Below, in pieces: positions 1 through 64,000 of a DNA stretch of 64,000 nucleotides. Position 1 is the first letter of the stretch, and each line of letters opens with the position of its first letter. The notes under the pieces were generated by a model. The model saw only the letters and a program-made list of their open reading frames with translations. It did not search any database and was not told the origin of the DNA. The position numbers were made by a program, and so were the translations under genes. The stretch comes from Escherichia phage JLBYU50: sequence record OK272470.1; one strand, given 5' to 3'.

Positions 1-492
1 AACATTCTTTATCTTTCTGTTGGCGGTGGTTTTTTGCAAGACAAGGATGGTAATGATTGGTATCAACTTCAAAAAACCTTGATGGCTGAATATCCCGACG
101 CTTATTTTATTACCTTAGATGATAATAATATTGTACGTGGTGCTACTAAAGATGTTACTACCTATTTCCCTGCCGGACAATCTATTTTAGTTACATATAA
201 TGCACCAGATAAAATAGAAGATGAAAGTAATATTGGCTCTTGGCAATATGTTAAAGGTAAATTTGTTCCTCACAATAGTCTTGCTATTGAAGATGCTACT
301 CTTAAGTTAGAAAAGGAGTTAACTTGGGCTACGAATCAAGTGTCTGCGATTCAAGATTTAGAGGAATTACAAGGTTTATCTGAAGAACAAAAAGATTGGT
401 TAGGAAAAGTTAAACTCTATCGTGCAACATTAATTCAAATTAACGTTGAAGATGCACCTAATATAACTTGGCCTACAAGACCTAAGAAATAG
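1..492 (+). CDS. Tail fibre assembly chaperone (lambda Tfa / T4 gp38-like), 5' partial at window edge
   Basis: Frame is open from position 1. C-terminal ...LGKVKLYRATLIQINVEDAPNITWPTRP resembles the conserved Tfa C-terminus (W..YR..L..VD....I.WP..P). Confidence 0.55.
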   Translation, partial: NILYLSVGGGFLQDKDGNDWYQLQKTLMAEYPDAYFITLDDNNIVRGATKDVTTYFPAGQSILVTYNAPDKIEDESNIGSWQYVKGKFVPHNSLAIEDATLKLEKELTWATNQVSAIQDLEELQGLSEEQKDWLGKVKLYRATLIQINVEDAPNITWPTRPKK

Positions 493-501
493 GGGCAATG
501 T

Positions 502-843
502 ATGGAGCTAACAGAAGTATGGGATATCGCTAAAGAGGCGATTATCCCTCTTATTGGCGTAATCTGGGTGGTCTTCAAACAGAAGATAGATGATATGGCA
601 AGTGATTTGGATAAAATGGAAGACAAATACCGCGAACTAGAAAAGAAGTTGGTGTTTGTTGAATCCACTTATGCTACCAAAGCGGAACTTGCTCAAATGC
701 TTAACCAGATCAACTCTACATTAATGGCAAATAACACTGCCTTAGAACAGAAGATTGAAAAAATAATGGATTTAAAAAATGCTCCTGTTCAATTAATGTT
801 AGAGGAGATTACGAAGCGCACACAAAGTAAGGACAAAAATTAA
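502..843 (+). CDS. Hypothetical small protein with N-terminal hydrophobic helix and coiled-coil
   Basis: 113 aa ORF between tail genes, ends immediately before the next start (ATG overlap at 843). Hydrophobic stretch IIPLIGVIWVVF, then charged heptad-like region. Confidence 0.4.
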   Translation: MELTEVWDIAKEAIIPLIGVIWVVFKQKIDDMASDLDKMEDKYRELEKKLVFVESTYATKAELAQMLNQINSTLMANNTALEQKIEKIMDLKNAPVQLMLEEITKRTQSKDKN

Positions 844-3257
844 TGGCGAATTTTCCAACATATCCTGCTACGACACTAGAACAAGGTGTTGATCTGGTTA
901 TATTCTCGTCTAACCAGATGCATGATGTTATTAATGGGGATGCTACAGCAACTGTAGAAACCGAAACAGGTTTAATACCTACACTGCGTAAAGCACTTGT
1001 TGATAACTTCTTCTTTAAGAGTCCTGTTGCTTGGTCAGCAGGATCAACTGAAACTGTATTTAACCAGTTACGTTATTTTGAAAACGGTATCTTGAGTGGG
1101 TACTATTATGCCCCATCTGCCACTACTGCGAACCCTGTACCTATGCAGGGAACACCTGTAGGAGACAGTAACTGGACTCTGTACGCTCTTAAAACTGAAC
1201 AGTTAGCTTCAGATGTGTATCCTTGGTATTTTAAAGGTGCTACAGGATATGAAACAGAAATCAGTCCTCCTTATATCTTTGATAATGCTATTGTCACCAT
1301 TAACGGTGTAATTCAGATTCAAGGTGAAGCATTTACTATCAAAGATAGTAAAATTATTCTGGCAGAACCATTAGGTTTAGATCCGTCTACTGGTCTACCT
1401 AACAAATTGTTTGCTTTTATTGGTAAAACAACAGCCTCTACTTCTTACGTAGAGAAAAACCTTTTGTCATCCACCACTGGTGCAGCAATGGTTGGTCTTC
1501 CATCTGGAGGCAACCTGTTACAAGCTCAATACTTTGTAACGCCTGAGCAGTTTGGTGCAATTGGTGATGGAGTTACCGATGATACTCAAGCAATTTTAAA
1601 AACCATTACTTTCGCTAACACGAATAACATTCAAGTACGTGCAGATAAGAATTATAGATTCACAAGCTCAATTGCTATGTCTGGTATTCGTTGGTATGGT
1701 GGTACATTCACTGGTAACGGTGGAACAATGATTTCTACTGTGTCCTGTTGGATGGAAAACGTTCGCTTTGAAAAATGTTATGTTAAGATGTTAGGTGGTG
1801 ATTGCCGATTCTATCGTAATATCTTCTCCAATGCAACATCTACAGCAGCATTCTTAATGCAAGCAATGACAAGTGAAGGTACGTTGGACTTCAGTTACAA
1901 CGAAATGTATGGTTGTAAATATGCGATCCTGCAACAAGGTACTGGAGAAGTAATGACCTACGGGCGTTACTCTAACAACTATATTCACGATATTAAAGGT
2001 GATGCTATTGAACTTAACGTAGTTCAAAAACACTACACTGAAGGTTTGATTATCGAGAATAACCACATTGCTAACGTAGATGCTTCTGGACAAGGGGCAA
2101 ACTGGGGTATTGGTATTGGTGTAGCAGGTAGTGGCCCATATGGTGTTGATGTTCCTGATTCACAATATGTACGTAATTTCAGTATCGTTGGGAATAGGGT
2201 TTACAATTGCCGTCAATGTTTACACGTTGAAATGGGTAAAAACTTCACAATACGTGATAATGAAGTTTATCCTAACACAGCAGTTTCAACAGGTACAGGT
2301 TTAACTACTTGTGGTGTTGCATTATACGGATGCCAAGATTTTGAAGTTGATGGTTTAACTGGTTATCTGCTTAATGATCCATCTGTTTCAACACGCATGG
2401 TCTTTATTGACTGGGGTGTTAACAGTGGAAGATATGCGGGGCCACCAATTAACTTTACAATTAAGAATTTGGATATTCCAGAATCTTCAATTGAGATTGC
2501 AACATCTGGATCAGATGACTGGGAAAACTCTACAATTGTTAGTAATATCAATTGTAATGTTTTTAAATGGCGTGGGCTACCATCTAGCTCTACCTTTAAT
2601 AATATTCGTTGCCGTAGTATTGACTTTATTGGTCAACACGGAAGCGGAGAAGGAAGTGGTGGCGGTTTCTATACTCGCAGCCAATTCACGTATATGAAGT
2701 GGGTAGGATGTACAGCACTTAGCGGAGATGAAACAACAGTTTCTTTTGCTAAAATCTACACTGATCGTTGCGATCAGGTTGGAAATAACTTTGGTGTTCC
2801 AACTGCTGTTGATGGTACAGGTCATCGTGGGCCAGTTTTAACTACTATTTCTGAACAATATTTTACAGCTTATGATGAATTCCCAGGTGGGCGTGAATTC
2901 CCTACTGGAACAGTTATTCATTGTGCAAGCGGTAAAAAACATGTTGTTACAGTAGGTGGTGCTTTCTTTAGTGCCAACGAGAAAATAAAAGCAACTGTTA
3001 CAGGTCAAACCTATCTACAGTCTAATGCTTTAAACTGGGCTAGTAATGGCTACGCTAAAGCAGCAGGTACTAAGATTGTTATTCCAGGTGCAGGTGCAAA
3101 TGGCGGCGATCTTGTGACAACTATAGCACGTGCTACATATGTGACAAATAGTTTGTACACAATAGATATTGCAGATCCAATTGTAACACCTACAGCAGAG
3201 AATACACAAATTAAAGCTCTGAACCCTGTTACTTTTGTTACTGTCAATAATGCTTAA
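843..3257 (+). CDS. Tailspike / tail fibre with right-handed beta-helix (pectate-lyase fold) depolymerase domain
   Basis: 804 aa. Motif PEQFGAIGDGVTDDTQAI is typical of pectate-lyase-3/beta-helix tailspikes. Gly/Asn-rich repetitive beta-helix-like sequence. Followed by terminator hairpin at 3262-3284. Confidence 0.7.
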   Translation: MANFPTYPATTLEQGVDLVIFSSNQMHDVINGDATATVETETGLIPTLRKALVDNFFFKSPVAWSAGSTETVFNQLRYFENGILSGYYYAPSATTANPVPMQGTPVGDSNWTLYALKTEQLASDVYPWYFKGATGYETEISPPYIFDNAIVTINGVIQIQGEAFTIKDSKIILAEPLGLDPSTGLPNKLFAFIGKTTASTSYVEKNLLSSTTGAAMVGLPSGGNLLQAQYFVTPEQFGAIGDGVTDDTQAILKTITFANTNNIQVRADKNYRFTSSIAMSGIRWYGGTFTGNGGTMISTVSCWMENVRFEKCYVKMLGGDCRFYRNIFSNATSTAAFLMQAMTSEGTLDFSYNEMYGCKYAILQQGTGEVMTYGRYSNNYIHDIKGDAIELNVVQKHYTEGLIIENNHIANVDASGQGANWGIGIGVAGSGPYGVDVPDSQYVRNFSIVGNRVYNCRQCLHVEMGKNFTIRDNEVYPNTAVSTGTGLTTCGVALYGCQDFEVDGLTGYLLNDPSVSTRMVFIDWGVNSGRYAGPPINFTIKNLDIPESSIEIATSGSDDWENSTIVSNINCNVFKWRGLPSSSTFNNIRCRSIDFIGQHGSGEGSGGGFYTRSQFTYMKWVGCTALSGDETTVSFAKIYTDRCDQVGNNFGVPTAVDGTGHRGPVLTTISEQYFTAYDEFPGGREFPTGTVIHCASGKKHVVTVGGAFFSANEKIKATVTGQTYLQSNALNWASNGYAKAAGTKIVIPGAGANGGDLVTTIARATYVTNSLYTIDIADPIVTPTAENTQIKALNPVTFVTVNNA

Positions 3258-3261
3258 TTAA

Positions 3262-3284
3262 AAAGGGGCGAAAGCCCCTTTATA
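3262..3284 (+). terminator. Rho-independent terminator after tailspike gene
   Basis: AGGGGC-GAAA-GCCCCT followed by TTATAAAA. Confidence 0.55.
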
Positions 3285-3298
3285 AAAGGAGTAGTAAA

Positions 3299-5260
3299 GT
3301 GATTTTAACACGTCCAAATAGTGCCATTGCAGACATGGTAGAGTCTCGCTATAGAAAGCGTAGAAGTTTTGCAAGTGGTTTTACCTTAAGAGATGCTCGT
3401 GAAGCATTGCTCTTTGAAGCTGACGGTAACTACTATCAGTGGAAAGGTTCTCTACCTAAAGTTGTACCTGCTAACTCTACTCCTACATCTACTGGAGGGA
3501 TTTCAGATACAGCTTGGAAAAATGTGGGTAATGCAGATGACATTGCTCAAATAGAATCAGAATTAGATGCTATTGAAGCTGAAATTGAAGATCTTAGAGA
3601 ATCCATTCCAGAAGCTGGTAAATCAGCTTACCAGATTGCCGTAGACAATGGTTTCCAAGGTACTGAGACAGACTGGTTGGCTTCTTTAAAAGGTGATCCA
3701 GGTGCTCCATTAAAGCTGCTAGGGACGCTATCTAATACCAACCAATTACCTACAACTGGAAACAATGCAGGAGATGCATGGATTGTAGGCGAGAATATGT
3801 ATGCTTGGGATGGTACTGCTTGGAGAAAAGTAAACTCACAGGGGCCAGAAGGTAAATCAGCTTATCAAGTTTGGCTTGCAGCAGGAAACCAAGGTACAGA
3901 ACTAGATTATCTTGCTTCAATTAAAGGTGATAAAGGGGAACCTGGCCCAGAGGGGCCACAAGGTGTGCCAGGTAACAATGCTAATGGTTTTGATTACCAA
4001 GGTGCAGCTAATTCCGTTTCAGATCTTCCTTCTGCATCTCCTGGAAACACATCTCAAGCATGGAGTATTGGTACATATCTATACGTGTCAAACGGTGTAG
4101 AATGGATCAATATGGGCGCTATAGTGGGGCCAAAAGGAGATAAAGGCGACAAAGGAGATAAGGGTAACACTGGTGATTCTGCTTATCAAGTCTGGTTAAA
4201 TGCTGGTAACGTTGGTACTATTGACGAATATATTGCCTCTCTGAAAGGAGAAAAAGGTGATAAGGGAGACAAGGGTGATCAAGGTGAGCAGGGTATACAA
4301 GGCTTGACGGGGCCAACTGGTGCAGGGTTGACAATTATTGATATTCTGACTGACACTTCTGAACTACCACAAACTGGAGAAGATGGTGATGGTTATCTGA
4401 TCAATAATGAACTTTGGGTTTGGTTGCAAGGAGCCACACAGTGGACAAATGTTGGTCGTTTAGCTGGTACTCCAATCACTGCAAAAGGACACGTTGCGTC
4501 TGCAAGTGCACTTCCTCCTACAGCCAATTACGGTGATGCTTATCTGACGGAAGATACAGGTCATCTTTACATTTACACCTATGATGAACAAACTCAAACT
4601 GCTGAATATGTAGATATGGGTAGTTTGAAAGGTGATAAGGGTGAAAAAGGTGACGCTGGTACTAACGGTACAGACGGTGCAACTTGGATTGTTAAAACAA
4701 CAGATCCAATCTCTAGTGATGGTAAACAAGGTGATTATGCCTTTAATATCTCCACTGGCGAGGTGTTCTTAAAAACATCTGCAACTGCCTGGACTTCTCA
4801 AGGTACACTGCCTAGCATCACAGATGCACCTAGTGACGGTAAAATTTATGCTCGTAAAGATGGAGCATGGGAAGAACTCACTAGTTCTGTAGATGGTCAA
4901 GATATAGTTCCAACAAAAGTAACAGCTAATTTTATAGAGGTTACAGCATACACCAACAACTCTGTTACAGGTGACTGGACACCTCCAGGAACACATAACA
5001 TGAATGTGTTGAATCTTACTGGTAACGCTACTATAAAAGCATGGCCTGGTGTCGAAGATAGCACAAAACCTAAACCATTCTCTGCAATAGTTTATCTTAT
5101 CCAAGATGCCACTGGGGGTCATACTGTTACTTTAGATCCATCTTACAAAGTAATTGGTTCTAGTGATATTAATACAGATCCTAACGGAGTAACAATACTA
5201 CAACTAACATATTGTGGTATTGGCGATTACGTGGATGCTATTGTTGCTAAACGCACATAA
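3299..5260 (+). CDS. Tail fibre protein with collagen-like G-X-Y repeats
   Basis: 653 aa, GTG start after RBS aaaggag. Collagen-like tracts (GDKGEPGPEGPQGVPG; GPKGDKGDKGDKGNTG; GEKGDKGDKGDQGEQGIQGLTGPTG). Module KSAYQ(V/I)..AGNQGTE.DYLAS(L/I)KG repeated 3 times. Terminator at 5264-5288. Confidence 0.7.
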   Translation: MILTRPNSAIADMVESRYRKRRSFASGFTLRDAREALLFEADGNYYQWKGSLPKVVPANSTPTSTGGISDTAWKNVGNADDIAQIESELDAIEAEIEDLRESIPEAGKSAYQIAVDNGFQGTETDWLASLKGDPGAPLKLLGTLSNTNQLPTTGNNAGDAWIVGENMYAWDGTAWRKVNSQGPEGKSAYQVWLAAGNQGTELDYLASIKGDKGEPGPEGPQGVPGNNANGFDYQGAANSVSDLPSASPGNTSQAWSIGTYLYVSNGVEWINMGAIVGPKGDKGDKGDKGNTGDSAYQVWLNAGNVGTIDEYIASLKGEKGDKGDKGDQGEQGIQGLTGPTGAGLTIIDILTDTSELPQTGEDGDGYLINNELWVWLQGATQWTNVGRLAGTPITAKGHVASASALPPTANYGDAYLTEDTGHLYIYTYDEQTQTAEYVDMGSLKGDKGEKGDAGTNGTDGATWIVKTTDPISSDGKQGDYAFNISTGEVFLKTSATAWTSQGTLPSITDAPSDGKIYARKDGAWEELTSSVDGQDIVPTKVTANFIEVTAYTNNSVTGDWTPPGTHNMNVLNLTGNATIKAWPGVEDSTKPKPFSAIVYLIQDATGGHTVTLDPSYKVIGSSDINTDPNGVTILQLTYCGIGDYVDAIVAKRT

Positions 5261-5263
5261 TCA

Positions 5264-5288
5264 AAGCCCCTTCGGGGGCTTATTGTTT
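5264..5288 (+). terminator. Rho-independent terminator after collagen-like fibre gene
   Basis: AGCCCC-TTCG-GGGGCT followed by TATTGTTT. Confidence 0.55.
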
Positions 5289-5299
5289 AAGGAGATTAA

Positions 5300-8119
5300 A
5301 TGTATCCTATTCCTTTATTTATGTCAACAACATCAGCTTCAGTAGTAACAGCTACATCTATAACCACTTCCTCTATTGGTATTGCAATAGTTGGTAGTAA
5401 AAAGCAACTGACATACACAGTTTCACCGGAAGATGGTGCGTTATTTGATATAGCTTTTTCATCTTCAGATAATACCAAAATGGTTATAGATAATAGTGGT
5501 ATGATGGAGTTTGTTGCCGAAGGTGGTTTTGATGCAATAATGACAGCTAAAAATAATTTAGGTGCTGTCTTAACTGATCAATCTGGTGGTTATGCTTCAG
5601 AATTAAGCGTGTACACTGAAAGTCTATCAGCTATGGATGTAGGCACTACTCAACAGTTGGTTGCTACAATCAGTCCAGAAGGTGCTAAAGATCTTCCAGA
5701 CATGGTAATTACGTACACCACAACAGATCCAGAAGTAGCTACTGTAAGCCCTACAGGATTAATAACTGCTCTTAAAGATGGTAATTGCCGTATAGGTTGT
5801 ACTGCAACTTATCAAGGAACAGTGGTGGCCTCTGATAGTTCTTATTTAGGTGTTAATGCTATTCCTGTTATTTCTAATGTAACAGCCGTGGCAAACAGCT
5901 ATGGAGACGTTCGTGTTGCTTGGGATGTAGCTGATCCGCTAGATGGTGATACTTATACTGTAGAAGTATTAGATTTAAGTAATAATAGTGTTCAGTGGAC
6001 TACAACAACCACGAATACTTACGCTTACTTTGATATCTCTGACTCTATTCCTCTTTATGGGTTTGCTCCAACATACCTTAAAATTAGCGTTAAGAGCACC
6101 AAAGCAGCAGCCGTTATCTTTAATAACTCAATAGCTACAGATGATTCGTTCATTAAAGAAGTTATTGTTTTTGCTGGACAAGATAACGTAAATGCACACT
6201 TTACAGAACTATCTGGTGCAAATAAAGCAGCAATGAGTAGCACAACAGCCCGTAATGCATATGCTACGCAACGTGGTTTAGCAAATGCTGAAGTTCTTCC
6301 GTTAAATACAGCTTCTGGATCATCAGCAGCAGATAAATATGCTGACGATAAAGCTGGAACAGGTACACCAGACAACTACTGGTATGATCTGGATAACACA
6401 GCAGATGGGCCATGCTTAACTAACTTTATCACTAAAGTCACACCTTATGCAAGTAAGGTTAAAGCCATTATTTGGGGACAAGGTGAAAATGATGCTGTAT
6501 CATCATCTTCAACTGTTGCAGGTAGATACAGTAACACTACACGTTACCATGATGCTACGATAGCTATCTTTGATAAGATGCGTACAATAGTTCCTGCTTC
6601 TCAAGCAAAAATTGTTTGGCAGATCCTGGGACGTTCTTATTTATATGGTGTAGAAGTTAATGGTGTGGATTGGCAGAAGTACAGAAATGTACAAAGAACC
6701 ATCTCTACAGCACGTGATGATGTTATCATTGGTTCTTGGGTAGATGGTGCTGAACGTTACAGTGGTTATGTTTATGAAGAAGGTATTGATGGTCGTATCC
6801 ATTATATTTCTTCTGTATACCAAACAGCAGCTACAAAACTTGCTAAATCAGCAGCAGACGGTACAGACCTAACATCAACGTCACCTGTTTGGGTTGATAT
6901 GGCTGTTCCAACTGGAGCAACAGCTACTTCCCAATCTAATCAAGATACAATTTTAGTATGGGATGCTCAAGGCTATAGTAAACACTACTTCCGTAATATT
7001 AACGTCTTAACAGCATCTGTATTAACTGAACAAACGCTTAATACGAACAGCTATACGTTTACCTATGCAGATCAAGTAGAACAATATGGTTTTGCAGCAG
7101 GAACTACTATATTTGATGTTGCATATTATGATGAAGCAAATGATGTGTTATCTCCTTTAGTACGTTTTAATGTTAACGTTACAGCAGGAACCGTAGAAGA
7201 TAAACCTGTAGTGATGGATTATGATTTAACACAAGAAACTCTTCCATCAGATGTTAAGGTTAATGGTGGGAACTCTTTTGCTCGTGCTTCTGGAGATACA
7301 CTTGTAGCCACTAACACCTTGGTTGCTCCGTTGGAGTATGTTGGCACTACCCCTGTAGGTAGACGTGTAACAGCTAACACAGCTACACAAATTTTTGTCA
7401 ACAACGCCTTAACAAGCGCAAGCCCGTGGGTAAAGACCAACTTAACTGTTTCAACTTCATCTGATAAATCTCCGGCTGGAACTACTGCCAATGTATTCAA
7501 ATTAACTCCGACTACAACATCTGGTAGTCATATCTTAACTGCAACATATACTAACGCGTACAACATATATGCCGGACGTAACTGGTCTGCCTCTGTTTTC
7601 TTGAAAGCGAACGGGATTACTAAGGCCAAACTAAGATTAAAAGCAGGAACTGAAGTTAATGAGGGTACTTTTGATTTAGCAGCAGGTACATTTACAGGAA
7701 GTGAAGCTAATATTATATCTATGGGTAACGGTTGGTATCGTGCTATTCTGCATAAAACAGGGATAGCCAAACAGTCCTCCATAAGTTTTGAAATAATTGC
7801 CTTGGATGCAACTGGTGCGGAGATTTTCGCTGGGGATGGTACTAGTAACCTTGCAGTTTGGTTGCCACAGCTTGAAGGTGCTCCTACAGGAGAAACATCA
7901 AAAGCTGGAGCGCCTTATGTCTGCACATATCCTGGAAGTTTAGGAGGAGTATCCTTCACTATACCAAGGAACGGACATACTGGTGTGGATGTTTACTATT
8001 CCAACGGGGACGTTGTTCGTGACGTATTCTCTGGTACGGCATCTACTTGGACAATAAACTACTCCAGCTTGTACGATTGGGGATCAGTCTTTATTACAGG
8101 TTTGAAATATTACGACTAA
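5300..8119 (+). CDS. Tail fibre / adhesin with Big_2 (bacterial Ig-like) domain and possible degenerate SASA/SGNH-esterase-like region
   Basis: 939 aa. Big_2-like segment (VITYTTTDPEVATVSPTGLITALKDGNCRIGCTATYQG). Motifs FAGQDNV and IIWGQGENDA resemble GQSN / QGE(S/N)D blocks of sialate-O-acetylesterase-type domains. Terminator at 8124-8151. Confidence 0.6.
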   Translation: MYPIPLFMSTTSASVVTATSITTSSIGIAIVGSKKQLTYTVSPEDGALFDIAFSSSDNTKMVIDNSGMMEFVAEGGFDAIMTAKNNLGAVLTDQSGGYASELSVYTESLSAMDVGTTQQLVATISPEGAKDLPDMVITYTTTDPEVATVSPTGLITALKDGNCRIGCTATYQGTVVASDSSYLGVNAIPVISNVTAVANSYGDVRVAWDVADPLDGDTYTVEVLDLSNNSVQWTTTTTNTYAYFDISDSIPLYGFAPTYLKISVKSTKAAAVIFNNSIATDDSFIKEVIVFAGQDNVNAHFTELSGANKAAMSSTTARNAYATQRGLANAEVLPLNTASGSSAADKYADDKAGTGTPDNYWYDLDNTADGPCLTNFITKVTPYASKVKAIIWGQGENDAVSSSSTVAGRYSNTTRYHDATIAIFDKMRTIVPASQAKIVWQILGRSYLYGVEVNGVDWQKYRNVQRTISTARDDVIIGSWVDGAERYSGYVYEEGIDGRIHYISSVYQTAATKLAKSAADGTDLTSTSPVWVDMAVPTGATATSQSNQDTILVWDAQGYSKHYFRNINVLTASVLTEQTLNTNSYTFTYADQVEQYGFAAGTTIFDVAYYDEANDVLSPLVRFNVNVTAGTVEDKPVVMDYDLTQETLPSDVKVNGGNSFARASGDTLVATNTLVAPLEYVGTTPVGRRVTANTATQIFVNNALTSASPWVKTNLTVSTSSDKSPAGTTANVFKLTPTTTSGSHILTATYTNAYNIYAGRNWSASVFLKANGITKAKLRLKAGTEVNEGTFDLAAGTFTGSEANIISMGNGWYRAILHKTGIAKQSSISFEIIALDATGAEIFAGDGTSNLAVWLPQLEGAPTGETSKAGAPYVCTYPGSLGGVSFTIPRNGHTGVDVYYSNGDVVRDVFSGTASTWTINYSSLYDWGSVFITGLKYYD

Positions 8120-8123
8120 TAAA

Positions 8124-8151
8124 AAAGGAGCCTAATGGCTCCTTTTCTTTT
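8124..8151. terminator. Bidirectional terminator at convergence of + late genes and - strand block
   Basis: AGGAGCC-TAAT-GGCTCCT flanked by A-run upstream and TTTTCTTTT downstream. Confidence 0.6.
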
Positions 8152-8154
8152 ATC

Positions 8155-8586
8155 TTAATCAGTGAAAATTACGCTTACATCTTCTTTAGAAAAGAGTTTA
8201 TGATCTTCACCTTTTGTCTCAAGAGTTTCATACAGGTTAAGAAGTTCTGAAACATCTTTCTCTACCAGTTTCTTCAATGTTGCAATTTTCTGTTTGCGAT
8301 TCTTAATACGTTCAGCTACAACCTTACGTTGGTATCCAGCAGTACGATAACCTGAGAAAGTTACACCAGTGAGACTTGCAGTTACAGGATCGTAATGACG
8401 TTCAATCTGAAATTTATTAAAAGGTACAGCGTCATCACGAATAATCTTCCCGCCATTACTTACTTGACGAAGACCAGTAACTTGTTCTAGTCGTGCCATA
8501 GAAATCTTTGGAGACAGACCAGAGTCTAGGTTCATACCATTGTTAATCAGTGCTTTCAGGGTGATTTTGCTGTTCAGTGTACTCAT
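8155..8586 (-). CDS. Hypothetical protein (start uncertain; overlaps upstream methyltransferase 3' end)
   Basis: 143 aa ORF on the - strand downstream of the MTase. Basic C-terminal region. No motif recognised. Confidence 0.4.
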   Translation of the reverse strand: MSTLNSKITLKALINNGMNLDSGLSPKISMARLEQVTGLRQVSNGGKIIRDDAVPFNKFQIERHYDPVTASLTGVTFSGYRTAGYQRKVVAERIKNRKQKIATLKKLVEKDVSELLNLYETLETKGEDHKLFSKEDVSVIFTD

Positions 8587-9274
8587 TTAGTCGTTCCTCC
8601 GCTTGCTTAAAAATATTTACATCGGCTTCACAGCCTAAGTATTCTCTACCTGTTAAAAGTGCCGCAACTTGTGTTGTTGCACTTCCAGAGAAGAAGTCTA
8701 AGACTACATCTCCTTCGTTGGTGTGTATATTAATAAGGTCACAAAACAAAGTCAAGTGTTTTTGTGTTGGATGAAAACGATCTGCTCCTTGATAGATAGG
8801 ATACTCAAACACACCCTTATGGTAGGAAGCATTGAAGGTTGGCTTAGAACCTTTAACACAAACAATAGCCATTTCTTTAGCGTTACTAAGGTAGTTAACA
8901 CCACTGTTGATGGGTACAGGGTTTGTTTTAATCCATTCAATAGTACGGAACATACGAAAACCAAGCGGTTCAAGGATTTCACGTAGCTCCTGGATCTTCC
9001 AGATATCATACCAAACTATGCAAGTACCACCTTTTCTAAGCACCCTGTAGGCTTCTTTGAATACTTCTTTAAAGTAAGGAATATCTACAACATCCCAATC
9101 ACCAAAGTTGTAAGATACACGGAATCTATCCGTATCTTTTCCAGTAGGCTCTCCAGATTGAAAATTTGTGTCACGAGAAATAGCATATGGTGGGTCAGTA
9201 AGAATCAAATCTACACTATTGCTTTCGAGGGTTTGCAGGTAGTTTAATGCGGTGTTGTTTACAAATTCGCTCAT
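8543..9274 (-). CDS. DNA methyltransferase (amino-MTase: N6-adenine or N4-cytosine), orphan
   Basis: 243 aa. Motif IV DPPY near N-terminus (ILTDPPYAISRD) and motif I FxGSxTT near C-terminus (LDFFSGSATT). No adjacent restriction endonuclease candidate. Confidence 0.8.
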   Translation of the reverse strand: MSEFVNNTALNYLQTLESNSVDLILTDPPYAISRDTNFQSGEPTGKDTDRFRVSYNFGDWDVVDIPYFKEVFKEAYRVLRKGGTCIVWYDIWKIQELREILEPLGFRMFRTIEWIKTNPVPINSGVNYLSNAKEMAIVCVKGSKPTFNASYHKGVFEYPIYQGADRFHPTQKHLTLFCDLINIHTNEGDVVLDFFSGSATTQVAALLTGREYLGCEADVNIFKQAEERLNEYTEQQNHPESTD

Positions 9275-9293
9275 TATATCTCCTTCAAAGAAA

Positions 9294-9311
9294 AGGAGCC
9301 GTTAGGCTCCT
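9294..9311 (-). terminator. Terminator-like hairpin between SSB-like gene and methyltransferase
   Basis: AGGAGCC-GTTA-GGCTCCT; on the - strand it is followed by TTTCTTT. Confidence 0.45.
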
Positions 9312-9334
9312 TATATTCACACAATATTTAACTA

Positions 9335-10282
9335 TTAGAAACAGTGCAGGAAGTTTCGACCATACTGCAAACCAATAGGAGCAAATGGGATATCATCATC
9401 GAAATCTTGAACAACAGGTTCTGGTTCTTTCGGTGCTGGCTCTTTCTTCTCTACTTTTTTAGTTTCTTTCTTAACTTCTTGTACTGGGGTAGACATTCCA
9501 CGGATAGCAGCAGCTACTTTATCAGACAAAGCAAGAACTTCACGAGCAGCTTCAATAATCTCTTCTGCCGTTACAGTTTTACCTGTATGATCACGACAAG
9601 CGTTAAGAATTGCGTGTCCAACTGAAGCACCAAGATCATAATCAGTCACATCAACGCCACGATCTTTAGCAATTTCTGCTTTCAGAGTAACAGTTGCAGA
9701 TTGTACCACACCAGCCAAGTCGAAAGCATCACCTTTCACACCAGCACGTAGAAGCTCCAGAGCGCCGTTTACAGCGTGTCCTGTTTCAATCCCTACGGTA
9801 TCACGTTTTTTGTAGTTAGGCTTGCTACCTTCGTTATTAGATGGCTTATTTCCACCTTTTGAAGAAGATTGTGCTTGCTGAACACCTTCTGTTGAAAGAA
9901 TAGTGATTTTACCTTTAGAGGAATTGTAGTATGTTTTGCCATTCCATTCAGAAGGTTTAACATCCATAGTTAGTTCTACACCTTTTTCGATAGTAACCCA
10001 CTTGTCACCATCTTTAACTTGCAGGTTTTCATGTTCTGGATGCAGTTTAACTTCACCTAGGCTAACCCAAACACCTTTATCATCAGCACTAGCACCTTTC
10101 TCTTTAATAAGCAGAGATGCTTTGTGAGTTGATTCAATTTTCTTATCTGGCTGACCTGCAACCTTAATATAAGAGACTTTCATTTCATCAAACTTATCCA
10201 GTTTGACATATTCAACGATACCTTCAGCCCAGAATGCTTCTTTTTTAGTACGACGGTCGATTTCAGAATTAATTACTGGCAT
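9335..10282 (-). CDS. Putative single-stranded DNA-binding protein with SSB-like acidic DFDDDIPF motif
   Basis: 315 aa in the replication module. Contains the exact SSB tail motif DFDDDIPF, but followed by 15 further residues. N-terminal half is K/W-rich and beta-rich (OB-fold-like). Terminator hairpin downstream at 9294-9311. Confidence 0.5.
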   Translation of the reverse strand: MPVINSEIDRRTKKEAFWAEGIVEYVKLDKFDEMKVSYIKVAGQPDKKIESTHKASLLIKEKGASADDKGVWVSLGEVKLHPEHENLQVKDGDKWVTIEKGVELTMDVKPSEWNGKTYYNSSKGKITILSTEGVQQAQSSSKGGNKPSNNEGSKPNYKKRDTVGIETGHAVNGALELLRAGVKGDAFDLAGVVQSATVTLKAEIAKDRGVDVTDYDLGASVGHAILNACRDHTGKTVTAEEIIEAAREVLALSDKVAAAIRGMSTPVQEVKKETKKVEKKEPAPKEPEPVVQDFDDDIPFAPIGLQYGRNFLHCF

Positions 10283-10298
10283 AAATTCTCCTCTATAA

Positions 10299-10697
10299 TT
10301 ACATTACTTTAACACAAAACTCTCGTAAAAGAGTAGCGTCAGTTTCTTCCAACAGGTATTTACCAAGACCAATACCAAATCCTATTTCACCACTTTCAAA
10401 ATGGAGGATTTGTATCTTTTCTCCACCAAGATTAATTACTTTTGCTTTTCCAGGATTATCCAAAACATCTCGTATTGTATCCTGTAGTAGCATAAGCTCA
10501 CGTTTTGTGATAGTGGTTTCAGATATCTCTTTGTTTTCTACTCTCACTGTTAAACGATTGTATCCACCAAAGAGACATAGTATTTGAATAAAAAAGGTAT
10601 TATCTTGAGGTTCAACATCTTTTTTGGTTAGCTCAAGACGATTAGTTTCTCTACTGTAGAACGTCTCGACTAAGATTTTAGAACGATTATCTGTCAT
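10299..10697 (-). CDS. Hypothetical protein
   Basis: 132 aa ORF in the - strand operon. No motif recognised. Confidence 0.4.
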   Translation of the reverse strand: MTDNRSKILVETFYSRETNRLELTKKDVEPQDNTFFIQILCLFGGYNRLTVRVENKEISETTITKRELMLLQDTIRDVLDNPGKAKVINLGGEKIQILHFESGEIGFGIGLGKYLLEETDATLLREFCVKVM

Positions 10698-10740
10698 TCA
10701 AGTCCTCATAATAACACATAATTATAATGTTTGTCAACAC

Positions 10741-11334
10741 TTAAATCTTAAATTCTTCGTTGTTAAATGAATCTAGTGTACGTACTTCTGGCTCTTTGGG
10801 AATGAAAACGTCTTTTACAAAGCGGAACATAGGGAAACGTTCTGCCATTTTACGGACGTGTGCTTCTTTACCTGTGTATCGGTGATTAATAGTACAAATA
10901 TTAGTTTTCAGTGCAAATTCAAAATCTGGATGATATACATAATTTTGACCATCCCAGTAACACAAGCAAATAGCTACATCAAAGTTCCATACGATTTCAC
11001 TGCGTACACCTTCTTCCATGATCATAAAGTTAAACTTAAGATCTTTATAGTATGCTTCAAATACCCATTTCAAATGTGGTAGTTCGGCATAAGTGTGTTC
11101 TGTTTGCTTAGTAAGTTGTTTAACATTACGTGCACCAACACCCAACATCAAAAATTTCTCTACTAGTACGATTGTATTGTGGTTAGGCATACGCAAGTAA
11201 ATATCAATATCTTGCGCAGGTTTCTCTAATCGCCAATCACGTACAGCGCCGCCAGCTACAATTGCAAACGGATCTACCAGTTGGCACATACGTAACACTT
11301 CTAAAGCTCGTACTTTTTGATCTTCAATATTCAT
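10741..11334 (-). CDS. Pol-beta superfamily nucleotidyltransferase (CCA-adding enzyme / poly(A) polymerase head-domain-like)
   Basis: 197 aa. Motif VAGGAVRDWRLEKPAQDIDIYL matches the GG(A/S)VRD....D.D signature of tRNA nucleotidyltransferase-family head domains. Confidence 0.6.
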   Translation of the reverse strand: MNIEDQKVRALEVLRMCQLVDPFAIVAGGAVRDWRLEKPAQDIDIYLRMPNHNTIVLVEKFLMLGVGARNVKQLTKQTEHTYAELPHLKWVFEAYYKDLKFNFMIMEEGVRSEIVWNFDVAICLCYWDGQNYVYHPDFEFALKTNICTINHRYTGKEAHVRKMAERFPMFRFVKDVFIPKEPEVRTLDSFNNEEFKI

Positions 11335-11471
11335 ATTTTCTCCTATCTCTTATGGTCTTTGCGTTATTCTAGATGTTCAAACATCTAATTATGAAATGGT
11401 TTAAAAGTGTGGAACAACCTTGGCAATAATAGGTTGTCCCACATAAAAACTCCTTTAAAATCAAAGAGATG

Positions 11472-14051
11472 TCAGTGACAACTAGCCCATGAGTTACCAA
11501 CATCGTAACCAGCAGTGAGAGGTACATTAAGATTGTAATACTCACCAGCTTTATTAACAGCAATAGATGCTAATTCTCCAGCACGACTGTAGGCTGTAAA
11601 CCAACCACCTTTCGGAGATTCATGTACGTTAGCCCAAATCTTGCCAGTACGTTTCTCTTCCTCTTCTTTCCAGGTATTAACTTTATCCAAACATTCTTTA
11701 TCAATTTTCTTTTGTTCTTCTGGATCATCAACTTGAGTCCAACCTAAAGATTCTTTAGAGAACCATTTAAAATGCACCAGATCACGAGTTACTTCAAGCT
11801 GTGCTTCATCGTGGTATGCAATCATTTGTTGAACGAATGACTTATTTTTCCAGTCATCAACAAAAAAGTCAACAGCTAATCCTTCTTCTTCGATAAGATC
11901 ATCGTAGATAACCATTGCTCTTTTTGCACAAATAACACCACCACTCTGGAACAGAGAGTTAAGTATTGCGTGTGCAGATCGTGTAGGTACTTTCCTTCCA
12001 TCAATACCAAGAATGTATTTCTTACCTGTTTTAACCCAAAAATCATGCAGACGTTCTTTAAGAAGAGCAAGAGGTTTTGCAGCTTCCCAGAAAGCATCGT
12101 ATACAAGCTGTCCTGTATACATATCACTACCAATGGTTTTTGCTACTTTTGCAGCTTGAGCACCATAAGTAATACCATACTTAACAGATTTAGCAGGGCT
12201 TCGTTCAAACTTACGACCAATAGTATCAGAAATACGTCGAGCCATCATTGTATGAACATCATTAGGTTTTTCCAACAATAGAGCATTACAATATTCGTGT
12301 GGTTCCTGCTCGTACCGCCAACAGTAGTGTGATTCTATTTTTGCCTCAAGAGAATCAAAGTCATAACCAATTTGGAAGTATTTTGGAACTTCTACACCAA
12401 ATAAGTTACGCATTTCATATCCGTACAGAGATGTTACACGTGGGATATTTGCTACTAACCTATGTTTCATACGAGATGTAGCTGCATCACACGTTGCAGC
12501 AGGAGTTGGTATACGACCATCAGCCCTTACTGCTGCCAGATAACCTTTATCGTAATCCTCTTCATCTTCTTCCCAATCAGCACCACCCCCTAAAATAGAG
12601 TTCCTACGGTGTTTATACGTAAGATACTGCACAATCTGCGTAGCATAAGGAAACTTTTCACCTAGTGCTTCCAAGTTAGGACAAATATCTTTCTCTTGCC
12701 CTTTTGTAAAGGAAGGGTTAGTAAGCACTTTAACACCACGACCTTTAGCTTTAGCAATACGATCTCTTAGTTTCCATTCCAAAGTTTCTGGTGTGCACTC
12801 CAGATGATCACATCTGTCCTGGCAGAAGTTAGATGCTAATGTTTGATCAACGTAGTCACGAATAGCTTTCTCCATTTGTGCTTCATCTTTCTTAATCTTA
12901 GTGCCAGATTTAAGAGTGATATCTTTATCTTTATATTCAGATGGACTCCAACCTAAACCAACTAACCAGTTTTTAATATGTGTAGTGTCATCTAAAGTAG
13001 CAGGTACTGTAGGATCACAAATAGGTTCTTCTGCTGGAATAGGGAGTTTAAACTCTTTACCTAATGCAAATAACCACCAACCATCTTCTTTTTGTACAAG
13101 TTCACCAGAATGTTTCTCTGCAAACTTTATCATGTTACTTGAAGGTTCACCATTCTTTTTAAACTGTAGTTTAGGTGGAATGAATGATTTCAAATAACCT
13201 TTAGTAGCAGGTTTGGGAGGTAGTACAGGTTCTGCCTCTAAACGACATGCTTCCATTCGAGCATCCAGATCACGAATATTATCTTCTGCTTGTTTCATAT
13301 TGAAAGCAAAGCCACGGTGCTCTTGACGTGTAATAATATCAGCTACACGTTGTTCTAAGTTAAATGGTTCAGACCACTTATTATAATCACCCCACTCTTC
13401 CATCAAATAACGGAACACTGCGGTGTTAGCTTTGTTATCGTAAATACAGTAATACAGCATATCTGCTGCAAATGTTTTAAATCTTTCAGTTTCAGGAATG
13501 TTTTTTCTAAAATCAATTTTAACATCCCCTCCAGCTTTCTTAGATAACTCTGCCAGACTATGACCACCGAAGCGATCAGGGTTTAGTGTCTTACTTAAGA
13601 TCATAGTATCACAAATTTCAATGTTACTATTACCCCAAGTATTGTACTTAATACTATAGTTGAGTTTAAAAAATAATTTAATTGCCAGTAAGTCGAAGTT
13701 AATGATGTTGTGTCCAACTACTTTGGTAATTTTATAGTTTGAATTACCTTTAAATTTACCTGTTCCATTTACAAAATCAGGAAAATCTTTAAGAGGGAAA
13801 TGGGTATATTCTAAATGCTCATATTCCTCCAGTCGGTATTCATACTTTCCGTCAGTCTCAATATACGGACGACCATCGAAAAGATATTTATCACCATCAT
13901 GGAAAGCAATAATCTCTCCAGTATCATGACTTTCGCACACAATACAGTGCATTGCAAAACTATCTTTTAAACGATATGGACTTGCCAAGTAATCTACACT
14001 TTCGTCATTAAGCAAGTTGTTACTTTCAATGTCGAAAGTAAAAGCTCCCAT
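11472..14051 (-). CDS. DNA polymerase, family A (with 3'-5' exonuclease domain)
   Basis: 859 aa. Exo I motif FDIES at N-terminus. Pol A motif B (KSVKYGITYGAQA) and motif C (YHDEAQLEV). Confidence 0.9.
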   Translation of the reverse strand: MGAFTFDIESNNLLNDESVDYLASPYRLKDSFAMHCIVCESHDTGEIIAFHDGDKYLFDGRPYIETDGKYEYRLEEYEHLEYTHFPLKDFPDFVNGTGKFKGNSNYKITKVVGHNIINFDLLAIKLFFKLNYSIKYNTWGNSNIEICDTMILSKTLNPDRFGGHSLAELSKKAGGDVKIDFRKNIPETERFKTFAADMLYYCIYDNKANTAVFRYLMEEWGDYNKWSEPFNLEQRVADIITRQEHRGFAFNMKQAEDNIRDLDARMEACRLEAEPVLPPKPATKGYLKSFIPPKLQFKKNGEPSSNMIKFAEKHSGELVQKEDGWWLFALGKEFKLPIPAEEPICDPTVPATLDDTTHIKNWLVGLGWSPSEYKDKDITLKSGTKIKKDEAQMEKAIRDYVDQTLASNFCQDRCDHLECTPETLEWKLRDRIAKAKGRGVKVLTNPSFTKGQEKDICPNLEALGEKFPYATQIVQYLTYKHRRNSILGGGADWEEDEEDYDKGYLAAVRADGRIPTPAATCDAATSRMKHRLVANIPRVTSLYGYEMRNLFGVEVPKYFQIGYDFDSLEAKIESHYCWRYEQEPHEYCNALLLEKPNDVHTMMARRISDTIGRKFERSPAKSVKYGITYGAQAAKVAKTIGSDMYTGQLVYDAFWEAAKPLALLKERLHDFWVKTGKKYILGIDGRKVPTRSAHAILNSLFQSGGVICAKRAMVIYDDLIEEEGLAVDFFVDDWKNKSFVQQMIAYHDEAQLEVTRDLVHFKWFSKESLGWTQVDDPEEQKKIDKECLDKVNTWKEEEEKRTGKIWANVHESPKGGWFTAYSRAGELASIAVNKAGEYYNLNVPLTAGYDVGNSWASCH

Positions 14052-14119
14052 TCTCCCTCCTTAAAATATTTCTAAAGTCTTAATTTGTTAATACTGTACC
14101 ATAAATTAATTGTTTTGTA

Positions 14120-14137
14120 AAGGGGCTTTCGCCCCTT
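14120..14137 (-). terminator. Terminator/attenuator-like hairpin upstream of DNA polymerase gene
   Basis: AAGGGGC-TTTC-GCCCCTT, with T-rich tract on the - strand. Confidence 0.45.
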
Positions 14138-14141
14138 CTTG

Positions 14142-14537
14142 TTATTTATTGTCAGCACTTAATTGTACTTTAATAAGGCAATTAGGGACACCATTGGTAT
14201 TTCTCAAGCCTACACGTTCAATTTTAACTGTCCCTGTTAAGCCACTAAAAGTGGAAACAATGTTATTAATGTTTTCATCCTTACTAGCGATATCAAGAAC
14301 AACTTTATCACTAACATTTTTCAACATACGATCTACAAGCTCTCCCACAAAACCACTGGTAGTTTGAATGAGAAGGTATAGACAACCATCCTCAAACCAC
14401 AAATGTTCACCATAAGCATAACCGTATGGTTCTAACTCCGATCCATCTTGAAATTTAAACTTAGCAATAGTTTTCGTATAATCATACCCTAACGCAGAAG
14501 GGGATACCCCATAGAGGATATTTTCGTTGTCTTTCAT
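14142..14537 (-). CDS. Hypothetical protein
   Basis: Start reassigned to internal ATG (MKDNENIL...) preceded by RBS aaggagag. The longer ORF-track version would overlap the primase-helicase 3' end. Confidence 0.4.
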   Translation of the reverse strand: MKDNENILYGVSPSALGYDYTKTIAKFKFQDGSELEPYGYAYGEHLWFEDGCLYLLIQTTSGFVGELVDRMLKNVSDKVVLDIASKDENINNIVSTFSGLTGTVKIERVGLRNTNGVPNCLIKVQLSADNK

Positions 14538-14547
14538 ATTTCTCTCC

Positions 14548-16320
14548 TTAATAAGAACCATCAGGAATATTCTCTGGGTTACTTGTGTATTGATCGTAAT
14601 CGTGAAGTGTAGCTGTTTTAATCTCATAGAAGAAACTACCTGCTGCACCAGTCTCTGAGAACTCACGGTTCTTTAGAATGTAGCAATATGTGCGGTTACG
14701 TTCCATAGGATCTTCAGCTTGTTTATCACGCTCCAGCGCAATTGTGATACCAGCACCTTTAGCAAGGAAGCTACTACCCATTGCATCATCTTCTACAATA
14801 TGTTCATTACTATTGTTAGAAGACTTTTTAACGTGTGAAATTACAACAATGGTAATTGCGTACTCTTTCATAATGCGTTTGAGCCACGTCGCAAGTTCCT
14901 CTTGTTGTGACACGTCCATACCAGAAAGCAAGTCAGAATAAGGGTCGATAACAAGAATGGTTACTCCGAAATAAATAATCATTTCCAGAACCTTCTCTTT
15001 AATCACATCTACGTTAGCTCCACGATCATCACAAACATAGAAACGTGGTGTTCCATCTTCTCGTTCGTAAAAATCACGAATCTTTTCTTCATTATCTTTT
15101 AAAATCTTTTCCTTCTCTTCTTTCGTTTTACGGTGAAGAGGGATATGCAAGAATGAAGACAGTAAGTTACGAGAATACTTCTTATACGTTGCCTCCAAAG
15201 ATAAAATACCAAGAGTATGTTCTGGGTGTGCAAGAATAATGTGCTTCGTAATCTCGTTAACCAACAGTGTTTTACCGATACTTGTTTTTGCAAGTATAAC
15301 AGTAATTTCTTCTTCTACCAAGCCTCCACCTAACATATTAGAAGCAACACGCATGAATGGAGGAAGGGTGATCATTTTAGCTTCCAGGCATTCCAAGGCT
15401 GCTTCATACAGTACGTTAGAAGCGTAAACACCAGCAGGTGTGTACAGTTTAGCTTTGAAAAAGCGATCAATAAAATGATCAATTTTTCCTTCTACTAGTG
15501 CCTGGTTAGGATCTTTAACATCAGTTAGTTCCATCACGTAAACTTTATTACGTGGTAAGATTTTAACACATTTCTCAACTGCTGCACGTCCAGCGTCATC
15601 ATTGTCCATACATAGAACAATCTTTTTAAATTGGTCTAAGAATTTATAACGATGTTGAAGCTGCTTATGCAGAGATGTTTCGCCACAAGTACCAGATACT
15701 ACAGCAGGAACAGGATATTTACCACCCTTGTTATAATCTTTTAGCATCTGTGTTGCAGCCAGCATATCGTGTTCACCACCAACGATTAGAATAGTACCGC
15801 TGTGGTTACGATATTTAAACTCCCCAAAAAGATCACAATCCTTTCCTGTTTCACCGATAGGATGTGAGAAATCTTTTGGATCGATACGTTGTTTATACCC
15901 CGCAATATTGTAATCTTTAGTTGTAGGGTATAGTGTTGAAATTACTTCGCCAGTAGCTTCATCGTACATATAACGTACACCGAAAGGCTTAGAGATATCT
16001 TCACGAATACCGCGATAACCTTTTGGATTAGTTCCAGTGCTGGCTTTTAGTTTATCATGTACTTCTGGATTAAACTCACTACCCAAGATATCCTCCTCTT
16101 CAATTTCTTCGCCGTGTGCATTTAACCATTTTTGATCAGGGATAGTAAAGCCACAAGAAAAACAATGTGCGCCTCGATGGTCTTCATCGGCATCTAAGCC
16201 ATATACCATCAAATTGTTTTGTGATCGATCACGCCCTCCTTTCATACAACGAGGACACCCAGTATGTCCTTCTTGACTTAGATCAATGTTATACCCATAT
16301 TTATTTACAACATAAGACAC
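14548..16320 (-). CDS. Bifunctional DNA primase / replicative helicase (T7 gp4-like)
   Basis: 590 aa. N-terminal Zn-ribbon (CPRC...CFSC), central TOPRIM-like region (MDNDDAG), C-terminal DnaB-like helicase with Walker A (AKTSIGKT) and Walker B-like (LVIDPYSDL). Confidence 0.85.
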   Translation of the reverse strand: MSYVVNKYGYNIDLSQEGHTGCPRCMKGGRDRSQNNLMVYGLDADEDHRGAHCFSCGFTIPDQKWLNAHGEEIEEEDILGSEFNPEVHDKLKASTGTNPKGYRGIREDISKPFGVRYMYDEATGEVISTLYPTTKDYNIAGYKQRIDPKDFSHPIGETGKDCDLFGEFKYRNHSGTILIVGGEHDMLAATQMLKDYNKGGKYPVPAVVSGTCGETSLHKQLQHRYKFLDQFKKIVLCMDNDDAGRAAVEKCVKILPRNKVYVMELTDVKDPNQALVEGKIDHFIDRFFKAKLYTPAGVYASNVLYEAALECLEAKMITLPPFMRVASNMLGGGLVEEEITVILAKTSIGKTLLVNEITKHIILAHPEHTLGILSLEATYKKYSRNLLSSFLHIPLHRKTKEEKEKILKDNEEKIRDFYEREDGTPRFYVCDDRGANVDVIKEKVLEMIIYFGVTILVIDPYSDLLSGMDVSQQEELATWLKRIMKEYAITIVVISHVKKSSNNSNEHIVEDDAMGSSFLAKGAGITIALERDKQAEDPMERNRTYCYILKNREFSETGAAGSFFYEIKTATLHDYDQYTSNPENIPDGSY

Positions 16321-16332
16321 ATGATTCTCCTA

Positions 16333-16602
16333 CTAAAATGATTCGTTTGTCTCCATAATATATTGCATTTCCAAATCTTCCATATGTTTCTTAAATTGGT
16401 AAACAATTTCCGATGGGGAAATATCTATATCAAAAAGTTCTTTTGTACCAGAATAAAATCTAATACCATCAACAATAAGACCACCATAATAATCCCAATC
16501 ACTTTCTCGTGAGAAAGGGTTAGGTTCTTCATAATAGTAATCTACTTCAACAATAATAGGTTCTTTATTATCTTGTTTATACTCAAAATCAAAAGTGTTC
16601 AT
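16333..16602 (-). CDS. Hypothetical protein
   Basis: 89 aa acidic ORF between primase-helicase and glycosyltransferase genes. Confidence 0.4.
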   Translation of the reverse strand: MNTFDFEYKQDNKEPIIVEVDYYYEEPNPFSRESDWDYYGGLIVDGIRFYSGTKELFDIDISPSEIVYQFKKHMEDLEMQYIMETNESF

Positions 16603-17546
16603 TATAAATCCTCGATAAGCAGTCTGCGGGTTTCATTTAAATCATCAATATTGTAGTTATCTCTTACATACTTAGCAAGAGCCAATCCTTTCTCAATACA
16701 AACATCAGGGGATTCGATTAAGTATTCTACAATATCTTTCCACTCTTTAACTGAATCAGCAAAGAAGATTAGATCTTTAAATTCTTCAGTATAGTAGTTC
16801 TCTCGTGGTGAACAAACGAGTGGCAAACCTTTAGCACCAGCTTCAAGAATTTTTAAATTACTTTTGGCATTATTAAAATGATTATTTACTAACGGAGCTA
16901 TGGAGATTTGATGACCATCGTATGCTTCCATATAGCACTCATAAGGACGAATACCTTCATAAACACAATTTGGTTGAATATCTTCTTTAATTTGCAACCA
17001 TTGAGCACTACTTAACTCTTCGTGATCTCTACGAAATCCACATAAAGTTAAATCTTTACCAAAACTAGGAAGAATAGCTAAATCATGTTTATGTGTTTCA
17101 CTTCCCGCCCAAACCAGTGGACTTTTAGAATAACGATCTTTAGTAAGAACAAACTGTCCTTCATCAAAAGGTAGTCCGTTAGGCACAATATGTACATTAT
17201 CATTGTATTGGCTTAATTCAACCTTTAATGCTGGAGTTGTTGTAGTTACAAGATCGCTTCTTTCAAGGAACCATTTTAGGTCATCTCGGATTTGATTTTC
17301 AAATAATCCTTCCAGCATATGCCCTTCAGGAATAATTAAAGAATCATCCAGATCCATTACCAATTTAAACCCAAGTTGTTTAAGAGCCAGGAAACCTGGC
17401 TTTCCACGGGTTGGTACTCCATTGAACACAAAAATATTATGCTTAGGATTAATGGTCAGTTTGCGTTTATATGGCAAAATGATTCTGTGAAAATCACATA
17501 CACTATACTTTTCATTTCCGCGTGTGTCAAGAATAATATTAGGCAT
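16602..17546 (-). CDS. Glycosyltransferase-like protein (paralog 1)
   Basis: 314 aa. Shares long colinear motifs with the next gene (VWAGSETH.HDL; ISIAPLVNNHFNNAKSNLKILEAGAKGLPLVCSP). Pattern resembles GT-B sugar-nucleotide-binding C-terminal domains. Confidence 0.45.
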   Translation of the reverse strand: MPNIILDTRGNEKYSVCDFHRIILPYKRKLTINPKHNIFVFNGVPTRGKPGFLALKQLGFKLVMDLDDSLIIPEGHMLEGLFENQIRDDLKWFLERSDLVTTTTPALKVELSQYNDNVHIVPNGLPFDEGQFVLTKDRYSKSPLVWAGSETHKHDLAILPSFGKDLTLCGFRRDHEELSSAQWLQIKEDIQPNCVYEGIRPYECYMEAYDGHQISIAPLVNNHFNNAKSNLKILEAGAKGLPLVCSPRENYYTEEFKDLIFFADSVKEWKDIVEYLIESPDVCIEKGLALAKYVRDNYNIDDLNETRRLLIEDL

Positions 17547-17557
17547 ATCGCTCCTTA

Positions 17558-18532
17558 TTAAAGACTTTCAATAACTTGACGACGCAGTTCATTGGCATCT
17601 GCAAGATTATAATTAAGACGAACGTGTTCTGCAAGCATCATACCACGATCTTCTGTGTATCTAGGGTTCCTCATTAGCTTGACAACTTCATAATGCCAAG
17701 ATGCTTTAGAGTCTGCATAGATAACAGCCTTTGCATCTACCGGATTGAAGTACGGCAGCACAGGAGAACAGATAATAGGAAGACCCTTTGCACCTGCTTC
17801 CAAAATCTTCAAATTGCTTTTACAGTTGTTGAAGTCATTATCTACCAGAGGAGCAATTGCAATACTGTGACCGTCATACACAGACATATACTCACCTAAA
17901 TTTTTAATAGCTGGTTTATACTGTGCATTTGGAATTTTACGTTTTACTTTAACCCACTCCGCAGTAGTTAGATACTGACTATTATTTCCAACAGGTGCAG
18001 AAGGATACACTTCATACCCTGCAATTGTCAATAGTGTATCATCAAATGTATTAGCTACAAGAGATAAATCAGGCTCATGGCTTGCTCCTCCAGCCCAAAC
18101 AATAGGCGTGTCAGAATAACGGTCTTTTGTTAAAGTAAATTGACCTTCGTCGTAAGGCAGTGCGTTTCTAATAACGACAACATTACGATTTAAATGACGA
18201 ATTTTGTAAGCTAGGTATTCTGTTGTTACTGTAACAACATCTGCTAACTTAACCATCTCTACAATAGTCTTTGAGTGATTAGTAAATACGCCAGCCATAT
18301 AATGTTCAGGATTAAGCGAATAAAAATCATCTAAATCAACAATAATCTTAACACCTTGTGCCTTCAGGCGTTTAACTTCGTCTGATCCACGAGAATACAC
18401 TCTATTAAAAACTAAAACGTCTTTCTTAGGCTTAAACGTATTTCCCGCAAATGGCATTACAATACGATGGTAATCACAACCACTGCCTAACTTATTATCA
18501 CACTTAAGTACAGGAGTATTAGGATTTACCAT
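17558..18532 (-). CDS. Glycosyltransferase-like protein (paralog 2)
   Basis: Start set at internal ATG (MVNPNTPVLKCDN...) to match paralog 1 N-terminus and avoid overlap. Conserved block IAIAPLVDNDFNNCKSNLKILEAGAKGLPIICSP. Confidence 0.45.
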   Translation of the reverse strand: MVNPNTPVLKCDNKLGSGCDYHRIVMPFAGNTFKPKKDVLVFNRVYSRGSDEVKRLKAQGVKIIVDLDDFYSLNPEHYMAGVFTNHSKTIVEMVKLADVVTVTTEYLAYKIRHLNRNVVVIRNALPYDEGQFTLTKDRYSDTPIVWAGGASHEPDLSLVANTFDDTLLTIAGYEVYPSAPVGNNSQYLTTAEWVKVKRKIPNAQYKPAIKNLGEYMSVYDGHSIAIAPLVDNDFNNCKSNLKILEAGAKGLPIICSPVLPYFNPVDAKAVIYADSKASWHYEVVKLMRNPRYTEDRGMMLAEHVRLNYNLADANELRRQVIESL

Positions 18533-19205
18533 ATTTTTGAGCCTCCTCATAAGAGATAAAAGTTTTACCATTGCGAAGATCCTCCAGTGATTGTTTATAT
18601 TGTTCCCAGTTTACACCAATCCCCTGTTCTTTCTCTTCTTTTGACAGATTCGCAAAAGGTAAAGGATTATCTCCAAACACATCGTCAGGATGGATAAACG
18701 CCATAATTCGAATAGGACATGGTACGCCGTGAATACCTCGATTCAAACCTGCCAGTGGAACACGCTGAATCCACTCTGCATCCTCATATCCATAACCGTG
18801 AGTGTATGAGCGGAAATAGCCAGCTTTCTCAATAACTGCACGGGAATACATACCAAACTGGCACATGCCTAGCTCCCAAATAACCACTTCTCCTTCAATA
18901 CCTTTTACTTTATCTTTAAAATATTCAGGCATACCAAAGAAATCCCAACCGTTTTCCTTCGCCTGTTTTACAAAGTATGTTTCCCAACCTGGTACAACCG
19001 GATAGCAATCATCATCAAAAATAAACCAGTAGTCATACCCTTCATCATAAAACTTTTTCATCAGTTCATTACGGGCATATGCAACACCTTTTCGTTCACG
19101 ATCATACTGTACAACAAAAGTAGCATTAGGATCAGTTACAAGATAATCTTTAAGAGGACGCTTACCTACAGTAATAACACCAACACCAATTTTTGTATTT
19201 TCCAA
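18519..19205 (-). CDS. Glycosyltransferase family 2-like protein (GT-A fold)
   Basis: 228 aa. N-terminal GVGVITVGKR nucleotide-binding-like strand and DxD-type motif (WFIFDDDCYP). Confidence 0.5.
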   Translation of the reverse strand: MENTKIGVGVITVGKRPLKDYLVTDPNATFVVQYDRERKGVAYARNELMKKFYDEGYDYWFIFDDDCYPVVPGWETYFVKQAKENGWDFFGMPEYFKDKVKGIEGEVVIWELGMCQFGMYSRAVIEKAGYFRSYTHGYGYEDAEWIQRVPLAGLNRGIHGVPCPIRIMAFIHPDDVFGDNPLPFANLSKEEKEQGIGVNWEQYKQSLEDLRNGKTFISYEEAQKYGKS

Positions 19206-19214
19206 AATAACTCC

Positions 19215-19778
19215 TTAAATAATTTTATTCATGTCTTGACAATGTAAAAGGTGTGAAACAGCTTTTCTAGGATCATCATTACCTAAACGGTATGTGTGAA
19301 ATAAATATAACCCACGTAGTAAACCTAGCCTTTTATTGTTAGCGTGCAATGCTTTAGAGAAAATTATATCAAACTGTATTGATCTTTCCTCAAAAGGAAT
19401 TTCATTCCACAGACTCTTACGAAAGAGAAGAAAGAATCCTGCTAAGATAGCATCTGTAGGTACTTCCTCTATTGAGTTTCCCCATTCTAGATGTGCTCTT
19501 TTTGCAATCTCAATGTGGTGTAATATATTCGGATCTTCACTTCTTTCATTATTAAATAATTGATATGTTGATCCCAATCTGTTACAAGATGCACCAAGAA
19601 CATCAAAATCAGGATTTGAACGGACTATTGATTCCAGCCAAGCAGGTTGTTCTGGAAGAAGAAACATTGTATCAATGTCTCTTAGGCAAATCCAACTATC
19701 TTCTGGTAAGACACTTATTGTGTCATTGATACCTTTTCCAATATCTCCAGAAAGATAGGGAGTTATGTGAAATATCAT
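19215..19778 (-). CDS. Hypothetical protein, possible fourth glycosyltransferase-like gene
   Basis: 187 aa in the same operon as the GT genes. Weak DxD-like motif (CLRDIDTMF). Assignment tentative. Confidence 0.35.
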   Translation of the reverse strand: MIFHITPYLSGDIGKGINDTISVLPEDSWICLRDIDTMFLLPEQPAWLESIVRSNPDFDVLGASCNRLGSTYQLFNNERSEDPNILHHIEIAKRAHLEWGNSIEEVPTDAILAGFFLLFRKSLWNEIPFEERSIQFDIIFSKALHANNKRLGLLRGLYLFHTYRLGNDDPRKAVSHLLHCQDMNKII

Positions 19779-19835
19779 ACTCCCTCCGTATTATTACTTT
19801 AGCATTTTTAGACTAAAAAGTCCAAATGGTTTTAC

Positions 19836-20030
19836 CTATTGATTACGTTTTGCGAGTTCCATTTGGATAGCTAAACTGTGATCTCGTGCTTCCATATACT
19901 CTTTATATGTTTCATTAAGATGATCACGACAAACATCACGCAGTTTAATCAGTTTATCTGTAGGGATACCACTAAGATCATCCCAAGATTTTACAACTTC
20001 ACCAGTATCATTGATCCCAATGGTTTTCAT
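19836..20030 (-). CDS. Hypothetical small protein
   Basis: 64 aa ORF. No motif recognised. Confidence 0.35.
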   Translation of the reverse strand: MKTIGINDTGEVVKSWDDLSGIPTDKLIKLRDVCRDHLNETYKEYMEARDHSLAIQMELAKRNQ

Positions 20031-20238
20031 CTACAACCTCCTTAATTGCTACAGCACAGTTTTTGCAGATACACTGCCCTTTACCTTTAGAAATCTGGAT
20101 GTAAGGTTCATTTTCATTTTCGCCCTTACGTGAGTCATATATTACAGAATTGAAGCACACAACGCAAATATTTTTTAATATTGTATACTTATCAACTTTC
20201 TTTTTTGTTTTAAAGTTAACTTCAATAACATCAGCCAT
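20008..20238 (-). CDS. Small Zn-ribbon protein (start uncertain)
   Basis: Two CxxC pairs (CVVCFN...CICKNC). Start placed at internal ATG forming an ATGA overlap with the upstream stop; the longer form to 20286 is possible. Confidence 0.35.
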   Translation of the reverse strand: MADVIEVNFKTKKKVDKYTILKNICVVCFNSVIYDSRKGENENEPYIQISKGKGQCICKNCAVAIKEVVDENHWDQ

Positions 20239-20516
20239 CAGTGTAACACTCCCAGTATGTTGCTTTGTGACATAACCATAGAACATTCAACATTATCGTG
20301 ACTACGTGAAAAACGTTCCCAAACATCTTCATCGACTCGTAAAGCTATACAAGGATAGACGTTATCATTGATCATTTCAATTGAATAAACATCTACATTG
20401 TCTTCGTCTTCGATGAACATCATTGCAAACTGTTCTAAATGTTTCCTAATGTAATGTACATCCTCTTCTGTAAGACCAATAACAAGATAACTTGCAACGA
20501 TAACGCCCTCTTTCAT
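20238..20516 (-). CDS. Hypothetical protein
   Basis: 92 aa acidic ORF. No motif recognised. Confidence 0.4.
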   Translation of the reverse strand: MKEGVIVASYLVIGLTEEDVHYIRKHLEQFAMMFIEDEDNVDVYSIEMINDNVYPCIALRVDEDVWERFSRSHDNVECSMVMSQSNILGVLH

Positions 20517-20526
20517 CTATATCTCC

Positions 20527-21036
20527 TTAGCGATAGAATTGATGTTCTTTGTAGCGGTACACTAGAACCATATCTTTTTCCCAGTGTGCTCTTATTGTAG
20601 ATTTTTTAAAGTATAATGCTCCTTTTGTAATATCTAATGCAATTCGTAATTCTGGAAAATGCGTATCGAGATAAAGTAGACGTTCTGCTATAGCCTTAGC
20701 TTCCTTCCACTTATCACGTTCCATAACGTTGAATGTCTTTGTGTAAGAGAATTGTCCTTTTTGAAACAAAACTTCTTTTATAGTATCAGGGAAATATGAA
20801 TCTCTAGCCCTATTCAATACTACATTACCAACAGCAGACATACCGCGCTTTCCTTGATTACGACTTTCTGCATAGATTGCACAAGCTAATAGATTTTCTT
20901 TACTATCACGCTTTGTACACTTGTGAACTACTTTAGCAGTTTTTACGTTTGCAGCTTCGGCTTGCGCCACAACAGGTGTAAATGTAAAAGCAGTTAAGGA
21001 TAGTAACGCAATTGCGACAAAGGTTTTTATTGACAA
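20527..21036 (-). CDS. Secreted cell-wall hydrolase, SleB-like (Hydrolase_2 family)
   Basis: 169 aa. N-terminal signal peptide (MSIKTFVAIALLSLTAFTFTPVVAQA). Motif ACAIYAESRNQGKRGMSAVGNVVLNRA resembles the SleB/CwlJ catalytic domain. Confidence 0.6.
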   Translation of the reverse strand: MSIKTFVAIALLSLTAFTFTPVVAQAEAANVKTAKVVHKCTKRDSKENLLACAIYAESRNQGKRGMSAVGNVVLNRARDSYFPDTIKEVLFQKGQFSYTKTFNVMERDKWKEAKAIAERLLYLDTHFPELRIALDITKGALYFKKSTIRAHWEKDMVLVYRYKEHQFYR

Positions 21037-21128
21037 ACTTGCCTCCTATTTTGTTAAACGAACTTTTATTGTAACACAGAAGAGGCTGTTTTGCAAGTGG
21101 AGGGGGATTATCCCCCTCTTAGACTCTG

Positions 21129-21731
21129 TTAGATATTGTAAACCTTTGTATGAGTTACTACACCATCTTCTACAAAATCAACACGTTCTTGATCCGTAAC
21201 TAGTGCAGACAATACTTTAAATTTAATTTTTACACGTTCAAAAGCTGGTTGACCATCTTTAAGATAATTATGTTCAGTTGTCACTGTCTTGTTTACAAAA
21301 TCAACTTTTGCTTTACCGTTTTCGCGTAAATGGAATGTTTTTCCTGCTTTATACACAATTTCAACATTGCCTTCGAGAGTAATTCCTTCAAAAAGTTCAC
21401 CCTCTTCTTCATTTTCTTCACTTTTGAACAGACGACGAAACTCTTCCATATCAAGATAAACAACATCTTCAGAATAACTATCAGTAAGGTATGTCTTACC
21501 ATCCATTAACCCGAAATATTGCCAGATCGCAGAATAAACATCACTGGTTGATCCAAGGGTTTCTCTGAGTTTAGTTCCACGGATTACTTCATAAACTTCA
21601 AAATTGAAACCAGACTGCAAAGCATTAAACAGTACATCACTAACTTCTAAAGCATAATCTTCATTGTTGTCAATATCCACAAGAAAATTACCGCTACGAA
21701 TAAGTTTTTGACCTTCTAAAGTAATACCCAT
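21129..21731 (-). CDS. Hypothetical protein
   Basis: 200 aa ORF upstream of the SleB-like gene in the Ter-like cluster. No motif recognised. Confidence 0.45.
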   Translation of the reverse strand: MGITLEGQKLIRSGNFLVDIDNNEDYALEVSDVLFNALQSGFNFEVYEVIRGTKLRETLGSTSDVYSAIWQYFGLMDGKTYLTDSYSEDVVYLDMEEFRRLFKSEENEEEGELFEGITLEGNVEIVYKAGKTFHLRENGKAKVDFVNKTVTTEHNYLKDGQPAFERVKIKFKVLSALVTDQERVDFVEDGVVTHTKVYNI

Positions 21732-21783
21732 TGTTTTCTCCTCTTTTATTTAAAATATGCGCCCCGAAGGGCGCTATGATTTA

Positions 21784-22380
21784 TTACTCGAACCAATCGT
21801 CGCCAGCGCCAAACGCTTTAACTACATCGTAAATGTCAAGCCCAGCTTTACCTACACCATATGCTTTCAGTTTCCATTCGTTATCTTCTCGCACCAGGGA
21901 GGCAACGTGGCAAATGGTATTACCTGCAAGTTCTGGAGCCAAGAAGTCAAAATCCAGCAGTTCAACGTTACGTTCATCATCGAAGATTTTAAGGAAACCT
22001 TCGGTAGCGTGACCAAGGCGTTTCTTACCCGTTTCGTCATCAATAGTAATTACGAATGCAATTTCCTGTGCTTCAGCAGAGATATTATCCAGTGTAACAT
22101 CAATCTGCTCCATTTGTCCTACACCATCACGAACATCTTCACCTGCAAAAGTAGAACGTTCAGGATCAAATTTCTGCGCGTAGCACACCAGGTGACGAGG
22201 AGACAACAGTTCCGGCAGACCAGATGCATTGTGTCGGCAAATCAGAGCACTAACATCCAGATCCAGTTTTTCGTTAGATTTCCAAGAGAATTCCAGACGA
22301 ATGCGTTTCAGTGCTGGTGCAATCTTTTTCAGAGAAACTTTTTCGCTAGAACCTTTTTTCAGGGAAATTTTCTGAGTCAT
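21784..22380 (-). CDS. terD: TerD-family protein (tellurite-resistance TerD/TerE/TerZ-like)
   Basis: 198 aa. N-terminal duplicated ISLKKG...VSLKK, IRLEFSWKS and LDLDVSALI blocks match the TerD fold signature. Acidic Ca-binding-like patch (TIDDETGKK). Confidence 0.7.
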   Translation of the reverse strand: MTQKISLKKGSSEKVSLKKIAPALKRIRLEFSWKSNEKLDLDVSALICRHNASGLPELLSPRHLVCYAQKFDPERSTFAGEDVRDGVGQMEQIDVTLDNISAEAQEIAFVITIDDETGKKRLGHATEGFLKIFDDERNVELLDFDFLAPELAGNTICHVASLVREDNEWKLKAYGVGKAGLDIYDVVKAFGAGDDWFE

Positions 22381-22452
22381 AATTTATTATCTCCTTTGTT
22401 GTTAATTTACGTTGTCTATTTTACTAATCTTTTCTACAAAGTCAAGCGTTTT

Positions 22453-23247
22453 TTACGCTTTTGCTCCAAATTTTTTAACCCACTCACCAAACTCTTCGGA
22501 TAACAGTTTATCGTAAAGTTCTTCATCAGACAAGGACAAATCTGCAATACCGATAAAATCAACATTATCGTATTCTTTTGCCAAGTCTTTCAGGAATTTA
22601 AAGTTTGCATTACCTACACCAACCATAAACCAGTAAACAGGTGTATTGCGGTGTTTGTTCAGTAAGCTACGTACTGCTGAAGTATCCATGTTCTCCCCGT
22701 CAGTTTGGAAGAAAATCATTGCAGGAGTACGATCAACTTGTGCATCAGTATCTACAACCTGTTCTACAACAGTACGTGTTACTTCTACAAGTTCTTTTTT
22801 ACCAGTTAGTTTAGCAAGGAAACCTTTAGCTGGAACTTCTTCATACTCAACGACTTCGCGTGTAATATTTTTCATAGGTACACTACCGAAGTATGTATCA
22901 TAAATGTCTTGCATTACTGGAGCATAAGCTGTACCACCATTGATGCAAACATTAGACATACAAGAGCCGACATAATCATCATATACATCAGCCGTTGCAG
23001 GAGGCAGTTCAAAAGAAGAACTATTGAAAGCCCACATGTCAATCTGCGCATTATCATCAAACTTCATACCAAACGGCAGCAGCTTACCTACAAAATCACT
23101 AACAGTGCCATCACGATATAGCTCACACATACTACCCGAAATATCTAAGGCGCTACCGACACGAAGAACAACATCGTTAATCTTTTTCTTACGCAGAGAT
23201 ACAGTAAGAGTTTCTTGACGTTTTTTAAGACTGATTTTATTGGACAT
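22453..23247 (-). CDS. von Willebrand factor A (vWA) domain protein, TerY-like
   Basis: 264 aa. N-terminal ISLKK motif then MIDAS-like DxSxS (VGSALDISGSM) and vWA beta-strands (MIFFQTDGEN; VYWFMVGVG). Confidence 0.6.
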   Translation of the reverse strand: MSNKISLKKRQETLTVSLRKKKINDVVLRVGSALDISGSMCELYRDGTVSDFVGKLLPFGMKFDDNAQIDMWAFNSSSFELPPATADVYDDYVGSCMSNVCINGGTAYAPVMQDIYDTYFGSVPMKNITREVVEYEEVPAKGFLAKLTGKKELVEVTRTVVEQVVDTDAQVDRTPAMIFFQTDGENMDTSAVRSLLNKHRNTPVYWFMVGVGNANFKFLKDLAKEYDNVDFIGIADLSLSDEELYDKLLSEEFGEWVKKFGAKA

Positions 23248-23248
23248 A

Positions 23249-23518
23249 TTATTTCTCCTTTCTGACTGTAATGTTAGTAACTTCTAAATCCACTTCTACC
23301 ACTTCTGTATCATATAAAATACAGTTAAGTTGACCTCTTTGTGAACCGTTCAGACACATTGCTTGGTTTGTATTAACCTTAATAAACACTAAGTTTATGA
23401 ACGTATCTAAACCAGAATCTTGATAGGCAACATAATATACAAATGTATCACCTGTGTCAAGTTCTCCAAAACATTTAGGTTCATCTGATTTGTCGTCTTT
23501 GATATTAAATTTAAGCAC
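23249..23518 (-). CDS. Hypothetical protein
   Basis: 89 aa ORF in the Ter-like cluster. Confidence 0.4.
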   Translation of the reverse strand: MLKFNIKDDKSDEPKCFGELDTGDTFVYYVAYQDSGLDTFINLVFIKVNTNQAMCLNGSQRGQLNCILYDTEVVEVDLEVTNITVRKEK

Positions 23519-24074
23519 TGTCTTCTCCTTTACCTGCTCTCAAGCCTAAATAGAAAGCCTCTCTGGTGATTTTTTGCAACTCGTTTAAAGAGATAGTTAC
23601 AACTAAATCATCTTCAATTTCTAGCTTTGAGTCTTCTTCTGTCTCAATGCAAGTATTATGCACTTTGTGGTAAGGATTGTCAACACGTTTAAATTTATTA
23701 TTTTCAGTGCTGAAGAAGCAATCTGGATCTTCTTCTCCATCACCCCAACCCTGGTTAGGGTCTTCTTCAGATCTTTCTGTTGGGATCTCACCTGTAAAGT
23801 GCTCTTCTAATACCAGAGCAATCCCATCTCCAAGATCGGAAGAGAACATCAAATTACAAACTTCTTCCCAAGGCATAGACCACTTAAATCTTTTACGATT
23901 GCCATGTTTATCTTCTTCGTTAGAGAAAACACTACCATAGCTATCATAATTGCCATACATCTCTTCAACAACTTTACCACCTTTCAAAAGAAATAGGTAG
24001 CAAGGAGAGCCATCGAAAGAGGTAGAAAGAGCAGCATTACCAGACTCTTTGCACAAGAAACTAAAACACCCCAT
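23511..24074 (-). CDS. Hypothetical acidic protein
   Basis: 187 aa, Cys/acidic-rich. No motif recognised. Confidence 0.45.
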   Translation of the reverse strand: MGCFSFLCKESGNAALSTSFDGSPCYLFLLKGGKVVEEMYGNYDSYGSVFSNEEDKHGNRKRFKWSMPWEEVCNLMFSSDLGDGIALVLEEHFTGEIPTERSEEDPNQGWGDGEEDPDCFFSTENNKFKRVDNPYHKVHNTCIETEEDSKLEIEDDLVVTISLNELQKITREAFYLGLRAGKGEDSA

Positions 24075-24274
24075 TATACACCAACCTTAAGATCAATTAT
24101 AGCCAAAGTGGTTTCAGAGTGTGTTTGCTCGTCTACAGGTGCAGTCATGTGATAATACAAAAAATCTTCGGCATCATACCAATCTGACTCTTGACCTTGT
24201 TTCCAACCATCAATGAAAGCATCTTCCATAATTGTTTGTAACTCTTCACGAGTTAAGTGAATATCTTTACTCAT
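24074..24274 (-). CDS. Hypothetical small acidic protein
   Basis: 66 aa ORF, ATGA-type coupling to neighbours. Confidence 0.35.
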   Translation of the reverse strand: MSKDIHLTREELQTIMEDAFIDGWKQGQESDWYDAEDFLYYHMTAPVDEQTHSETTLAIIDLKVGV

Positions 24275-24507
24275 TACACATTCTCCTCTTTTACCAATTC
24301 CATCGTTGAACTATCAAAACCATCTTTAGAAGAATAGGTATAGACAGAACGTAGTTCTCGCAGGACAGTGAATACATTGGGATCATCTAACCAAGCATCC
24401 TGGAGGAGAACATAACGATCTTCATTGTCGTACTGGACAGCAATCATAGAACCAGACAGTTTGTAAATTTTAATATTCATAATATATTTCTCCTTAAAGT
24501 AGACCAC
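24274..24507 (-). CDS. Hypothetical small protein (start uncertain)
   Basis: 77 aa ORF overlapping the TelA-like gene 3' end; an internal start is possible. Confidence 0.35.
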   Translation of the reverse strand: MVYFKEKYIMNIKIYKLSGSMIAVQYDNEDRYVLLQDAWLDDPNVFTVLRELRSVYTYSSKDGFDSSTMELVKEENV

Positions 24508-25597
24508 GTTTAACAGTTTGAATCATACCATCTTCAAGAGATTGCACTTCTTGAATGTAATCAATACGCGCAGCACGGGCTTCAGTGTTGATTCGGTTAG
24601 TTTCTTCCAACATTTTAACTAAGTTTTCTTGATCGCGACGTAATGTCTCAATATCCAATACTTGACGATTAGCAAGTTGTGTAGCTTCAATTTGGTTTTG
24701 TGCCGCCAGATCACTACCCATTGCAATAGCAGCATTAAATTCATTCAGCACATTGTTCTGTGTATCGGCTGCTTTCTTCTGGCGTAGACTTTCAATATAC
24801 ATAGAAAAGTTTGCAGAGTAAGCAGGGATAACATTATTCACAATATTACGGGCTGATCGCATCAAACTTGCAGATACTTTCTGCATACTTTGTACACGTG
24901 GCCCCATCTGAACACACAGTAAGCGTAGGGCTTTCAGGTCTGCAATACGAATTTCAAGCAGATCCATAGTATCACGAGTACGTTGACGCTCTTCTACCTC
25001 ATTTTCAGGCAGTGTATTAAGGCGAACTTCTTCTTTTTCATACGTAGCTGTTAGAAGCTCTATATCTCTGTTTAAGCTAAGAGCATATTTGGCAATAGCC
25101 TCTTCTAAACGTTGCAGATATCGTAAAGAATCTTCTTCTTTTTTCAAGTCTGTTTGGAGTGTCTTTACCAAACCTTCAATACGATTATTGATGGTGTCAA
25201 ATTCTCCAAACAAATCTTCTTTCATACCTAATACTTTCTTAACTAGTTTACCTAAGCCTTTAGATTGCTTAATAGAGTTAGGATCAAGTTGCTTTGCTTG
25301 CTTAATAAGTGCAGTTAAACGTTCACTCATTTCATCCCCCTGAGATGAACGCTGGTGTTTAAGCACTTCAGCATTAAGGTTACGAAGAGTAAGTCCTGCA
25401 TCAGCACCAACTTGTTCAATCTCTTCACGAGACATTGGAGGCAGCATTTGTACAGGTCGTGCAACAGCAGGGGCATATACAGGGCTTGCATCCATAGCAC
25501 TTGGAGCAAATAAAGACTTACTTTTTTCTGTTGTTGCCGTGAATACACTCATTTCAGACGGTTTGCTTTTTACGGCACTGATAAAAGGACTGGACAT
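24494..25597 (-). CDS. telA: TelA-like toxic-anion-resistance family protein
   Basis: 367 aa, largely coiled-coil. C-terminal block QVLDIETLRRDQENLVKMLEE...AARIDYIQE resembles the conserved TelA/KlaB region. Confidence 0.55.
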   Translation of the reverse strand: MSSPFISAVKSKPSEMSVFTATTEKSKSLFAPSAMDASPVYAPAVARPVQMLPPMSREEIEQVGADAGLTLRNLNAEVLKHQRSSQGDEMSERLTALIKQAKQLDPNSIKQSKGLGKLVKKVLGMKEDLFGEFDTINNRIEGLVKTLQTDLKKEEDSLRYLQRLEEAIAKYALSLNRDIELLTATYEKEEVRLNTLPENEVEERQRTRDTMDLLEIRIADLKALRLLCVQMGPRVQSMQKVSASLMRSARNIVNNVIPAYSANFSMYIESLRQKKAADTQNNVLNEFNAAIAMGSDLAAQNQIEATQLANRQVLDIETLRRDQENLVKMLEETNRINTEARAARIDYIQEVQSLEDGMIQTVKRGLL

Positions 25598-25665
25598 TCA
25601 ATTTCCTCCATATTCTTTAGTAGATGGTGATACCTCTGTACCACCATCATAACACAAATTAAGTA

Positions 25666-26517
25666 TTAAACAAACATATCTAAATAATTTGTAGTAATAA
25701 ACGCCCCATCTGCTTCCAGATTAACATAACCAGTAGCATTAGTGGTTAAGAAATCCAGATCGAAGGACTCTTTAACACCCCGTACCTCAACACGAGAGAT
25801 ATCGAATACAGGTAGTGTAACAGCCTCTTCGTGCAATACCGTACCTTTGTAGGTTGCCTTAATGATAAACTTGATATTACCCGTTCCAGCATCATACAAA
25901 ACACTTTCAAACCCTTTGAGAGTATATTTATCACCAGAAGTGAAGTGCAAAGTTGCTTTGTTTACAGTACGTTTTTTACGAGGAGTTCCTTTCACACGTT
26001 TATGATCACTACGTTTTTTGTACTTAGGAATGAATACAAACGATACATTCTGAAGAAAGGTATCAACATCAAGGATTTTAATATCCTCTGTTGCAGCAAA
26101 TTTTGAAGTCGTTGCATCAAAATGCTTTTCCCTGCGATCATACATAAAGATATCAAACCGATCTTCTAAATCAAACAAATTATGTATTTTAATTTCAGAA
26201 TGCTTGCGCATTGCAGCAACCTTGAACTCTTCAAAACGTGGGTGTTCTACAAGTTCTTCAAGTTTTACACCAAAGACAGTATATTGCTTCGGAGTTTTTT
26301 CTGGTGTTGGCATTACAGAAGCATAATCCCCGATTGCGCTCTTAAAGCAAAATTGTTCTTGACCTGTATTTTTACCAACGAATTTACAGTATTCATCATT
26401 GTGCATACTTTCCTTAGTAGTACCAACAAACTCAAAACCATCTTTATTCTTCTCAAGAATTTCTTGATTAAAGATCCAACCTTCCAGGCGATACACTTTA
26501 CCAACTTCTAGTTTCAT
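25666..26517 (-). CDS. Hypothetical protein
   Basis: 283 aa with a basic patch (KKRSDHKRVKGTPRKKRT). No motif recognised. Confidence 0.45.
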   Translation of the reverse strand: MKLEVGKVYRLEGWIFNQEILEKNKDGFEFVGTTKESMHNDEYCKFVGKNTGQEQFCFKSAIGDYASVMPTPEKTPKQYTVFGVKLEELVEHPRFEEFKVAAMRKHSEIKIHNLFDLEDRFDIFMYDRREKHFDATTSKFAATEDIKILDVDTFLQNVSFVFIPKYKKRSDHKRVKGTPRKKRTVNKATLHFTSGDKYTLKGFESVLYDAGTGNIKFIIKATYKGTVLHEEAVTLPVFDISRVEVRGVKESFDLDFLTTNATGYVNLEADGAFITTNYLDMFV

Positions 26518-26552
26518 CTGTTTCTCCTTCTTATTTAATCTGTATTAAATTA

Positions 26553-27143
26553 TTAACGACGACGTGAGCTACTAAAACTACGTTTCGACGAAGAATAACT
26601 TTTCGAAGACTTACTATAAGAGCTAATAGGACTTGAGTAAGACTTACGAGCAGAGTAATCACTATTCACTTTTGTTGTTGATGGGCGTGAATACGTTTGT
26701 ACACTTTGCTGCTTAATTGTGTTTTGTTTAGTGGTTGTATATGTATTTCCTTGTTTATCATAAAAACTATGCTTTTGTGTTGTATATGCTTTGCTATTAG
26801 TTGTAGGAGCAGCGTTGTTATTGATAATTGTTGTATTGCTACCGCCATCTCTATAACCACCACCGCCACTATTACCACTCAACATATGACCAAGAAGCAT
26901 ACCTGTAGCAAACTCACCTACACCAGAAGAACCACTGCCGCCTCCTTGCACAACAACTGTTGAAGGTTGTGCAGGTGCTGCTTGAACAACTTGAGGTGCA
27001 GGTTGATTTACATATTGTTCATCTACCATCTGATTTGGTGTTTGTTGGTAACGTTGATTTTGTACATTTTCAGAATCATCACAACCTACCAGCAATACAC
27101 TACCTAAAACAACTGCAACAATAAAAGATTTAATGTTTTTCAT
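26553..27143 (-). CDS. Lipoprotein with Gly-rich and Ser/Tyr-rich low-complexity regions
   Basis: Start at MKNIKSF after RBS gagggt. Signal peptide with lipobox (LLVGC). Gly-zipper-like segment and Ser-rich basic C-terminus. Confidence 0.5.
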   Translation of the reverse strand: MKNIKSFIVAVVLGSVLLVGCDDSENVQNQRYQQTPNQMVDEQYVNQPAPQVVQAAPAQPSTVVVQGGGSGSSGVGEFATGMLLGHMLSGNSGGGGYRDGGSNTTIINNNAAPTTNSKAYTTQKHSFYDKQGNTYTTTKQNTIKQQSVQTYSRPSTTKVNSDYSARKSYSSPISSYSKSSKSYSSSKRSFSSSRRR

Positions 27144-27336
27144 TTGTAACCCTCTCATTTAAAGTCTCAACACAATTTTTAAAATCCCTAGAGAAACAAT
27201 ACATCTGTTCTCCGTTCCTGTTGATAGTAATTGTATGGTTATCAATATATGTTGTCAAGATAAAAATCAAACAAAACAACCCTAGAGCAAAACAAATATT
27301 TTCAAACAGAATCCAAAGAACACGTAAAACCACCAT
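27130..27336 (-). CDS. Small membrane protein
   Basis: 68 aa with one strongly hydrophobic helix (ICFALGLFCLIFILTTYI). Confidence 0.35.
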   Translation of the reverse strand: MVVLRVLWILFENICFALGLFCLIFILTTYIDNHTITINRNGEQMYCFSRDFKNCVETLNERVTNEKH

Positions 27337-27375
27337 CAGATCACCTCAATAAAGCCCCCGAAGGGGCTTAATGAA

Positions 27376-28353
27376 TTAAGCAACAGCCTGGTCTTCTTTT
27401 TCAGGGAAGATTAAACTTGCAATAACACCCAACCCAAGAGTACCTAACACAATATACATACTGATCGTCGGATCAATGTGTGCTGGTAGGAAACTCACTT
27501 TTGCGTGCAGAGTTTCTGCAAACGGGTGATACATCAGTTTTACACCCACAAATACCAGGACTACGATAACTGCTTTCTCCAGATGAACCAAATACTTCAG
27601 TGCAACACTAAGAACAAAGAACAGAGCGCGTAAACCTAAGATTGCACAGAGCATCGAAGAGAACACCAGCAGAGGTTCTTGTGTCACTGCAATTACTGCT
27701 GGAACAGAGTCTACTGCAAAGATTACGTCAACCATTTCCATTACAAACACACAAACCAGAGCCGGAGTTGCTACACGAACACCATTTTTGATTGTGAAGA
27801 ACTTCTCACCATCCATCTGATCAGATACAGGGAACAGCTTACGAACAATGCGAGTAGCCCAGTGTTTAGAGTAATCAACTTCTGCATCATTATCTCCAGC
27901 GAATACCATTTTAGCCGCACAGAAAAGGATGACAGCACCGAAGAAGATATTAACATACCAGCCCAAACTCAACAAGTAAGTACCTACTGCTACAAACACA
28001 CCTCGGAAGACAATCGCACCTGCAATACCCCAAAGTAGAATCTTGTGTTGCAAGTGTGTGCTTTTAATACCAAAACTTGCGAATACTGCCACAAATACTA
28101 CTAAGTTATCTACAGAAAGAGATTTCTCCAACACATACCCACTCAAGAACAAACTCGCAAAATCAGCACCGTGTTGGAAGTATACAAAACCATAGTAGGC
28201 TAATGATACCCCAATCCAGAAAATTGACCAACCAACTGCCGATTTAAATGAAATCTCTTTGTTTTCTCTGTGTCCAAAGAAATCAATACAAATCGACAAC
28301 ACTAAAATACCCACTAAAACAACCACATCAATAATTGGGAAACCCAGTTGCAT
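27376..28353 (-). CDS. terC: TerC-family integral membrane protein
   Basis: 325 aa polytopic membrane protein. Signature motif EKSLSVDN and several further TM helices. Terminator-like hairpin upstream at 28372-28390. Confidence 0.8.
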   Translation of the reverse strand: MQLGFPIIDVVVLVGILVLSICIDFFGHRENKEISFKSAVGWSIFWIGVSLAYYGFVYFQHGADFASLFLSGYVLEKSLSVDNLVVFVAVFASFGIKSTHLQHKILLWGIAGAIVFRGVFVAVGTYLLSLGWYVNIFFGAVILFCAAKMVFAGDNDAEVDYSKHWATRIVRKLFPVSDQMDGEKFFTIKNGVRVATPALVCVFVMEMVDVIFAVDSVPAVIAVTQEPLLVFSSMLCAILGLRALFFVLSVALKYLVHLEKAVIVVLVFVGVKLMYHPFAETLHAKVSFLPAHIDPTISMYIVLGTLGLGVIASLIFPEKEDQAVA

Positions 28354-28430
28354 TCTTTTCTCCTCTTTAATGCGGAGGACAATCCTCCGCTCTATGTCTT
28401 ATACTATAAACTGTTTTTAAAGAAAGTCAA

Positions 28431-28679
28431 CTAGTTCAGTTCTGTAATTTTAAGTTTATCTTCTTTGTTAATGATAGGGAAAGCTACAGCATCACCTACG
28501 TCATCAATAAAGCAAATAGCAAGGCCACCTTCCACTTTGCTAATCTGACCATTAAAGGCGTGATACGGGGCAGGAACTTGATCTCCATCTTCAAGGAGAA
28601 TAGCCTCGTAAACCTTGCCGATAGTACAATCACGAGTGTTTCTAAATTTTTCAAGCACTTCAACATTTACTTTACGCAT
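28431..28679 (-). CDS. Hypothetical protein
   Basis: Start set to internal ATG (MRKVNVEV...) to avoid overlapping the upstream gene stop. Confidence 0.35.
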   Translation of the reverse strand: MRKVNVEVLEKFRNTRDCTIGKVYEAILLEDGDQVPAPYHAFNGQISKVEGGLAICFIDDVGDAVAFPIINKEDKLKITELN

Positions 28680-28692
28680 ATAAAATCCTCTC

Positions 28693-28899
28693 TTATTTGT
28701 TAGATTGAAAGATACCACGGAGTACCGCAAGAATGAACGTCACACAGACTACACTCCAAAACGTTACAGGAACATGATGCCAGTCTAAGCCGATAATGTC
28801 AATCATATAATTGTATGCTAAAAGCAGTAGCCAACTAGGGATTAACACAATCAAGAACACAACAATAAAACAACCTAATACTGCTAAAACACCTGCCAT
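28693..28899 (-). CDS. Small membrane protein (two predicted TM helices)
   Basis: 68 aa with two hydrophobic segments; holin-like topology cannot be excluded. Confidence 0.4.
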   Translation of the reverse strand: MAGVLAVLGCFIVVFLIVLIPSWLLLLAYNYMIDIIGLDWHHVPVTFWSVVCVTFILAVLRGIFQSNK

Positions 28900-28908
28900 A
28901 CTTTCTCC

Positions 28909-29286
28909 TTATTTCAGTTTGTAAACAATTACATTTAAACCTTTGTTTACTAGAGTTTCTTCGATCATAAGTTTTACAATATTCCAAGAACCTCCAGCCA
29001 AACCACAACCAAGCATTGGTAAACCTACAATTTTACCGCCTGAAGATACAACATCGTCTCCCATACTATCTAGCGCATTGTAGATAGCTTCATAATTCAG
29101 GTCACGCTTACCTTCCTCACGACGACTATAACCATATTGTCCATATAAATTATAAATTGTCAAATTGTTTTCTGTATATTTGGTAAACGTACCTAATTTT
29201 TTATAATCACCACGTTTAGTGGCACAATCTGCTTTAAACGCACCAGGCCACTTGCTTTTAATTTTTGGTGCAATACCACTACCCAT
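28909..29286 (-). CDS. Hypothetical protein with weak macro-domain-like Gly-rich motifs
   Basis: 125 aa. MGSGIAPKI and GCGLAGGSW loosely resemble the phosphate-binding loops of macro (ADP-ribose-binding) domains. Shorter than a canonical macro domain; tentative. Confidence 0.3.
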   Translation of the reverse strand: MGSGIAPKIKSKWPGAFKADCATKRGDYKKLGTFTKYTENNLTIYNLYGQYGYSRREEGKRDLNYEAIYNALDSMGDDVVSSGGKIVGLPMLGCGLAGGSWNIVKLMIEETLVNKGLNVIVYKLK

Positions 29287-30232
29287 AGTGCAAAAACAGT
29301 TGAAGATGCTCTTCTCCTGACTTATGGTCTACAGCTACAACATAACGATTACCGCTAAACAAACCTTGTGCTGTCATACCGTCAATATCGGTATCTGCCG
29401 AAACATCTCCTGTACGATCTACACCGTTAACTTTCAGGAGTTTAACTTCTTTTGCAGCATAGCGGTGTTCAGTAATACTGATACCCATTAATGCAAGTGC
29501 ATCAGAGAATTTGTCATTAGGGTAACGGTTAAGTTCTTCTACTAGTGACTGAACAATATCAAAGTTCAAGTCCACGGAAAGATTATAAAGCGTTTCAAAA
29601 TCTGGTAAAAAGGCTTTGTTCTCCAGATTTTTAGCCAGATAGTCATCCATAGTAGCTTTAGGTAGTTTCTTATAGCTAAAGCTGTAGAAAATACGGCTAG
29701 GACGATTACGCAAAAATTCTGATACATAACCATCATTTTTAGTCAATACAAACAGCTTGTCATAGCCACCAACACCATCCAGCAGGGTAAGCAAACCATC
29801 CTGTGCATCTTTTTCAGCATACAGTTTATCAAATTCATCGATCATAATCATCACAGGTTGTGTGATTTTAGACATAAAATTGATAAAGCCTTCACCATTA
29901 AAAGCACTACCGATAGAAATAGTAGGAATACCCATTTCACGAAGAGCAGAAGATAGCATTTTAGCTTGCAAAGTTTTACCGCTACCCTTCGTACCCTCAA
30001 GGAGAACACCTGTGTTTTTACCTTTGCGGCTAAGGAACGTCTTGATAATACGTTCTGATTTATCATCAGTATCACCGTATGTTACTGAAGGGACTTCCAT
30101 ATCGTTTTTAGGATACAGGAAGAACTCACCACTTTGAGTAACACCTACACCAAAAGTTCCTGCTGGAATTTCTTCAATATCTGTACCAGACTTCTGACGC
30201 AGGAAGATTTGATTGCCGAATACTGTAAACAT
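29279..30232 (-). CDS. AAA-family ATPase (paralog A)
   Basis: 317 aa. Walker A GTKGSGKT, Walker B MIMIDEFDK, classical-AAA second region LLTLLDG and NRPSR. About 45% identical by eye to 44210-45337. Confidence 0.7.
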   Translation of the reverse strand: MFTVFGNQIFLRQKSGTDIEEIPAGTFGVGVTQSGEFFLYPKNDMEVPSVTYGDTDDKSERIIKTFLSRKGKNTGVLLEGTKGSGKTLQAKMLSSALREMGIPTISIGSAFNGEGFINFMSKITQPVMIMIDEFDKLYAEKDAQDGLLTLLDGVGGYDKLFVLTKNDGYVSEFLRNRPSRIFYSFSYKKLPKATMDDYLAKNLENKAFLPDFETLYNLSVDLNFDIVQSLVEELNRYPNDKFSDALALMGISITEHRYAAKEVKLLKVNGVDRTGDVSADTDIDGMTAQGLFSGNRYVVAVDHKSGEEHLQLFLHYG

Positions 30233-30252
30233 AGTTTTCTCCTCTATTTAAT

Positions 30253-30723
30253 TTAGTCAGATTCCCAAATGTTGTCTTTCTTAACCCACATTCGTTGATT
30301 ATCTGAACCTCTATAACGTTTCGTTGTTGGTTGATTCATATCATACTTACCATCTATCACTATGTCAACCAGTTTTTTAATTTTTTCTGGAATTTCTTCA
30401 AAAAGATATCCTGTATATAAGACAATATCTTTTTTGTTTCCAAAACAATCTCTTACCTTTTCAAGAACATACTCTACAGTATCAATGTTCTCTTTGTCAA
30501 GAGGTTCACCACCTAAAACTGTTAATCCTTTAATGAAAGGTCGAGATAAATCTTTCAAGATAAGATCTAATGTTTCAGTAGTGAACTCTTGTCCGTAGTT
30601 ATACGACCAGGCTTTCTGGTTAAAGCAGCCACGGCAACCGTGGCTACAACCGCTCACCCACAAAGAGCATCTTACACCGTCACCGTTGAGCATGTCAACA
30701 GGTTCATATCCGGCGTAATTCAA
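30253..30723 (-). CDS. nrdG: Anaerobic ribonucleotide reductase activating protein (radical SAM)
   Basis: 156 aa. Radical-SAM CxxxCxxC cluster (CSHGCRGC). Directly downstream of the NrdD-like gene with a 4-nt overlap. Confidence 0.85.
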   Translation of the reverse strand: MNYAGYEPVDMLNGDGVRCSLWVSGCSHGCRGCFNQKAWSYNYGQEFTTETLDLILKDLSRPFIKGLTVLGGEPLDKENIDTVEYVLEKVRDCFGNKKDIVLYTGYLFEEIPEKIKKLVDIVIDGKYDMNQPTTKRYRGSDNQRMWVKKDNIWESD

Positions 30724-32519
30724 AAATGTTTCTCCCTTTCTAATACTTCTTGCATTTTACCTTTATTATAAGGGCGAGAGTTAGGGGCAGAAAGGTATCC
30801 TGACACTCTTCTGATCACAGATATGGATTCTTCTTCATGATTACCGCAACTTGGACACTCGAAGCCTTTAGCCGTTGCTTTAAATTCACCATGAAAACCA
30901 CATTTGAAACACTGATCTACAGGTTGGTTCACGCCAAAATAAGGAATTTTATTGTAGGCATAATCTACAAGAGTTTCCAGTGCTTGCAAGTTATTTTTAA
31001 GGTTTGGTGTTTCTACATAACCTATGTTCCCACCATTACTAATTTGTGCAAAACCTTCCTCATAATCCCACTTTTGGAACGGGGTAGTGTGCATCCACAC
31101 AGGTTGATGGAAAGAGTTTGTCAAGTAGTCACGATCAATAGAACCAGGATAGCGATCATTTAATGCTTTGGCAAATTTATAGCACAAGGATTCTGCTGGT
31201 GTTCCATACAAACTAAAAGCTAAACCAGAACGTTCTTTAAATGTGCCACAGATATCCTTCATATATTGAAGGATGTTTTTACCCATTGCTTTTGGATTGG
31301 TGTTACCTGGGTATAAAATCTCCATAGCTTCTGCTAAACCTACGTAACCGATACTAATAGAGGCATAACCACCTTCGAATAGTTTACCAATCTCTTCATT
31401 AGCTTCTAGTCGAGCTAAAGCCCCTTCCATAAACAATGTAGGGTTTTGAGATGCTTTGGTATGTCTAATACGGTTAACACGTAGCATATGTGCCTTATAC
31501 GCCATCTCCATATGTTGTTCCAACAGTTCAGTAAATAAGATGCCCTTTTCACGGGACTCTGCTGCAATGATAGGTAAGTTTAAAGAAACTACGCCTAAGT
31601 TGAAACGACCATCATATTTTTCACCTTGCTCTGTTGCATAGTATGACAAGAAGCTACGGCAACCCATGCTTGTGACGCGACCATCTGAAGATCCTGTAAC
31701 CTCTTTGTTTAAAGGTACAGAGATAAAATCAGGATAAATGCGTTCAGCACAACACTCCATTGCCAGTTGCTTCAAATCATAGTTTGGATCGCCAGCTTTC
31801 ATGTTAACACCATCTTCCAAGAAGAAGATAACTTTAGGAAACACAGGAGTTACTCTATCTTTTCCCAACCCTTGTTTGTGCACCATTAGGTAGTTTTTAG
31901 TGATCATTCTACCAAAAGCAGAGGTATCCAAGCCTAAACTAATTGTTATAAAAGGTGACTGACCATTTACACTCATTAGAGTGTTCACCTGGTAGATTAA
32001 AGTTTGCATTGCATCATAGACCTGTTTATCTACCATACGCATAGCAATATCATAATCACCAACATCAGCATATATTTTATTAAAACTTGCTTTAACGTAT
32101 TGACTAAGCCCAGTATCAACATGTGCACAAGTTTGTCCACCATATTGGCTAGAAGCTACTGCTTGAATAATTTGAGTTAGGACAGTAGTCGCTACACCGA
32201 TAGATTTTGGTTTTTCAATATGTGCATTACCAATACGGAAACCGTTCTCAAGCATATCTTGGTAATTTACCAGGCAACAATTAGTTAAAGGTGAGAGTAA
32301 ATAATCTAAATCGTGGATGTGACCATACCCACTTTTATGCCATTCTGCTAAATCTTCAGGTAAAATATGGGTCATTGCCATGTGCTTGCTTAGGATACCT
32401 GCTAGTAAATCTCGGTGAGTATTAACAATCATTGCAGGTTTGTTTGCATTTTCACGAGTAAATTCTTCGGATGTTTGTTCGAGGAATCCGATTACATCCT
32501 CATATAGTTTTTGGGTCAT
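30720..32519 (-). CDS. nrdD: Anaerobic ribonucleoside-triphosphate reductase (class III RNR)
   Basis: 599 aa. C-terminal Zn-ribbon (CFKC...CPSC) followed by the glycyl-radical motif RRVSGY. Confidence 0.9.
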   Translation of the reverse strand: MTQKLYEDVIGFLEQTSEEFTRENANKPAMIVNTHRDLLAGILSKHMAMTHILPEDLAEWHKSGYGHIHDLDYLLSPLTNCCLVNYQDMLENGFRIGNAHIEKPKSIGVATTVLTQIIQAVASSQYGGQTCAHVDTGLSQYVKASFNKIYADVGDYDIAMRMVDKQVYDAMQTLIYQVNTLMSVNGQSPFITISLGLDTSAFGRMITKNYLMVHKQGLGKDRVTPVFPKVIFFLEDGVNMKAGDPNYDLKQLAMECCAERIYPDFISVPLNKEVTGSSDGRVTSMGCRSFLSYYATEQGEKYDGRFNLGVVSLNLPIIAAESREKGILFTELLEQHMEMAYKAHMLRVNRIRHTKASQNPTLFMEGALARLEANEEIGKLFEGGYASISIGYVGLAEAMEILYPGNTNPKAMGKNILQYMKDICGTFKERSGLAFSLYGTPAESLCYKFAKALNDRYPGSIDRDYLTNSFHQPVWMHTTPFQKWDYEEGFAQISNGGNIGYVETPNLKNNLQALETLVDYAYNKIPYFGVNQPVDQCFKCGFHGEFKATAKGFECPSCGNHEEESISVIRRVSGYLSAPNSRPYNKGKMQEVLEREKHF

Positions 32520-32608
32520 TAATCCTCCGTGGAAAATAAAAGCCAGCTTAATGCTGGCTTTAGGGTGGATCTTTATTTTAAATCTTTTTCGTAAGATTGT
32601 CCTTGATC

Positions 32609-33559
32609 TTAGTCAAGGTTTTTGGTAATACGTGTACAACCGTCAGAAGTCAAACCGTCAACTTGAGTTTCCCAAGTACCATGAATATTTCGGAACAATG
32701 TTGTTACACCTTTTGGTTCATTAATAATGATTGCCATAACAAGTTTAGGATCGATAACAGACATAATCTTTTCCTCAATACCCTCTGTAATAACATTATT
32801 GCGCACAATATTAATTGCATCTTCTTGTACAGTAAGAGCACTTACGTTCTTAAGAGTATATACCTGCTGCGTAGTGTAAATGATACGAACATAGCTTACA
32901 GAACGAGTAGGCACAGGTTTACGCGGTCGGCGAAAACGTGGTTTTGGTGAAGATTCAGTCTTACTTTCATTTTTTGAATAATACTCCTCAAACAGTTTAG
33001 TAAATGTTTTTACATCAACTACAAATCGATCTTTCCTATATGGAGAATTCTTATGTGCACCATTAATACCACTGTTTTCATCGAAGAAAGTAATGTTTTC
33101 TTCAGTTGAATACATTAGATAATGATCTGCATTTTTCCAATGTGGTTGTGGACAATGAGGATTACAAACGGAAAGCAAGTAATTAATATTTTCTTCCGTG
33201 GCCTCAGTATCCAGGAAACACGTATTATGCACAGTCAGTTGTACTTTTTCAGCCATATCTTTTTCTTTATCCTCTTTAGCAAGATATTCAGTACGAATAA
33301 TCTCCAGAAAACCTTCAGGTGTTACTTCCATAAATTTATATTCAGGATGAAGCTCCATATATTCAAATCCACAACCATCTAATTGCTGTAGAAAGTTAGG
33401 GTAGAAGAACAAGTCATTAACACTATGAATCAGATCATTGATTTCTGCTTCAGATGTGTAACCAAAACTTTTGTGAATTGCTTCGTTAAGAATATGCAGG
33501 ATACCCATCTCTTCTGCTGCTTTTTTAACTTCCAGTTTATTAGCGTAAAATGCAATCAT
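32609..33559 (-). CDS. Hypothetical protein
   Basis: 316 aa ORF. No motif recognised. Confidence 0.45.
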   Translation of the reverse strand: MIAFYANKLEVKKAAEEMGILHILNEAIHKSFGYTSEAEINDLIHSVNDLFFYPNFLQQLDGCGFEYMELHPEYKFMEVTPEGFLEIIRTEYLAKEDKEKDMAEKVQLTVHNTCFLDTEATEENINYLLSVCNPHCPQPHWKNADHYLMYSTEENITFFDENSGINGAHKNSPYRKDRFVVDVKTFTKLFEEYYSKNESKTESSPKPRFRRPRKPVPTRSVSYVRIIYTTQQVYTLKNVSALTVQEDAINIVRNNVITEGIEEKIMSVIDPKLVMAIIINEPKGVTTLFRNIHGTWETQVDGLTSDGCTRITKNLD

Positions 33560-33576
33560 TATGTTCTCCTTCTAAA

Positions 33577-34011
33577 TTAGTTTAAAATTTCTTTTGCAAT
33601 GGTAGAAGCAAGTTTTCCATCATATTGATTCGGATACTCTGCTTTAAGGTGTTTCATCATATCTGGCATTTTCTTGCCTGTCAAGGCAAATTCTTCAGCA
33701 ATAGCTCGAAGATCATCTTCAGATAGCATTTCTGGCAAATATTTTTCCAGAGTGGTGATATCACGCATAGCTCGCTCACATTTGCTAATGGAGGCATTAA
33801 CTTTCTTAAGCGAGTCTAGTTCCTCTTTAGCGTGTGCAATACCAATCTTAACAATGTTAATCATAATATCGTCTTCTGATTTATTCAGATTTACCTTTTG
33901 AGTACGAGCAAGGTCAAACTCACCAATAATATTAGTTAACAAAGCAAAAGCACCCTTATCGGTTGTACGTGCTAAGATACGATCTGCTTTCATTTGTGTC
34001 ACAATAGACAT
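33577..34011 (-). CDS. GatB/YqeY-domain protein
   Basis: 144 aa. C-terminal LEKYLPEMLSEDDLRAIAEEFA...GKLASTIAKEILN matches the YqeY pattern (EEYLP..LSE.E...V..A... G.....K). Confidence 0.55.
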   Translation of the reverse strand: MSIVTQMKADRILARTTDKGAFALLTNIIGEFDLARTQKVNLNKSEDDIMINIVKIGIAHAKEELDSLKKVNASISKCERAMRDITTLEKYLPEMLSEDDLRAIAEEFALTGKKMPDMMKHLKAEYPNQYDGKLASTIAKEILN

Positions 34012-34023
34012 TCTATTCTCCTC

Positions 34024-34596
34024 TTATTCGCTAATGCTTTGAATCTTATTTACAACACGGTTTATTGCCAGTGAAGCCCTAGGCTCCGCAATACCTGTTG
34101 CATAGATATAAGGATGACCTTTTGGAGACTCCCTCATACCGAATGAACCTAATTCTAAACCATATTCATCCTCTACGTCAACCCCCATATTAGTGGGTAC
34201 TAAATATGTTTTAACTCCATAATAAGTAGAGAAGAAACAGCGCATAGCGTTAGCATACTCTTCAATTGTAGCATCAGGGTAGAACTCAATCAACTCCAAT
34301 TTCAAGAAAATATTAAAATGAGTATCATCTAAATTTTCTTCTGTGCGGTAACATGGTGTTAGTGCCATATACGGATTACCTACTGCAAATTCAAAACCAT
34401 CCTTCTCCATTTGCAGGAAAGATTGTTCTGCACTAGCTACATAGTATTTACCGTTAGGATGCCCTAATGGGCGATCCTCTTTATTTTCTGGTAGTGTATA
34501 CGCCAGTATATCAGCATCCACGAGATATGGAACTTCTAACATTTGTGCAAATCGACCATAGTAATCAATAGCTTGAGCTATTACTGCAACATTCAT
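34024..34596 (-). CDS. Hypothetical protein
   Basis: 190 aa. Operonic with the YqeY-like gene. No motif recognised. Confidence 0.45.
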   Translation of the reverse strand: MNVAVIAQAIDYYGRFAQMLEVPYLVDADILAYTLPENKEDRPLGHPNGKYYVASAEQSFLQMEKDGFEFAVGNPYMALTPCYRTEENLDDTHFNIFLKLELIEFYPDATIEEYANAMRCFFSTYYGVKTYLVPTNMGVDVEDEYGLELGSFGMRESPKGHPYIYATGIAEPRASLAINRVVNKIQSISE

Positions 34597-34844
34597 GATC
34601 GACCTCCATTGCGGAATGCACGTTTAGTAATGTTTGACATAGTGATCAAATCTTGAAGCGTCATACCAGGAAAATGCTGTTCAAGAACACCTTCAACAGC
34701 GCCTACAATATCTGACAACTCAATAAGTTGCATCAGCTTGCAATCTTGATCAATAGCATCTTGAAGTTCATAAAGCTCTTCTTGAATCTTAGCAACAGAA
34801 CCATACTCCTCTTTGCTAATCTCCTTCAAATGATACCCTGCCAC
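34593..34844 (-). CDS. Putative MazG-like all-alpha NTP pyrophosphohydrolase
   Basis: 83 aa. EE/acidic helix pattern (IQEELYELQDAIDQD...LIELSDIVGAV) resembles the MazG/HisE-type metal-binding helices. Tentative. Confidence 0.4.
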   Translation of the reverse strand: MAGYHLKEISKEEYGSVAKIQEELYELQDAIDQDCKLMQLIELSDIVGAVEGVLEQHFPGMTLQDLITMSNITKRAFRNGGRS

Positions 34845-34854
34845 TTTAACCCCC

Positions 34855-36591
34855 TTAGTTTACCAGTTTATTTATGTCTGGTAAAAGATTTATTTCACCT
34901 AAGAAATCACCTTCACCTTCCTCTAGCCAACTCTCATATGCTTGTGCATGATTATAGTTACCATCAAAAGAATCTGCAACAAATTTTTCTACAGTTTTTC
35001 GAGATGTGCCAGCGCCAAATACACCAAGTTTAATACCATTGATCGGTAAAGTGGTGCTTGTTGGTACTTTCTCTGTTGCAACACGGTTGATATCTATAAT
35101 CTCCTGTACGGTTGTGTTCCATTGTAAGCATTTAACACAACGGGTATGCGCTACATACAGTAGGTTTCGCTCTGCCTCTTCCAGTCCTACCCATTCACCA
35201 GTCTTTTTATCATAGTTGGAAGGAAAATCATTAGCAACAATAACCTGATCCCACTCCAAACCTTTAGACTTGTGTGCTGTAGTCAGTGTGACTTTTGCTG
35301 TAGGAGAATTTCTATGCGTTCTAAGTGTATGTGCTATGGTGTTCGCCTTACCAGAAACTACGATGTTTAACAAGCGTTTAGCATCTGGATCAGCCTCTGC
35401 ACACTCAACAAATTCATCCCAGTCTGCGTAAGGTAATACAGTTTCATGTTTTACTTTCTCAATATCTCCTCTACGAAGAGCATTAACACTATCTACCATA
35501 GAGATAAAATCCCTGGTATCTACGTTAATAATAATTTCTTCCCCATCTGCAATACGATCCATTGCCTCCATAAGCAAGGTTAAATTCTTGCGAAAGATGA
35601 TAGTGTAAGGTTTTGTATAGTCTACAACATCTGATTTGTAGCTACCTACTACAGTATCAAAGCCTTTACCAACCAAAGGATGACGCAAAGGTTCTTTATC
35701 GCTTAAAATCATATTGGCAATGTTTGCCACTTTGGGGCCAAAACGGAAGCAAGCAGTTAATGGAAGCTCTGCCCCATATGTAGATGTTTCCTTCATCATA
35801 TTTTGGCTTCCACGGAACTGGTAGATGCTCTGATATTCGTCACCCACCACTACTACTTGTTTTGCAGATTTAGCATTTCGCAGAATAGACAAGAATGCAG
35901 GGTTAACATCCTGGAATTCATCACCAAAAATAATATCATAACCAAGATCAGCACCAGACAATTCAAACAATTTTACATAGGTGTCATGCGTCATCAAAGT
36001 ATCTGTGTTAGGATCGATGCGCTCTCGCCACAATTGTTTTGCATACTTAACTACTTCTGTAATTAGTTTGTGTTCGTTAATACCTTTTCTTTTAATATCT
36101 GCAAGATGTACACCAGGAAAATGTTTACGGCTAATAAAAGGATCATCCGAAAATTCAAACTTACCTACGGTTTGCTTGATCATTAAACCAATCATAGCAC
36201 GAGTTAAAAGTGTTTTCCCTCGTTTATCAATAAGATTATTAATCTTAAATTTCTTTGCTATCTCGCTACCTGTACCTGCAACGTTAACATACTGTCCTTC
36301 TGGTCGTGACAGTTTTGCACGTAAACGATGATCCAGGAATTGATAGCAAATAGAATGCAATGTACGGCATTCTACATTTAGTGGCATCTTACGTCGTGCT
36401 TCTTCTGCCATGCTTTTATTGAAAGCTAAGTAAAGAATGCGATCTTCTGTACTGTTAGCCAGCAAATAAAGTGTTGACGTTTTGCCTGATCCAGATTTAG
36501 CTTGGATAGTTAAAAAACGATGGTCTGGAAAAGCCTCCTTAATAGCTGTTTGCTCTTCTGTTGGAGTAAAACTCAACTCTTTCTTAGCCAT
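34855..36591 (-). CDS. UvrD/PcrA-like superfamily-1 DNA helicase
   Basis: Start at MAKKELSF after RBS GAGG. Walker A AKSGSGKT, motif II GDEFQD, motif III VVVGDEYQSIYQFRG. Confidence 0.85.
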   Translation of the reverse strand: MAKKELSFTPTEEQTAIKEAFPDHRFLTIQAKSGSGKTSTLYLLANSTEDRILYLAFNKSMAEEARRKMPLNVECRTLHSICYQFLDHRLRAKLSRPEGQYVNVAGTGSEIAKKFKINNLIDKRGKTLLTRAMIGLMIKQTVGKFEFSDDPFISRKHFPGVHLADIKRKGINEHKLITEVVKYAKQLWRERIDPNTDTLMTHDTYVKLFELSGADLGYDIIFGDEFQDVNPAFLSILRNAKSAKQVVVVGDEYQSIYQFRGSQNMMKETSTYGAELPLTACFRFGPKVANIANMILSDKEPLRHPLVGKGFDTVVGSYKSDVVDYTKPYTIIFRKNLTLLMEAMDRIADGEEIIINVDTRDFISMVDSVNALRRGDIEKVKHETVLPYADWDEFVECAEADPDAKRLLNIVVSGKANTIAHTLRTHRNSPTAKVTLTTAHKSKGLEWDQVIVANDFPSNYDKKTGEWVGLEEAERNLLYVAHTRCVKCLQWNTTVQEIIDINRVATEKVPTSTTLPINGIKLGVFGAGTSRKTVEKFVADSFDGNYNHAQAYESWLEEGEGDFLGEINLLPDINKLVN

Positions 36592-36592
36592 T

Positions 36593-37069
36593 TCAACCTC
36601 TCTTAATTTGTTTAACAAGCATAGGAACAAAATCTCGTTTTAAAATTTGTTCAATAATATGATCAGGTAGCTGTTGGAAATTATAATTAAAAGCTACTGT
36701 CTCACCTTTAGGTGTTTCTACCCGCACATATAACATGTTACGAAGTTTATCCACTTGTGCTGTGTATTCTAAACCATGTAATTGATGTAATGCAAACATC
36801 AAATCATCAGTTTCAGTTTGGAATCTATCCCTTCCCTGCATCAAGGACAAGGAAAAAGGTAGATTTTCCCTAAGAGCCACCTTCTTAGGCACTAGTGAAG
36901 GGAAATACTCCCCAATAACTTCCTGTGTAAGCTGAATACACTCTTTTTCAAGCTGGTTTTGTTCCTTGAGTTCACAAACACTCTTTTGTAAAGTATTAAC
37001 CTCTTTTTGCAAAGCTGCTAGTTGAGCACTTAACTTTCTTTTTTGATTACGACCAAAACGTTTAGACAT
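36593..37069 (-). CDS. Hypothetical protein
   Basis: 158 aa. Basic N-terminus and coiled-coil. Confidence 0.45.
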   Translation of the reverse strand: MSKRFGRNQKRKLSAQLAALQKEVNTLQKSVCELKEQNQLEKECIQLTQEVIGEYFPSLVPKKVALRENLPFSLSLMQGRDRFQTETDDLMFALHQLHGLEYTAQVDKLRNMLYVRVETPKGETVAFNYNFQQLPDHIIEQILKRDFVPMLVKQIKRG

Positions 37070-37183
37070 ATTTCCCCCTAGTAAAACCCCTTAACAATTT
37101 GTATTAACTCGGCACAACGGTTGACCAACTTTTCCTCACACAGTACACGTTGTGGCATATGTTGTATAATATACTCCATTTGC

Positions 37184-37594
37184 TCATGCCATGTCCACTT
37201 TTCTTTTTTTGTCCGGGATAACATCACTAGCACGAGAATTATCTTTTAATGTTTGTATAATCCAATTGCTTGGAAAGTGCTCTCCACCTTTCTTAAATGG
37301 TTTATAGTGGCCTAGAGTGAATTGAGAATCCCCTGTTAGAGCACCCAATTTATTTAGATGGATAATCAAACTACGAAACACATAGTATTCATAGATGTTA
37401 TCCACCGTATAGCAAGCATAATATTTCAAGATGCCCTTATCTCGCGGATACTTACCAACATCCAGATTGCACCAGTTGACATTTTCTGGATCATAGTGGT
37501 GTTCCTTAAGCCATATTTCTCTTTCATCAAAGTCTGGATATATTACCGCTCTGCTTACAGAGTCAACAAGTGGAGATTGAGCATCAAAAAACAT
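37184..37594 (-). CDS. Hypothetical protein
   Basis: 136 aa ORF. Confidence 0.45.
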   Translation of the reverse strand: MFFDAQSPLVDSVSRAVIYPDFDEREIWLKEHHYDPENVNWCNLDVGKYPRDKGILKYYACYTVDNIYEYYVFRSLIIHLNKLGALTGDSQFTLGHYKPFKKGGEHFPSNWIIQTLKDNSRASDVIPDKKRKVDMA

Positions 37595-37615
37595 TATATT
37601 TTCCTTATTGGTTTG

Positions 37616-37981
37616 TTAAACGTTTTCTAAATCTTTTAAGGCATTACCCAACGTTAGAACAATAACATCGTTTGCTGCCTCTTCCCCATTGATATTGGTG
37701 AAATTTGGTGTTACAAAAGTAACCATATAAAACTCGTCCACCTGGAAGATAGCAATAACACCATCCATCTTAACATCTTGACGAAAGGAAAAACCAATCA
37801 TCTTCTCTTGCAAAGGCATATCCCCTTCCTTCATTACCGCTAGGGAGTTTTCAGGAATGTTATATTTATCTGCTCCAATGTAGATGTACGTAATGTTATC
37901 TTTATCGTGATGATACAGGGTTGCTTTTTCCATATCTAAACCTGACAGATCAAATACGTTAATTTCTTGTGTAGTCTTCAT
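37616..37981 (-). CDS. Hypothetical protein
   Basis: Start set at internal ATG (MKTTQEINVF) after RBS GGAGG. Confidence 0.4.
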   Translation of the reverse strand: MKTTQEINVFDLSGLDMEKATLYHHDKDNITYIYIGADKYNIPENSLAVMKEGDMPLQEKMIGFSFRQDVKMDGVIAIFQVDEFYMVTFVTPNFTNINGEEAANDVIVLTLGNALKDLENV

Positions 37982-38369
37982 AAATATCCTCCCAAATCCA
38001 ATAATCATCTGTGTAAGTAGGATGCCTTTTATCCCACTCTGTTCTAGCCCAAGCAACCGCTGCTACCAACACATCACCATGACAAGGTTGAGGTGAGCAG
38101 AAGCAAACTAAGTCTTTCCCTTCTAATTCTAACAAATCCTCAAGAGTGATTTTACCACAACGAATTTGTTCCCACAACCACTCTTTATATCTTTGTATAG
38201 TTGACCCTCGTGGTTCATCATCCTTTAACTTAAAAGGATTTGCAAACTTTGAGGCTTTTAACCCCATATGAGGCATAGCTCTGCCAATGTAAACTGCACC
38301 TTCAGGTATTACTTTACCTAAGTGGTAGAAATTCAATACTCTCATATTAACCCAAACACATTTGTGCAA
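37959..38369 (-). CDS. DUF4326-like protein
   Basis: 136 aa. Motif YIGRAMPHMGLKASKFANPF resembles the DUF4326 signature (YIGR...S.WGNPF). Start may be the internal Met at 38345. Confidence 0.45.
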   Translation of the reverse strand: MHKCVWVNMRVLNFYHLGKVIPEGAVYIGRAMPHMGLKASKFANPFKLKDDEPRGSTIQRYKEWLWEQIRCGKITLEDLLELEGKDLVCFCSPQPCHGDVLVAAVAWARTEWDKRHPTYTDDYWIWEDIYEDYTRN

Positions 38370-38697
38370 TCAAGCCCTGTATAAATTTATTAGCTTCTTT
38401 ACTGTCGTAGTCAGTTTCTTCTGGATATCCATCTTCATCGTACACAACTGTACCTTCAATATACCCTGCCTCAATTAAGGCGCGGATCATATCAAATTGC
38501 CAGCATGAGTTACCAAATGGACGTTTACCATTAAAACACTCTTCTTCTTTCCATAACGTAGAGAGTAGTTGTCGGAAATATTCCCGTACAGTGACAGTAC
38601 CAAGATCTGAATCCTCAAACATAACATCCAGGGCATCAGGATTGCTTTTCTCTACATAAGGGATATATTTAACACCATTAATAGTTACATCAAGCAC
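38347..38697 (-). CDS. Hypothetical acidic protein
   Basis: 116 aa ORF. Confidence 0.4.
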   Translation of the reverse strand: MLDVTINGVKYIPYVEKSNPDALDVMFEDSDLGTVTVREYFRQLLSTLWKEEECFNGKRPFGNSCWQFDMIRALIEAGYIEGTVVYDEDGYPEETDYDSKEANKFIQGLIAQMCLG

Positions 38698-39060
38698 TTA
38701 TTTCTCCTTATCATCATATTCTAGGAACATATCTGCACGATATGCTTTACGCTCTTCAAACTTAGCAGGATCTACAACAATAAGCAATACAAGGTTAACA
38801 TCTAAATACTTCTTAACAAATAGAAATAAATCTTTTCCACAGTTAAAACCTATACCAGTATAGGCATCCCCATATTGATCTACTGATTTGATCTTCTTAC
38901 TAACCGTACACTCTATGCTATTCTTTTCTTCTTGGTATAAGGCTTTCCCACCCCAATATGTAAAGAATTTAGTACCGTCAGCACCAAGTTTAAAACCCTC
39001 TGTTGCATGTCCCGCAAATGAAAGTAAGCATAACCAAGTGATCATCAGGTACTTTAGCAT
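38698..39060 (-). CDS. Secreted hypothetical protein
   Basis: Start at MLKYLMITWLCLLSFAGHA (signal peptide) after RBS GGTGG. Confidence 0.4.
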   Translation of the reverse strand: MLKYLMITWLCLLSFAGHATEGFKLGADGTKFFTYWGGKALYQEEKNSIECTVSKKIKSVDQYGDAYTGIGFNCGKDLFLFVKKYLDVNLVLLIVVDPAKFEERKAYRADMFLEYDDKEK

Positions 39061-39061
39061 T

Positions 39062-39544
39062 TTAACCACCCAATTGCAAATGTTTAGAAAGAACAATATC
39101 CCACTGATCACCACAACCGTTATCTATGCGGAACATAATGTACGTATCATCTTCTTCTACGACATATAATACTTCATAGGAATTACAACAGCCTTCCCAA
39201 TTTTTAACAGCCTCTGGTGTATCATGTGTAAAAATTTCATTACCATCATATGACCAAAACAAAGGGGTAAGGTTTTCGAAGGTCAGTGAAGTAGGGTTTA
39301 CTTCATCTTTAACTGCTTCCTCATATTCTTTATGCGTTTGTACTGCTTTAGTTAGTGTACTCATGTCTATCTCCTTTTCTCCTTCTTGACTATGGAGGAT
39401 AGCAAACTCTCTAAACTCCACTTCACGCCACGTTTTTAGGTAGTGCTTTATAATTTTATCAACATCTGCCTGTTCAACATTACTTTTCAAGCAATAGTAA
39501 TCATGGTCTTCGCCCATTCTACCCCATATGCTATACATTGTCAT
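39062..39544 (-). CDS. Hypothetical protein
   Basis: 160 aa ORF. Confidence 0.45.
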   Translation of the reverse strand: MTMYSIWGRMGEDHDYYCLKSNVEQADVDKIIKHYLKTWREVEFREFAILHSQEGEKEIDMSTLTKAVQTHKEYEEAVKDEVNPTSLTFENLTPLFWSYDGNEIFTHDTPEAVKNWEGCCNSYEVLYVVEEDDTYIMFRIDNGCGDQWDIVLSKHLQLGG

Positions 39545-39812
39545 CTGATTGATCCTTTACATTGTTCTTGGCATACACAGGAATAACATCATTATGATCT
39601 TTATTACTTTCATCTGTTAAAGCCCAAAACAACTTACCTGCTGGATGTTTAAAGATGTAAGCAATAGGTTCCTCTTCCTGGGCTTCTTTGCTACGGATAC
39701 CATCCCGCCAGGCAAGCCAAGTGTAGATCATCACTTCTTGACGTTCTTCTTCGTTAGGCCACATATGTGATGGAAAGTTTTTATCAAACCATTGCTTAAA
39801 TTCTTCAGTCAT
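39531..39812 (-). CDS. Hypothetical protein
   Basis: 93 aa ORF. Confidence 0.4.
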   Translation of the reverse strand: MTEEFKQWFDKNFPSHMWPNEEERQEVMIYTWLAWRDGIRSKEAQEEEPIAYIFKHPAGKLFWALTDESNKDHNDVIPVYAKNNVKDQSDDNV

Positions 39813-40047
39813 AGTCTACTCCTTAGCGTACAAAGTTAACTTCTGCTTCTTTCAGCTTTGACACTTCTACATAACCACCATGATCATCTTTAATCCATTC
39901 TTTTCCTTTACGGATGATAACAGGATATGTAGAGTGAGTAAGTTTAGGTACAGATCTTTTTGTTTTAGTGATAGAAATGTTTTGCATAGTAGTCTCCTTA
40001 GTAAATTTTACATAGAGTCTAGATTATTTAGTAGATAGAGTCAATAA

Positions 40048-40314
40048 CTAATTACTGTTAGATCTGTATTCTGTCTTCCATTCACAATGGTAAACTTCAA
40101 CAGGTTCTAACTTCCAATGTTCAGGAACTAATTCAGGGCAATATCTACAAAAGAGAAATAGATAGATAACTAAGACAGGTATTAAATAGTAAAATGGTAT
40201 ACGATCATAACCATACTTACGAGATAACATGTAGACATATAGATAGGGTATAACAATTAATCCTATAACTATAAGTAAGAAGAGAAGTATAAACCTTAGT
40301 GTAGTAACATCCAT
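40048..40314 (-). CDS. Small membrane protein
   Basis: 88 aa with two hydrophobic helices. Confidence 0.4.
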   Translation of the reverse strand: MDVTTLRFILLFLLIVIGLIVIPYLYVYMLSRKYGYDRIPFYYLIPVLVIYLFLFCRYCPELVPEHWKLEPVEVYHCEWKTEYRSNSN

Positions 40315-40477
40315 AGTATTCTCCTATACAGTAATATACTCTGTTCCTGCCCCTCCATGAGTGACAGGAACAATATCTATAGAGAATACTAACTCGCTTC
40401 GCTCGTCACCTTTCAGGTTTAGGGTAGCATGTTTTTCTGAAAAAGTCAATACTCTCCACAAAACTTTACAAAATACT

Positions 40478-40750
40478 TTACATAGGTACAACAGAGTCTG
40501 TTTTGAAGTCGTACATATGATTTACACCTGTGATTTTTGACATAGAGATTGCACGTTTAGCACCTGCAATTACCTGGTCTGTCTTCTTAATCTCTTCACG
40601 GAACTTACGTACAGTTAAAGAGAAGAAACGATGATCCATCCATTGACGATTCACACGATCACGCTTGAAGTGACGGAAATCTTCAATCTGTTTATTGCGC
40701 AATCGGCGCAGTACATGCAATAGTTGATAGTAAGGGTGTTTATTTTTCAT
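40478..40750 (-). CDS. Hypothetical basic protein
   Basis: 90 aa, Arg/Lys-rich. Confidence 0.4.
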   Translation of the reverse strand: MKNKHPYYQLLHVLRRLRNKQIEDFRHFKRDRVNRQWMDHRFFSLTVRKFREEIKKTDQVIAGAKRAISMSKITGVNHMYDFKTDSVVPM

Positions 40751-40753
40751 AAA

Positions 40754-41182
40754 TTATTCTCCAAATCGAAAATCGTCAATATCATCAAACCATACACAAT
40801 GGCGAGTCCTTTCTTTTTCTGTTGCAGACATTGTTTCAACAGCTTTAGGACTAAGCACAACAGGAATGTAACGAACAGGTCGTTCATAATAGTAGCCATA
40901 CTTTTCTGTATTAGCTGCCTCAAAGACTTTACGGCGTTCTTCAAGATCTTCTATGGTGAATCCTACCATATAACCATCATGTTTGCTACCCCATCCTTCC
41001 TCACTTTCAACAATCGGGATATAAAAGCCGTTACGCGTCCCTGACACTGGTTTTTCTTGAGCCTGAAGGCAAGCCTCCCATCCTGCTTTAAAGACGTTAT
41101 AGAGCGATTTACGCACGTTATGAGTGCCGCTTTCGCTTGCTGGATAGAGTTCATTAAATTTGTCTTGAATTTGTTGTGTCAT
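40754..41182 (-). CDS. Hypothetical protein
   Basis: 142 aa ORF. Confidence 0.45.
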   Translation of the reverse strand: MTQQIQDKFNELYPASESGTHNVRKSLYNVFKAGWEACLQAQEKPVSGTRNGFYIPIVESEEGWGSKHDGYMVGFTIEDLEERRKVFEAANTEKYGYYYERPVRYIPVVLSPKAVETMSATEKERTRHCVWFDDIDDFRFGE

Positions 41183-41689
41183 ACTCGCCCCTTAGTGATT
41201 ATTTGACCAGCTAAACAAATAGCTTGTAGTACAATAAAGAAGTAGCCTAATTTTACACTACCCGATACCCAGAATGCAATGTTTGCAAACAAACAAAAAG
41301 CAATATTAAGTCTAAAGAATAACATTTAATCCCCTTCATATTTAGGTAAAGGCATATATGCCACAATAGGAGGGTAATCAAAGTGAAAATGATGGTTCAC
41401 CACGATAATCTTACCCGACATACTTTTATGCACTTCACAATACCCTTTTCACCATCTTCCATTACCACCACATACTCACCTAGTGGAATATCGTATGGAT
41501 CTTCTACTTTTACCCATTCTGTCATTTTGTAAACTCCTCATAGTAAGGTAAAGCCTTGATCAGTTGTTCTGAAGTGCCATTTTGTACCCACGTAACACCA
41601 TTGTCAACAGAAACATACCCTTTTTTGTCAATAAATTTACGCAGACAGCCCGTGAACTTATTTTTGTAGATAACCATGTTTACTCCTTG

Positions 41690-42046
41690 TTACATCCACA
41701 GGTTATGAAAATACTTAGCAAACAAAATGCGACCTTCTAAACGATCTTGCCGCTGTTTTTCATTAACTTCTTCTGGTGGAGTTGAGTCCTTAAAAGAAGA
41801 CTCCATTTTTTCAAGAATTTCTAACCAGTGTTCTGCTGCTCGTTCTTCCATATAAGGTAGATAGTCACCTTTAGCGTGTGGGTACATCCGACGAAGTAAC
41901 CCGCTAGGAATTTTAACATTGTTTGTGGCTATCACTTTTGCACGATATGCAGAAAGTGCATTGTAGATCAGTTTACTTAGTGTCACATCTAGATCAAGAA
42001 GATCACTCTCTTCAAATTGAATTTCATCGTGTACAATTTTCATCAT
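41690..42046 (-). CDS. Hypothetical protein
   Basis: 118 aa ORF. Confidence 0.45.
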   Translation of the reverse strand: MMKIVHDEIQFEESDLLDLDVTLSKLIYNALSAYRAKVIATNNVKIPSGLLRRMYPHAKGDYLPYMEERAAEHWLEILEKMESSFKDSTPPEEVNEKQRQDRLEGRILFAKYFHNLWM

Positions 42047-42327
42047 GCTTTCTCCCGATCTGCCTCTAATTTCAATAAGAAAGCTGTATACTCTTCCGAG
42101 CCTTGGTGTAAAAACATGCGATAAGAGCTTACTAGTTTCTTCGTTGTCGTATAACGTTCCATTTCCCCAACAACACCTCCACCCAAGGTGTAGAGCACAA
42201 CACCCTCAAACCCAACATGAGTTACTACTTCAATCAAATCTGTGTTATCCCAATGGTAGTTAGGTGACACAATAAGATCGCCAACTGCCAATTTAATGTT
42301 TGCTGCTTCGTTTTGTGAATAATACAT
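42043..42327 (-). CDS. Hypothetical protein
   Basis: 94 aa ORF with 4-nt overlap to the downstream gene. Confidence 0.4.
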   Translation of the reverse strand: MYYSQNEAANIKLAVGDLIVSPNYHWDNTDLIEVVTHVGFEGVVLYTLGGGVVGEMERYTTTKKLVSSYRMFLHQGSEEYTAFLLKLEADREKA

Positions 42328-42339
42328 TTGGTTCTCCTC

Positions 42340-42630
42340 TCACATTAAAACACGTTTTGCATTGCTTGGTGCATTGTCGAACATGTTTATCACTTTGTCA
42401 AGTTTGTGTATTAACTCGTTCGTAATGTTCCACTCTTTGTATGATCTCCATTGTTTCTTATTCTCACCTACCTGGTGTAAAACTTTGATGGGTGCATTCA
42501 AACGTACATTGCGTTCTTTGTCCTCTTCAAAAGAGGCTAACCATTTTTCGTTATGTCCATGAACAGCAATAATAATGCCAAAACCATCAAAAGTTTCTGT
42601 AATATTCTTAGTTGCTAGTGTGATGTTCAT
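42340..42630 (-). CDS. Hypothetical protein (first gene of - strand block)
   Basis: 96 aa ORF immediately downstream of the divergent promoter region. Confidence 0.4.
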   Translation of the reverse strand: MNITLATKNITETFDGFGIIIAVHGHNEKWLASFEEDKERNVRLNAPIKVLHQVGENKKQWRSYKEWNITNELIHKLDKVINMFDNAPSNAKRVLM

Positions 42631-42689
42631 ATCTAACCTCTTTTGTTACGATACACACAGAGTACCAGAAATTAATTTCAGATCAAGTA

Positions 42690-42717
42690 TTGACATACTG
42701 TTTTATTGTGCTAATCT
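42690..42717 (+). promoter_or_regulatory. Sigma70-type promoter (TTGACA-16-TAATCT) in divergent intergenic region
   Basis: TTGACA at 42690-42695, 16-nt spacer, TAATCT at 42712-42717. Upstream of the 42750 ORF (RBS gagaggag). Confidence 0.45.
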
Positions 42718-42749
42718 TAATGCATACACAAATGAGAGGAGATAAACGA

Positions 42750-43301
42750 ATGCAAAACATCGATCTTACTTGGATAGAAGCCAAAGAAGCAATGTTAAAA
42801 GGCAAACGCGTTAAACATAAATACTTTTGCGAAGGAGAATGGTTTGAAATGCGTAACCGATCCATTGTAGATGAAAAAGGGAATGACATGCAACAATGGT
42901 TCAAAAATGAAATTTGGCAGGGAACAGGTTGGTCTGTAGTTGAAGAGCAGCCTAGCTCAATCGCACTGTTTAGCCCTATTATGTATCGCGTTATCGGTGC
43001 TTTAGTTGTTGATCACGGGATTGCAGTGGAAAAAGAATACTGGGAAGAGGTATCTTTTTTCAACCTGGCTTCTTATGCAAAAAGCCATATGCACTTGTTT
43101 GAAGAAGGGGATGAATTTGTTCTTCGTATGCGATATGGCAAAGAATTCAGATTACCACTTGATAACGATGTAGACACTGTTGTAAAATGGTTAGCAGAGC
43201 ATTATGCTTACGATGCAATTTGTGGTCGCAGCTTCGGCAACGAACGCTGGGACATGATTTGTGAAAAATATGATTTTGAGCCGGAATACGGAGTTTTATA
43301 A
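42750..43301 (+). CDS. Hypothetical protein (first gene of + strand block)
   Basis: Start at MQNIDLTW after RBS gagaggag. Confidence 0.45.
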   Translation: MQNIDLTWIEAKEAMLKGKRVKHKYFCEGEWFEMRNRSIVDEKGNDMQQWFKNEIWQGTGWSVVEEQPSSIALFSPIMYRVIGALVVDHGIAVEKEYWEEVSFFNLASYAKSHMHLFEEGDEFVLRMRYGKEFRLPLDNDVDTVVKWLAEHYAYDAICGRSFGNERWDMICEKYDFEPEYGVL

Positions 43302-43552
43302 TGTTAAGTATCAAACCTAAAATGATAACAGCAGATGAAGCAGACTTTATTTTCAAATGTGGACATGTATGGAGAGAATTCACAAAAGGGAATGAAGTGG
43401 TGGTTGTTGTCGAACACAAGATATCTATCCAGGATCTGTTTGGACAATATGTTGATGTTATTAAATTAGGTATTGACAAGGGTTTAGTTGAGGTGTTAAC
43501 ATTAGATCAAGTTGAAGCAGAGCACCTCGATAAAGTAGTGGTTGAATTTTAA
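43301..43552 (+). CDS. Hypothetical protein
   Basis: 83 aa, ATG overlaps upstream stop. Confidence 0.4.
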   Translation: MLSIKPKMITADEADFIFKCGHVWREFTKGNEVVVVVEHKISIQDLFGQYVDVIKLGIDKGLVEVLTLDQVEAEHLDKVVVEF

Positions 43553-43760
43553 AATACAGACGGGAGAAAGGTATGAGTTTCTTTGTTACAGTATTTATGG
43601 CTATCTGGATTGTAGTCTCACTCGTTCTTTTCCTGGTGGGTTGTCTGGAAGAGATTAAGAAAGCGGTTATTTGCGGTTTCTTTGGCTTTATTATCTCTCC
43701 TGCCTGGATGTGGTTCTTCATTATGATTGGTTTCCTTAAAAGGTAAGTGAGGAATAAAGA

Positions 43761-44198
43761 ATGAGTAAAACAAACGCAATCGCAGATAAAGCAACTGATG
43801 TACTTCTGAACATGGTTAACGTCACTATTCAAACAATGAGTGATGTTGTGGAGTTTGGAAAACAACAAATTCCAGAAGTAATCCATCAATTATTAGTGTG
43901 GAAAGCAGTATCCGCAGGTTTATGGCAACTTTTTGGTATTTGCTTTATGTTTATTACTTTTATTGCTGTGCGGAACCTCGTAAAAGCAATTAAAGATAAA
44001 GAATGCCTGTGGTCACGAGATCGCTATGGTGAAGTATCTGCTTTACCTATTGTTGGTCTTGTTGTCTGTGCTTTCTTTTTCTTTTTAGGATTTGTTATTT
44101 TCTTTTCGAATTTTGATTGGCTAAAAATCATTATTGCACCAAAAGTGTATCTGATTGAATTTGCTGCTGATTTAATTCGTTCATCTCAACAAAAATAA
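43761..44198 (+). CDS. Membrane protein
   Basis: 145 aa with several hydrophobic helices. Confidence 0.45.
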   Translation: MSKTNAIADKATDVLLNMVNVTIQTMSDVVEFGKQQIPEVIHQLLVWKAVSAGLWQLFGICFMFITFIAVRNLVKAIKDKECLWSRDRYGEVSALPIVGLVVCAFFFFLGFVIFFSNFDWLKIIIAPKVYLIEFAADLIRSSQQK

Positions 44199-44209
44199 AA
44201 GGGGTTAAA

Positions 44210-45337
44210 ATGAAATACACGATTTATGGTGATATTGTAAGTGTAAATAAAGATATGGGCGTGGAATCTAACTATCTTCCACCTGGATTCTATACTGTTA
44301 GTCGTGATCCCCTTGGCAATTATTTTTTAAGCCGTGGTAATCTGACAGGTGTACCGGATGTTTTGTATGGTGAAACAGAAAAACGAGCAAATCACGTTAT
44401 CCGTACATTCCATCGCCGGAGTGCACAAGGTAAAAACACAGGCTTGCTTCTGACAGGAACTAAGGGCAGTGGTAAAACTATGTTAGCCAAACTCATTAGT
44501 CGTGACCTTGTAGAAGAAGGTATTCCAACTATTATGGTTACTCAAGCCTACAGTGATGCTAATTTCATTGAACTTATTAGCAAGATCACCGACAAAGCAG
44601 TGATTATTTTTGACGAGTTTGATAAAGTGTATGAGAAGAAACAAGATCAAGAAGCACTTCTCACTTTGTTAGATGGTACTGGCAGTGGTAATAAACTGTT
44701 TATTCTGACTAAAAACAGTGGTTTTATTTCTGAATTCTTTTTAAATCGTCCTAGTCGTGTGTTTTATAATTTTAATTATGATAAAATCTCACTAGAAACT
44801 ATGATTGACTATTTAGATAAAAACCTAGATAACAAAGCACACTTTGATAATTTCCAAAGACTTTGGGATGTAAGTTTAGAGTTGTCCTTTGATGTGATCC
44901 AAGGTATAGTAGAAGAACTTAATTTCTACCCTGATTTATCCTTTAAAGAATGCATCTCTATGATGGGCGTTTCTTTAGGTGGTGGTAATAAATGGGATAT
45001 CAGCAGTGTTGTTATTAATGGGAAACTTCAGAAAGTTAGCTGGGTATCTAGTTGGCATAACTTTACACCTGCAATCTTTTTAGGTGGCTCGTGCACACTA
45101 GACGTGTACTTGTCATCTCCAAGTGATGCAGACTCTAAAGAAGCCCTTGCTAATAGCTCTTACGTGGTTTTTGATGATGAAGGAGATGCTCGAATTCCAT
45201 TGAATGCGACAAAAATGAAAGCAGATCTTATTACAGGCGGTAAAATCGTTGTGTTTAGTGATGATCCAGAAGATTCTTTCCGTATTGTTCTGGAGCCAAC
45301 TATCACCAATGGTGCAACTTTGGCAAGTGTGTTTTAA
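44210..45337 (+). CDS. AAA-family ATPase (paralog B)
   Basis: 375 aa. Walker A GTKGSGKT, Walker B IIFDEFDK, LLTLLDG, NRPSR; colinear with the - strand paralog at 29279-30232. Terminator at 45353-45378. Confidence 0.7.
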   Translation: MKYTIYGDIVSVNKDMGVESNYLPPGFYTVSRDPLGNYFLSRGNLTGVPDVLYGETEKRANHVIRTFHRRSAQGKNTGLLLTGTKGSGKTMLAKLISRDLVEEGIPTIMVTQAYSDANFIELISKITDKAVIIFDEFDKVYEKKQDQEALLTLLDGTGSGNKLFILTKNSGFISEFFLNRPSRVFYNFNYDKISLETMIDYLDKNLDNKAHFDNFQRLWDVSLELSFDVIQGIVEELNFYPDLSFKECISMMGVSLGGGNKWDISSVVINGKLQKVSWVSSWHNFTPAIFLGGSCTLDVYLSSPSDADSKEALANSSYVVFDDEGDARIPLNATKMKADLITGGKIVVFSDDPEDSFRIVLEPTITNGATLASVF

Positions 45338-45352
45338 GTAAGCCAGCAAATA

Positions 45353-45378
45353 AAAACCCGCTTCGGCGGGTTTTCTTG
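45353..45378 (+). terminator. Rho-independent terminator after AAA ATPase paralog B
   Basis: AACCCGC-TTCG-GCGGGTT followed by TTCTTG. Confidence 0.55.
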
Positions 45379-45411
45379 TATTAATACCAGATTTAATAAA
45401 AGGAGTAGTAG

Positions 45412-46404
45412 ATGGGAACACCAAAATCATGGGAACAATATAAAGAAGAATTAACACCTCTTGCTAAAAATCGCAATATTCAAATCCTGGGTTATGTTGG
45501 TGAATGGAAAGGGAATAAAACAAAACTTGATTTGTTGTGTCATTGTGGGTATAGATGGCAAAGTACAGCTATTACGGACTTTAAACGTGGTGGTGGTTGC
45601 CCCAGTTGTAATTTAGATAGCTTACGCAAACGTATAATCATCCCTGACGATCAACACATACAAGATTTCATGAATACTGGCGCTTTCCAACCAGGAACCA
45701 TCTTCATCAATACAGGGGAACGTACTGGAAATAGTGACAGTATTTGGTGTATAAAATGTCCTATTTGCTCATACGACGAATATGTACAAGCTGGAGTATG
45801 TGATGGTAAGTTTTATTCTACAAAGAGTAGTCTTAAAAACGGGAGTCTCGCTTGTCGTTGTTCTACACGTTATGTGTTTAGCGATCAGCAGTTAACATAC
45901 CGCATGAGAAAGGAGTTGCAGAAAAAAGATTTGATTTTTATTGAATGGGTAGGCAAACCTTCTGTAAGATTAGGTAAGTTTAAATATCTTTGTCTTGTAC
46001 ATGGGGAGCAGATAGGGAGTGCTAGTAACTTATTAAGCCACGGTCGAGGTTGTCCTATGTGTGCTGGTCATAGTCAGCAGCAGTTATATATTAATATTGT
46101 TAAGGATGATAATATTATAGTTGCTCTTAAGTTTGGTATAGCTAAAGATAGTGATAGGCGATTAAACATTCAAAATAGCCGTAATCTGTTTTTTATGGAA
46201 CGTATTTGTTTATATGATTTTAGCACAGTGAAACAGTGTAAGGCTGCTGAAAGAGCTATAAAGAAAAAATTAAAAACTGGTATTTTAACAGCAAGAGAGT
46301 TGAAAGACGGTCATACAGAAACAGTAAGTGTTTCTGATTTGGAAAATCTTCAAAAAATTATTACACAATATGGTGGCAAATTAGTATATAGTAAGGAGGT
46401 GTAA
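45412..46404 (+). CDS. Zn-ribbon repeat protein with C-terminal T5orf172/GIY-YIG-like domain
   Basis: 330 aa. Three Cys clusters (CHCGYRW...CPSC; CIKCPIC; GRGCPMC). C-terminal FGIAKDSDRRLNIQNSRNL resembles the T5orf172 motif (IGRT.N...RL...). Tentative. Confidence 0.45.
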   Translation: MGTPKSWEQYKEELTPLAKNRNIQILGYVGEWKGNKTKLDLLCHCGYRWQSTAITDFKRGGGCPSCNLDSLRKRIIIPDDQHIQDFMNTGAFQPGTIFINTGERTGNSDSIWCIKCPICSYDEYVQAGVCDGKFYSTKSSLKNGSLACRCSTRYVFSDQQLTYRMRKELQKKDLIFIEWVGKPSVRLGKFKYLCLVHGEQIGSASNLLSHGRGCPMCAGHSQQQLYINIVKDDNIIVALKFGIAKDSDRRLNIQNSRNLFFMERICLYDFSTVKQCKAAERAIKKKLKTGILTARELKDGHTETVSVSDLENLQKIITQYGGKLVYSKEV

Positions 46405-46956
46405 ATGCGGATTACTGATAAGTATGTGTTCTTCTTTTCAGCAAAAGATGAATTTAGCAACTGGTATCTATCATCTTTTATTGAACCTTTAGCTCCCAAG
46501 TATAATAATTCTATTACAAGTTCTGTTGAATTTACTTGTGTGGAACAATATATGATGTGGAGAAAAGCATGTTTATTTTATGATTACAACATTGCATCTT
46601 CTATTTTAACCGGAGATCTAAGATATACAGGAGAAAAAGAACAAGCATATTATAAGCGACTAGGCAGATTAGTTAAAGATTATGATGAAGATACCTGGAC
46701 TTCTTTACGGGAGAAGATTGTCAAACGTGGTTTGTATCTTAAATACACACAAAATGAAGATCTCAAAAATAAACTTATAGCCTACGCAGATAAGGAGTTC
46801 GTAGAGGCAAGCCCTTATGATTCTATTTATGGTATCAAAATGGGGATGTGGGATCGGGACGTGGAAAATAAGGATTGTTGGAAAGGACAAAATCTTTTAG
46901 GAAAATGGCATACAGACCTTGCTGTTTATCTAAAAGCACAATCTGATATTTCCTGA
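46405..46956 (+). CDS. NADAR-family protein (YbiA-like)
   Basis: 183 aa. Blocks YVFFFSAKDEFSNWY, CVEQYMMWRKACLF, EASPYDSIYGI match NADAR/DUF1768 (F..FSNFY ... EQ.YM..KA ... EASP.D.IWGIG). Confidence 0.7.
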   Translation: MRITDKYVFFFSAKDEFSNWYLSSFIEPLAPKYNNSITSSVEFTCVEQYMMWRKACLFYDYNIASSILTGDLRYTGEKEQAYYKRLGRLVKDYDEDTWTSLREKIVKRGLYLKYTQNEDLKNKLIAYADKEFVEASPYDSIYGIKMGMWDRDVENKDCWKGQNLLGKWHTDLAVYLKAQSDIS

Positions 46957-47174
46957 TATTTTGAAAATTTTTATTTTTATAAAAAGGGGTGTGGGTTTCA
47001 TGTACGGAAATTCACCCTCTGCACAGTATATCCAGAGTAAGTAGTATTCTATACCCTGTTAATAAAGTATTTAATTTGTTTGTTGGACTATGGTATCTGA
47101 TCTTTAAAAGGCATACTATCTCTTAACTACTACTTATAACAGAACAGTAAAATCATTTTTATAAAAAGTACAAA

Positions 47175-47372
47175 ATTATTTAAAGTTTTTACAGATTTTT
47201 GGGTACAAATTTTGAAAATGAAAAGTTCAAGTTTGGTCAAAATTATTTAAAGTTTTTGTACGTATTTCTATTCAGATTTTGAAAATGAAAACTTCAATTT
47301 TTTAAAAATTCCCCAGTTTATTTAAAGTTTTTTTGCCTTTTTCCGTAGAAAAATCAAAAATGAAAAGTTCAA
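47175..47372. repeat. Three tandem ~65-bp direct repeats (iteron-like)
   Basis: Unit = ATTTAAAGTTTTT + ~20 nt + TTTGAAAATGAAAAGTTCAA, at 47175-47230, 47241-47297 and 47318-47372. Confidence 0.6.
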
Positions 47373-47395
47373 TTTCGTGTTTTTATAGGTGTGTT

Positions 47396-47455
47396 AATGA
47401 GAATCATTTTCGTTTGTAAATGAGAATCATTAGCAAATGAGAATTTTCTCATTTA
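47396..47455. promoter_or_regulatory. Three tandem Fur-box-like sites (AATGAGAATCATT)
   Basis: AATGAGAATCATT at 47396-47408 and 47419-47431, and palindromic AAATGAGAATTTTCTCATTT at 47436-47455. One mismatch from the GATAATCATT core of the enterobacterial Fur box. Confidence 0.4.
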
Positions 47456-47715
47456 GAGAATAACGCGCAGGGGTGGTGTTTGTCTCGCGCTCCCGTGTCC
47501 CCTCGCCATACAATAAGAATAGCATAACCAACAACAAAAGCAAGCGATTATTTTTATCTTTACATTTCTTTACAAATTTATTTTGGACGAGCTACCGGCG
47601 ATCAACCTTCCAACCAGTGCCCCCTGGTATGTTAGCCCCGCCTTTACGCCGTGGGGGTGGCGTTTCCTCTTCTGTATGTAAAACAGTATAAGCCCGATCC
47701 CTGGGCTTGTCAATA

Positions 47716-47982
47716 TTATTTTTTGTTTTCTTGCCAGGATAGGACACCTAACCAAAAATACATGTCGCCCCGCGCCCCTGGCGGGATCTTGCTTTCCCCG
47801 CCGCCACTGCAAGCCCATAGATAACCATTTACGAACGTATCAAAGTGATCTATCTCTTCCACCTTATGATCGCCCAGGTTGAGAACGGTTTCAACCTTTA
47901 AGCCCGTTGCGCTTGCTACCTGGTGCACCGTGCCGCCTTGCCAGCCCAATGAGTGCATGAGATGTAAAGGAGTATTTGTCAT
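47716..47982 (-). CDS. Hypothetical small protein in GC-rich segment (possible HTH regulator)
   Basis: 88 aa ORF, only candidate on the - strand in the early region. Segment GWQGGTVHQVASATGLKVETV is HTH-like. Could instead be non-coding. Confidence 0.25.
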   Translation of the reverse strand: MTNTPLHLMHSLGWQGGTVHQVASATGLKVETVLNLGDHKVEEIDHFDTFVNGYLWACSGGGESKIPPGARGDMYFWLGVLSWQENKK

Positions 47983-48093
47983 GGTATCGCCCTTTCTTTG
48001 ATGTGCGCCCTGGTTGGCGCGGTAGAAAGATAATAGCCGTTTCCTTTATAGATAGCAAGCAAAAAAGAAATGAAAAAAAGATTAAAAAAAATG

Positions 48094-48152
48094 GTTGACG
48101 TTCCTCACCTGGTAGCGTAGTATTCATCTTGTCGAGGGGGCAATAGTGCCGC
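48094..48152 (+). promoter_or_regulatory. Early promoter cassette 1 (TTGACG-17-TAGTAT) with imperfect GC hairpin
   Basis: -35 at 48094-48099, -10 at 48117-48122, imperfect palindrome GGGGCAATAGTGCCGC at about 48136-48152, then RBS and ATG 48177. Confidence 0.5.
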
Positions 48153-48176
48153 TCATAACAGAAGAGAGAAATAATC

Positions 48177-48449
48177 ATGGCATCATATAGCGCATCAATG
48201 ATCGTAACGGGTATCACTGGTAAACCTATGCGCGGTGGCGGATCTTTCGCTAACATCAACATTGACGGGCGTTTATCCCTGGACGCAGCGATCACAGTGG
48301 CACGGGAAACATTTAAAAAAGAATGTAATTTCAATAAACAAGATTATCTCGGTTTCGCTATTGAAAAAACCGCGCGCTTTGTGGATTATAAAAGCCCGAA
48401 AATGATCGACACTACACTAAAAGCGCAAGATGTAGCGTTTTTGCTTTAA
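48177..48449 (+). CDS. Hypothetical early protein
   Basis: 90 aa, preceded by cassette 1 and RBS agagag. Confidence 0.45.
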   Translation: MASYSASMIVTGITGKPMRGGGSFANINIDGRLSLDAAITVARETFKKECNFNKQDYLGFAIEKTARFVDYKSPKMIDTTLKAQDVAFLL

Positions 48450-48452
48450 GGT

Positions 48453-48513
48453 TTGACACTGAAAAATAATTGGGTAATATATACGACATAAGGCGGGGAA
48501 ATGGTTTCCCGCC
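48453..48513 (+). promoter_or_regulatory. Early promoter cassette 2 with palindrome GGCGGGGAAATGGTTTCCCGCC
   Basis: TTGACA 48453-48458, -10 TAATAT 48475-48480, palindrome 48492-48513, then RBS aaagggtaa and ATG 48536. Confidence 0.6.
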
Positions 48514-48535
48514 AAATCAAAGAAAGGGTAATGCA

Positions 48536-48898
48536 ATGAGCAAGCAAATCAATACTATCATGTTTAATCTGGTATCTTTCCGCGATGACGTGAAAAACCT
48601 TTCGCGTGATGCAGTGGATGCACGGATCGAAAGCTATCGCACACAGATCGCAACGTTACCGCTGAAACGTGATCAACATGCCGCTAATATGATGCTGGAT
48701 GCTATGATTAAAAAGATGATTCAGTGTGATATTACCCTGGCTTATGAATATGCTGGCGATCTCTTTGTAACATATAGCAAGCCCGTTCCAGGTATGAGCA
48801 CCACGGAAGAATTGCATGCCTTAAATCTGCGACAAGATGCATGGGATAACATGCGCCGTGTTATGGTATGGGTAGAAAGCGGTAAAATTTACGAATAA
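48536..48898 (+). CDS. Hypothetical early protein
   Basis: Start at MSKQINTIMF, chosen downstream of the promoter and palindrome. Confidence 0.45.
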   Translation: MSKQINTIMFNLVSFRDDVKNLSRDAVDARIESYRTQIATLPLKRDQHAANMMLDAMIKKMIQCDITLAYEYAGDLFVTYSKPVPGMSTTEELHALNLRQDAWDNMRRVMVWVESGKIYE

Positions 48899-48904
48899 AA
48901 ACGG

Positions 48905-48957
48905 TTGACATTGCACTAAAACCTGATAAGCTATCTTAAAGCGGGAACTATTCCCGC
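48905..48957 (+). promoter_or_regulatory. Early promoter cassette 3 with palindrome GCGGGAACTATTCCCGC
   Basis: TTGACA 48905-48910, -10 AAGCTA 48928-48933, palindrome 48941-48957. Confidence 0.55.
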
Positions 48958-48976
48958 TTACATAGGATAAAACTTT

Positions 48977-49123
48977 ATGAAACAATATGTAATGAGTATT
49001 CATACCAAAAACGGCGCTACTGTTACGACTCCGGCACGGTTTGCACTTGTAAACCGTTGCAAGAGACTAAAACGAGAGCTAAAAAATAACCGTGCAACGG
49101 GCTTTAAACGCTGGGGAGGATAA
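48977..49123 (+). CDS. Hypothetical small basic protein (48 aa)
   Basis: ATG 19 nt after the cassette 3 palindrome. Arg/Lys-rich. Not in the ORF track (under 60 aa). Confidence 0.35.
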   Translation: MKQYVMSIHTKNGATVTTPARFALVNRCKRLKRELKNNRATGFKRWGG

Positions 49124-49125
49124 TC

Positions 49126-49386
49126 TTGTTTTTTCTAAAAGTTTTTGATAATGTGATCGCTTTTGAACATGCTACAACGTTCGACCTGGCGAGATACGCT
49201 ATCAGGTTTAAAGATAATGTTTATCCCCGTGCTGGCGGCGGTTACACTATTTTTAATCATCGCAACGCGCAACTGACTGATGTAACTAATCCAGATCCTG
49301 GAGTGTATCGCATAGGCTGGCTACCGTCAAAAGACGCTGCAAGCATGTTTAAGGTGTGTAAACTACTAACAGAAGAGGCGAACTAG
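49126..49386 (+). CDS. Hypothetical early protein (TTG start)
   Basis: TTG start 5 nt after RBS GGAGGA. 86 aa. Confidence 0.35.
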   Translation: MFFLKVFDNVIAFEHATTFDLARYAIRFKDNVYPRAGGGYTIFNHRNAQLTDVTNPDPGVYRIGWLPSKDAASMFKVCKLLTEEAN

Positions 49387-49387
49387 C

Positions 49388-49942
49388 ATGGGGCGTGAAT
49401 ATGTGATCCAGTCCTGGGTAAAGCATGATGCTAATGATCCGCGCATAATACCAGATGACATGATCGATCACATGGTAGGGTATAGCGGGGAGCAGATAGG
49501 AAATCGAGCGGCAAAGAGCAACGGCAACACCAGGACGCGATCCGTTCGTCCTGGATGGCTGGCGAATGGTAACGCTGACATTGCAAGCGCCGCAGATCCA
49601 AGCGATGACGCTAAAAATAATCCCTTGTACAGCATTGATCCGGCTTTTAAGGTGTTGGAAGAGTATCCCGCTAAATTAGCCGCACTAGATAAGGCATACG
49701 AAGAAAAGCGCATGGCCTGGACTGTATACAACACCGCTAAAATGGTGCTAGATGCAAAACTAATTAAAGCCCAGGAGAAGATCAATAAACTTGTTACCAT
49801 AGCGCAAGAGGAAGACCAGGGCGACCAGGAGGAAGAGGAAGAAATCATGCCTACCCTGGAAGAGGAAGAGATCCAGCCATACATGCCGACGGAAGAGGAA
49901 AAAAGACAAGCCTTAAAAAATTATGAAAATTGCATTGTGTAA
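49388..49942 (+). CDS. Hypothetical protein with highly acidic C-terminal region
   Basis: 184 aa. C-terminal EEDQGDQEEEEEIMPTLEEEEIQPYMPTEEEK. Confidence 0.45.
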   Translation: MGREYVIQSWVKHDANDPRIIPDDMIDHMVGYSGEQIGNRAAKSNGNTRTRSVRPGWLANGNADIASAADPSDDAKNNPLYSIDPAFKVLEEYPAKLAALDKAYEEKRMAWTVYNTAKMVLDAKLIKAQEKINKLVTIAQEEDQGDQEEEEEIMPTLEEEEIQPYMPTEEEKRQALKNYENCIV

Positions 49943-49944
49943 GG

Positions 49945-50050
49945 GTTGACATATGCAAACAAGCCCCGTAATATGTACCACATAGAGCGGGGCAACTTCT
50001 CAAAGGTGAAATAAAAAATCAGTTGACACCTGAAATCAGTAAGCTATAAT
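49945..50050 (+). promoter_or_regulatory. Tandem early promoters 4a/4b
   Basis: TTGACA 49945-49950 with TAATAT 49969-49974; TTGACA 50023-50028 with TATAAT 50045-50050. GCCCCG/CGGGGC inverted repeat flanks the first -10. Confidence 0.5.
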
Positions 50051-50087
50051 GCTTATATAGATTGAAACATTACTAAGGAATAAAAGC

Positions 50088-50267
50088 ATGGCTATTATTG
50101 CGAAGACTGAGATCGTAGGTTTAAATTCTATCCTCCTGGCATATGAGGAAGCTATAGAAATGTATGTGGTTTCCTATGGTGATTATATCCGTGAATATAA
50201 TTCTATTGATCTAGCTTTTGAATGCTATATTCGCCAGGTAAATAAAGCATACGATGATTATCGTTAA
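50088..50267 (+). CDS. Hypothetical small early protein (59 aa)
   Basis: ATG after RBS aaggaataaaagc. Not in the ORF track (under 60 aa). Confidence 0.4.
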   Translation: MAIIAKTEIVGLNSILLAYEEAIEMYVVSYGDYIREYNSIDLAFECYIRQVNKAYDDYR

Positions 50268-50286
50268 AAGTTTTAGTCTTGTGCTA

Positions 50287-50315
50287 TTGACAACGAACGA
50301 TAGTACAAGCATAAT
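50287..50315 (+). promoter_or_regulatory. Early promoter 5 (TTGACA-17-CATAAT)
   Basis: TTGACA 50287-50292, -10 50310-50315; no palindrome. Confidence 0.45.
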
Positions 50316-50362
50316 AACTTTTATCGGGAACACTCCTAACTAATCAAAAGAGATTAAAGATT

Positions 50363-50728
50363 ATGGCTAAAAATATTAATGTTTCTGCTTATGCTACCCT
50401 GGCTAACGTTGCTAAAATTGAACTGTCCAGCATTGAAGCGGTACATATTAGCGCCCGTCGCTGGTTTCAAAAGTCTTATGGTAATACTTATTTCTCTTTG
50501 ATGGTTGACGTTGAGATCGGCGGTAAACTGATTGAAGTCGTTAACGTTCCGTTTCAATATGGTTATGGTGATCATTTCGATACCGTTGCCCTGGAAGAGT
50601 TTAGCAAGGTTATCAACCTGGAAGGTAAAGAGTTTTCAAATTATGCTTATCTTTCCCGTTTTTGCCGTGACAATGGGATCGCTGTATACAGTCATGCAAG
50701 CGATGTTAAACGTAAAAAAGATTTATAA
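50363..50728 (+). CDS. Hypothetical early protein
   Basis: 121 aa after RBS aaagagattaaag. Confidence 0.45.
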   Translation: MAKNINVSAYATLANVAKIELSSIEAVHISARRWFQKSYGNTYFSLMVDVEIGGKLIEVVNVPFQYGYGDHFDTVALEEFSKVINLEGKEFSNYAYLSRFCRDNGIAVYSHASDVKRKKDL

Positions 50729-50734
50729 AAAGCA

Positions 50735-50796
50735 TTGACAGCACGAATAAAAAGCGTAAAATGTTTCATATCAGGACGGGGGAATGGTTCCCCCGC
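50735..50796 (+). promoter_or_regulatory. Early promoter cassette 6 with palindrome CGGGGGAATGGTTCCCCCG
   Basis: TTGACA 50735-50740, -10 TAAAAT 50757-50762, palindrome about 50777-50796. Confidence 0.55.
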
Positions 50797-50816
50797 CTAT
50801 AACTAGGTATAATAAA

Positions 50817-51047
50817 ATGGCTAATATGTATATGACCGAAGTTAAAACCGTAAAAGATACTACTACCAATAAAACTACTTACTTACAGCGGATCTGCGGT
50901 GTATGGCAACGTATTAGTAAAGCAAAGTATTATAAATTAACATCATATGCTAATCGTTCGGATTCATTCAGTACTGAAATAAAAGGTAATAAAGTACACC
51001 AATACGGCACTTATTATTATTATAGCCTAGACGCGATTGCAATCTAA
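50817..51047 (+). CDS. Hypothetical early protein
   Basis: Start at MANMYMTE downstream of the palindrome. Tyr-rich C-terminus. Confidence 0.4.
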   Translation: MANMYMTEVKTVKDTTTNKTTYLQRICGVWQRISKAKYYKLTSYANRSDSFSTEIKGNKVHQYGTYYYYSLDAIAI

Positions 51048-51066
51048 GCATATTTTTAAAAAGTAC

Positions 51067-51125
51067 TTGCAAACTAGGTTTAAAGGCGTATAATGTTTTG
51101 CATAGAGAGCGGGAATAGTTCCCGC
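51067..51125 (+). promoter_or_regulatory. Early promoter cassette 7 with palindrome GCGGGAATAGTTCCCGC
   Basis: TTGCAA 51067-51072, TATAAT 51089-51094, palindrome 51109-51125. Confidence 0.6.
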
Positions 51126-51149
51126 CTCACTGAAAAAGAGATTAACATC

Positions 51150-51389
51150 ATGGCTAAATCTAAAATGTACAACGGTCACAAAAACAAAACTCATTGGAAT
51201 GTAAGCCTTTGGATTAATAACGATGAATCGTTATACTTATACGCTGTAGGTTTAATAAATGAGTGTGGCAATAAAGATAAAGCGGCGGATCTAATGTGCT
51301 ACAGATTAAAACAGGATGGGATCACTCATACACCTGATGGTTTCAAGTATAGTAAAACTGCAATCCGTGCCGCTATGGTTGGAATGTAA
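51150..51389 (+). CDS. Hypothetical early protein
   Basis: Start at MAKSKMYNGHK downstream of the palindrome. Confidence 0.45.
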   Translation: MAKSKMYNGHKNKTHWNVSLWINNDESLYLYAVGLINECGNKDKAADLMCYRLKQDGITHTPDGFKYSKTAIRAAMVGM

Positions 51390-51398
51390 TAAAAACAG

Positions 51399-51458
51399 TT
51401 GACAACGTTTTTTAATCTGATAAGATGTATCACATAGGGCGGGAAATGGTTTCCCGCC
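51399..51458 (+). promoter_or_regulatory. Early promoter cassette 8 with palindrome GGCGGGAAATGGTTTCCCGCC
   Basis: TTGACA 51399-51404, TAAGAT 51421-51426, perfect 9-3-9 palindrome 51438-51458. Confidence 0.6.
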
Positions 51459-51480
51459 AAATCAAAGAAAGGTTAACATT

Positions 51481-51708
51481 ATGGCTATCGTTATTGTTCG
51501 CGTATCCGGCACGGTTGGGATCTCCCAGGTAGTAGCAGTTATCACCGAGAAGAAAGGGGATGATCTTCACTCCTCCTTGAATAGCTGGGCGGTCGCTAAC
51601 TTTGGGCAATGGTCGAGCGTTGAGTACATCGAATCCTACCAGGTGCCAACGATTAGCCTAACCGATCTAAATGTTGATCGCTTGTTGTGCCTGGATCAAT
51701 TAAACTAA
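51481..51708 (+). CDS. Hypothetical early protein
   Basis: 75 aa after RBS aaagaaaggt. Confidence 0.45.
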   Translation: MAIVIVRVSGTVGISQVVAVITEKKGDDLHSSLNSWAVANFGQWSSVEYIESYQVPTISLTDLNVDRLLCLDQLN

Positions 51709-51726
51709 AAATAATATTGACAAGAT

Positions 51727-51783
51727 AACTAAAATCAGTAAAATGTAATGCATAGGGCGGCACTATTGCCGCCCCCTAGTGAG
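51727..51783 (+). promoter_or_regulatory. Early promoter cassette 9 with palindrome GGCGGCACTATTGCCGCC
   Basis: TTGACA 51727-51732, TAAAAT 51749-51754, palindrome 51766-51783. Confidence 0.6.
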
Positions 51784-51796
51784 AGAGATTATCAAA

Positions 51797-52012
51797 ATGG
51801 CTAATATCCGCACACTGTTAAAAAATGCAAGTCAAGTTTTATTTTCAGATGACGAGTATTTCAACAAAGACATTACAGGCGTGAAAAATTTAAAAGACGT
51901 GAAGGATGTTATCGGTATCCGTGGATCTTTACGTAAAGGTGACATATACGGTAACAAGGTGCAATATAAATTGTCAAAAGATTATGATTTTACTTTGACA
52001 ATTATTTCATAA
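51797..52012 (+). CDS. Hypothetical early protein
   Basis: Start at MANIRTLLKN after RBS gagagag. Confidence 0.45.
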   Translation: MANIRTLLKNASQVLFSDDEYFNKDITGVKNLKDVKDVIGIRGSLRKGDIYGNKVQYKLSKDYDFTLTIIS

Positions 52013-52018
52013 AACCGC

Positions 52019-52079
52019 TTGCAATACTGCAAAAATAAAGTAAACTGTATTCATTAAGGCGGTGGAATAGCCCACCGCC
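52019..52079 (+). promoter_or_regulatory. Early promoter cassette 10 with palindrome GGCGGTGGAATAGCCCACCGCC
   Basis: TTGCAA 52019-52024, TAAACT 52041-52046, palindrome 52058-52079. Confidence 0.55.
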
Positions 52080-52102
52080 TAACAAAGAGAAGAGGAAACA
52101 TC

Positions 52103-52273
52103 ATGATCACTTTCGCCACCCGTGAAGCCGCTCGCAACGTTGCACGTAAAGTTAACGCCGCCAACCTGGGCGCTACGCTTAAAGCCCCGGTGAAAGATGA
52201 ATCAGGAAAATGGATCTTTCCTGGTCTGCGTCACGCTGATAAGCTGGGAACATTAACGTTAAAAAACAAATAA
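52103..52273 (+). CDS. Hypothetical small early protein (56 aa)
   Basis: ATG after RBS agaggaaaca. Not in the ORF track (under 60 aa). Confidence 0.4.
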   Translation: MITFATREAARNVARKVNAANLGATLKAPVKDESGKWIFPGLRHADKLGTLTLKNK

Positions 52274-52280
52274 TATCCGT

Positions 52281-52339
52281 TTGACAGTAGCATCATTTAT
52301 AAGTAAAGTAACAACAACGGCGGGAAATGGTTTCCCGCC
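52281..52339 (+). promoter_or_regulatory. Early promoter cassette 11 with palindrome GGCGGGAAATGGTTTCCCGCC
   Basis: TTGACA 52281-52286, TAAAGT 52304-52309, palindrome 52319-52339 (identical to cassettes 2 and 8). Confidence 0.6.
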
Positions 52340-52359
52340 ATCAATAAAGAGATAAGATT

Positions 52360-52719
52360 ATGAAATCAGTAAAAGCAATTAAAACTTACATTGTGTCGGC
52401 TATTTCTTTTGATGGTACTACAACCGAAAAAGAAAAGATCACCGAACTGATGCGCCGTTTTAACTCTGAATACTGGTATCCCGATAATCAAAAACGTTAC
52501 AATTATAACGTGATCAAGGCAATAGCCTCATGGTTACAAGGTTTACCGTCAGAAGTCAATATTGCTTTTGATTATAACGAGATCGATCACTTGTTAATTG
52601 AATGGAAGTACATAAAAGAAACAAGCAAAGAAACAACCGTTACCCGTGAGCGGGAAAATTATTGGTTATATATTGCAAGCATGATCGTAACCCTGGCAAA
52701 ACAGCATAACGTGGCGTAA
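52360..52719 (+). CDS. Hypothetical early protein
   Basis: 119 aa after RBS aaagagataag. Confidence 0.45.
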   Translation: MKSVKAIKTYIVSAISFDGTTTEKEKITELMRRFNSEYWYPDNQKRYNYNVIKAIASWLQGLPSEVNIAFDYNEIDHLLIEWKYIKETSKETTVTRERENYWLYIASMIVTLAKQHNVA

Positions 52720-52734
52720 TTAAGAGGAAAAAAC

Positions 52735-52872
52735 ATGAACGCATCACAGCAGATCGAAAAATTCAACCGCAACAAAGCGCGTAAAAATTGGAATGAAGAG
52801 ATCACCAAGAAAGGCGATAAGCGGAACAAAACAAAAAGAGATCGCAGCACAAAAAGACACTGGAACGAATAA
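52735..52872 (+). CDS. Hypothetical small highly basic protein (45 aa)
   Basis: ATG after RBS aagaggaaaaaac. Lys/Arg-rich. Followed by terminator 52877-52900. Confidence 0.3.
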   Translation: MNASQQIEKFNRNKARKNWNEEITKKGDKRNKTKRDRSTKRHWNE

Positions 52873-52876
52873 CAAA

Positions 52877-52900
52877 AAGGGCGCAATAAGCGCCCTTTTA
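52877..52900 (+). terminator. Rho-independent terminator-like hairpin
   Basis: AAGGGCGC-AATAA-GCGCCCTT followed by TTTA. Confidence 0.5.
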
Positions 52901-52990
52901 GCTTATATAGAGGCTTGTTACCCATAGGCAATGGTAACGCCAGGGCAAGCCTATAAATCAACGTTAGACAGCTTTACAGGAGCTTTAAAA

Positions 52991-53173
52991 ATGAAATTAG
53001 ACGAAATAAGCAAGGCACTAGCCCAGGGGCAAAGGTTATGCGCCCGATATCGTGATCAATATGGCTTCATAACTAGCGGCGTGATCCTGGGGATTGAAGG
53101 TAATAAAATTTTTATTGACACGTTGAAAAACGTTGTATATAGTGACAATATAATCTCAATAAAACATATATGA
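52991..53173 (+). CDS. Hypothetical small protein
   Basis: Start at MKLDEISKAL after RBS acaggag. Confidence 0.35.
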   Translation: MKLDEISKALAQGQRLCARYRDQYGFITSGVILGIEGNKIFIDTLKNVVYSDNIISIKHI

Positions 53174-53181
53174 GGCAAGAA

Positions 53182-53583
53182 ATGAAAAAATTATTGATCG
53201 CTGGTTTAATCTCTTTTGGCATGGTTGGAACATCTAGCGCGGCGATATCCTCCACAGTAGCAGAATTAAGCGCCGTTGATGCAATGGAAAACGTCATGAT
53301 CATTAATAACGCGATCCCCGATGAAATCATGGAGGATTCACACATGATCGCTTATGGTGCTGTTACACAATTAACGGCAAAAATAGATAAATCTATTGTT
53401 AATGGCTTAAATGAAGATGTACCATGTGAAATTATTACCAGTGTGCTAACGACTCAAAATTTTACGCCGTGGTTAAAAAGTATTCAAAAGGTACACAGCA
53501 CCGCCGCAGATCGTAGCAATGAAAAACTAGTGTCAGCACTTGCAACGTATACCCTAGCAAAATGCACCGAAATAAAAGATTGA
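53182..53583 (+). CDS. Secreted hypothetical protein
   Basis: Start at MKKLLIAGLISFGMVGTSSAA (signal peptide). Confidence 0.45.
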   Translation: MKKLLIAGLISFGMVGTSSAAISSTVAELSAVDAMENVMIINNAIPDEIMEDSHMIAYGAVTQLTAKIDKSIVNGLNEDVPCEIITSVLTTQNFTPWLKSIQKVHSTAADRSNEKLVSALATYTLAKCTEIKD

Positions 53584-53607
53584 CAATATAGAAAGCACGT
53601 TATAAGA
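53580..53607 (+). promoter_or_regulatory. Promoter 12 (TTGACA-16-TATAAG)
   Basis: TTGACA 53580-53585 overlapping the upstream stop, -10 at 53602-53607. Confidence 0.4.
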
Positions 53608-53630
53608 TACACACAACAAAGGAGAACTAC

Positions 53631-53933
53631 ATGAACGGCATAGCTAAAACGTTTTTTCTTTTTTCTGGTGTAAATGATCCATCAATAAAAGTCGATAGTG
53701 TAAAAGAAAACAATACTATCACCGCTAAATTGTTTCAAGATGAAACAAATAACGTGCTAATCATTAATCTTAAAGAAATAACGAAAGGTTATTATACTAT
53801 TGCTTACCATGCGATCTATCATGCTGGTACTAGCGAGGAAGTGCAAACAAGCAACAACGAAAGCGCGGCGCTACCTGGTGATCTGGTGTTGGGCGTTATC
53901 AGTTTAATTGTCAATGATTTTTTTAAGGAGTAA
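53631..53933 (+). CDS. Hypothetical protein
   Basis: 100 aa after RBS aaaggagaac. Confidence 0.4.
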   Translation: MNGIAKTFFLFSGVNDPSIKVDSVKENNTITAKLFQDETNNVLIINLKEITKGYYTIAYHAIYHAGTSEEVQTSNNESAALPGDLVLGVISLIVNDFFKE

Positions 53934-54116
53934 AACCATGCCCTATTTACATTTATTTTTCGGTATCTTATTGACAGGATCTTTTTTCTTCTGTATGCTT
54001 GTTTCTATTGTAAACCACGTTTTAAGACATTAAGGAAACAGCATGAAAATTATTCCCGTACAGTATAGCGTAATAAATCCAGCATATGAGGAAGGAAGGA
54101 AAACAAGCATGGCTTT

Positions 54117-54461
54117 ATGTTGTATTACTACTATAGCCATGTTATTATACATTGTGTTTTAATAGGTTTTATAGTTGTACGCTTTACAGGCTTTACAATT
54201 TTTTTGTTATGCTTTAAAATATATCTTGAAAACGGCAAAGGCCGCAAACAAAAGGGTAAAACTTATGCGCTGAATCATGCGTTTATCGGCAAGGTTGAAT
54301 ATAGAGAAATGATCGACGAGGAAACAGGGCAAGATTTTAGCGATTATGTTTATATTCGTTCAGAAACATTAGCCGAACGTTTGATCGAGAAAATGAAAGC
54401 AAAAAATAAAATTAATTTAGCTCATTGGATTGATATAACAAACGATTCTGCTTATCAGTAA
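54117..54461 (+). CDS. Hypothetical protein with N-terminal hydrophobic segment (start uncertain)
   Basis: 114 aa ORF ending just before terminator 54478-54504. Overlaps an alternative-frame 39-aa ORF (54043-54162) that has a better RBS. Confidence 0.35.
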   Translation: MLYYYYSHVIIHCVLIGFIVVRFTGFTIFLLCFKIYLENGKGRKQKGKTYALNHAFIGKVEYREMIDEETGQDFSDYVYIRSETLAERLIEKMKAKNKINLAHWIDITNDSAYQ

Positions 54462-54477
54462 ATAACATTTCATACCA

Positions 54478-54504
54478 GGGCGCACAAAGCGCCCTTTCTT
54501 TTTA
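54478..54504 (+). terminator. Rho-independent terminator
   Basis: AGGGCGC-ACAAA-GCGCCCT followed by TTCTTTTT. Confidence 0.6.
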
Positions 54505-54707
54505 CCTAAATAAAGATGATAGCTTTTACCTATCAAAAACGTTCACCGAAAAAAGTGAATAGATCGCGGTATCGAGCTAATCAAGGAGCAGATGAACAAC
54601 CATACCATGAAGATCATAAGGCGCTTACAGCGTGTTTTAGACCGCTTATTTTTAATTTCTTCATGCAACTATCTGGCAAAAACAGCCTTTTTCTCATCTT
54701 TCCTCTT

Positions 54708-54780
54708 AAATGATAATCATTCTTATTTATAGCTGATTATTTATGCAATAAACTGCATAATGCAATAATGATAATCATTC
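54708..54780. promoter_or_regulatory. Two Fur-box-like sites
   Basis: AAATGATAATCATTC at 54708-54722 and AATAATGATAATCATTC at 54764-54780. Each contains the 13-nt core AATGATAATCATT of the GATAATGATAATCATTATC consensus. Confidence 0.45.
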
Positions 54781-55154
54781 TTAACTTATGACCATCTAAC
54801 CTATAAAATAATAAGTTATCTAACTAAATTAAAGCTAACTATTTCACCTTTATTTATAACTTACTGTTACTATCTCATTGATAACCTTATATTAAACAAC
54901 AATAACTAATATAAATCATTATTAAGCTAACTATAATCTATCTAACCTTTAAAACTATAACTATAATCTATCTAATTGTTGCACAAAGTAACTATTAAAT
55001 TGTTAGTAACATTACTAAATAATTAATATCCTATTTATTTATGATCTAATCTTTACCTTCCTATTTATCACCTAACTAATCATTTCATACAATAATTATA
55101 ACAAGAAATATAATTCGCAAGCGTATCATTAGCAGCCTATGCCGGACACATAGG

Positions 55155-55303
55155 CGGCTAATAATAACGCAACTACACACCCCACATAATAACCATCACC
55201 GATAGTTATTATTTGTGCTTATGTAGCTTGCAACAATTGCAAGCGCAACAATATACATGGTATATTGTATCCCTTACATTGTTGCGGTGCGTTATTATTA
55301 GCT
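55155..55303. repeat. Nested inverted repeats in AT-rich non-coding region
   Basis: GCTAATAATAACGC (about 55156-55169) pairs with GCGTTATTATTAGC (about 55285-55298). Inner CGCAACAAT...ATTGTTGCG and CAATATAC-ATG-GTATATTG palindromes. Confidence 0.5.
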
Positions 55304-55602
55304 AATGTTTGGAACATTGGCTATAATATAAGCTATCCAATAATAAACATAGTGGATAATGACACTGATGATCATAATGCGCCACCTTCCAGGGGGCGCT
55401 ATGTGAACACAAAAAATCTTTCTTGTCAAGAAAAATATTACCATTATTGCGCAAAATTATTTATATATGAATAGATGGTTTTTCATACTATTATTGTTAT
55501 TTGTCGGGCATAACTATCCCTATTTGTTGAGCCTACTTTCTTAAAAGCGCAATAAATCAGAATTATCTTGATTTTTAGTGAGTTTTATAGTATAGAAAAT
55601 AT

Positions 55603-55621
55603 GCAAATGATAATCATTATC
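55603..55621. promoter_or_regulatory. Near-consensus Fur box
   Basis: GCAAATGATAATCATTATC matches GATAATGATAATCATTATC at 17 of 19 positions. Confidence 0.5.
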
Positions 55622-55788
55622 AGCTATCTTCCACGGGTGGCACTATTTCACGCCAGATCATTTCATTTGGCAAGGTGTATATAGATGTTTAGACTTGCCA
55701 AGCCATTGATTTACTTAGAATTTATCTGTTTTGTTGTGAGTAGTACCTTTCTTGCTCAGAAAATAATCAAAAGTCTTATAAGTCATTG

Positions 55789-55820
55789 AATGATAATGCA
55801 AATGATAATTATTCTCATTG
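55789..55820. promoter_or_regulatory. Overlapping Fur-box-like repeats
   Basis: GAATGATAATGCAAATGATAATTATTCTCATTG: two AATGATAAT half-sites followed by TCTCATT, the partner of the 47.4 kb boxes. Confidence 0.4.
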
Positions 55821-56111
55821 ATATTTGAGGGGGACGGTCGGCAGAAATCGGGGGCGCTGAAAATCGCGTTAAGCACCTCTCGCAAGCGAGCAGTATTTTG
55901 CGGCAAGTTATTGATATTATTGACTTTACGCTTATGAAAAGGGGGCGTGTCGAAATAAATCGGGTATACCGGAAAATTTTTGTGGCATAGATATTTATTT
56001 GTCTATATTATGTACAAAGGGGTGTGTTAAAAATAATAGGTATATATAGAATAATTGATAGGGAAATCCTATACTAAATCCTTCATTAATGATGTTCCTA
56101 TGTTGCTGTTC

Positions 56112-56140
56112 TTGTAACAGATGAAAAGATGCTATATGAT
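56112..56140 (+). promoter_or_regulatory. Candidate promoter (TTGTAA-17-TATGAT)
   Basis: -35 56112-56117, -10 56135-56140, upstream of RBS aaggag and ATG 56178. Confidence 0.35.
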
Positions 56141-56177
56141 GTGTGGCATGAAACGTAAATTTATAAAGGAGTCTGAT

Positions 56178-56543
56178 ATGTGTGTTCCTCTTAGCAGTCC
56201 ACTGCTGTTAGAATTTTACAAAGCATGGATGGAAGATCATTCCTCAATGCATCGTGAGAATGTTGGTTTGTGTATTTGCCTTATGGATTATCTGGCAACC
56301 ACTATGTCAAAGAAAAAGCCTACGCAAGAAGATATAGAACATTTCAAAATGGTTCGTAGCAAAACGCTGGAAGAGATGAAATGGCAATTCACGTGTGCTG
56401 GGTTATCCTCCTTCCTGCCCTTTAATGATGATCTTCTGTGTTATGAAGATGAAGGTAAGAAACATTCTTGCCATACTAACCAAGGAAGATTGCAGTGGGT
56501 GAAAGACAGAATCGAAGATGCAAATAATGCTTGCATTGAATAG
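56178..56543 (+). CDS. Hypothetical protein, paralog family A (member 1)
   Basis: Start at MCVPLSS after RBS aaggag. Shares LL.FY..W......GLC.CL.D.L ... PFN ... RL.WV.DRI with 58467 and 59459 ORFs. Confidence 0.45.
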   Translation: MCVPLSSPLLLEFYKAWMEDHSSMHRENVGLCICLMDYLATTMSKKKPTQEDIEHFKMVRSKTLEEMKWQFTCAGLSSFLPFNDDLLCYEDEGKKHSCHTNQGRLQWVKDRIEDANNACIE

Positions 56544-56613
56544 AAATGTCTGTACACTGTGTTCCATAAGATATGCAATATCGCGCATAACAAACTACTA
56601 ATGAGAGGTGTAA

Positions 56614-57072
56614 ATGAAAACTGTATCTTTGTATCTTGCTAACACGGAGCGTGTACATAATCTTGTAAAAGAATGCGGTGTGAGTGTTCAATTTAACATA
56701 GGAAAGCCTTCCGTGGTGACAGGCAGTGAGATGTGTGTTATTGATTTCCTCAATGAATATTTTCGTGGAAAACCTATTGCTCGTCACTTCATTCAAGAAA
56801 TGCGAGATGTACTACAGGCTTATGAATTCTACCCAGAAATTTGTGAACGCTATGAAACTATTCTTAGTTCTGTAGAAGATCCAGATACTAGTGAAACAGG
56901 TGTTTCCCACTTACTGTGGATGTTGAATGAAATTCAGGATGGGTGTAATGGTATGTCTGAAACCAAACGCCATCGTTGGCTAGGCTATATTCAGGGTGTT
57001 ATGGTTATGAAAAACCTTATTACCGTTGATGATGAACGTAATGCTACACGCCCCGTCTTTAATGGAGCATAA
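56614..57072 (+). CDS. Hypothetical protein
   Basis: 152 aa after RBS gagagg. Confidence 0.45.
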   Translation: MKTVSLYLANTERVHNLVKECGVSVQFNIGKPSVVTGSEMCVIDFLNEYFRGKPIARHFIQEMRDVLQAYEFYPEICERYETILSSVEDPDTSETGVSHLLWMLNEIQDGCNGMSETKRHRWLGYIQGVMVMKNLITVDDERNATRPVFNGA

Positions 57073-57073
57073 C

Positions 57074-57289
57074 ATGAAAAGCATTCAGGTGTGTATTGAA
57101 AATAATTGTGGTTATCTGGGGTTGACACATGTTGCTTTCCCTCTTATGTTAGATGCTGATATCGCTTACAGCGGAGTTGCTTATGTGTCATTCAAGACAA
57201 TGAGCCAAGTACCTGGCTGGAAGTGGGAAGTAGTTGATGTTGTTGAAGGAGAAGATTATGTTTTCCTTCCACACGAATATACTGTTTAA
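57074..57289 (+). CDS. Hypothetical small protein
   Basis: Start at MKSIQVCIEN after RBS ggag. Confidence 0.4.
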   Translation: MKSIQVCIENNCGYLGLTHVAFPLMLDADIAYSGVAYVSFKTMSQVPGWKWEVVDVVEGEDYVFLPHEYTV

Positions 57290-57304
57290 AGAGAGGAAAA
57301 GAAG

Positions 57305-57481
57305 ATGGATAAACAAACTACTGTGTACTTAGTAACAAAGAATACCCCAGGCTGGAGCCAATGCAGCACTGTACCTTACAAGATCTGTGCAACATTAGAA
57401 CTAGCACAACGCGCAGAAGCAGAAGTGGATGCCATGCAACACAGCTATGGTGAGATCATTCCTTTTACTCTTGAACAATAA
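57305..57481 (+). CDS. Hypothetical small protein (58 aa)
   Basis: ATG after RBS agagaggaaaag. Not in the ORF track (under 60 aa). Confidence 0.35.
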   Translation: MDKQTTVYLVTKNTPGWSQCSTVPYKICATLELAQRAEAEVDAMQHSYGEIIPFTLEQ

Positions 57482-57492
57482 GGAGTTGTGTA

Positions 57493-57945
57493 ATGTTTGA
57501 AATTGGTAAAGTGTATCGTTTTAAAAACCCATCCTATATCCGTAAGTTTGCTAACATGTCTGAGTGCAATAGCAGGATTGCTTCTTTCTTAGGTGATTCC
57601 TATTTCCGTGTATTAGATGTGGATGATTGGTATGGTGTCACTGCTTTGCAATCCTTAGCAGGAGAACAAGAAATTATCGCTCAAAATGAAGGAGACTTTC
57701 TTCAGTGTTACACGTTGCTTGCAAAAAGTGAATTTGAGTATTTTGTAGAAGTCTTAGAGGAAGCACCAAAAAGTAAACACGAAGAGAAATACCTGCTTGT
57801 AGTGGATGGAGTTCCGATCATGGAAACTATCTCCCGTGAGGAAGTTGAAAAAGAGGCGAAACGTTACAAGCTGGATCGTACACAGAGTGTAGTTGAAGTC
57901 TATTCTCTTGTTGGTGTTGCAGATATTAGTGTGAACATCGTATAA
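57493..57945 (+). CDS. Hypothetical protein
   Basis: 150 aa after RBS aaggag. Confidence 0.45.
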   Translation: MFEIGKVYRFKNPSYIRKFANMSECNSRIASFLGDSYFRVLDVDDWYGVTALQSLAGEQEIIAQNEGDFLQCYTLLAKSEFEYFVEVLEEAPKSKHEEKYLLVVDGVPIMETISREEVEKEAKRYKLDRTQSVVEVYSLVGVADISVNIV

Positions 57946-57948
57946 TAT

Positions 57949-58161
57949 ATGTGTAATGACAGATACATTCTTCGTGTATCTGATAAGTCTCCTATGTTTG
58001 ACTGGCGGGGCTGGTGGCTACTAGCTCCGATGCAAGGTCTGACAGACGTGGAAAAGGAGGCTTATGTGTATACAAAAGAAGAGATAGAAGATAGTCTTTA
58101 TTTGACAGATAACATTAAGAATGGTATCTTTGAGTGTAAATTGAAAGGAGAGGAAGAATGA
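57949..58161 (+). CDS. Hypothetical small protein
   Basis: 70 aa, tightly packed. Confidence 0.4.
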   Translation: MCNDRYILRVSDKSPMFDWRGWWLLAPMQGLTDVEKEAYVYTKEEIEDSLYLTDNIKNGIFECKLKGEEE

Positions 58162-58457
58162 CTGTTACAGAAAAACTGCGTTGTATTGCAAAGCAAAGTG
58201 GAGAAGGTTTATGGTTTCCTATTGATGAAGTTATTCAGGACTGTTATGACCAGGCTAAGACTGGCAAATACTCCAAAGCATTTAAACCATCTGTTTTCGG
58301 TTTGGATGACTATCCGACAAATGAACAAGCAAAGAAACGCCAAGTTGATTTGATTGATCTTGCTATGGAAGCACTACGAGAGCGTGGGCTTAGTAAGGTG
58401 TATGCTTTAAACACCAAAGAGGGTTTTGTAGATTCAGTGATCGTAGATTGGCATTAA
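58158..58457 (+). CDS. Hypothetical protein
   Basis: 99 aa, ATGA overlap with upstream gene, RBS aaggagagg. Confidence 0.45.
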   Translation: MTVTEKLRCIAKQSGEGLWFPIDEVIQDCYDQAKTGKYSKAFKPSVFGLDDYPTNEQAKKRQVDLIDLAMEALRERGLSKVYALNTKEGFVDSVIVDWH

Positions 58458-58466
58458 GGAGAAGCC

Positions 58467-58835
58467 ATGCAAGAGAATAATAAAGTGTGTAACATGAAAA
58501 GCAGCCCCTATTTGCTACAATTTTATGAATGGTGGTTAGAACAAGAAGATACAAACTTTAGCAAAAAGCATTATGGTCTTTGCACGTGTCTTGTAGACTT
58601 CTTGTACAATATTGCTTGGATAAAAGATGTTGAGAATGTAGCAAAGCTCCAATCCTCTGTACGAGAGGAAATGAAGGAACAGTTTAAGAAAGCAGGTTTG
58701 AACCATTTACACCCATTTAATACAGATTTCTCACATTACTTTACGGAAACAGAGCTAGGCATTGCACACCTTAATAAAGAACGTGTACAATGGGTGATTG
58801 ATCGTATTCGTGATATGGAGGAATATAATGGTTAA
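58467..58835 (+). CDS. Hypothetical protein, paralog family A (member 2)
   Basis: 122 aa after RBS aaggagaag. Motifs LLQFYEWW, GLCTCLVDFL, HPFN, RVQWVIDRI. Confidence 0.45.
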   Translation: MQENNKVCNMKSSPYLLQFYEWWLEQEDTNFSKKHYGLCTCLVDFLYNIAWIKDVENVAKLQSSVREEMKEQFKKAGLNHLHPFNTDFSHYFTETELGIAHLNKERVQWVIDRIRDMEEYNG

Positions 58836-59046
58836 GTTTAAAACTTTCTGTGCAATCACTGTTTGTCTTATTCTTGCATACGTGTTATTCTCTGGTATCG
58901 TTCGTTTAGGTGAGTATATGGCAAGAGAAGCTCGTGAAAGCGAAGCTAAAAAAGAACAGTGTATTGTGTTAAAGCATCAAAGGGATGCTGAAAAGTTTCT
59001 CGCACTTGATTGCAATCGTTATGTATCTTATCAAATGTATGAGTAA
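58828..59046 (+). CDS. Small membrane-anchored protein, paralog family B (member 1)
   Basis: Start at MVKFKTF after RBS ggagg. TM helix then EQCIVLKHQRDAEKFL, paralogous to 63540-63764. Confidence 0.4.
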   Translation: MVKFKTFCAITVCLILAYVLFSGIVRLGEYMAREARESEAKKEQCIVLKHQRDAEKFLALDCNRYVSYQMYE

Positions 59047-59055
59047 GGAGGATTT

Positions 59056-59280
59056 ATGGTAAAACGTCTGGAATGGGATGCGTGTACTGCTCACGCTTGT
59101 CACTGTGATATTGTGGAAGATCCTAATGGAGAAATGGTGTATTATGAGGATTACGAAGCATTGCATAATGCTGTGATCGCTTTACTGGATGATATTAGCT
59201 CACGCTATCCAGGACAACAGTTTACGTGTCCACATATCCAACTATTAGCCAAACTTACGGAGTATCCAAGTGTTTCATAA
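59056..59280 (+). CDS. Hypothetical small protein
   Basis: 74 aa after RBS aaggagg. Confidence 0.4.
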   Translation: MVKRLEWDACTAHACHCDIVEDPNGEMVYYEDYEALHNAVIALLDDISSRYPGQQFTCPHIQLLAKLTEYPSVS

Positions 59281-59458
59281 TATGGGTGTCCCTGAACAAC
59301 TCCTCTTTATCGTAGGATTAGTAGGCTTACTGGCGGCTGGCGCTAAAGCCGCTTCTCACACGCATCACATAATGTTAAGATTTCTATTCCTACTCCCTTC
59401 TATCCTCGTACTATTAGTCATACTGATCGATAACATTTTGCACAATTAAGGAGAGGTT

Positions 59459-60043
59459 ATGAGTAAAATTATACCAAGCAGTTATGAATTATTGCAGTTT
59501 TATGTATATTATATAGACTGGGTTAATAGATCGAATGTTAAAGACAATGCGATGTTTAGTAAAAACATATGTTTAACAGAAAGTATCTTCCGTTACTGGC
59601 ACACAGGTAGAAAGTGTACACACAGTGAAGCTATGCGCATTGTAGGAGAATATCTGGAGCAATTGCAAAAAGCAGAGCTACCTGTCCTTCACCCATTCAA
59701 CGAATCTAAAGAAGAATTAGAACAAGAATGTAGGGAAGGTAAGTGCCATTTGAATGAAAAACGTATAGAATGGGTGAGGCAACGTTTAGCCGATGCAGGG
59801 AATCCTCCTAGTGACTCTGACTATACGTGGTATGATGTAGAGGGTTTAGTTCAAGGTTTTGAGGCTTGTGCTATAGATAATACCAACTTTGCCAAAGTTT
59901 TATGCGAGGCTTATGACCTGGCAGATAAAATCCGAAATCACGGATGGAAACAAGAGCATAAAGAATCATATGAACGCCTTGACAAGATTTTCAAACAGAT
60001 CTATTCTAACCACAAGAAGATGTTCCAAATGGAGGATGTGTAA
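59459..60043 (+). CDS. Hypothetical protein, paralog family A (member 3, extended)
   Basis: 194 aa after RBS aaggagagg. Motifs LLQFYVYYIDW, HPFN, RIEWVRQRL. Confidence 0.45.
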   Translation: MSKIIPSSYELLQFYVYYIDWVNRSNVKDNAMFSKNICLTESIFRYWHTGRKCTHSEAMRIVGEYLEQLQKAELPVLHPFNESKEELEQECREGKCHLNEKRIEWVRQRLADAGNPPSDSDYTWYDVEGLVQGFEACAIDNTNFAKVLCEAYDLADKIRNHGWKQEHKESYERLDKIFKQIYSNHKKMFQMEDV

Positions 60044-60729
60044 TGAAAGAGATTATGTTTGAAGGTCATCGTTACGAAGTTCCAGATAATGCGAACTTCA
60101 TGGCTCGTGATATCACTGGAGATGTGTTCTGGTTTGAAGATGAACCTGTATTTTCTTCGAACAAACACTGGTTTTCACAACAATCTTCTTCGGAAAATAT
60201 GACTTTTGGTTATGTAGAACCTAAAGTCCGTTGCAGAGCAGCTTCTTCTTTGGTAAAAATTGCGCAGGATGATCAAGAAAATACTCCAGATGTTGTTAGT
60301 GCACTACTGAAGTACATTGCAGAACTTGAAAATAAAATTAAAGAAGCAGAAACTAAGGTGAAAGCACGATCAGCAATCATTGAATCTATGTCTGAACGTA
60401 TTTTAGAACTAGAAGATTTGTGTGGAGAGGCTTATCAAGTGGTTGGTGCACTGGCTTGTGAAGCAGAAATGTTTGAAACTTCAGAACAAGTTTCACATAT
60501 GTTAGATAATTTGAGTGAATGTAAAATGATTCATGATGATGTATTGCCATTTTGTTGCAATGTTAACAAAACAGAGCAAACAGAAGATTCAGAAACAGTT
60601 TATGTTCCGCTAATGTGTGTTCCAGATCATCTAAAAGGTGTATTCTCTTATAAATGGTCACTGTTGAGCGTTAATAATTGTGGTGAAAACTATTCTGCTA
60701 ACATTGAATTGCTAAAACACGTTAAATAA
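60043..60729 (+). CDS. Hypothetical protein
   Basis: 228 aa, ATG overlapping upstream stop. Confidence 0.45.
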   Translation: MKEIMFEGHRYEVPDNANFMARDITGDVFWFEDEPVFSSNKHWFSQQSSSENMTFGYVEPKVRCRAASSLVKIAQDDQENTPDVVSALLKYIAELENKIKEAETKVKARSAIIESMSERILELEDLCGEAYQVVGALACEAEMFETSEQVSHMLDNLSECKMIHDDVLPFCCNVNKTEQTEDSETVYVPLMCVPDHLKGVFSYKWSLLSVNNCGENYSANIELLKHVK

Positions 60730-60739
60730 GGAGAGTAAG

Positions 60740-61144
60740 ATGTGGTCTGTTAAAATCAAATATAATGCGCAGTATTATGGTGGAAAACCTTACGAAGTTG
60801 TTATTTGTGATTGTATCTCTAAAGAAGTTGCACAGCTTTGTGGCGCTGGTGTTAGTGAAGCTATGAACAAAATGCATAATTCTACTGTGCGTTTCCTGGA
60901 TCGGGATATTCCAGAAGATGTAAATGACTATGGTTACGAAGTTATTTACAGTGAAGGTAAGAAGCTCTCTATTGAAGATGCACTTAAAGCACTACCTGCT
61001 ATGTGCAACCCGACACCAGAAGCAGTTAAAGAGATTTTACCAGAATCCAACCCCGATGAATATGCTTCTATGGTTGCTTCAGATATGTGGAATCTCTGTC
61101 GAGAAACTATGATTAAAAATCTTGTGGAAATGGCACATGAGTAA
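60740..61144 (+). CDS. Hypothetical protein
   Basis: 134 aa after RBS aaggagag. Confidence 0.45.
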   Translation: MWSVKIKYNAQYYGGKPYEVVICDCISKEVAQLCGAGVSEAMNKMHNSTVRFLDRDIPEDVNDYGYEVIYSEGKKLSIEDALKALPAMCNPTPEAVKEILPESNPDEYASMVASDMWNLCRETMIKNLVEMAHE

Positions 61145-61355
61145 AACGCACTTTATACATCCGTTTGATCCAAAGAACAAGGCGGTTATACACCGCCGTT
61201 GGACTGAAACGCGCATTACAAAATGTCCTGTGCCAGCAGCACAGGAATATAACAAAACATATAAAGCAGAATTTGTGGAGTATACCTTTGTGAATAACAA
61301 AGGGAAGGAGGTTTATGTTCCAGAATACTGCCTTTGGATAAAATGGGAGGAATAA
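61122..61355 (+). CDS. Hypothetical protein
   Basis: 77 aa ORF overlapping upstream 3' end. Confidence 0.4.
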   Translation: MWKWHMSKTHFIHPFDPKNKAVIHRRWTETRITKCPVPAAQEYNKTYKAEFVEYTFVNNKGKEVYVPEYCLWIKWEE

Positions 61356-61522
61356 TGCAAGCATTTTTTATCGACAAGTTCAACAAAAATATGAACACGT
61401 GGATGGCAACATTCACTATGCAATTTGCGTCGTTTAAAGAAGCTCAAGAATGGTGCGATCAACACAAGGATTTTGATTTTTACTATCAAGTAAATCTAAA
61501 TCTCTCTTCAGAGGAGAAATAA
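61355..61522 (+). CDS. Hypothetical small protein
   Basis: Start at MQAFFIDKF (TAATG overlap) after RBS gggagg. Confidence 0.35.
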   Translation: MQAFFIDKFNKNMNTWMATFTMQFASFKEAQEWCDQHKDFDFYYQVNLNLSSEEK

Positions 61523-61523
61523 T

Positions 61524-61868
61524 ATGTTGGCTGATATTGAAATCCTTATGTACCGACAAGGTATGATCAAAATGTGGCTAGATTCTTTTAGTAACATATA
61601 CTCCACAGTACGATCAGCAGATGAGCGTAAAACGCTTATTTTATCTGCTATTGTTGATAAACAACGTTTCTTCAAGGAAATTTTACAAACAGGCTTCTCC
61701 GATGCAGGAGTAGAGATTGCAACTCTTAGTCTTGGGGTGCTGTCTTACTTGGAATCCGTTGTTTTATATGTCTTCTCTTTAGAAGAACACTTGCAATTTG
61801 AAGCATTAAAACTTATCTTAGATGCTGCAATTGATATAGAACAAAATCGAATTGATTCTTTTGAATAA
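61524..61868 (+). CDS. Hypothetical protein
   Basis: 114 aa after RBS gaggag. Confidence 0.4.
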   Translation: MLADIEILMYRQGMIKMWLDSFSNIYSTVRSADERKTLILSAIVDKQRFFKEILQTGFSDAGVEIATLSLGVLSYLESVVLYVFSLEEHLQFEALKLILDAAIDIEQNRIDSFE

Positions 61869-61884
61869 AGATAAGGAGAAAACT

Positions 61885-62343
61885 ATGCAAGAGGTTAAAC
61901 ATTATCCACATGGTCGTAGTTTTGTAGCTGTATGGCATGTTCCTGCTCGTAATGAACTGTTTTGCGCATCTTTTCATTACAAAGATGGACAATATTTCAC
62001 CTATGACGAGACGATGGATGATTTTATCCCAGAGTGCGATCATGGGTATACACCAATGTTCTTTAAACGTATGAAAGCTCGTTTCTTCGTTACAGATGTT
62101 GATGGTGAACCTACTTGGCATATCGAAGAAGATTGGCAAGATTCTGTGGATATTAAAGAAGCCCCAGAATGGGCTACATTACTGGTACACGTCAAAACCC
62201 CTACTCTTGACGTTATGGCGTGGGTTAATCATGATGATACCCATTACCAATACATAAATGGTAGCACAGAGATTTCTGGTGAGATTATTGGTCGTTGGAA
62301 GCCTACGAATCAGGTTGCTATTGTCGGGTATAAGACAGTATAA
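61885..62343 (+). CDS. Hypothetical protein
   Basis: Start at MQEVKHY after RBS aaggag. Confidence 0.45.
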   Translation: MQEVKHYPHGRSFVAVWHVPARNELFCASFHYKDGQYFTYDETMDDFIPECDHGYTPMFFKRMKARFFVTDVDGEPTWHIEEDWQDSVDIKEAPEWATLLVHVKTPTLDVMAWVNHDDTHYQYINGSTEISGEIIGRWKPTNQVAIVGYKTV

Positions 62344-62344
62344 T

Positions 62345-62539
62345 ATGAAAAATAGTGTAGATTGGGATGATTTATCCGATTTTGAAAAATGGTTCTTAGG
62401 TAGTGGTTGTTATGCAGATGGGGATCTCGAAAGAGATCCCTCTGGAAACTACACTATGCCATTAACCCAAGGTTTTTATGAGTGCTGGTGCGCAGCACAA
62501 AACAACGTACTGAATAAGGAGACAACACAATGCAATTAA
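62345..62539 (+). CDS. Hypothetical small protein
   Basis: Start at MKNSVDWDD (TAATATG junction). Confidence 0.35.
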   Translation: MKNSVDWDDLSDFEKWFLGSGCYADGDLERDPSGNYTMPLTQGFYECWCAAQNNVLNKETTQCN

Positions 62540-62769
62540 ACATCGGACAACCAATTTTTGATGCAGATACTGGTCAATATGCAGTGATTGTTGCTCGTAT
62601 GAGCGGTGATGACCTTATTGTTTCAGAACTACTCGGATCAGATCCGCAACTCCGCGTAGTATGTGACCTATATCTTCGAGACGAAAGTGATCGCATTGCA
62701 CTGAAAGAAGATGGTATGCTCTACTACACCTGGACTAGAGATCCTGGGGTAACGGAGGTAGAGGTATAA
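62530..62769 (+). CDS. Hypothetical small protein
   Basis: 79 aa after RBS aaggag. Confidence 0.4.
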   Translation: MQLNIGQPIFDADTGQYAVIVARMSGDDLIVSELLGSDPQLRVVCDLYLRDESDRIALKEDGMLYYTWTRDPGVTEVEV

Positions 62770-63056
62770 TGGTAAGGAATAGGGGTTTACATAAAAGAAG
62801 ACACCTTACTTACTGGCATCGTAAAGTACATGAACCTGTATCAAAGAAAGAATGGCAATATCTGCCTTATGGGAAGGAGCGAAGAAAGTATCTGTTAGCT
62901 CACTTAAGGGTACATGGTTCTCTTCCTGTTAACAGTAAGTGGCAATTGCAAACAGCTTATGACGAAGATATGAAATATCTGTTAAAGAGAGGCATTATTT
63001 GCCTTGTTAAGATAGGACGATGGAAATCTCGTCAATCTTATATCGTACTTAAATAG
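62769..63056 (+). CDS. Hypothetical basic protein
   Basis: 95 aa, Lys/Arg-rich (HKRRHLTYWHRKVH). Confidence 0.4.
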   Translation: MVRNRGLHKRRHLTYWHRKVHEPVSKKEWQYLPYGKERRKYLLAHLRVHGSLPVNSKWQLQTAYDEDMKYLLKRGIICLVKIGRWKSRQSYIVLK

Positions 63057-63064
63057 GAGAAACC

Positions 63065-63316
63065 ATGAATATCAAAGATGTTGTAGCATACGTAGAAGAT
63101 GAAGTTAAAAAACATACAAGTTTATTGAAAGTAATGGTTGTGGTTAAAGATGGTATTGGACAAGTAAACGTACAACATGTCTTATCTGACACTGTATATA
63201 ATGTGTTTGAATGTAAAGAAACACCTCATGGAGTACGTGTGGTTTATATTGATAACAATTTCAAAGAATGTGTGAGACATACCTTAAAAAATGAACTAAG
63301 GATCACAATCTTATGA
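63065..63316 (+). CDS. Hypothetical protein
   Basis: 83 aa after RBS aggag. Confidence 0.4.
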   Translation: MNIKDVVAYVEDEVKKHTSLLKVMVVVKDGIGQVNVQHVLSDTVYNVFECKETPHGVRVVYIDNNFKECVRHTLKNELRITIL

Positions 63317-63539
63317 GTTATTATGTTGTACCTTATGCCAATAAGTGGAGAGTAAGAGAAACTTGTTTTCTATTCTCCTGGTGGGCTACGTTCGGAGATG
63401 GTTGTGGAAATGATACAGGAAAGCCTGTAGAGTACGACACAAAAGAAGAATGTGAACAGTGGATAAAATTAACACAAAGATGTTGACACGATCTTAACTT
63501 CTTGTTAGTATCAATGTGTACTAACGATAAGGAGGGTTT

Positions 63540-63764
63540 ATGAAGTCTGTAAACAAGTTGCAACAATTTTTGTTATCAACAGCAATCTTTTTGCTTTTGT
63601 TAATTGGTATTCTGTATGGTGCATCTAACTTATACAATCTACATAATGATGTAGAACAGAATAAAGAGAAGTGCATCATTCTAAAACACAAGAAACAAGC
63701 AGAAGATTTCTTAAAGAATAAGTGTTACAACTACATTGATTATGAGGAGACAAACAATGATTAA
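63540..63764 (+). CDS. Small membrane-anchored protein, paralog family B (member 2)
   Basis: 74 aa after RBS aaggagg. TM helix then EKCIILKHKKQAEDFL. Confidence 0.4.
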   Translation: MKSVNKLQQFLLSTAIFLLLLIGILYGASNLYNLHNDVEQNKEKCIILKHKKQAEDFLKNKCYNYIDYEETNND

Positions 63765-63999
63765 AGAATTAGGTATGCGAGTATACAGTGAGTGGACTCC
63801 AAGCAATGGCCCAGGAGTTGTTGCAGCTAAATGTATCAATGGTCGTATTGAGTACCTGGAAGGGTATGAAGATAATGAAGAGTTAGTAGATTATGCTAAA
63901 TCTTTTATTGAAGATGATACAGACTTTATTGTATTATATGACACAGGAGAGTTAGAGTATGGATATGATGGAGATGGGGATATCTTTGAACTTCAGTAA
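63757..63999 (+). CDS. Hypothetical acidic protein
   Basis: Start at MIKELGMRVY after RBS gaggag. Confidence 0.4.
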   Translation: MIKELGMRVYSEWTPSNGPGVVAAKCINGRIEYLEGYEDNEELVDYAKSFIEDDTDFIVLYDTGELEYGYDGDGDIFELQ

Positions 64000-64000
64000 G

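Follow-up and report, generated by a model that had tools for sequence, protein, structure and literature searches.

An apparently phage-restricted family of predicted six-helix proteins with three paralogues in Escherichia phage JLBYU50

Sets of small accessory genes at the genome ends of virulent phages include T7 gene 0.3 (Ocr), the pre-early genes of T5, the host-takeover module of SPO1 and the Tre genes in the terminal repeats of Twort-like phages. Such genes are mostly non-essential; in these phages they are the first to be expressed, and their products act on the host. The three genes analyzed here are located in a 64,000-nucleotide stretch of DNA (the window) from Escherichia phage JLBYU50 (OK272470.1), a Stephanstirmvirinae (phi92/phAPEC8-like) myovirus of E. 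coli. They share the genomic logic of these sets, being small genes beside a genome end; however, no sequence or fold relation was found between their products and the T7, T5, SPO1 or Twort-like proteins, and the phages that carry the window family are not resistant to restriction-modification (RM).

A related protein in a well-known phage is gp3 of coliphage N4 (ABK54374.1; EF056009, positions 1214–1528; 104 residues), which scores 71 bits against the family profile described below. It contains the same domain as the window proteins, with the motifs FL..Y..WL, GLC, LPFN and CHLN..R..W, and is encoded in the left-end early block of N4, with the early products gp2 and gp15/16 encoded on either side (PMC4496689). 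Unlike the window genes, N4 gp3 is single-copy; N4 is a podovirus and possesses a virion RNA polymerase, and sequence identity between gp3 and the window proteins is only ~30%. The literature yielded neither a description of N4 gp3 function nor functional data on N4 gp3, Stephanstirmvirinae early genes or the matching cluster phrog_2510.

The only members of the family with experimental data are PTXU04_00085, 00086 and 00087 of Xuquatrovirus PTXU04, three tandem proteins of ~95 residues near the genome end. Each was scored as 'Not Fit' in a CRISPRi-ART knock-down screen (PMC11879866, supplementary file 16), and their HHpred annotation is 'unknown' (PMC11879866). These members are individually dispensable in that published screen; a motif search of the CRISPRi-ART supplements revealed no further members. 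In PTXU04, a phage of 61.6 kb, the copies are adjacent and the longer loop between helices 3 and 4 is missing, whereas the window copies are dispersed. Ksap2 (Bas60_220; PMC11564622), a small protein of Stephanstirmvirinae phages that KpAvs2 senses, was considered as a candidate relative and found to be unrelated; its gene is flanked by nrdA and nrdB and lies on the opposite strand, and no profile match is present in that locus.

The three window genes are on the plus strand and are spread over 3.9 kb, with unrelated genes in between. Member 1 (m1, 56178..56543) and member 2 (m2, 58467..58835) encode single family domains of 121 and 122 residues respectively. Member 3 (m3, 59459–60043, 194 residues) consists of an N-terminal family domain (59459..59803, residues 1–115) with a degenerate GLC block, followed by a disordered linker and a three-helix extension of ~70 residues (59804..60043) that is found in the m3 orthologue group only. 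The longest reading of the m1 frame starts at 56121 without a Shine-Dalgarno sequence; the start at 56178 has AAGGAG 6 nt upstream, and the starts of m2 and m3 are each preceded by TAAGGAG 5 nt upstream. The stop codon of m3 and the start codon of the following gene share nucleotides (TAATG). A sigma-70-like promoter candidate (TTGTAA-17-TATGAT, 56112..56140, plus strand), with 9 of 12 consensus matches in a consensus scan, is located ~38 nt 5' of the m1 start and overlaps the alternative ATG at 56121; it constitutes weak evidence, since such sites are no more numerous in this region than in shuffled sequences. The predicted proteins have a pI of 5.5–5.7 and a net charge of -5 to -6. Comparison with orthologues from four related phages gave pN/pS values of 0.02–0.12 (0.10 for m1 and 0.02–0.07 for m2), equal to or below those of neighboring genes, which indicates that the three open reading frames are real genes under purifying selection. 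A six-frame scan of the whole 64-kb window with the family profile detected no fourth member.

The first-pass annotation had proposed that the three reading frames form a local paralogous family, and their relatedness is clearly confirmed. In BLASTP comparisons, m1 and m2 share 40% identity over 115 residues (E 5e-26), m2 and m3 share 30% identity over 114 residues (E 4e-11), and m1 matches m3 with an E-value of 3e-9. Smith-Waterman z-scores from 1000 shuffles per pair are 34.2 (m1/m2), 11.9 (m1/m3) and 15.5 (m2/m3), with no shuffle near the real score, so the refutation proposed in that annotation, a similarity no better than chance in shuffled-sequence controls, fails. The colinear motifs that it described are present as written in m1 and m2, but are looser in m3, where a three-residue insertion displaces the tryptophan of the N-terminal motif (LLQFYVYYIDW), the GLC block is degenerate (SKNICLTE) and the C-terminal motif reads RIEWVRQRL. 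The additional length of m3, estimated previously as about 70 residues, is 72–73 residues.

Conservation was assessed over an alignment of 100 diverse members of the family. The near-invariant motifs (S-S, L, F-Y, W, G-L-C, E..Q-F, P-F-N, Y and N..R..W-V) are all present in m1 and m2; m3 retains them except for the GLC block and the phenylalanine of E..QF, which is replaced by leucine. Only Y20, P83, F84 and R106 are invariant. The first cysteine of GLC is conserved in ~90% of the members and is missing from m3 at that column, while the second cysteine position is normally occupied by asparagine. Conserved cysteines, which had been cited as a mark of the family, are thus not a family-wide feature, as no cysteine is invariant; a reading based on metal or disulfide chemistry is therefore without basis, and a zinc- or disulfide-dependent cysteine-motif protein was rejected for lack of an invariant Cys/His ligand set. 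The first-pass annotation had also called such an expansion typical of host-interaction or anti-defense diversification; the orthologues are strongly constrained and display no sign of ongoing amino-acid diversification. The constraint on orthologues and the retention of the motif from Rhizobium phages to coliphages would also be in keeping with a single conserved biochemical activity in place of diversified binding.

A profile of the 100 diverse members matches m1, m2 and m3 with E-values of 1e-33, 1e-36 and 5e-31 respectively (residues 4–118 for m3). Searched against 1.84 billion representatives, the family profile detected 1066 clusters with a threshold of E ≤ 1e-3, or 329 when it is tightened to E ≤ 1e-10. 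The PHROGs cluster phrog_2510 matches all three proteins (E 1.4e-21, 1.3e-25 and 4.5e-17 for m1, m2 and m3); the direct PHROG profile matches, with E-values from 1e-17 to 1e-139, also include phrog_27059, which covers the full length of m3, and phrog_6418. These are clustering labels of 'unknown function' and are silent on mechanism. An HMM search of other phages, a check suggested by the first-pass annotation, identified members in 177–221 phage records, which include phages of Escherichia, Salmonella, Klebsiella, Citrobacter, Erwinia, Pectobacterium, Rhizobium, Achromobacter and Xanthomonas, among others. The single matching plasmid record is a phage-plasmid, and an association with plasmid leading regions was rejected on this account. 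In GenBank, the three genes are labeled 'hypothetical protein' in more than 100 phage records, and the source names in two further large-database searches were likewise 'hypothetical protein' only. No sequence matches were found in the PDB, Pfam or NCBIfam for the three proteins or for the 100 diverse members, and the eight members searched against PADLOC models gave no significant match. Judged by these sequence searches, the family is phage-restricted, with no Pfam or NCBIfam model and no database name.

Several members are modular. Two or three family domains are found in one protein in P0030, P0034, P0037 and P0059, and the domain is also fused to DUF551 and to lambdoid nin-region proteins. 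As functional clues, the fusion partners (DUF551 and unannotated lambdoid nin-region modules) were uninformative, and the neighboring genes in four contexts were all small unknowns. A megablast search of E. coli genomes with a lambdoid-type member produced no match. A 2115-residue 'homologue' (P0035) was rejected as an artefact that results from translation of a satellite repeat.

The shared domain of ~110 residues is predicted with confidence to be a six-helix bundle. AF2 models were made for m2 and m3; the m2 model has a pLDDT of 85.6 and a pTM of 0.79, and the N-terminal domain of m3 contains six helices in the same order as m2, with pLDDT values of 62–90 per 10-residue block. Residues 115–125 of m3 (pLDDT <50) are predicted to form a disordered linker. 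It is followed by three helices (residues 127–140, 144–161 and 165–189) that were modeled with low confidence (pLDDT 45–68), and full-length homologues of m3 fall into one 90%-identity cluster only. Neither sequence nor structural comparison revealed a match between the family domain and a solved structure; structural matches in BFVD extend the family to proteins of Burkholderia and Delftia phages.

The position of the genes can be appreciated from Salmonella phage UAB_1, whose genome ends are annotated in its record. The left end of UAB_1 bears a direct terminal repeat of 343 bp, and the first gene beyond it is gp001, the m1 orthologue; gp008 and gp011 are the orthologues of m2 and m3. Orthologues of m2 are also found in phi92 (gp006) and Bas60 (bas60_0152); Bas60 contains m2 and m3 orthologues and lacks m1. 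All three genes are located within a left-end block of small genes on the same strand. At least six further records contain a family member in the first ~1 kb, and in N4-like phages the gene is 1–3 kb from the left end. It is gene position that points to early expression of the members; a literature search for transcript data on the phi92-like group found none.

Gene number varies from 1 to 9 among related phages, and the number of domains per genome ranges from 1 to 10, the maximum being Citrobacter phage Tr1 with 9 genes and 10 domains. Even phages with a mutual identity above 95% differ in copy number, from 2 to 4. A recombination event is visible in m1, the 5' part of which resembles copy A and the 3' end copy B of two tandem copies in phage EmilieFrey. 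In a three-way DNA alignment, m1 follows copy A (about 95% identity) as far as TGGGTGAAAGA (56496..56506, plus strand) and copy B (100%) from there on; this crossover segment is common to both tandem copies and encodes the conserved WVKD motif. Gene number changes by unequal homologous recombination in conserved motifs, tandem duplication, domain fusion and deletion. The paralogues share 30–40% identity and are connected by deep, star-like branches, and by this measure the expansion is old rather than recent.

The probability that chance or composition accounts for the similarity, or that the reading frames are not genes, is negligible. The shuffle z-scores of 12–34, profile E-values of 1e-31 to 1e-36, Shine-Dalgarno sites, low pN/pS values and more than 1000 homologous clusters all stand against such a reading, and a search for evidence in its favor found none. 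Almost certainly, the three are real genes and ancient paralogues that encode the six-helix domain of a phage-restricted family, located in a left-end block, with a copy number that is shaped by recombination, duplication, fusion and deletion. With respect to function, a single conserved activity may be considered, that of a small enzyme or of a sponge for a small molecule (e.g. an immune signalling nucleotide), with a ligand that differs between paralogues. A set of polar residues (S13, Y20, C39, E68, Q72, N85, Y91, N103 and R106) is kept across very distant phages, and the domain resembles the known immune-signal sponges in its small size, its restriction to phages and its location in early regions. 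However, known sponges are usually single-copy, and sponge pockets are described as positively charged, whereas the family proteins are acidic. No similarity in sequence or fold to solved Acb1/2, Tad1/2 or like sponges and enzymes was found, although the solved structures should include the sponges deposited to date. In addition, the invariant residues are limited to Y, PF and R, and real members can have other residues in place of the candidate catalytic Cys and His (Tyr or Asn for His101). Bas60, with its m2 and m3 orthologues, has been used as a CBASS-sensitive phage. This activity is thus quite unlikely.

Anti-restriction proteins of the Ocr/ArdA type, made first to protect the incoming DNA, are a very unlikely alternative, even though the place of m1 as the first gene after the terminal repeat is analogous to that of T7 gene 0.3. 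The phi92-like phages with 2–4 copies are reported to be exceptionally susceptible to RM systems (PMC8594841), and given this sensitivity of the carriers nothing supports anti-restriction, which is largely refuted for the classical type I–III systems. Furthermore, the proteins are only mildly acidic and not DNA-mimic-like, do not resemble Ocr, ArdA or any other anti-restriction protein of solved structure, and belong to a family that is all but missing from plasmids, on which Ard proteins are frequent. If the family does act in anti-defense, its targets would be neither RM nor CBASS, as the carriers are RM-sensitive and Bas60 is CBASS-sensitive. The proteins might instead serve the program of the phage itself, for example as small helix-turn-helix-like regulators or cofactors of early-to-middle expression or replication that do not act on the host, which we regard as improbable.

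With low confidence, our best guess is that the family consists of accessory proteins of early infection, without enzymatic activity, whose partners are host factors. The domain would be a non-enzymatic scaffold, made early, whose paralogues bind host proteins and are individually dispensable; this proposal is tentative and on the doubtful side, and the explanation as a whole, the best available, has somewhat less than an even chance of being correct. The conserved residues (SS-L-FY-W, GLC, E-Q-F, PFN, Y-E and N-R-WV) would hold the helix bundle together, while each paralogue would owe its particular partner to the variable stretches, namely the loop between helices 3 and 4 and helix 5; such a division into conserved core and variable surface is argued from the alignment and secondary structure. 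Early in infection, the proteins may bind host proteins and thereby promote takeover or neutralize defenses other than classical restriction, and individual members would be dispensable on permissive laboratory hosts. An accessory nature is supported by the absence of m1 from Bas60, the 'Not Fit' scores of the PTXU04 members and the variation in copy number among nearly identical phages, and a modular scaffold by the multi-domain proteins, the fusions and the small number of invariant residues. The two grounds for a role in host interaction, which is plausible, are gene position and dispensability. In a more far-reaching and rather speculative extension, the N4 gp3-like domain would be a hitherto unrecognized modular scaffold, novel in fold and employed in many phages of Proteobacteria, in which each paralogue binds and neutralizes a different immune or housekeeping protein of the host, and the arrays of 1–10 domains at genome ends would represent a counter-defense repertoire shaped by duplication, recombination and loss.

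By itself, the finding of three hypothetical proteins is ordinary, and its added value is the family link: the genes of this locus, N4 gp3, the PTXU04 triplet and more than 1000 metagenomic clusters are united as one phage-specific domain family, which could reasonably be proposed as a new Pfam/DUF entry. Since the family is abundant, is found at genome ends in several unrelated groups of virulent phages and varies in copy number by visible recombination, it is also a reasonable candidate for host-takeover or counter-defense screens, and a partner found in one phage would carry over to many others.

The three ORFs of the family, m1 (56178–56543), m2 (58467–58835) and m3 (59459–60043), are all present on the + strand, with AAGGAG or TAAGGAG 5–6 nt before each ATG. 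The upstream alternative ATG of the first ORF (56121) is without such a ribosome site and overlaps a promoter-like element. The first-pass annotation had described these ORFs as a colinear small-protein family, and their similarity is clearly above chance, with BLASTP E-values of 5e-26 for m1/m2 (40% identity), 3e-9 for m1/m3 and 4e-11 for m2/m3, and Smith-Waterman z-scores from 1000 shuffles of 34.2, 11.9 and 15.5, respectively. The divergent member is m3, with a shifted W, a degenerate GLC block, the C-terminal motif RIEWVRQRL and an extra C-terminal part. No further copy was found in any frame of the window using profiles of the three proteins or of 100 diverse relatives. Comparison with four related phages gave pN/pS values of 0.02–0.12 for the three genes, with synonymous differences far outnumbering non-synonymous ones; these values are equal to or lower than those of neighboring genes (0.00–0.40). 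The three ORFs are genuine protein-coding genes under purifying selection, and the original three-ORF observation holds on firm statistical grounds.

Over 60 Escherichia phage genomes of ~146 kb each match the 5.3 kb around the three ORFs at 95–97% identity; among them are outra, EmilieFrey/Bas61, JohannJBalmer and Salmonella phage UAB_1. Phage phi92 itself was also recovered with m2 as the tblastn query, and these relatives, including phi92, belong to the Stephanstirmvirinae (Justusliebigvirus/Phapecoctavirus). Four records labeled 'Campylobacter phage' (MG065639, MG065656, MG065645 and MG065689; host C. jejuni; ~146.4 kb each) share 97% identity with this region of an E. coli phage, and their host assignment looks doubtful. 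The ends of UAB_1 are annotated as 343-bp direct terminal repeats, and the first base of that record falls at ~55530 in the window. Thus, the window crosses the physical genome junction and, with the terminal-repeat equivalent at ~55530–55872, spans the genome ends like a circularised or concatemer-like assembly. Along the window come a terminator-like hairpin (54477–54495), ~1.6 kb without credible genes, the terminal-repeat equivalent and an unbroken run of small + strand genes that extends from 56178 to the window end.

The gene-free junction stretch contains four copies of a AAATGATAATCATT-type repeat (54708–54736, 54766–54794, 55605–55633 and 55800–55828), two of them inside the terminal-repeat equivalent. 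GCAAATGATAATCATTATC, at 55603–55621, agrees at 17 of 19 positions with the E. coli Fur-box consensus. With up to three mismatches, this consensus has four matches at three sites in the window (0.03 expected), one of which, at 47393, lies away from the junction stretch. The repeat core is kept in EmilieFrey, UAB_1 (within the terminal repeat), Eryne and PaulScherrer. The repeats may bind Fur or may act as early control elements that respond to iron.

Other small genes lie among and beyond the three. A second paralogous pair (58798–59046 and 63540–63764; BLASTP E-value 5e-10) has an N-terminal hydrophobic segment in each member and the common motif KE(Q/K)CI(V/I)LKH..AE.FL..C. Between m2 and m3, 59056–59280 encodes a cysteine-containing protein of 74 residues (phrog_23083) with weak similarity to a PHROG of restriction alleviation proteins resembling Lar (E-value 8.7e-4). 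The 150-residue protein of 57493–57945, annotated in Eryne as 'goF mRNA metabolism modulator', matches the GoF PHROG at an E-value of only 9e-7, over residues 8–71, and its best match is phrog_3710, labeled 'unknown function'.

A word-indexed search recovered only 29 close clusters, and an exhaustive HMMER search with the family profile across 1.84 billion representatives yielded 1066 clusters at E ≤ 1e-3, 329 of them at E ≤ 1e-10. One high-scoring representative (P0035, 2115 residues, 114 bits) was rejected as an artefact: it is no homologue but a translated satellite-like repeat, whose score comes from 22 repeats of ...LLPFNSNYLH..., and it serves as a warning for automated family building. 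Genuine members are mostly single domains of 100–120 residues, with two or three domains per chain in P0030, P0034, P0037 and P0059, one fusion to DUF551, and several domains inside longer proteins encoded in the nin region of a lambdoid prophage, with lambda-P-like and RusA genes on either side. Searches with 100 diverse members gave no Pfam or NCBIfam match, and eight members compared with PADLOC models gave none either; the PHROGs entry, phrog_2510, is labeled 'unknown function', and all source names recovered are 'hypothetical protein'. By tblastn, the domain is present in 177–221 phage records, including Stephanstirmvirinae, rV5-like phages, Rhizobium and Pectobacterium phages, PTXU04, N4-like Schitoviridae of Escherichia, Erwinia and Achromobacter, and jumbo phages of Xanthomonas and Erwinia. 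Another member is on the 264-kb phage record MK552140, apparently Burkholderia phage BcepSaruman, also a BFVD match. Only one of 72,556 plasmid records contains the domain, and that one is a phage-plasmid. Coliphage N4 gp3 is a family member (71 bits).

The UAB_1 orthologues of m1, m2 and m3 are gp001, gp008 and gp011, with gp001 being the first gene past the left terminal repeat. At least six other Stephanstirmvirinae records (WPEC6, REC, Schickermooser, WPEC4, 118_SA_NWU and ESCO5) have a family member at record positions ~390–950, and in N4-like phages the family gene is 1–3 kb from the left end. N4 gp3 is flanked by gp2 and gp15/16, for which early transcription by the injected virion RNA polymerase is described (PMC4496689). 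From these positions near genome ends and the early N4 neighbors, it is reasonable to infer that the window genes are expressed early; a literature search found no transcript data for the phi92-like group.

The AlphaFold2 model of m2, based on an alignment of 21 sequences, is a confident six-helix bundle (pLDDT 85.6, pTM 0.79). The m3 model has the same six helices, followed by a disordered linker (residues 115–125) and a low-confidence three-helix extension, whose full-length relatives all fall in one 90%-identity cluster. Foldseek found no match below E 5 among PDB structures, profile searches of PDB sequences returned nothing, and BFVD matches were only uncharacterised phage proteins (from Rhizobium, Achromobacter, Burkholderia, Pectobacterium, Delftia and Shigella phages). 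No solved structure is a convincing counterpart of the modeled fold.

Only Y20, P83, F84 and R106 are invariant family-wide; conservation reaches 90% or more at S13, L16, F19, W23, G37-L38-C39, E68, Q72, F73, L78, Y91, N103, W109 and V110. Most conserved residues are hydrophobic or located at helix starts or in two inter-helix loops (PFN and H.N); the stretch from helix 3 to helix 4 and helix 5 are variable. Candidate catalytic residues are not fixed: the cysteine is a lysine in P0064, m3 has no cysteine at the GLC column, and the histidine is tyrosine or asparagine in P0059, P0037 and P0034. Conserved cysteines, proposed at first pass as a family feature, do not hold up, and a cysteine-ligand protein is probably not the answer. 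Tentatively, the domain may be a non-enzymatic scaffold whose paralogues would each bind a different partner. Several features point to this possibility: the conserved core and variable surface suggested by the alignment, the use of the domain as a module in tandem, its gain or lack from one close relative to the next, and its occurrence in early or accessory regions of virulent and temperate phages. Experimental data on the family were found for PTXU04 only, where knock-down of each of three members on a laboratory strain was classed 'Not Fit' (PMC11879866, supplementary file 16); this fits a role that is accessory, conditional or redundant.

A DNA-binding regulator is a less likely possibility, disfavored by charge, the absence of a wing and dispensability. 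Anti-defence diversification had also been suggested, and a role against classical restriction is unlikely: an Ocr-like protein is probably not represented here because the three proteins are only mildly acidic and phi92-like carriers are described as exceptionally susceptible to restriction-modification (PMC8594841). Kinship to solved signal sponges is not recognisable either; Bas60, a carrier, serves as a CBASS-sensitive phage. The three proteins are probably not Ksap2.

Copy number varies even among phages more than 95% identical, with two, three or four places per record; in Bas60 the m1 orthologue is missing and an unrelated gene occupies its position. Three copies are in tandem in PTXU04, a 154-kb metagenomic relative has five (four in tandem), and Citrobacter phage Tr1 has nine genes with ten domains within 12 kb. 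EmilieFrey contains two adjacent copies, A and B, at the site where the window has the single gene m1, whose DNA tracks copy A over 330 nt (~95% identity) and then copy B with 100% identity to the stop codon. The switch, at 56496–56506 in the shared TGGGTGAAAGA encoding WVKD, has the sequence signature of unequal homologous recombination within a conserved motif. Both end variants are frequent among public sequences (P0001, 73 member sequences; P0003, 65). In a metagenomic variant (P0016), the m3 domain, ending ...RLADAG, is fused to the C-terminus of ORF 61524–61868 (in window terms, 59459–59803 joined to 61700–61868), which implies that ~1.9 kb was lost in a natural deletion at a short DAG-coding stretch common to both genes. 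In a neighbor-joining tree of 27 domains, the branching is star-like and the terminal branches are long, indicating that the paralogues are old. The first-pass interpretation is borne out only in part: the family is real, as are its changes in copy number, but the expansion proposed at first pass is ancient, and present-day change is by gain, loss and recombination rather than rapid amino-acid substitution.

The three genes are uncharacterised and of a well-known type, the small accessory genes that phages carry near a genome end. As a useful by-product, their analysis delimits a large domain family, confined to phages and so far without a name, to which N4 gp3 also belongs.

Follow-up and report, generated by a model that had tools for sequence, protein, structure and literature searches.

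Two small genes in the 64,000-nucleotide stretch of Escherichia phage JLBYU50 that we analysed (the window; sequence record OK272470.1), designated B1 and B2, are real and are true distant paralogues. The family that they represent, family B, is small, rare and phage-restricted, and its members consist of one membrane helix followed by a 30-residue tail with two invariant cysteines. Within this family B1 and B2 fall into different old subfamilies.

The window comes from an E. coli myophage of the phi92-like Justusliebigvirus group. In window coordinates the left terminal repeat of phi92 falls at 55530-55872, and the left genome end is 3-8 kb from B1 and B2, which are early-region genes by genome position. 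They form part of a run of “hypothetical” early genes that share one orientation, and every one of their neighbours is small and on the same strand. Of 25 genes at 56-64 kb, 0 have a top PHROG match of known function: the annotated PHROG matches there are weak and secondary only (goF, Lar-like). The features relevant to both loci are as follows.

58467..58835, + strand: family-A gene, 122 aa, phrog_2510, whose last 8 nt overlap the start of B1
58817..58821, + strand: B1 ribosome-binding site GGAGG, 6 nt 5' of the ATG, within the upstream gene
58828..59046, + strand: B1 coding sequence, 72 aa, orthologue of Phi92_gp007, phrog_15662
58843..58902, + strand: B1 hydrophobic helix, residues 6-25, predicted signal-anchor
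58954..59031, + strand: B1 conserved core, residues 43-68
63483..63511, + strand: sigma-70-like promoter-like site, TTGACA-17-TAGTAT with TG before the -10, a consensus match
63529..63535, + strand: B2 ribosome-binding site AAGGAGG, 4 nt 5' of the start
63540..63764, + strand: B2 coding sequence, 74 aa, orthologue of Phi92_gp022, phrog_23204
63567..63623, + strand: B2 hydrophobic segment, residues 10-28, putative signal peptide or signal-anchor
63666..63743, + strand: B2 conserved core, residues 43-68, numbered as in B1 (C45, C62)
63757..63999, + strand: gene downstream of B2, 80 aa, phrog_23012, which overlaps the B2 stop by 8 nt

The first-pass annotation had described the two open reading frames as paralogues, each with an N-terminal membrane helix and a common soluble motif. 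Both are present on the + strand with these motifs, and in each protein the motif follows a TM-like helix (Kyte-Doolittle 19-mer mean 2.55 for B1 and 2.41 for B2). B1 and B2 are annotated coding sequences in each annotated relative examined, are 96-100% identical to annotated hypothetical proteins in Justusliebigvirus phages, and match their PHROGs over the full length (B1 and phrog_15662, E 5.9e-38, residues 1-72; B2 and phrog_23204, E 1e-49, residues 1-74). The ribosome-binding sites of both genes are strong, and the phi92 record annotates one at the B1 site and at the AAGGAGG of B2; the exact GGAGG of B1 occurs in 8/9 Justusliebigvirus genomes, with GGAGA in PHB05. The sole sizeable intergenic gap upstream of B2 is occupied by the promoter-like site, which is identical in 9/9 genomes, VEcB included, and is to be read as a consensus match only, since the promoter scan overall was not enriched over shuffles.

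The similarity between the two proteins is confined to the tail. BLASTP with composition adjustment aligns B1 and B2 with 15/31 identities (E 4e-10), and phmmer, run against all six frames of the window (1306 segments), returned them as sole mutual matches (E 2.3e-8 and 2.7e-8), the next-best match having an E of about 1. The tail-only Smith-Waterman score is 90 versus 22.3 +/- 4.6 in composition-preserving shuffles (z 14.7), with 0/5000 shuffles reaching it, and each protein also matches the PHROG profile of the other (E 4.9e-7 and 1.5e-8). The alignment is therefore still significant after composition is corrected for. The N-terminal helices share no similarity beyond composition (z = 0.0 in shuffles). 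B2 ranks 18th of 21 family members by nearness to B1, and its nearest non-orthologue sits in another phage, indicating that the pair is old or was separately acquired.

An exhaustive HMM search of 1.84 billion representative proteins returned only 18 clusters of family B. These unite phrog_15662 and phrog_23204, which PHROGs lists separately and without annotation, with a phAPEC8-type group, a Klebsiella-phage type and about 12 metagenomic lineages. No significant match was found in Pfam, NCBIfam, PADLOC, annotated PHROGs or the PDB. Members are 54-131 aa long, mostly 61-83 aa, and each context examined is a series of small genes on one strand, with contigs reaching about 150 kb in length; the family appears to be confined to large phages related to Stephanstirmvirinae. 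One locus, L007, carries a tandem pair.

In the family alignment E43, C45, L58 and C62 are invariant and K49, A54 and F57 near-invariant, giving a core of E-x-C-[IV]-x-x-K-x(4)-A-x(2)-F-L-x(3)-C to which B1 and B2 conform, helix included. The conserved positions of B1 are E43, C45, K49, A54, F57, L58, C62, Y65 and Y68. All full-length members (21/21, including B1 and B2) have exactly two tail cysteines with 16 residues between them. Across 9 genomes purifying selection acts on the core (dN/dS 0.18 for B1 and 0.17 for B2) and not on the helix.

Most family B members start with M-K/R and continue into a strongly hydrophobic stretch of 19-30 residues, after which B1 and B2 have a soluble tail of 46-47 residues. 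Net charge is higher on the N-terminal than on the C-terminal flank in 16/21 members, and several C-flanks are strongly acidic; in four members the C-flank is the more positive by net charge. In L007a, one of the tandem copies, the N-tail is 15 residues long and the C-flank acidic. A plain K+R count leaves the topology unsettled, since the C-flank equals or exceeds the N-flank in most members. For gp022, the phi92 depositors recorded a 27-residue signal peptide with a probability of 0.985 (SignalP 3.0). The AF2 model of B1 (pLDDT 85.7) shows a continuous helix at residues 2-50 and a short helix at 54-59, and BFVD matches to this fold are family B members only. Many members have Tyr or Gln in place of His50, and the alignment contains no invariant potential metal ligand besides the cysteines, a pattern that favours a disulfide over an intramolecular zinc site. 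The charge bias and the depositors' SignalP call give indirect support to a putative periplasmic location of the tail and a putative C45-C62 disulfide.

Our leading proposal, which we hold tentatively, is that B1 and B2 are exported or inner-membrane-anchored proteins presenting a disulfide-stapled periplasmic mini-domain, which binds a periplasm-exposed partner and has a role at the level of the envelope. We infer topology, disulfide, binding role and biological function as follows. Both genes would be expressed from the early array at the left genome end, and the N-terminal helix would insert the proteins with the N-terminus remaining cytoplasmic. B1 would stay signal-anchored in the inner membrane, and B2 may be cleaved and released. 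The C-terminal tail of roughly 46 residues would be placed in the periplasm, where the disulfide would staple together a small hairpin of helices around conserved hydrophobic core positions (C/I/L, A/F/L, C/Y/V). This mini-domain would be the functional part and would bind a conserved partner, the two subfamilies per genome providing two specificities. The role would most likely be envelope-level host takeover or superinfection exclusion, like that of T4 Sp, Imm or RI; because no family B member has a known function, it is drawn only from analogy of architecture and genome position. A bolder version, which we consider unlikely, is that family B comprises unrecognised DsbA-dependent, disulfide-stapled periplasmic mini-effectors that form a new mechanism of superinfection exclusion or envelope takeover. 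Such effectors would be made right after DNA entry against a conserved envelope target, of the host or of an incoming phage, with at least two specificities per genome (B1-type plus B2-type, and the tandem pair of L007).

The opposite topology would make the proteins membrane-tethered adaptors, with the N-terminus outside or very short and the tail in the cytoplasm, where it could recruit a cytoplasmic partner, for instance the protein of the neighbouring family-A gene, perhaps by way of a metal site shared between them and involving both cysteines. The K+R count speaks for this arrangement, as do three members that have no N-terminal positive charge at all. In addition, B1-type genes in several lineages overlap a family-A gene, whose product has no TM segment or signal sequence and contains one conserved Cys and one conserved His. 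The order is A then B in the window, in phAPEC8 (L003, where genes at 2085-2399 and 2390-2590 also overlap), L024 and L026, and B then A in L008 and L017. However, family A is multi-copy in all phages compared, and immediate A-B adjacency is what its copy number predicts (6 observed versus 3.7 expected, P = 0.12); B2, L004, L006 and L007 have no nearby family-A gene. The net charge and the acidic C-flanks favour a cytoplasmic N-terminus, the SignalP result for gp022 supports export, and two cysteines that never vary, unaccompanied by any further conserved ligand, would more typically point to a disulfide. We regard a cytoplasmic tail as improbable.

A somewhat lower probability still attaches to small membrane-active peptides, either Hok/Gef-like toxins or holin/antiholin-like regulators of lysis timing, in which the effect would come from the helix, with the tail only modulating it. 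The length of about 70 aa fits this description, as do the single helix at the N-terminus and a short tail across the membrane that contains Cys, and several copies per genome plus the L007 tandem pair are compatible with it. Hok/Gef type I toxins are proteins of about 50 aa with an N-terminal TM segment and a periplasmic Cys-containing tail; like family B they are bitopic with a short Cys-bearing tail, but they have one invariant cysteine rather than two. In family B, moreover, it is the tail that is conserved and under purifying selection, and the helices are unalignable beyond composition. Pfam Hok/Gef matched 0/20 family B members (E <= 10), and no Hok/Gef, holin or antiholin family was matched in Pfam or PHROGs. 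The genes are early genes at the genome end, among neighbours whose sole PHROG of known function is the secondary goF match, and the strong hydrophobicity of the B1 and B2 helices, by Kyte-Doolittle mean, speaks against releasable SAR domains.

The first-pass annotation had further suggested that each B gene directly follows or overlaps a gene of the family-A region, as in duplicated two-gene units. The first part is true of B1, which shares 8 nt (ATGGTTAA) with the family-A gene at 58467-58835. It fails for B2: the upstream gene at 63313-63486 belongs to a different PHROG from that of family A, has no match to the family-A HMM (hhalign probability 0.2%) and aligns to a family-A member only at E 0.13 (BLASTP), although its 3' end has a faint 25-nt DNA likeness (72-80% identity) to A-family 3' ends. 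The downstream genes, 59056-59280 and 63757-63999, are likewise unrelated (E 0.07); the latter directly follows B2 in 8/8 annotated relatives. In VEcB two genes upstream of B2 are deleted, and B2 and its own promoter-like site are intact. With non-homologous neighbours on both sides, and B1 and B2 in different old subfamilies, duplication of an A+B unit within the genome is very improbable. The apparent module arises because family A is abundant, and a linked two-gene unit is not supported. A chance or compositional match between non-coding reading frames, for which only the shortness of the match (31 residues) speaks, can be dismissed given the shuffles, the reciprocal unique matches, the PHROG cross-matches, the core dN/dS values and the same invariant residues in the family recovered from the protein search.

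Large lytic coliphages have early regions in which hardly any gene is annotated, and family B gives a tangible entry point to one group of these genes: two “hypothetical” PHROGs become one delimited family that has a sharply defined signature (E-x-C, 16 residues, C) and whose topology can be tested. Should the tail prove to bind a partner in the periplasm, family B could account for exclusion or for remodelling of the envelope in phages of the phi92/phAPEC8 type, which phage therapy collections make use of. Otherwise it stays an orphan family, well defined but ordinary. The negative finding on the A-B module matters as well, as it attributes the adjacency to the abundance of family A.

We compared family B with several known systems. 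i-Spanins (Rz-like) are type II proteins with a periplasmic coiled coil of about 100 aa and an embedded or adjacent lipoprotein partner; this identity was rejected on the basis of the 46-47-residue tail, the lack of a spanin PHROG match and the location of the genes in the early array. The family B profile gave a borderline match of about 30 residues to L-selectin (E 0.005), in which both cysteines align to the natural C2-C3 disulfide pair (KEDCvEIYIKRNKDAGKWNDDAC). A C-type lectin-like domain, however, has about 120 residues and four cysteines, compared with about 46 residues and two in the family B tail, and the AF2 model is helical at the places that are strands in the lectin. The profile matched no other C-type lectin chains in the PDB and Pfam Lectin_C matched 0/20 members. 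We treat this short, single match as chance.

SPO1 gp56-type proteins are small bitopic phage products that inhibit division of the host cell. They resemble family B, by architecture alone, in being products of early genes with a single N-terminal TM segment and a short tail, putatively extracytoplasmic in family B, which would bind a host membrane protein; the SPO1 host is Gram-positive.

T4 Spackle (Sp), Imm and RI are small early phage proteins, exported or membrane-anchored, that act in the periplasm in superinfection exclusion or as an antiholin. Sp and Imm keep out superinfecting phage by blocking its DNA entry or its tail lysozyme. B1 and B2 have no annotated PHROG or Pfam match, the T4 Sp and Imm families included, and the C-x16-C core is found only in family B. 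RI-type antiholins have a weakly hydrophobic, releasable SAR N-terminus and pair with a cognate holin that carries a periplasmic domain; the helices of B1 and B2 are strongly hydrophobic, judged by their Kyte-Doolittle means only, which speaks against a SAR domain. The T4 proteins and B1 and B2 have in common the class of size, an early position in the genome, a signal or anchor at the N-terminus (predicted in B1 and B2) and a short helical part, putatively periplasmic in B1 and B2.

The first-pass annotation had described two short genes of the window as a paralogous pair of small membrane-anchored proteins, and both the coordinates and the motifs that it quoted for them are exact:

58828-59046, + strand: B1, 72 aa, phrog_15662
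63540-63764, + strand: B2, 74 aa, phrog_23204

The pairing is correct and statistically solid. BLASTP aligns B1 and B2 with 15/31 identities (E = 4e-10), and the similarity withstands a composition control: the tails alone give a local alignment score of 90, against 22.3 ± 4.6 for composition-preserving shuffles, 0/5000 of which reach that score. The likeness of the hydrophobic N-terminal parts lies within composition-based expectation. Each protein is the sole match of the other among 1306 six-frame segments of the window (E ~2.5e-8), and each also matches the PHROG profile of the other. Six-frame searches with an HMM and phmmer found no third copy (next-best E ~1): the window holds exactly two.

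Both genes are annotated as CDS in all annotated relatives examined, including phi92, where B1 corresponds to Phi92_gp007 and B2 to Phi92_gp022. The B1 start in all annotated relatives is ATG 58828, which is preceded at 6 nt by GGAGG, and not the upstream TTG 58798. Pairwise dN/dS, pooled across nine Justusliebigvirus genomes, amounts to 0.43 in B1 and 0.33 in B2, and falls to 0.18 and 0.17, respectively, when only the conserved core from codon 41 onwards is considered; the codons of the N-terminal helix show very few changes, synonymous and nonsynonymous alike. We regard it as nearly certain that B1 and B2 represent a real paralogous family, family B, which unites two existing PHROGs of unknown function.

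The family is narrowly distributed. A word-indexed profile search returned only Stephanstirmvirinae proteins, and an HMM run exhaustively against 1.84 billion cluster representatives (E <= 1e-3) returned 18 clusters, with lengths of 54-131 aa, most of them 61-83 aa. A tblastn search of 50,697 phage records found three groups: Justusliebigvirus, with B1-type plus B2-type genes; Phapecoctavirus (phAPEC8 type), with one B1-like gene only; and a further type in Klebsiella phages, intact in phage phi1_175008 (locus L004, 2489-2698). In Klebsiella phage KP2025 (L005, 2436-2644), a frameshift splits the gene between helix and tail and the annotated CDS begins at a GTG within it. This copy is a pseudogene or else reflects an error in sequencing. 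A scan of IMG/VR yielded only 4 loci and one additional lineage, L017. The larger contigs bearing family B are 148-157 kb, the remainder being fragments of 1.5-53 kb, and every context examined is an array of small same-strand genes.

A 20-sequence alignment shows no variation at E43, C45, L58 and C62 and almost none at K49, A54 and F57, and in 21/21 full-length members the tail contains exactly two cysteines with exactly 16 residues between them. His50, part of the motif first reported, is not essential, because many members have Tyr or Gln in its place. A zinc-binding tail was rejected, as His50 is not conserved and the invariant cysteines number just two. A lipoprotein reading, suggested by LVVC or LVGC before the tail in the Klebsiella and P0046 variants, was set aside since other members do not have these motifs.

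By their sequence relationships, B1 and B2 belong to different old subfamilies: of the 21 family members ranked against B1, B2 is 18th, behind the best non-orthologue matches (L017, member proteins P0035, P0038 and P0037, and the phAPEC8 protein), and the nearest non-orthologue of B2 is P0036, from a metagenomic phage of 151.5 kb. The pair stems from either an ancient duplication or separate acquisition, and not from a recent duplication within the genome. B2-type genes were found only in Justusliebigvirus-like records, which have two matching places per record, with one in Phapecoctavirus. A tandem B-B pair is present on the metagenomic contig L007 (5759-6001 and 6001-6213), its first copy carrying a 15-residue N-terminal tail ahead of the helix.

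Many Escherichia phages assigned to Justusliebigvirus, a genus of phi92-like myophages of ~146 kb within the Stephanstirmvirinae, match the 8 kb around B1 and B2 at 96-97.5% identity, and every gene of this region is annotated in them as hypothetical. The window from 56 to 64 kb encodes 25 small, tightly packed genes, all on the same strand, none of which has a top PHROG match of known function. An Rfam search of 54-64 kb gave no match, the DNA repeats found there were short and chance-like, and a literature search returned nothing functional, transcriptomic or proteomic on the B1 and B2 genes. In the phi92 record this region starts right after the left direct terminal repeat, and phi92 bases 1-565 match window 55530-56091 at 98% identity. 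If the termini are the same as those of phi92, the left physical end is therefore ~3.3 kb away from B1 and ~8 kb away from B2; that end is probably inside the window and the assembly therefore permuted. Relative to phi92, the window contains ~400 bp extra at 56092-56488, bearing most of an additional family-A gene.

Family A, to which the gene overlapping the B1 start belongs, has three copies in the window:

56121-56543, same strand: family A, the additional copy relative to phi92
58467-58835, same strand: family A, 3' end overlapping the start of B1
59459-60043, same strand: family A

Family A is real: the three products resemble one another (E 1e-24 to 8e-8) and share phrog_2510. Its members (phrog_2510/27059) are without a TM segment and carry the motif LLxFY...GLCxCL...PFN...HLNxxRxxWV. 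The family is multi-copy in early regions of related phages (L019 3326-5046, L020, L025), with as many as six copies in a row in L024 (543-3010). A protein search with family A returned one near-identical cluster only, and AlphaFold2 on a shallow 4-sequence alignment reached a pLDDT of 50. Weak Crl-like matches (E 0.013-0.09) fall far short of cut-offs.

The first-pass annotation had also placed each family-B gene directly after, or overlapping, a family-A-region gene, and took this to suggest duplicated two-gene units. The placement holds for B1, whose start shares 8 nt with the 3' end of 58467-58835, an arrangement also present in phAPEC8, but fails for B2. The 57-aa protein encoded upstream of B2 belongs to a different PHROG, aligns with family A at a BLASTP E of 0.13 and an hhalign probability of 0.2%, and is not matched by the family-A HMM; 25-nt DNA echoes of 72-80% identity are its sole likeness to that family. 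With the downstream genes of B1 and B2 also unrelated, duplicated two-gene units are unsupported.

A looser functional linkage of the two families was initially attractive. Overlapping pairs occur in six lineages: A-then-B in the window, phAPEC8, L024 and L026, and B-then-A in L008 and L017. Once A copy numbers are counted, immediate adjacency is observed 6 times against 3.7 expected (P = 0.12), or 5 against 3.6 without the non-independent phAPEC8 case (P = 0.26). We rejected the linkage as unproven because of these counts, and a functional link between the families is a possibility at most.

B2 has its own upstream setting: the one sizeable intergenic gap of the area lies before it and contains a promoter-like TTGACA-17-TAGTAT site and AAGGAGG, identical in 9/9 genomes. 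An 11-bp direct repeat, CAAAGATGTTG, occurs at 63073-63083 and 63475-63485 (two copies versus 0.1 expected). In phage VEcB (L012, ~7170-7245) the 402 bp between the copies of CAAAGATGTTG have been deleted, exactly at the repeat, by recombination between them. Lost with this segment are the orthologues of the two genes upstream of B2 (63065-63316 and 63313-63486); a short fused reading frame is left, with B2 and the promoter-like site intact.

Other genes of the array merit a remark. The gene overlapping the B2 end (63757-63999) and 62530-62769 match the same protein of a distant phage, L007 3817-4071 (E = 5.7e-9 and 1.6e-12, respectively), and give no match when compared directly; they are probably another remote paralogue pair. 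The gene after B1 (59056-59280) encodes a 74-aa Cys/His-rich protein (CTAHACHC...) that, beside its own unknown-function PHROG, weakly matches the Lar-like restriction alleviation phrog_3592 (E = 8.7e-4). ORF 59282-59449 (55 aa) contains two hydrophobic stretches and matches no PHROG; in phi92, the annotation of its orthologue gp009 notes 'bad prodigal statistics' and a weak SignalP call. Either this ORF is another small membrane protein next to B1 or it is not a gene.

Most family-B proteins begin with Met and one or two Lys/Arg, followed immediately by 19-30 strongly hydrophobic residues, a charged linker of 8-19 residues and the core. In 16/21 members the N-flank carries a higher net charge than the first 15 residues of the C-flank; the difference is reversed by one charge in 4/21 and tied in 1/21. 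Several C-flanks are strongly acidic (e.g. ESEPDDDQRTE in P0043), and K+R counts of the flanks alone are ambiguous. SignalP 3.0, as run by the phi92 depositors, called a 27-residue signal peptide in gp022 (probability 0.985) and none in gp007. The AlphaFold2 model from an 11-sequence alignment (pLDDT 85.7, pTM 0.45) shows a long helix (2-50), a turn, a short helix (54-59) and a less confident end, and conserved hydrophobic positions in the alignment (45/46/48, 54/57/58, 62/65/66) have helical spacing.

We propose that family-B proteins would sit N-in/C-out, with a small periplasmic helical domain, stapled by a C45-C62 disulfide, that could act as a binding module. This proposal is made because the Cys pair is invariant at fixed spacing and another conserved metal ligand is absent, and because the N-terminus is signal-like and selection is concentrated on the tail. 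On these sequence features, we lean towards a periplasmic, disulfide-bonded tail.

Searches of Pfam, NCBIfam, PADLOC and the annotated PHROGs gave no significant match to family B, and the matches of Foldseek were confined to family members in BFVD, with none in the PDB. Among solved structures searched by sequence, L-selectin alone gave a borderline match to the family profile (E = 0.005), covering residues 39-62 of B1 and B2 and aligning both cysteines to the C2-C3 disulfide of its C-type lectin domain. We consider this likeness to be chance, as Pfam Lectin_C matches 0/20 members and the domain size does not fit. Family B is an orphan family that is well delimited, bears a clear signature and has a topology open to testing. 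By architecture it would be classed with small early phage envelope proteins, for which Sp, Imm and RI of phage T4 offer a comparison: B1 and B2 resemble these in architecture and in position at the DNA-entry end of the genome. From this likeness we judge the most likely specific function to be an envelope-level one, in either takeover of the host envelope or superinfection exclusion, a tentative assignment by analogy with the T4 proteins.
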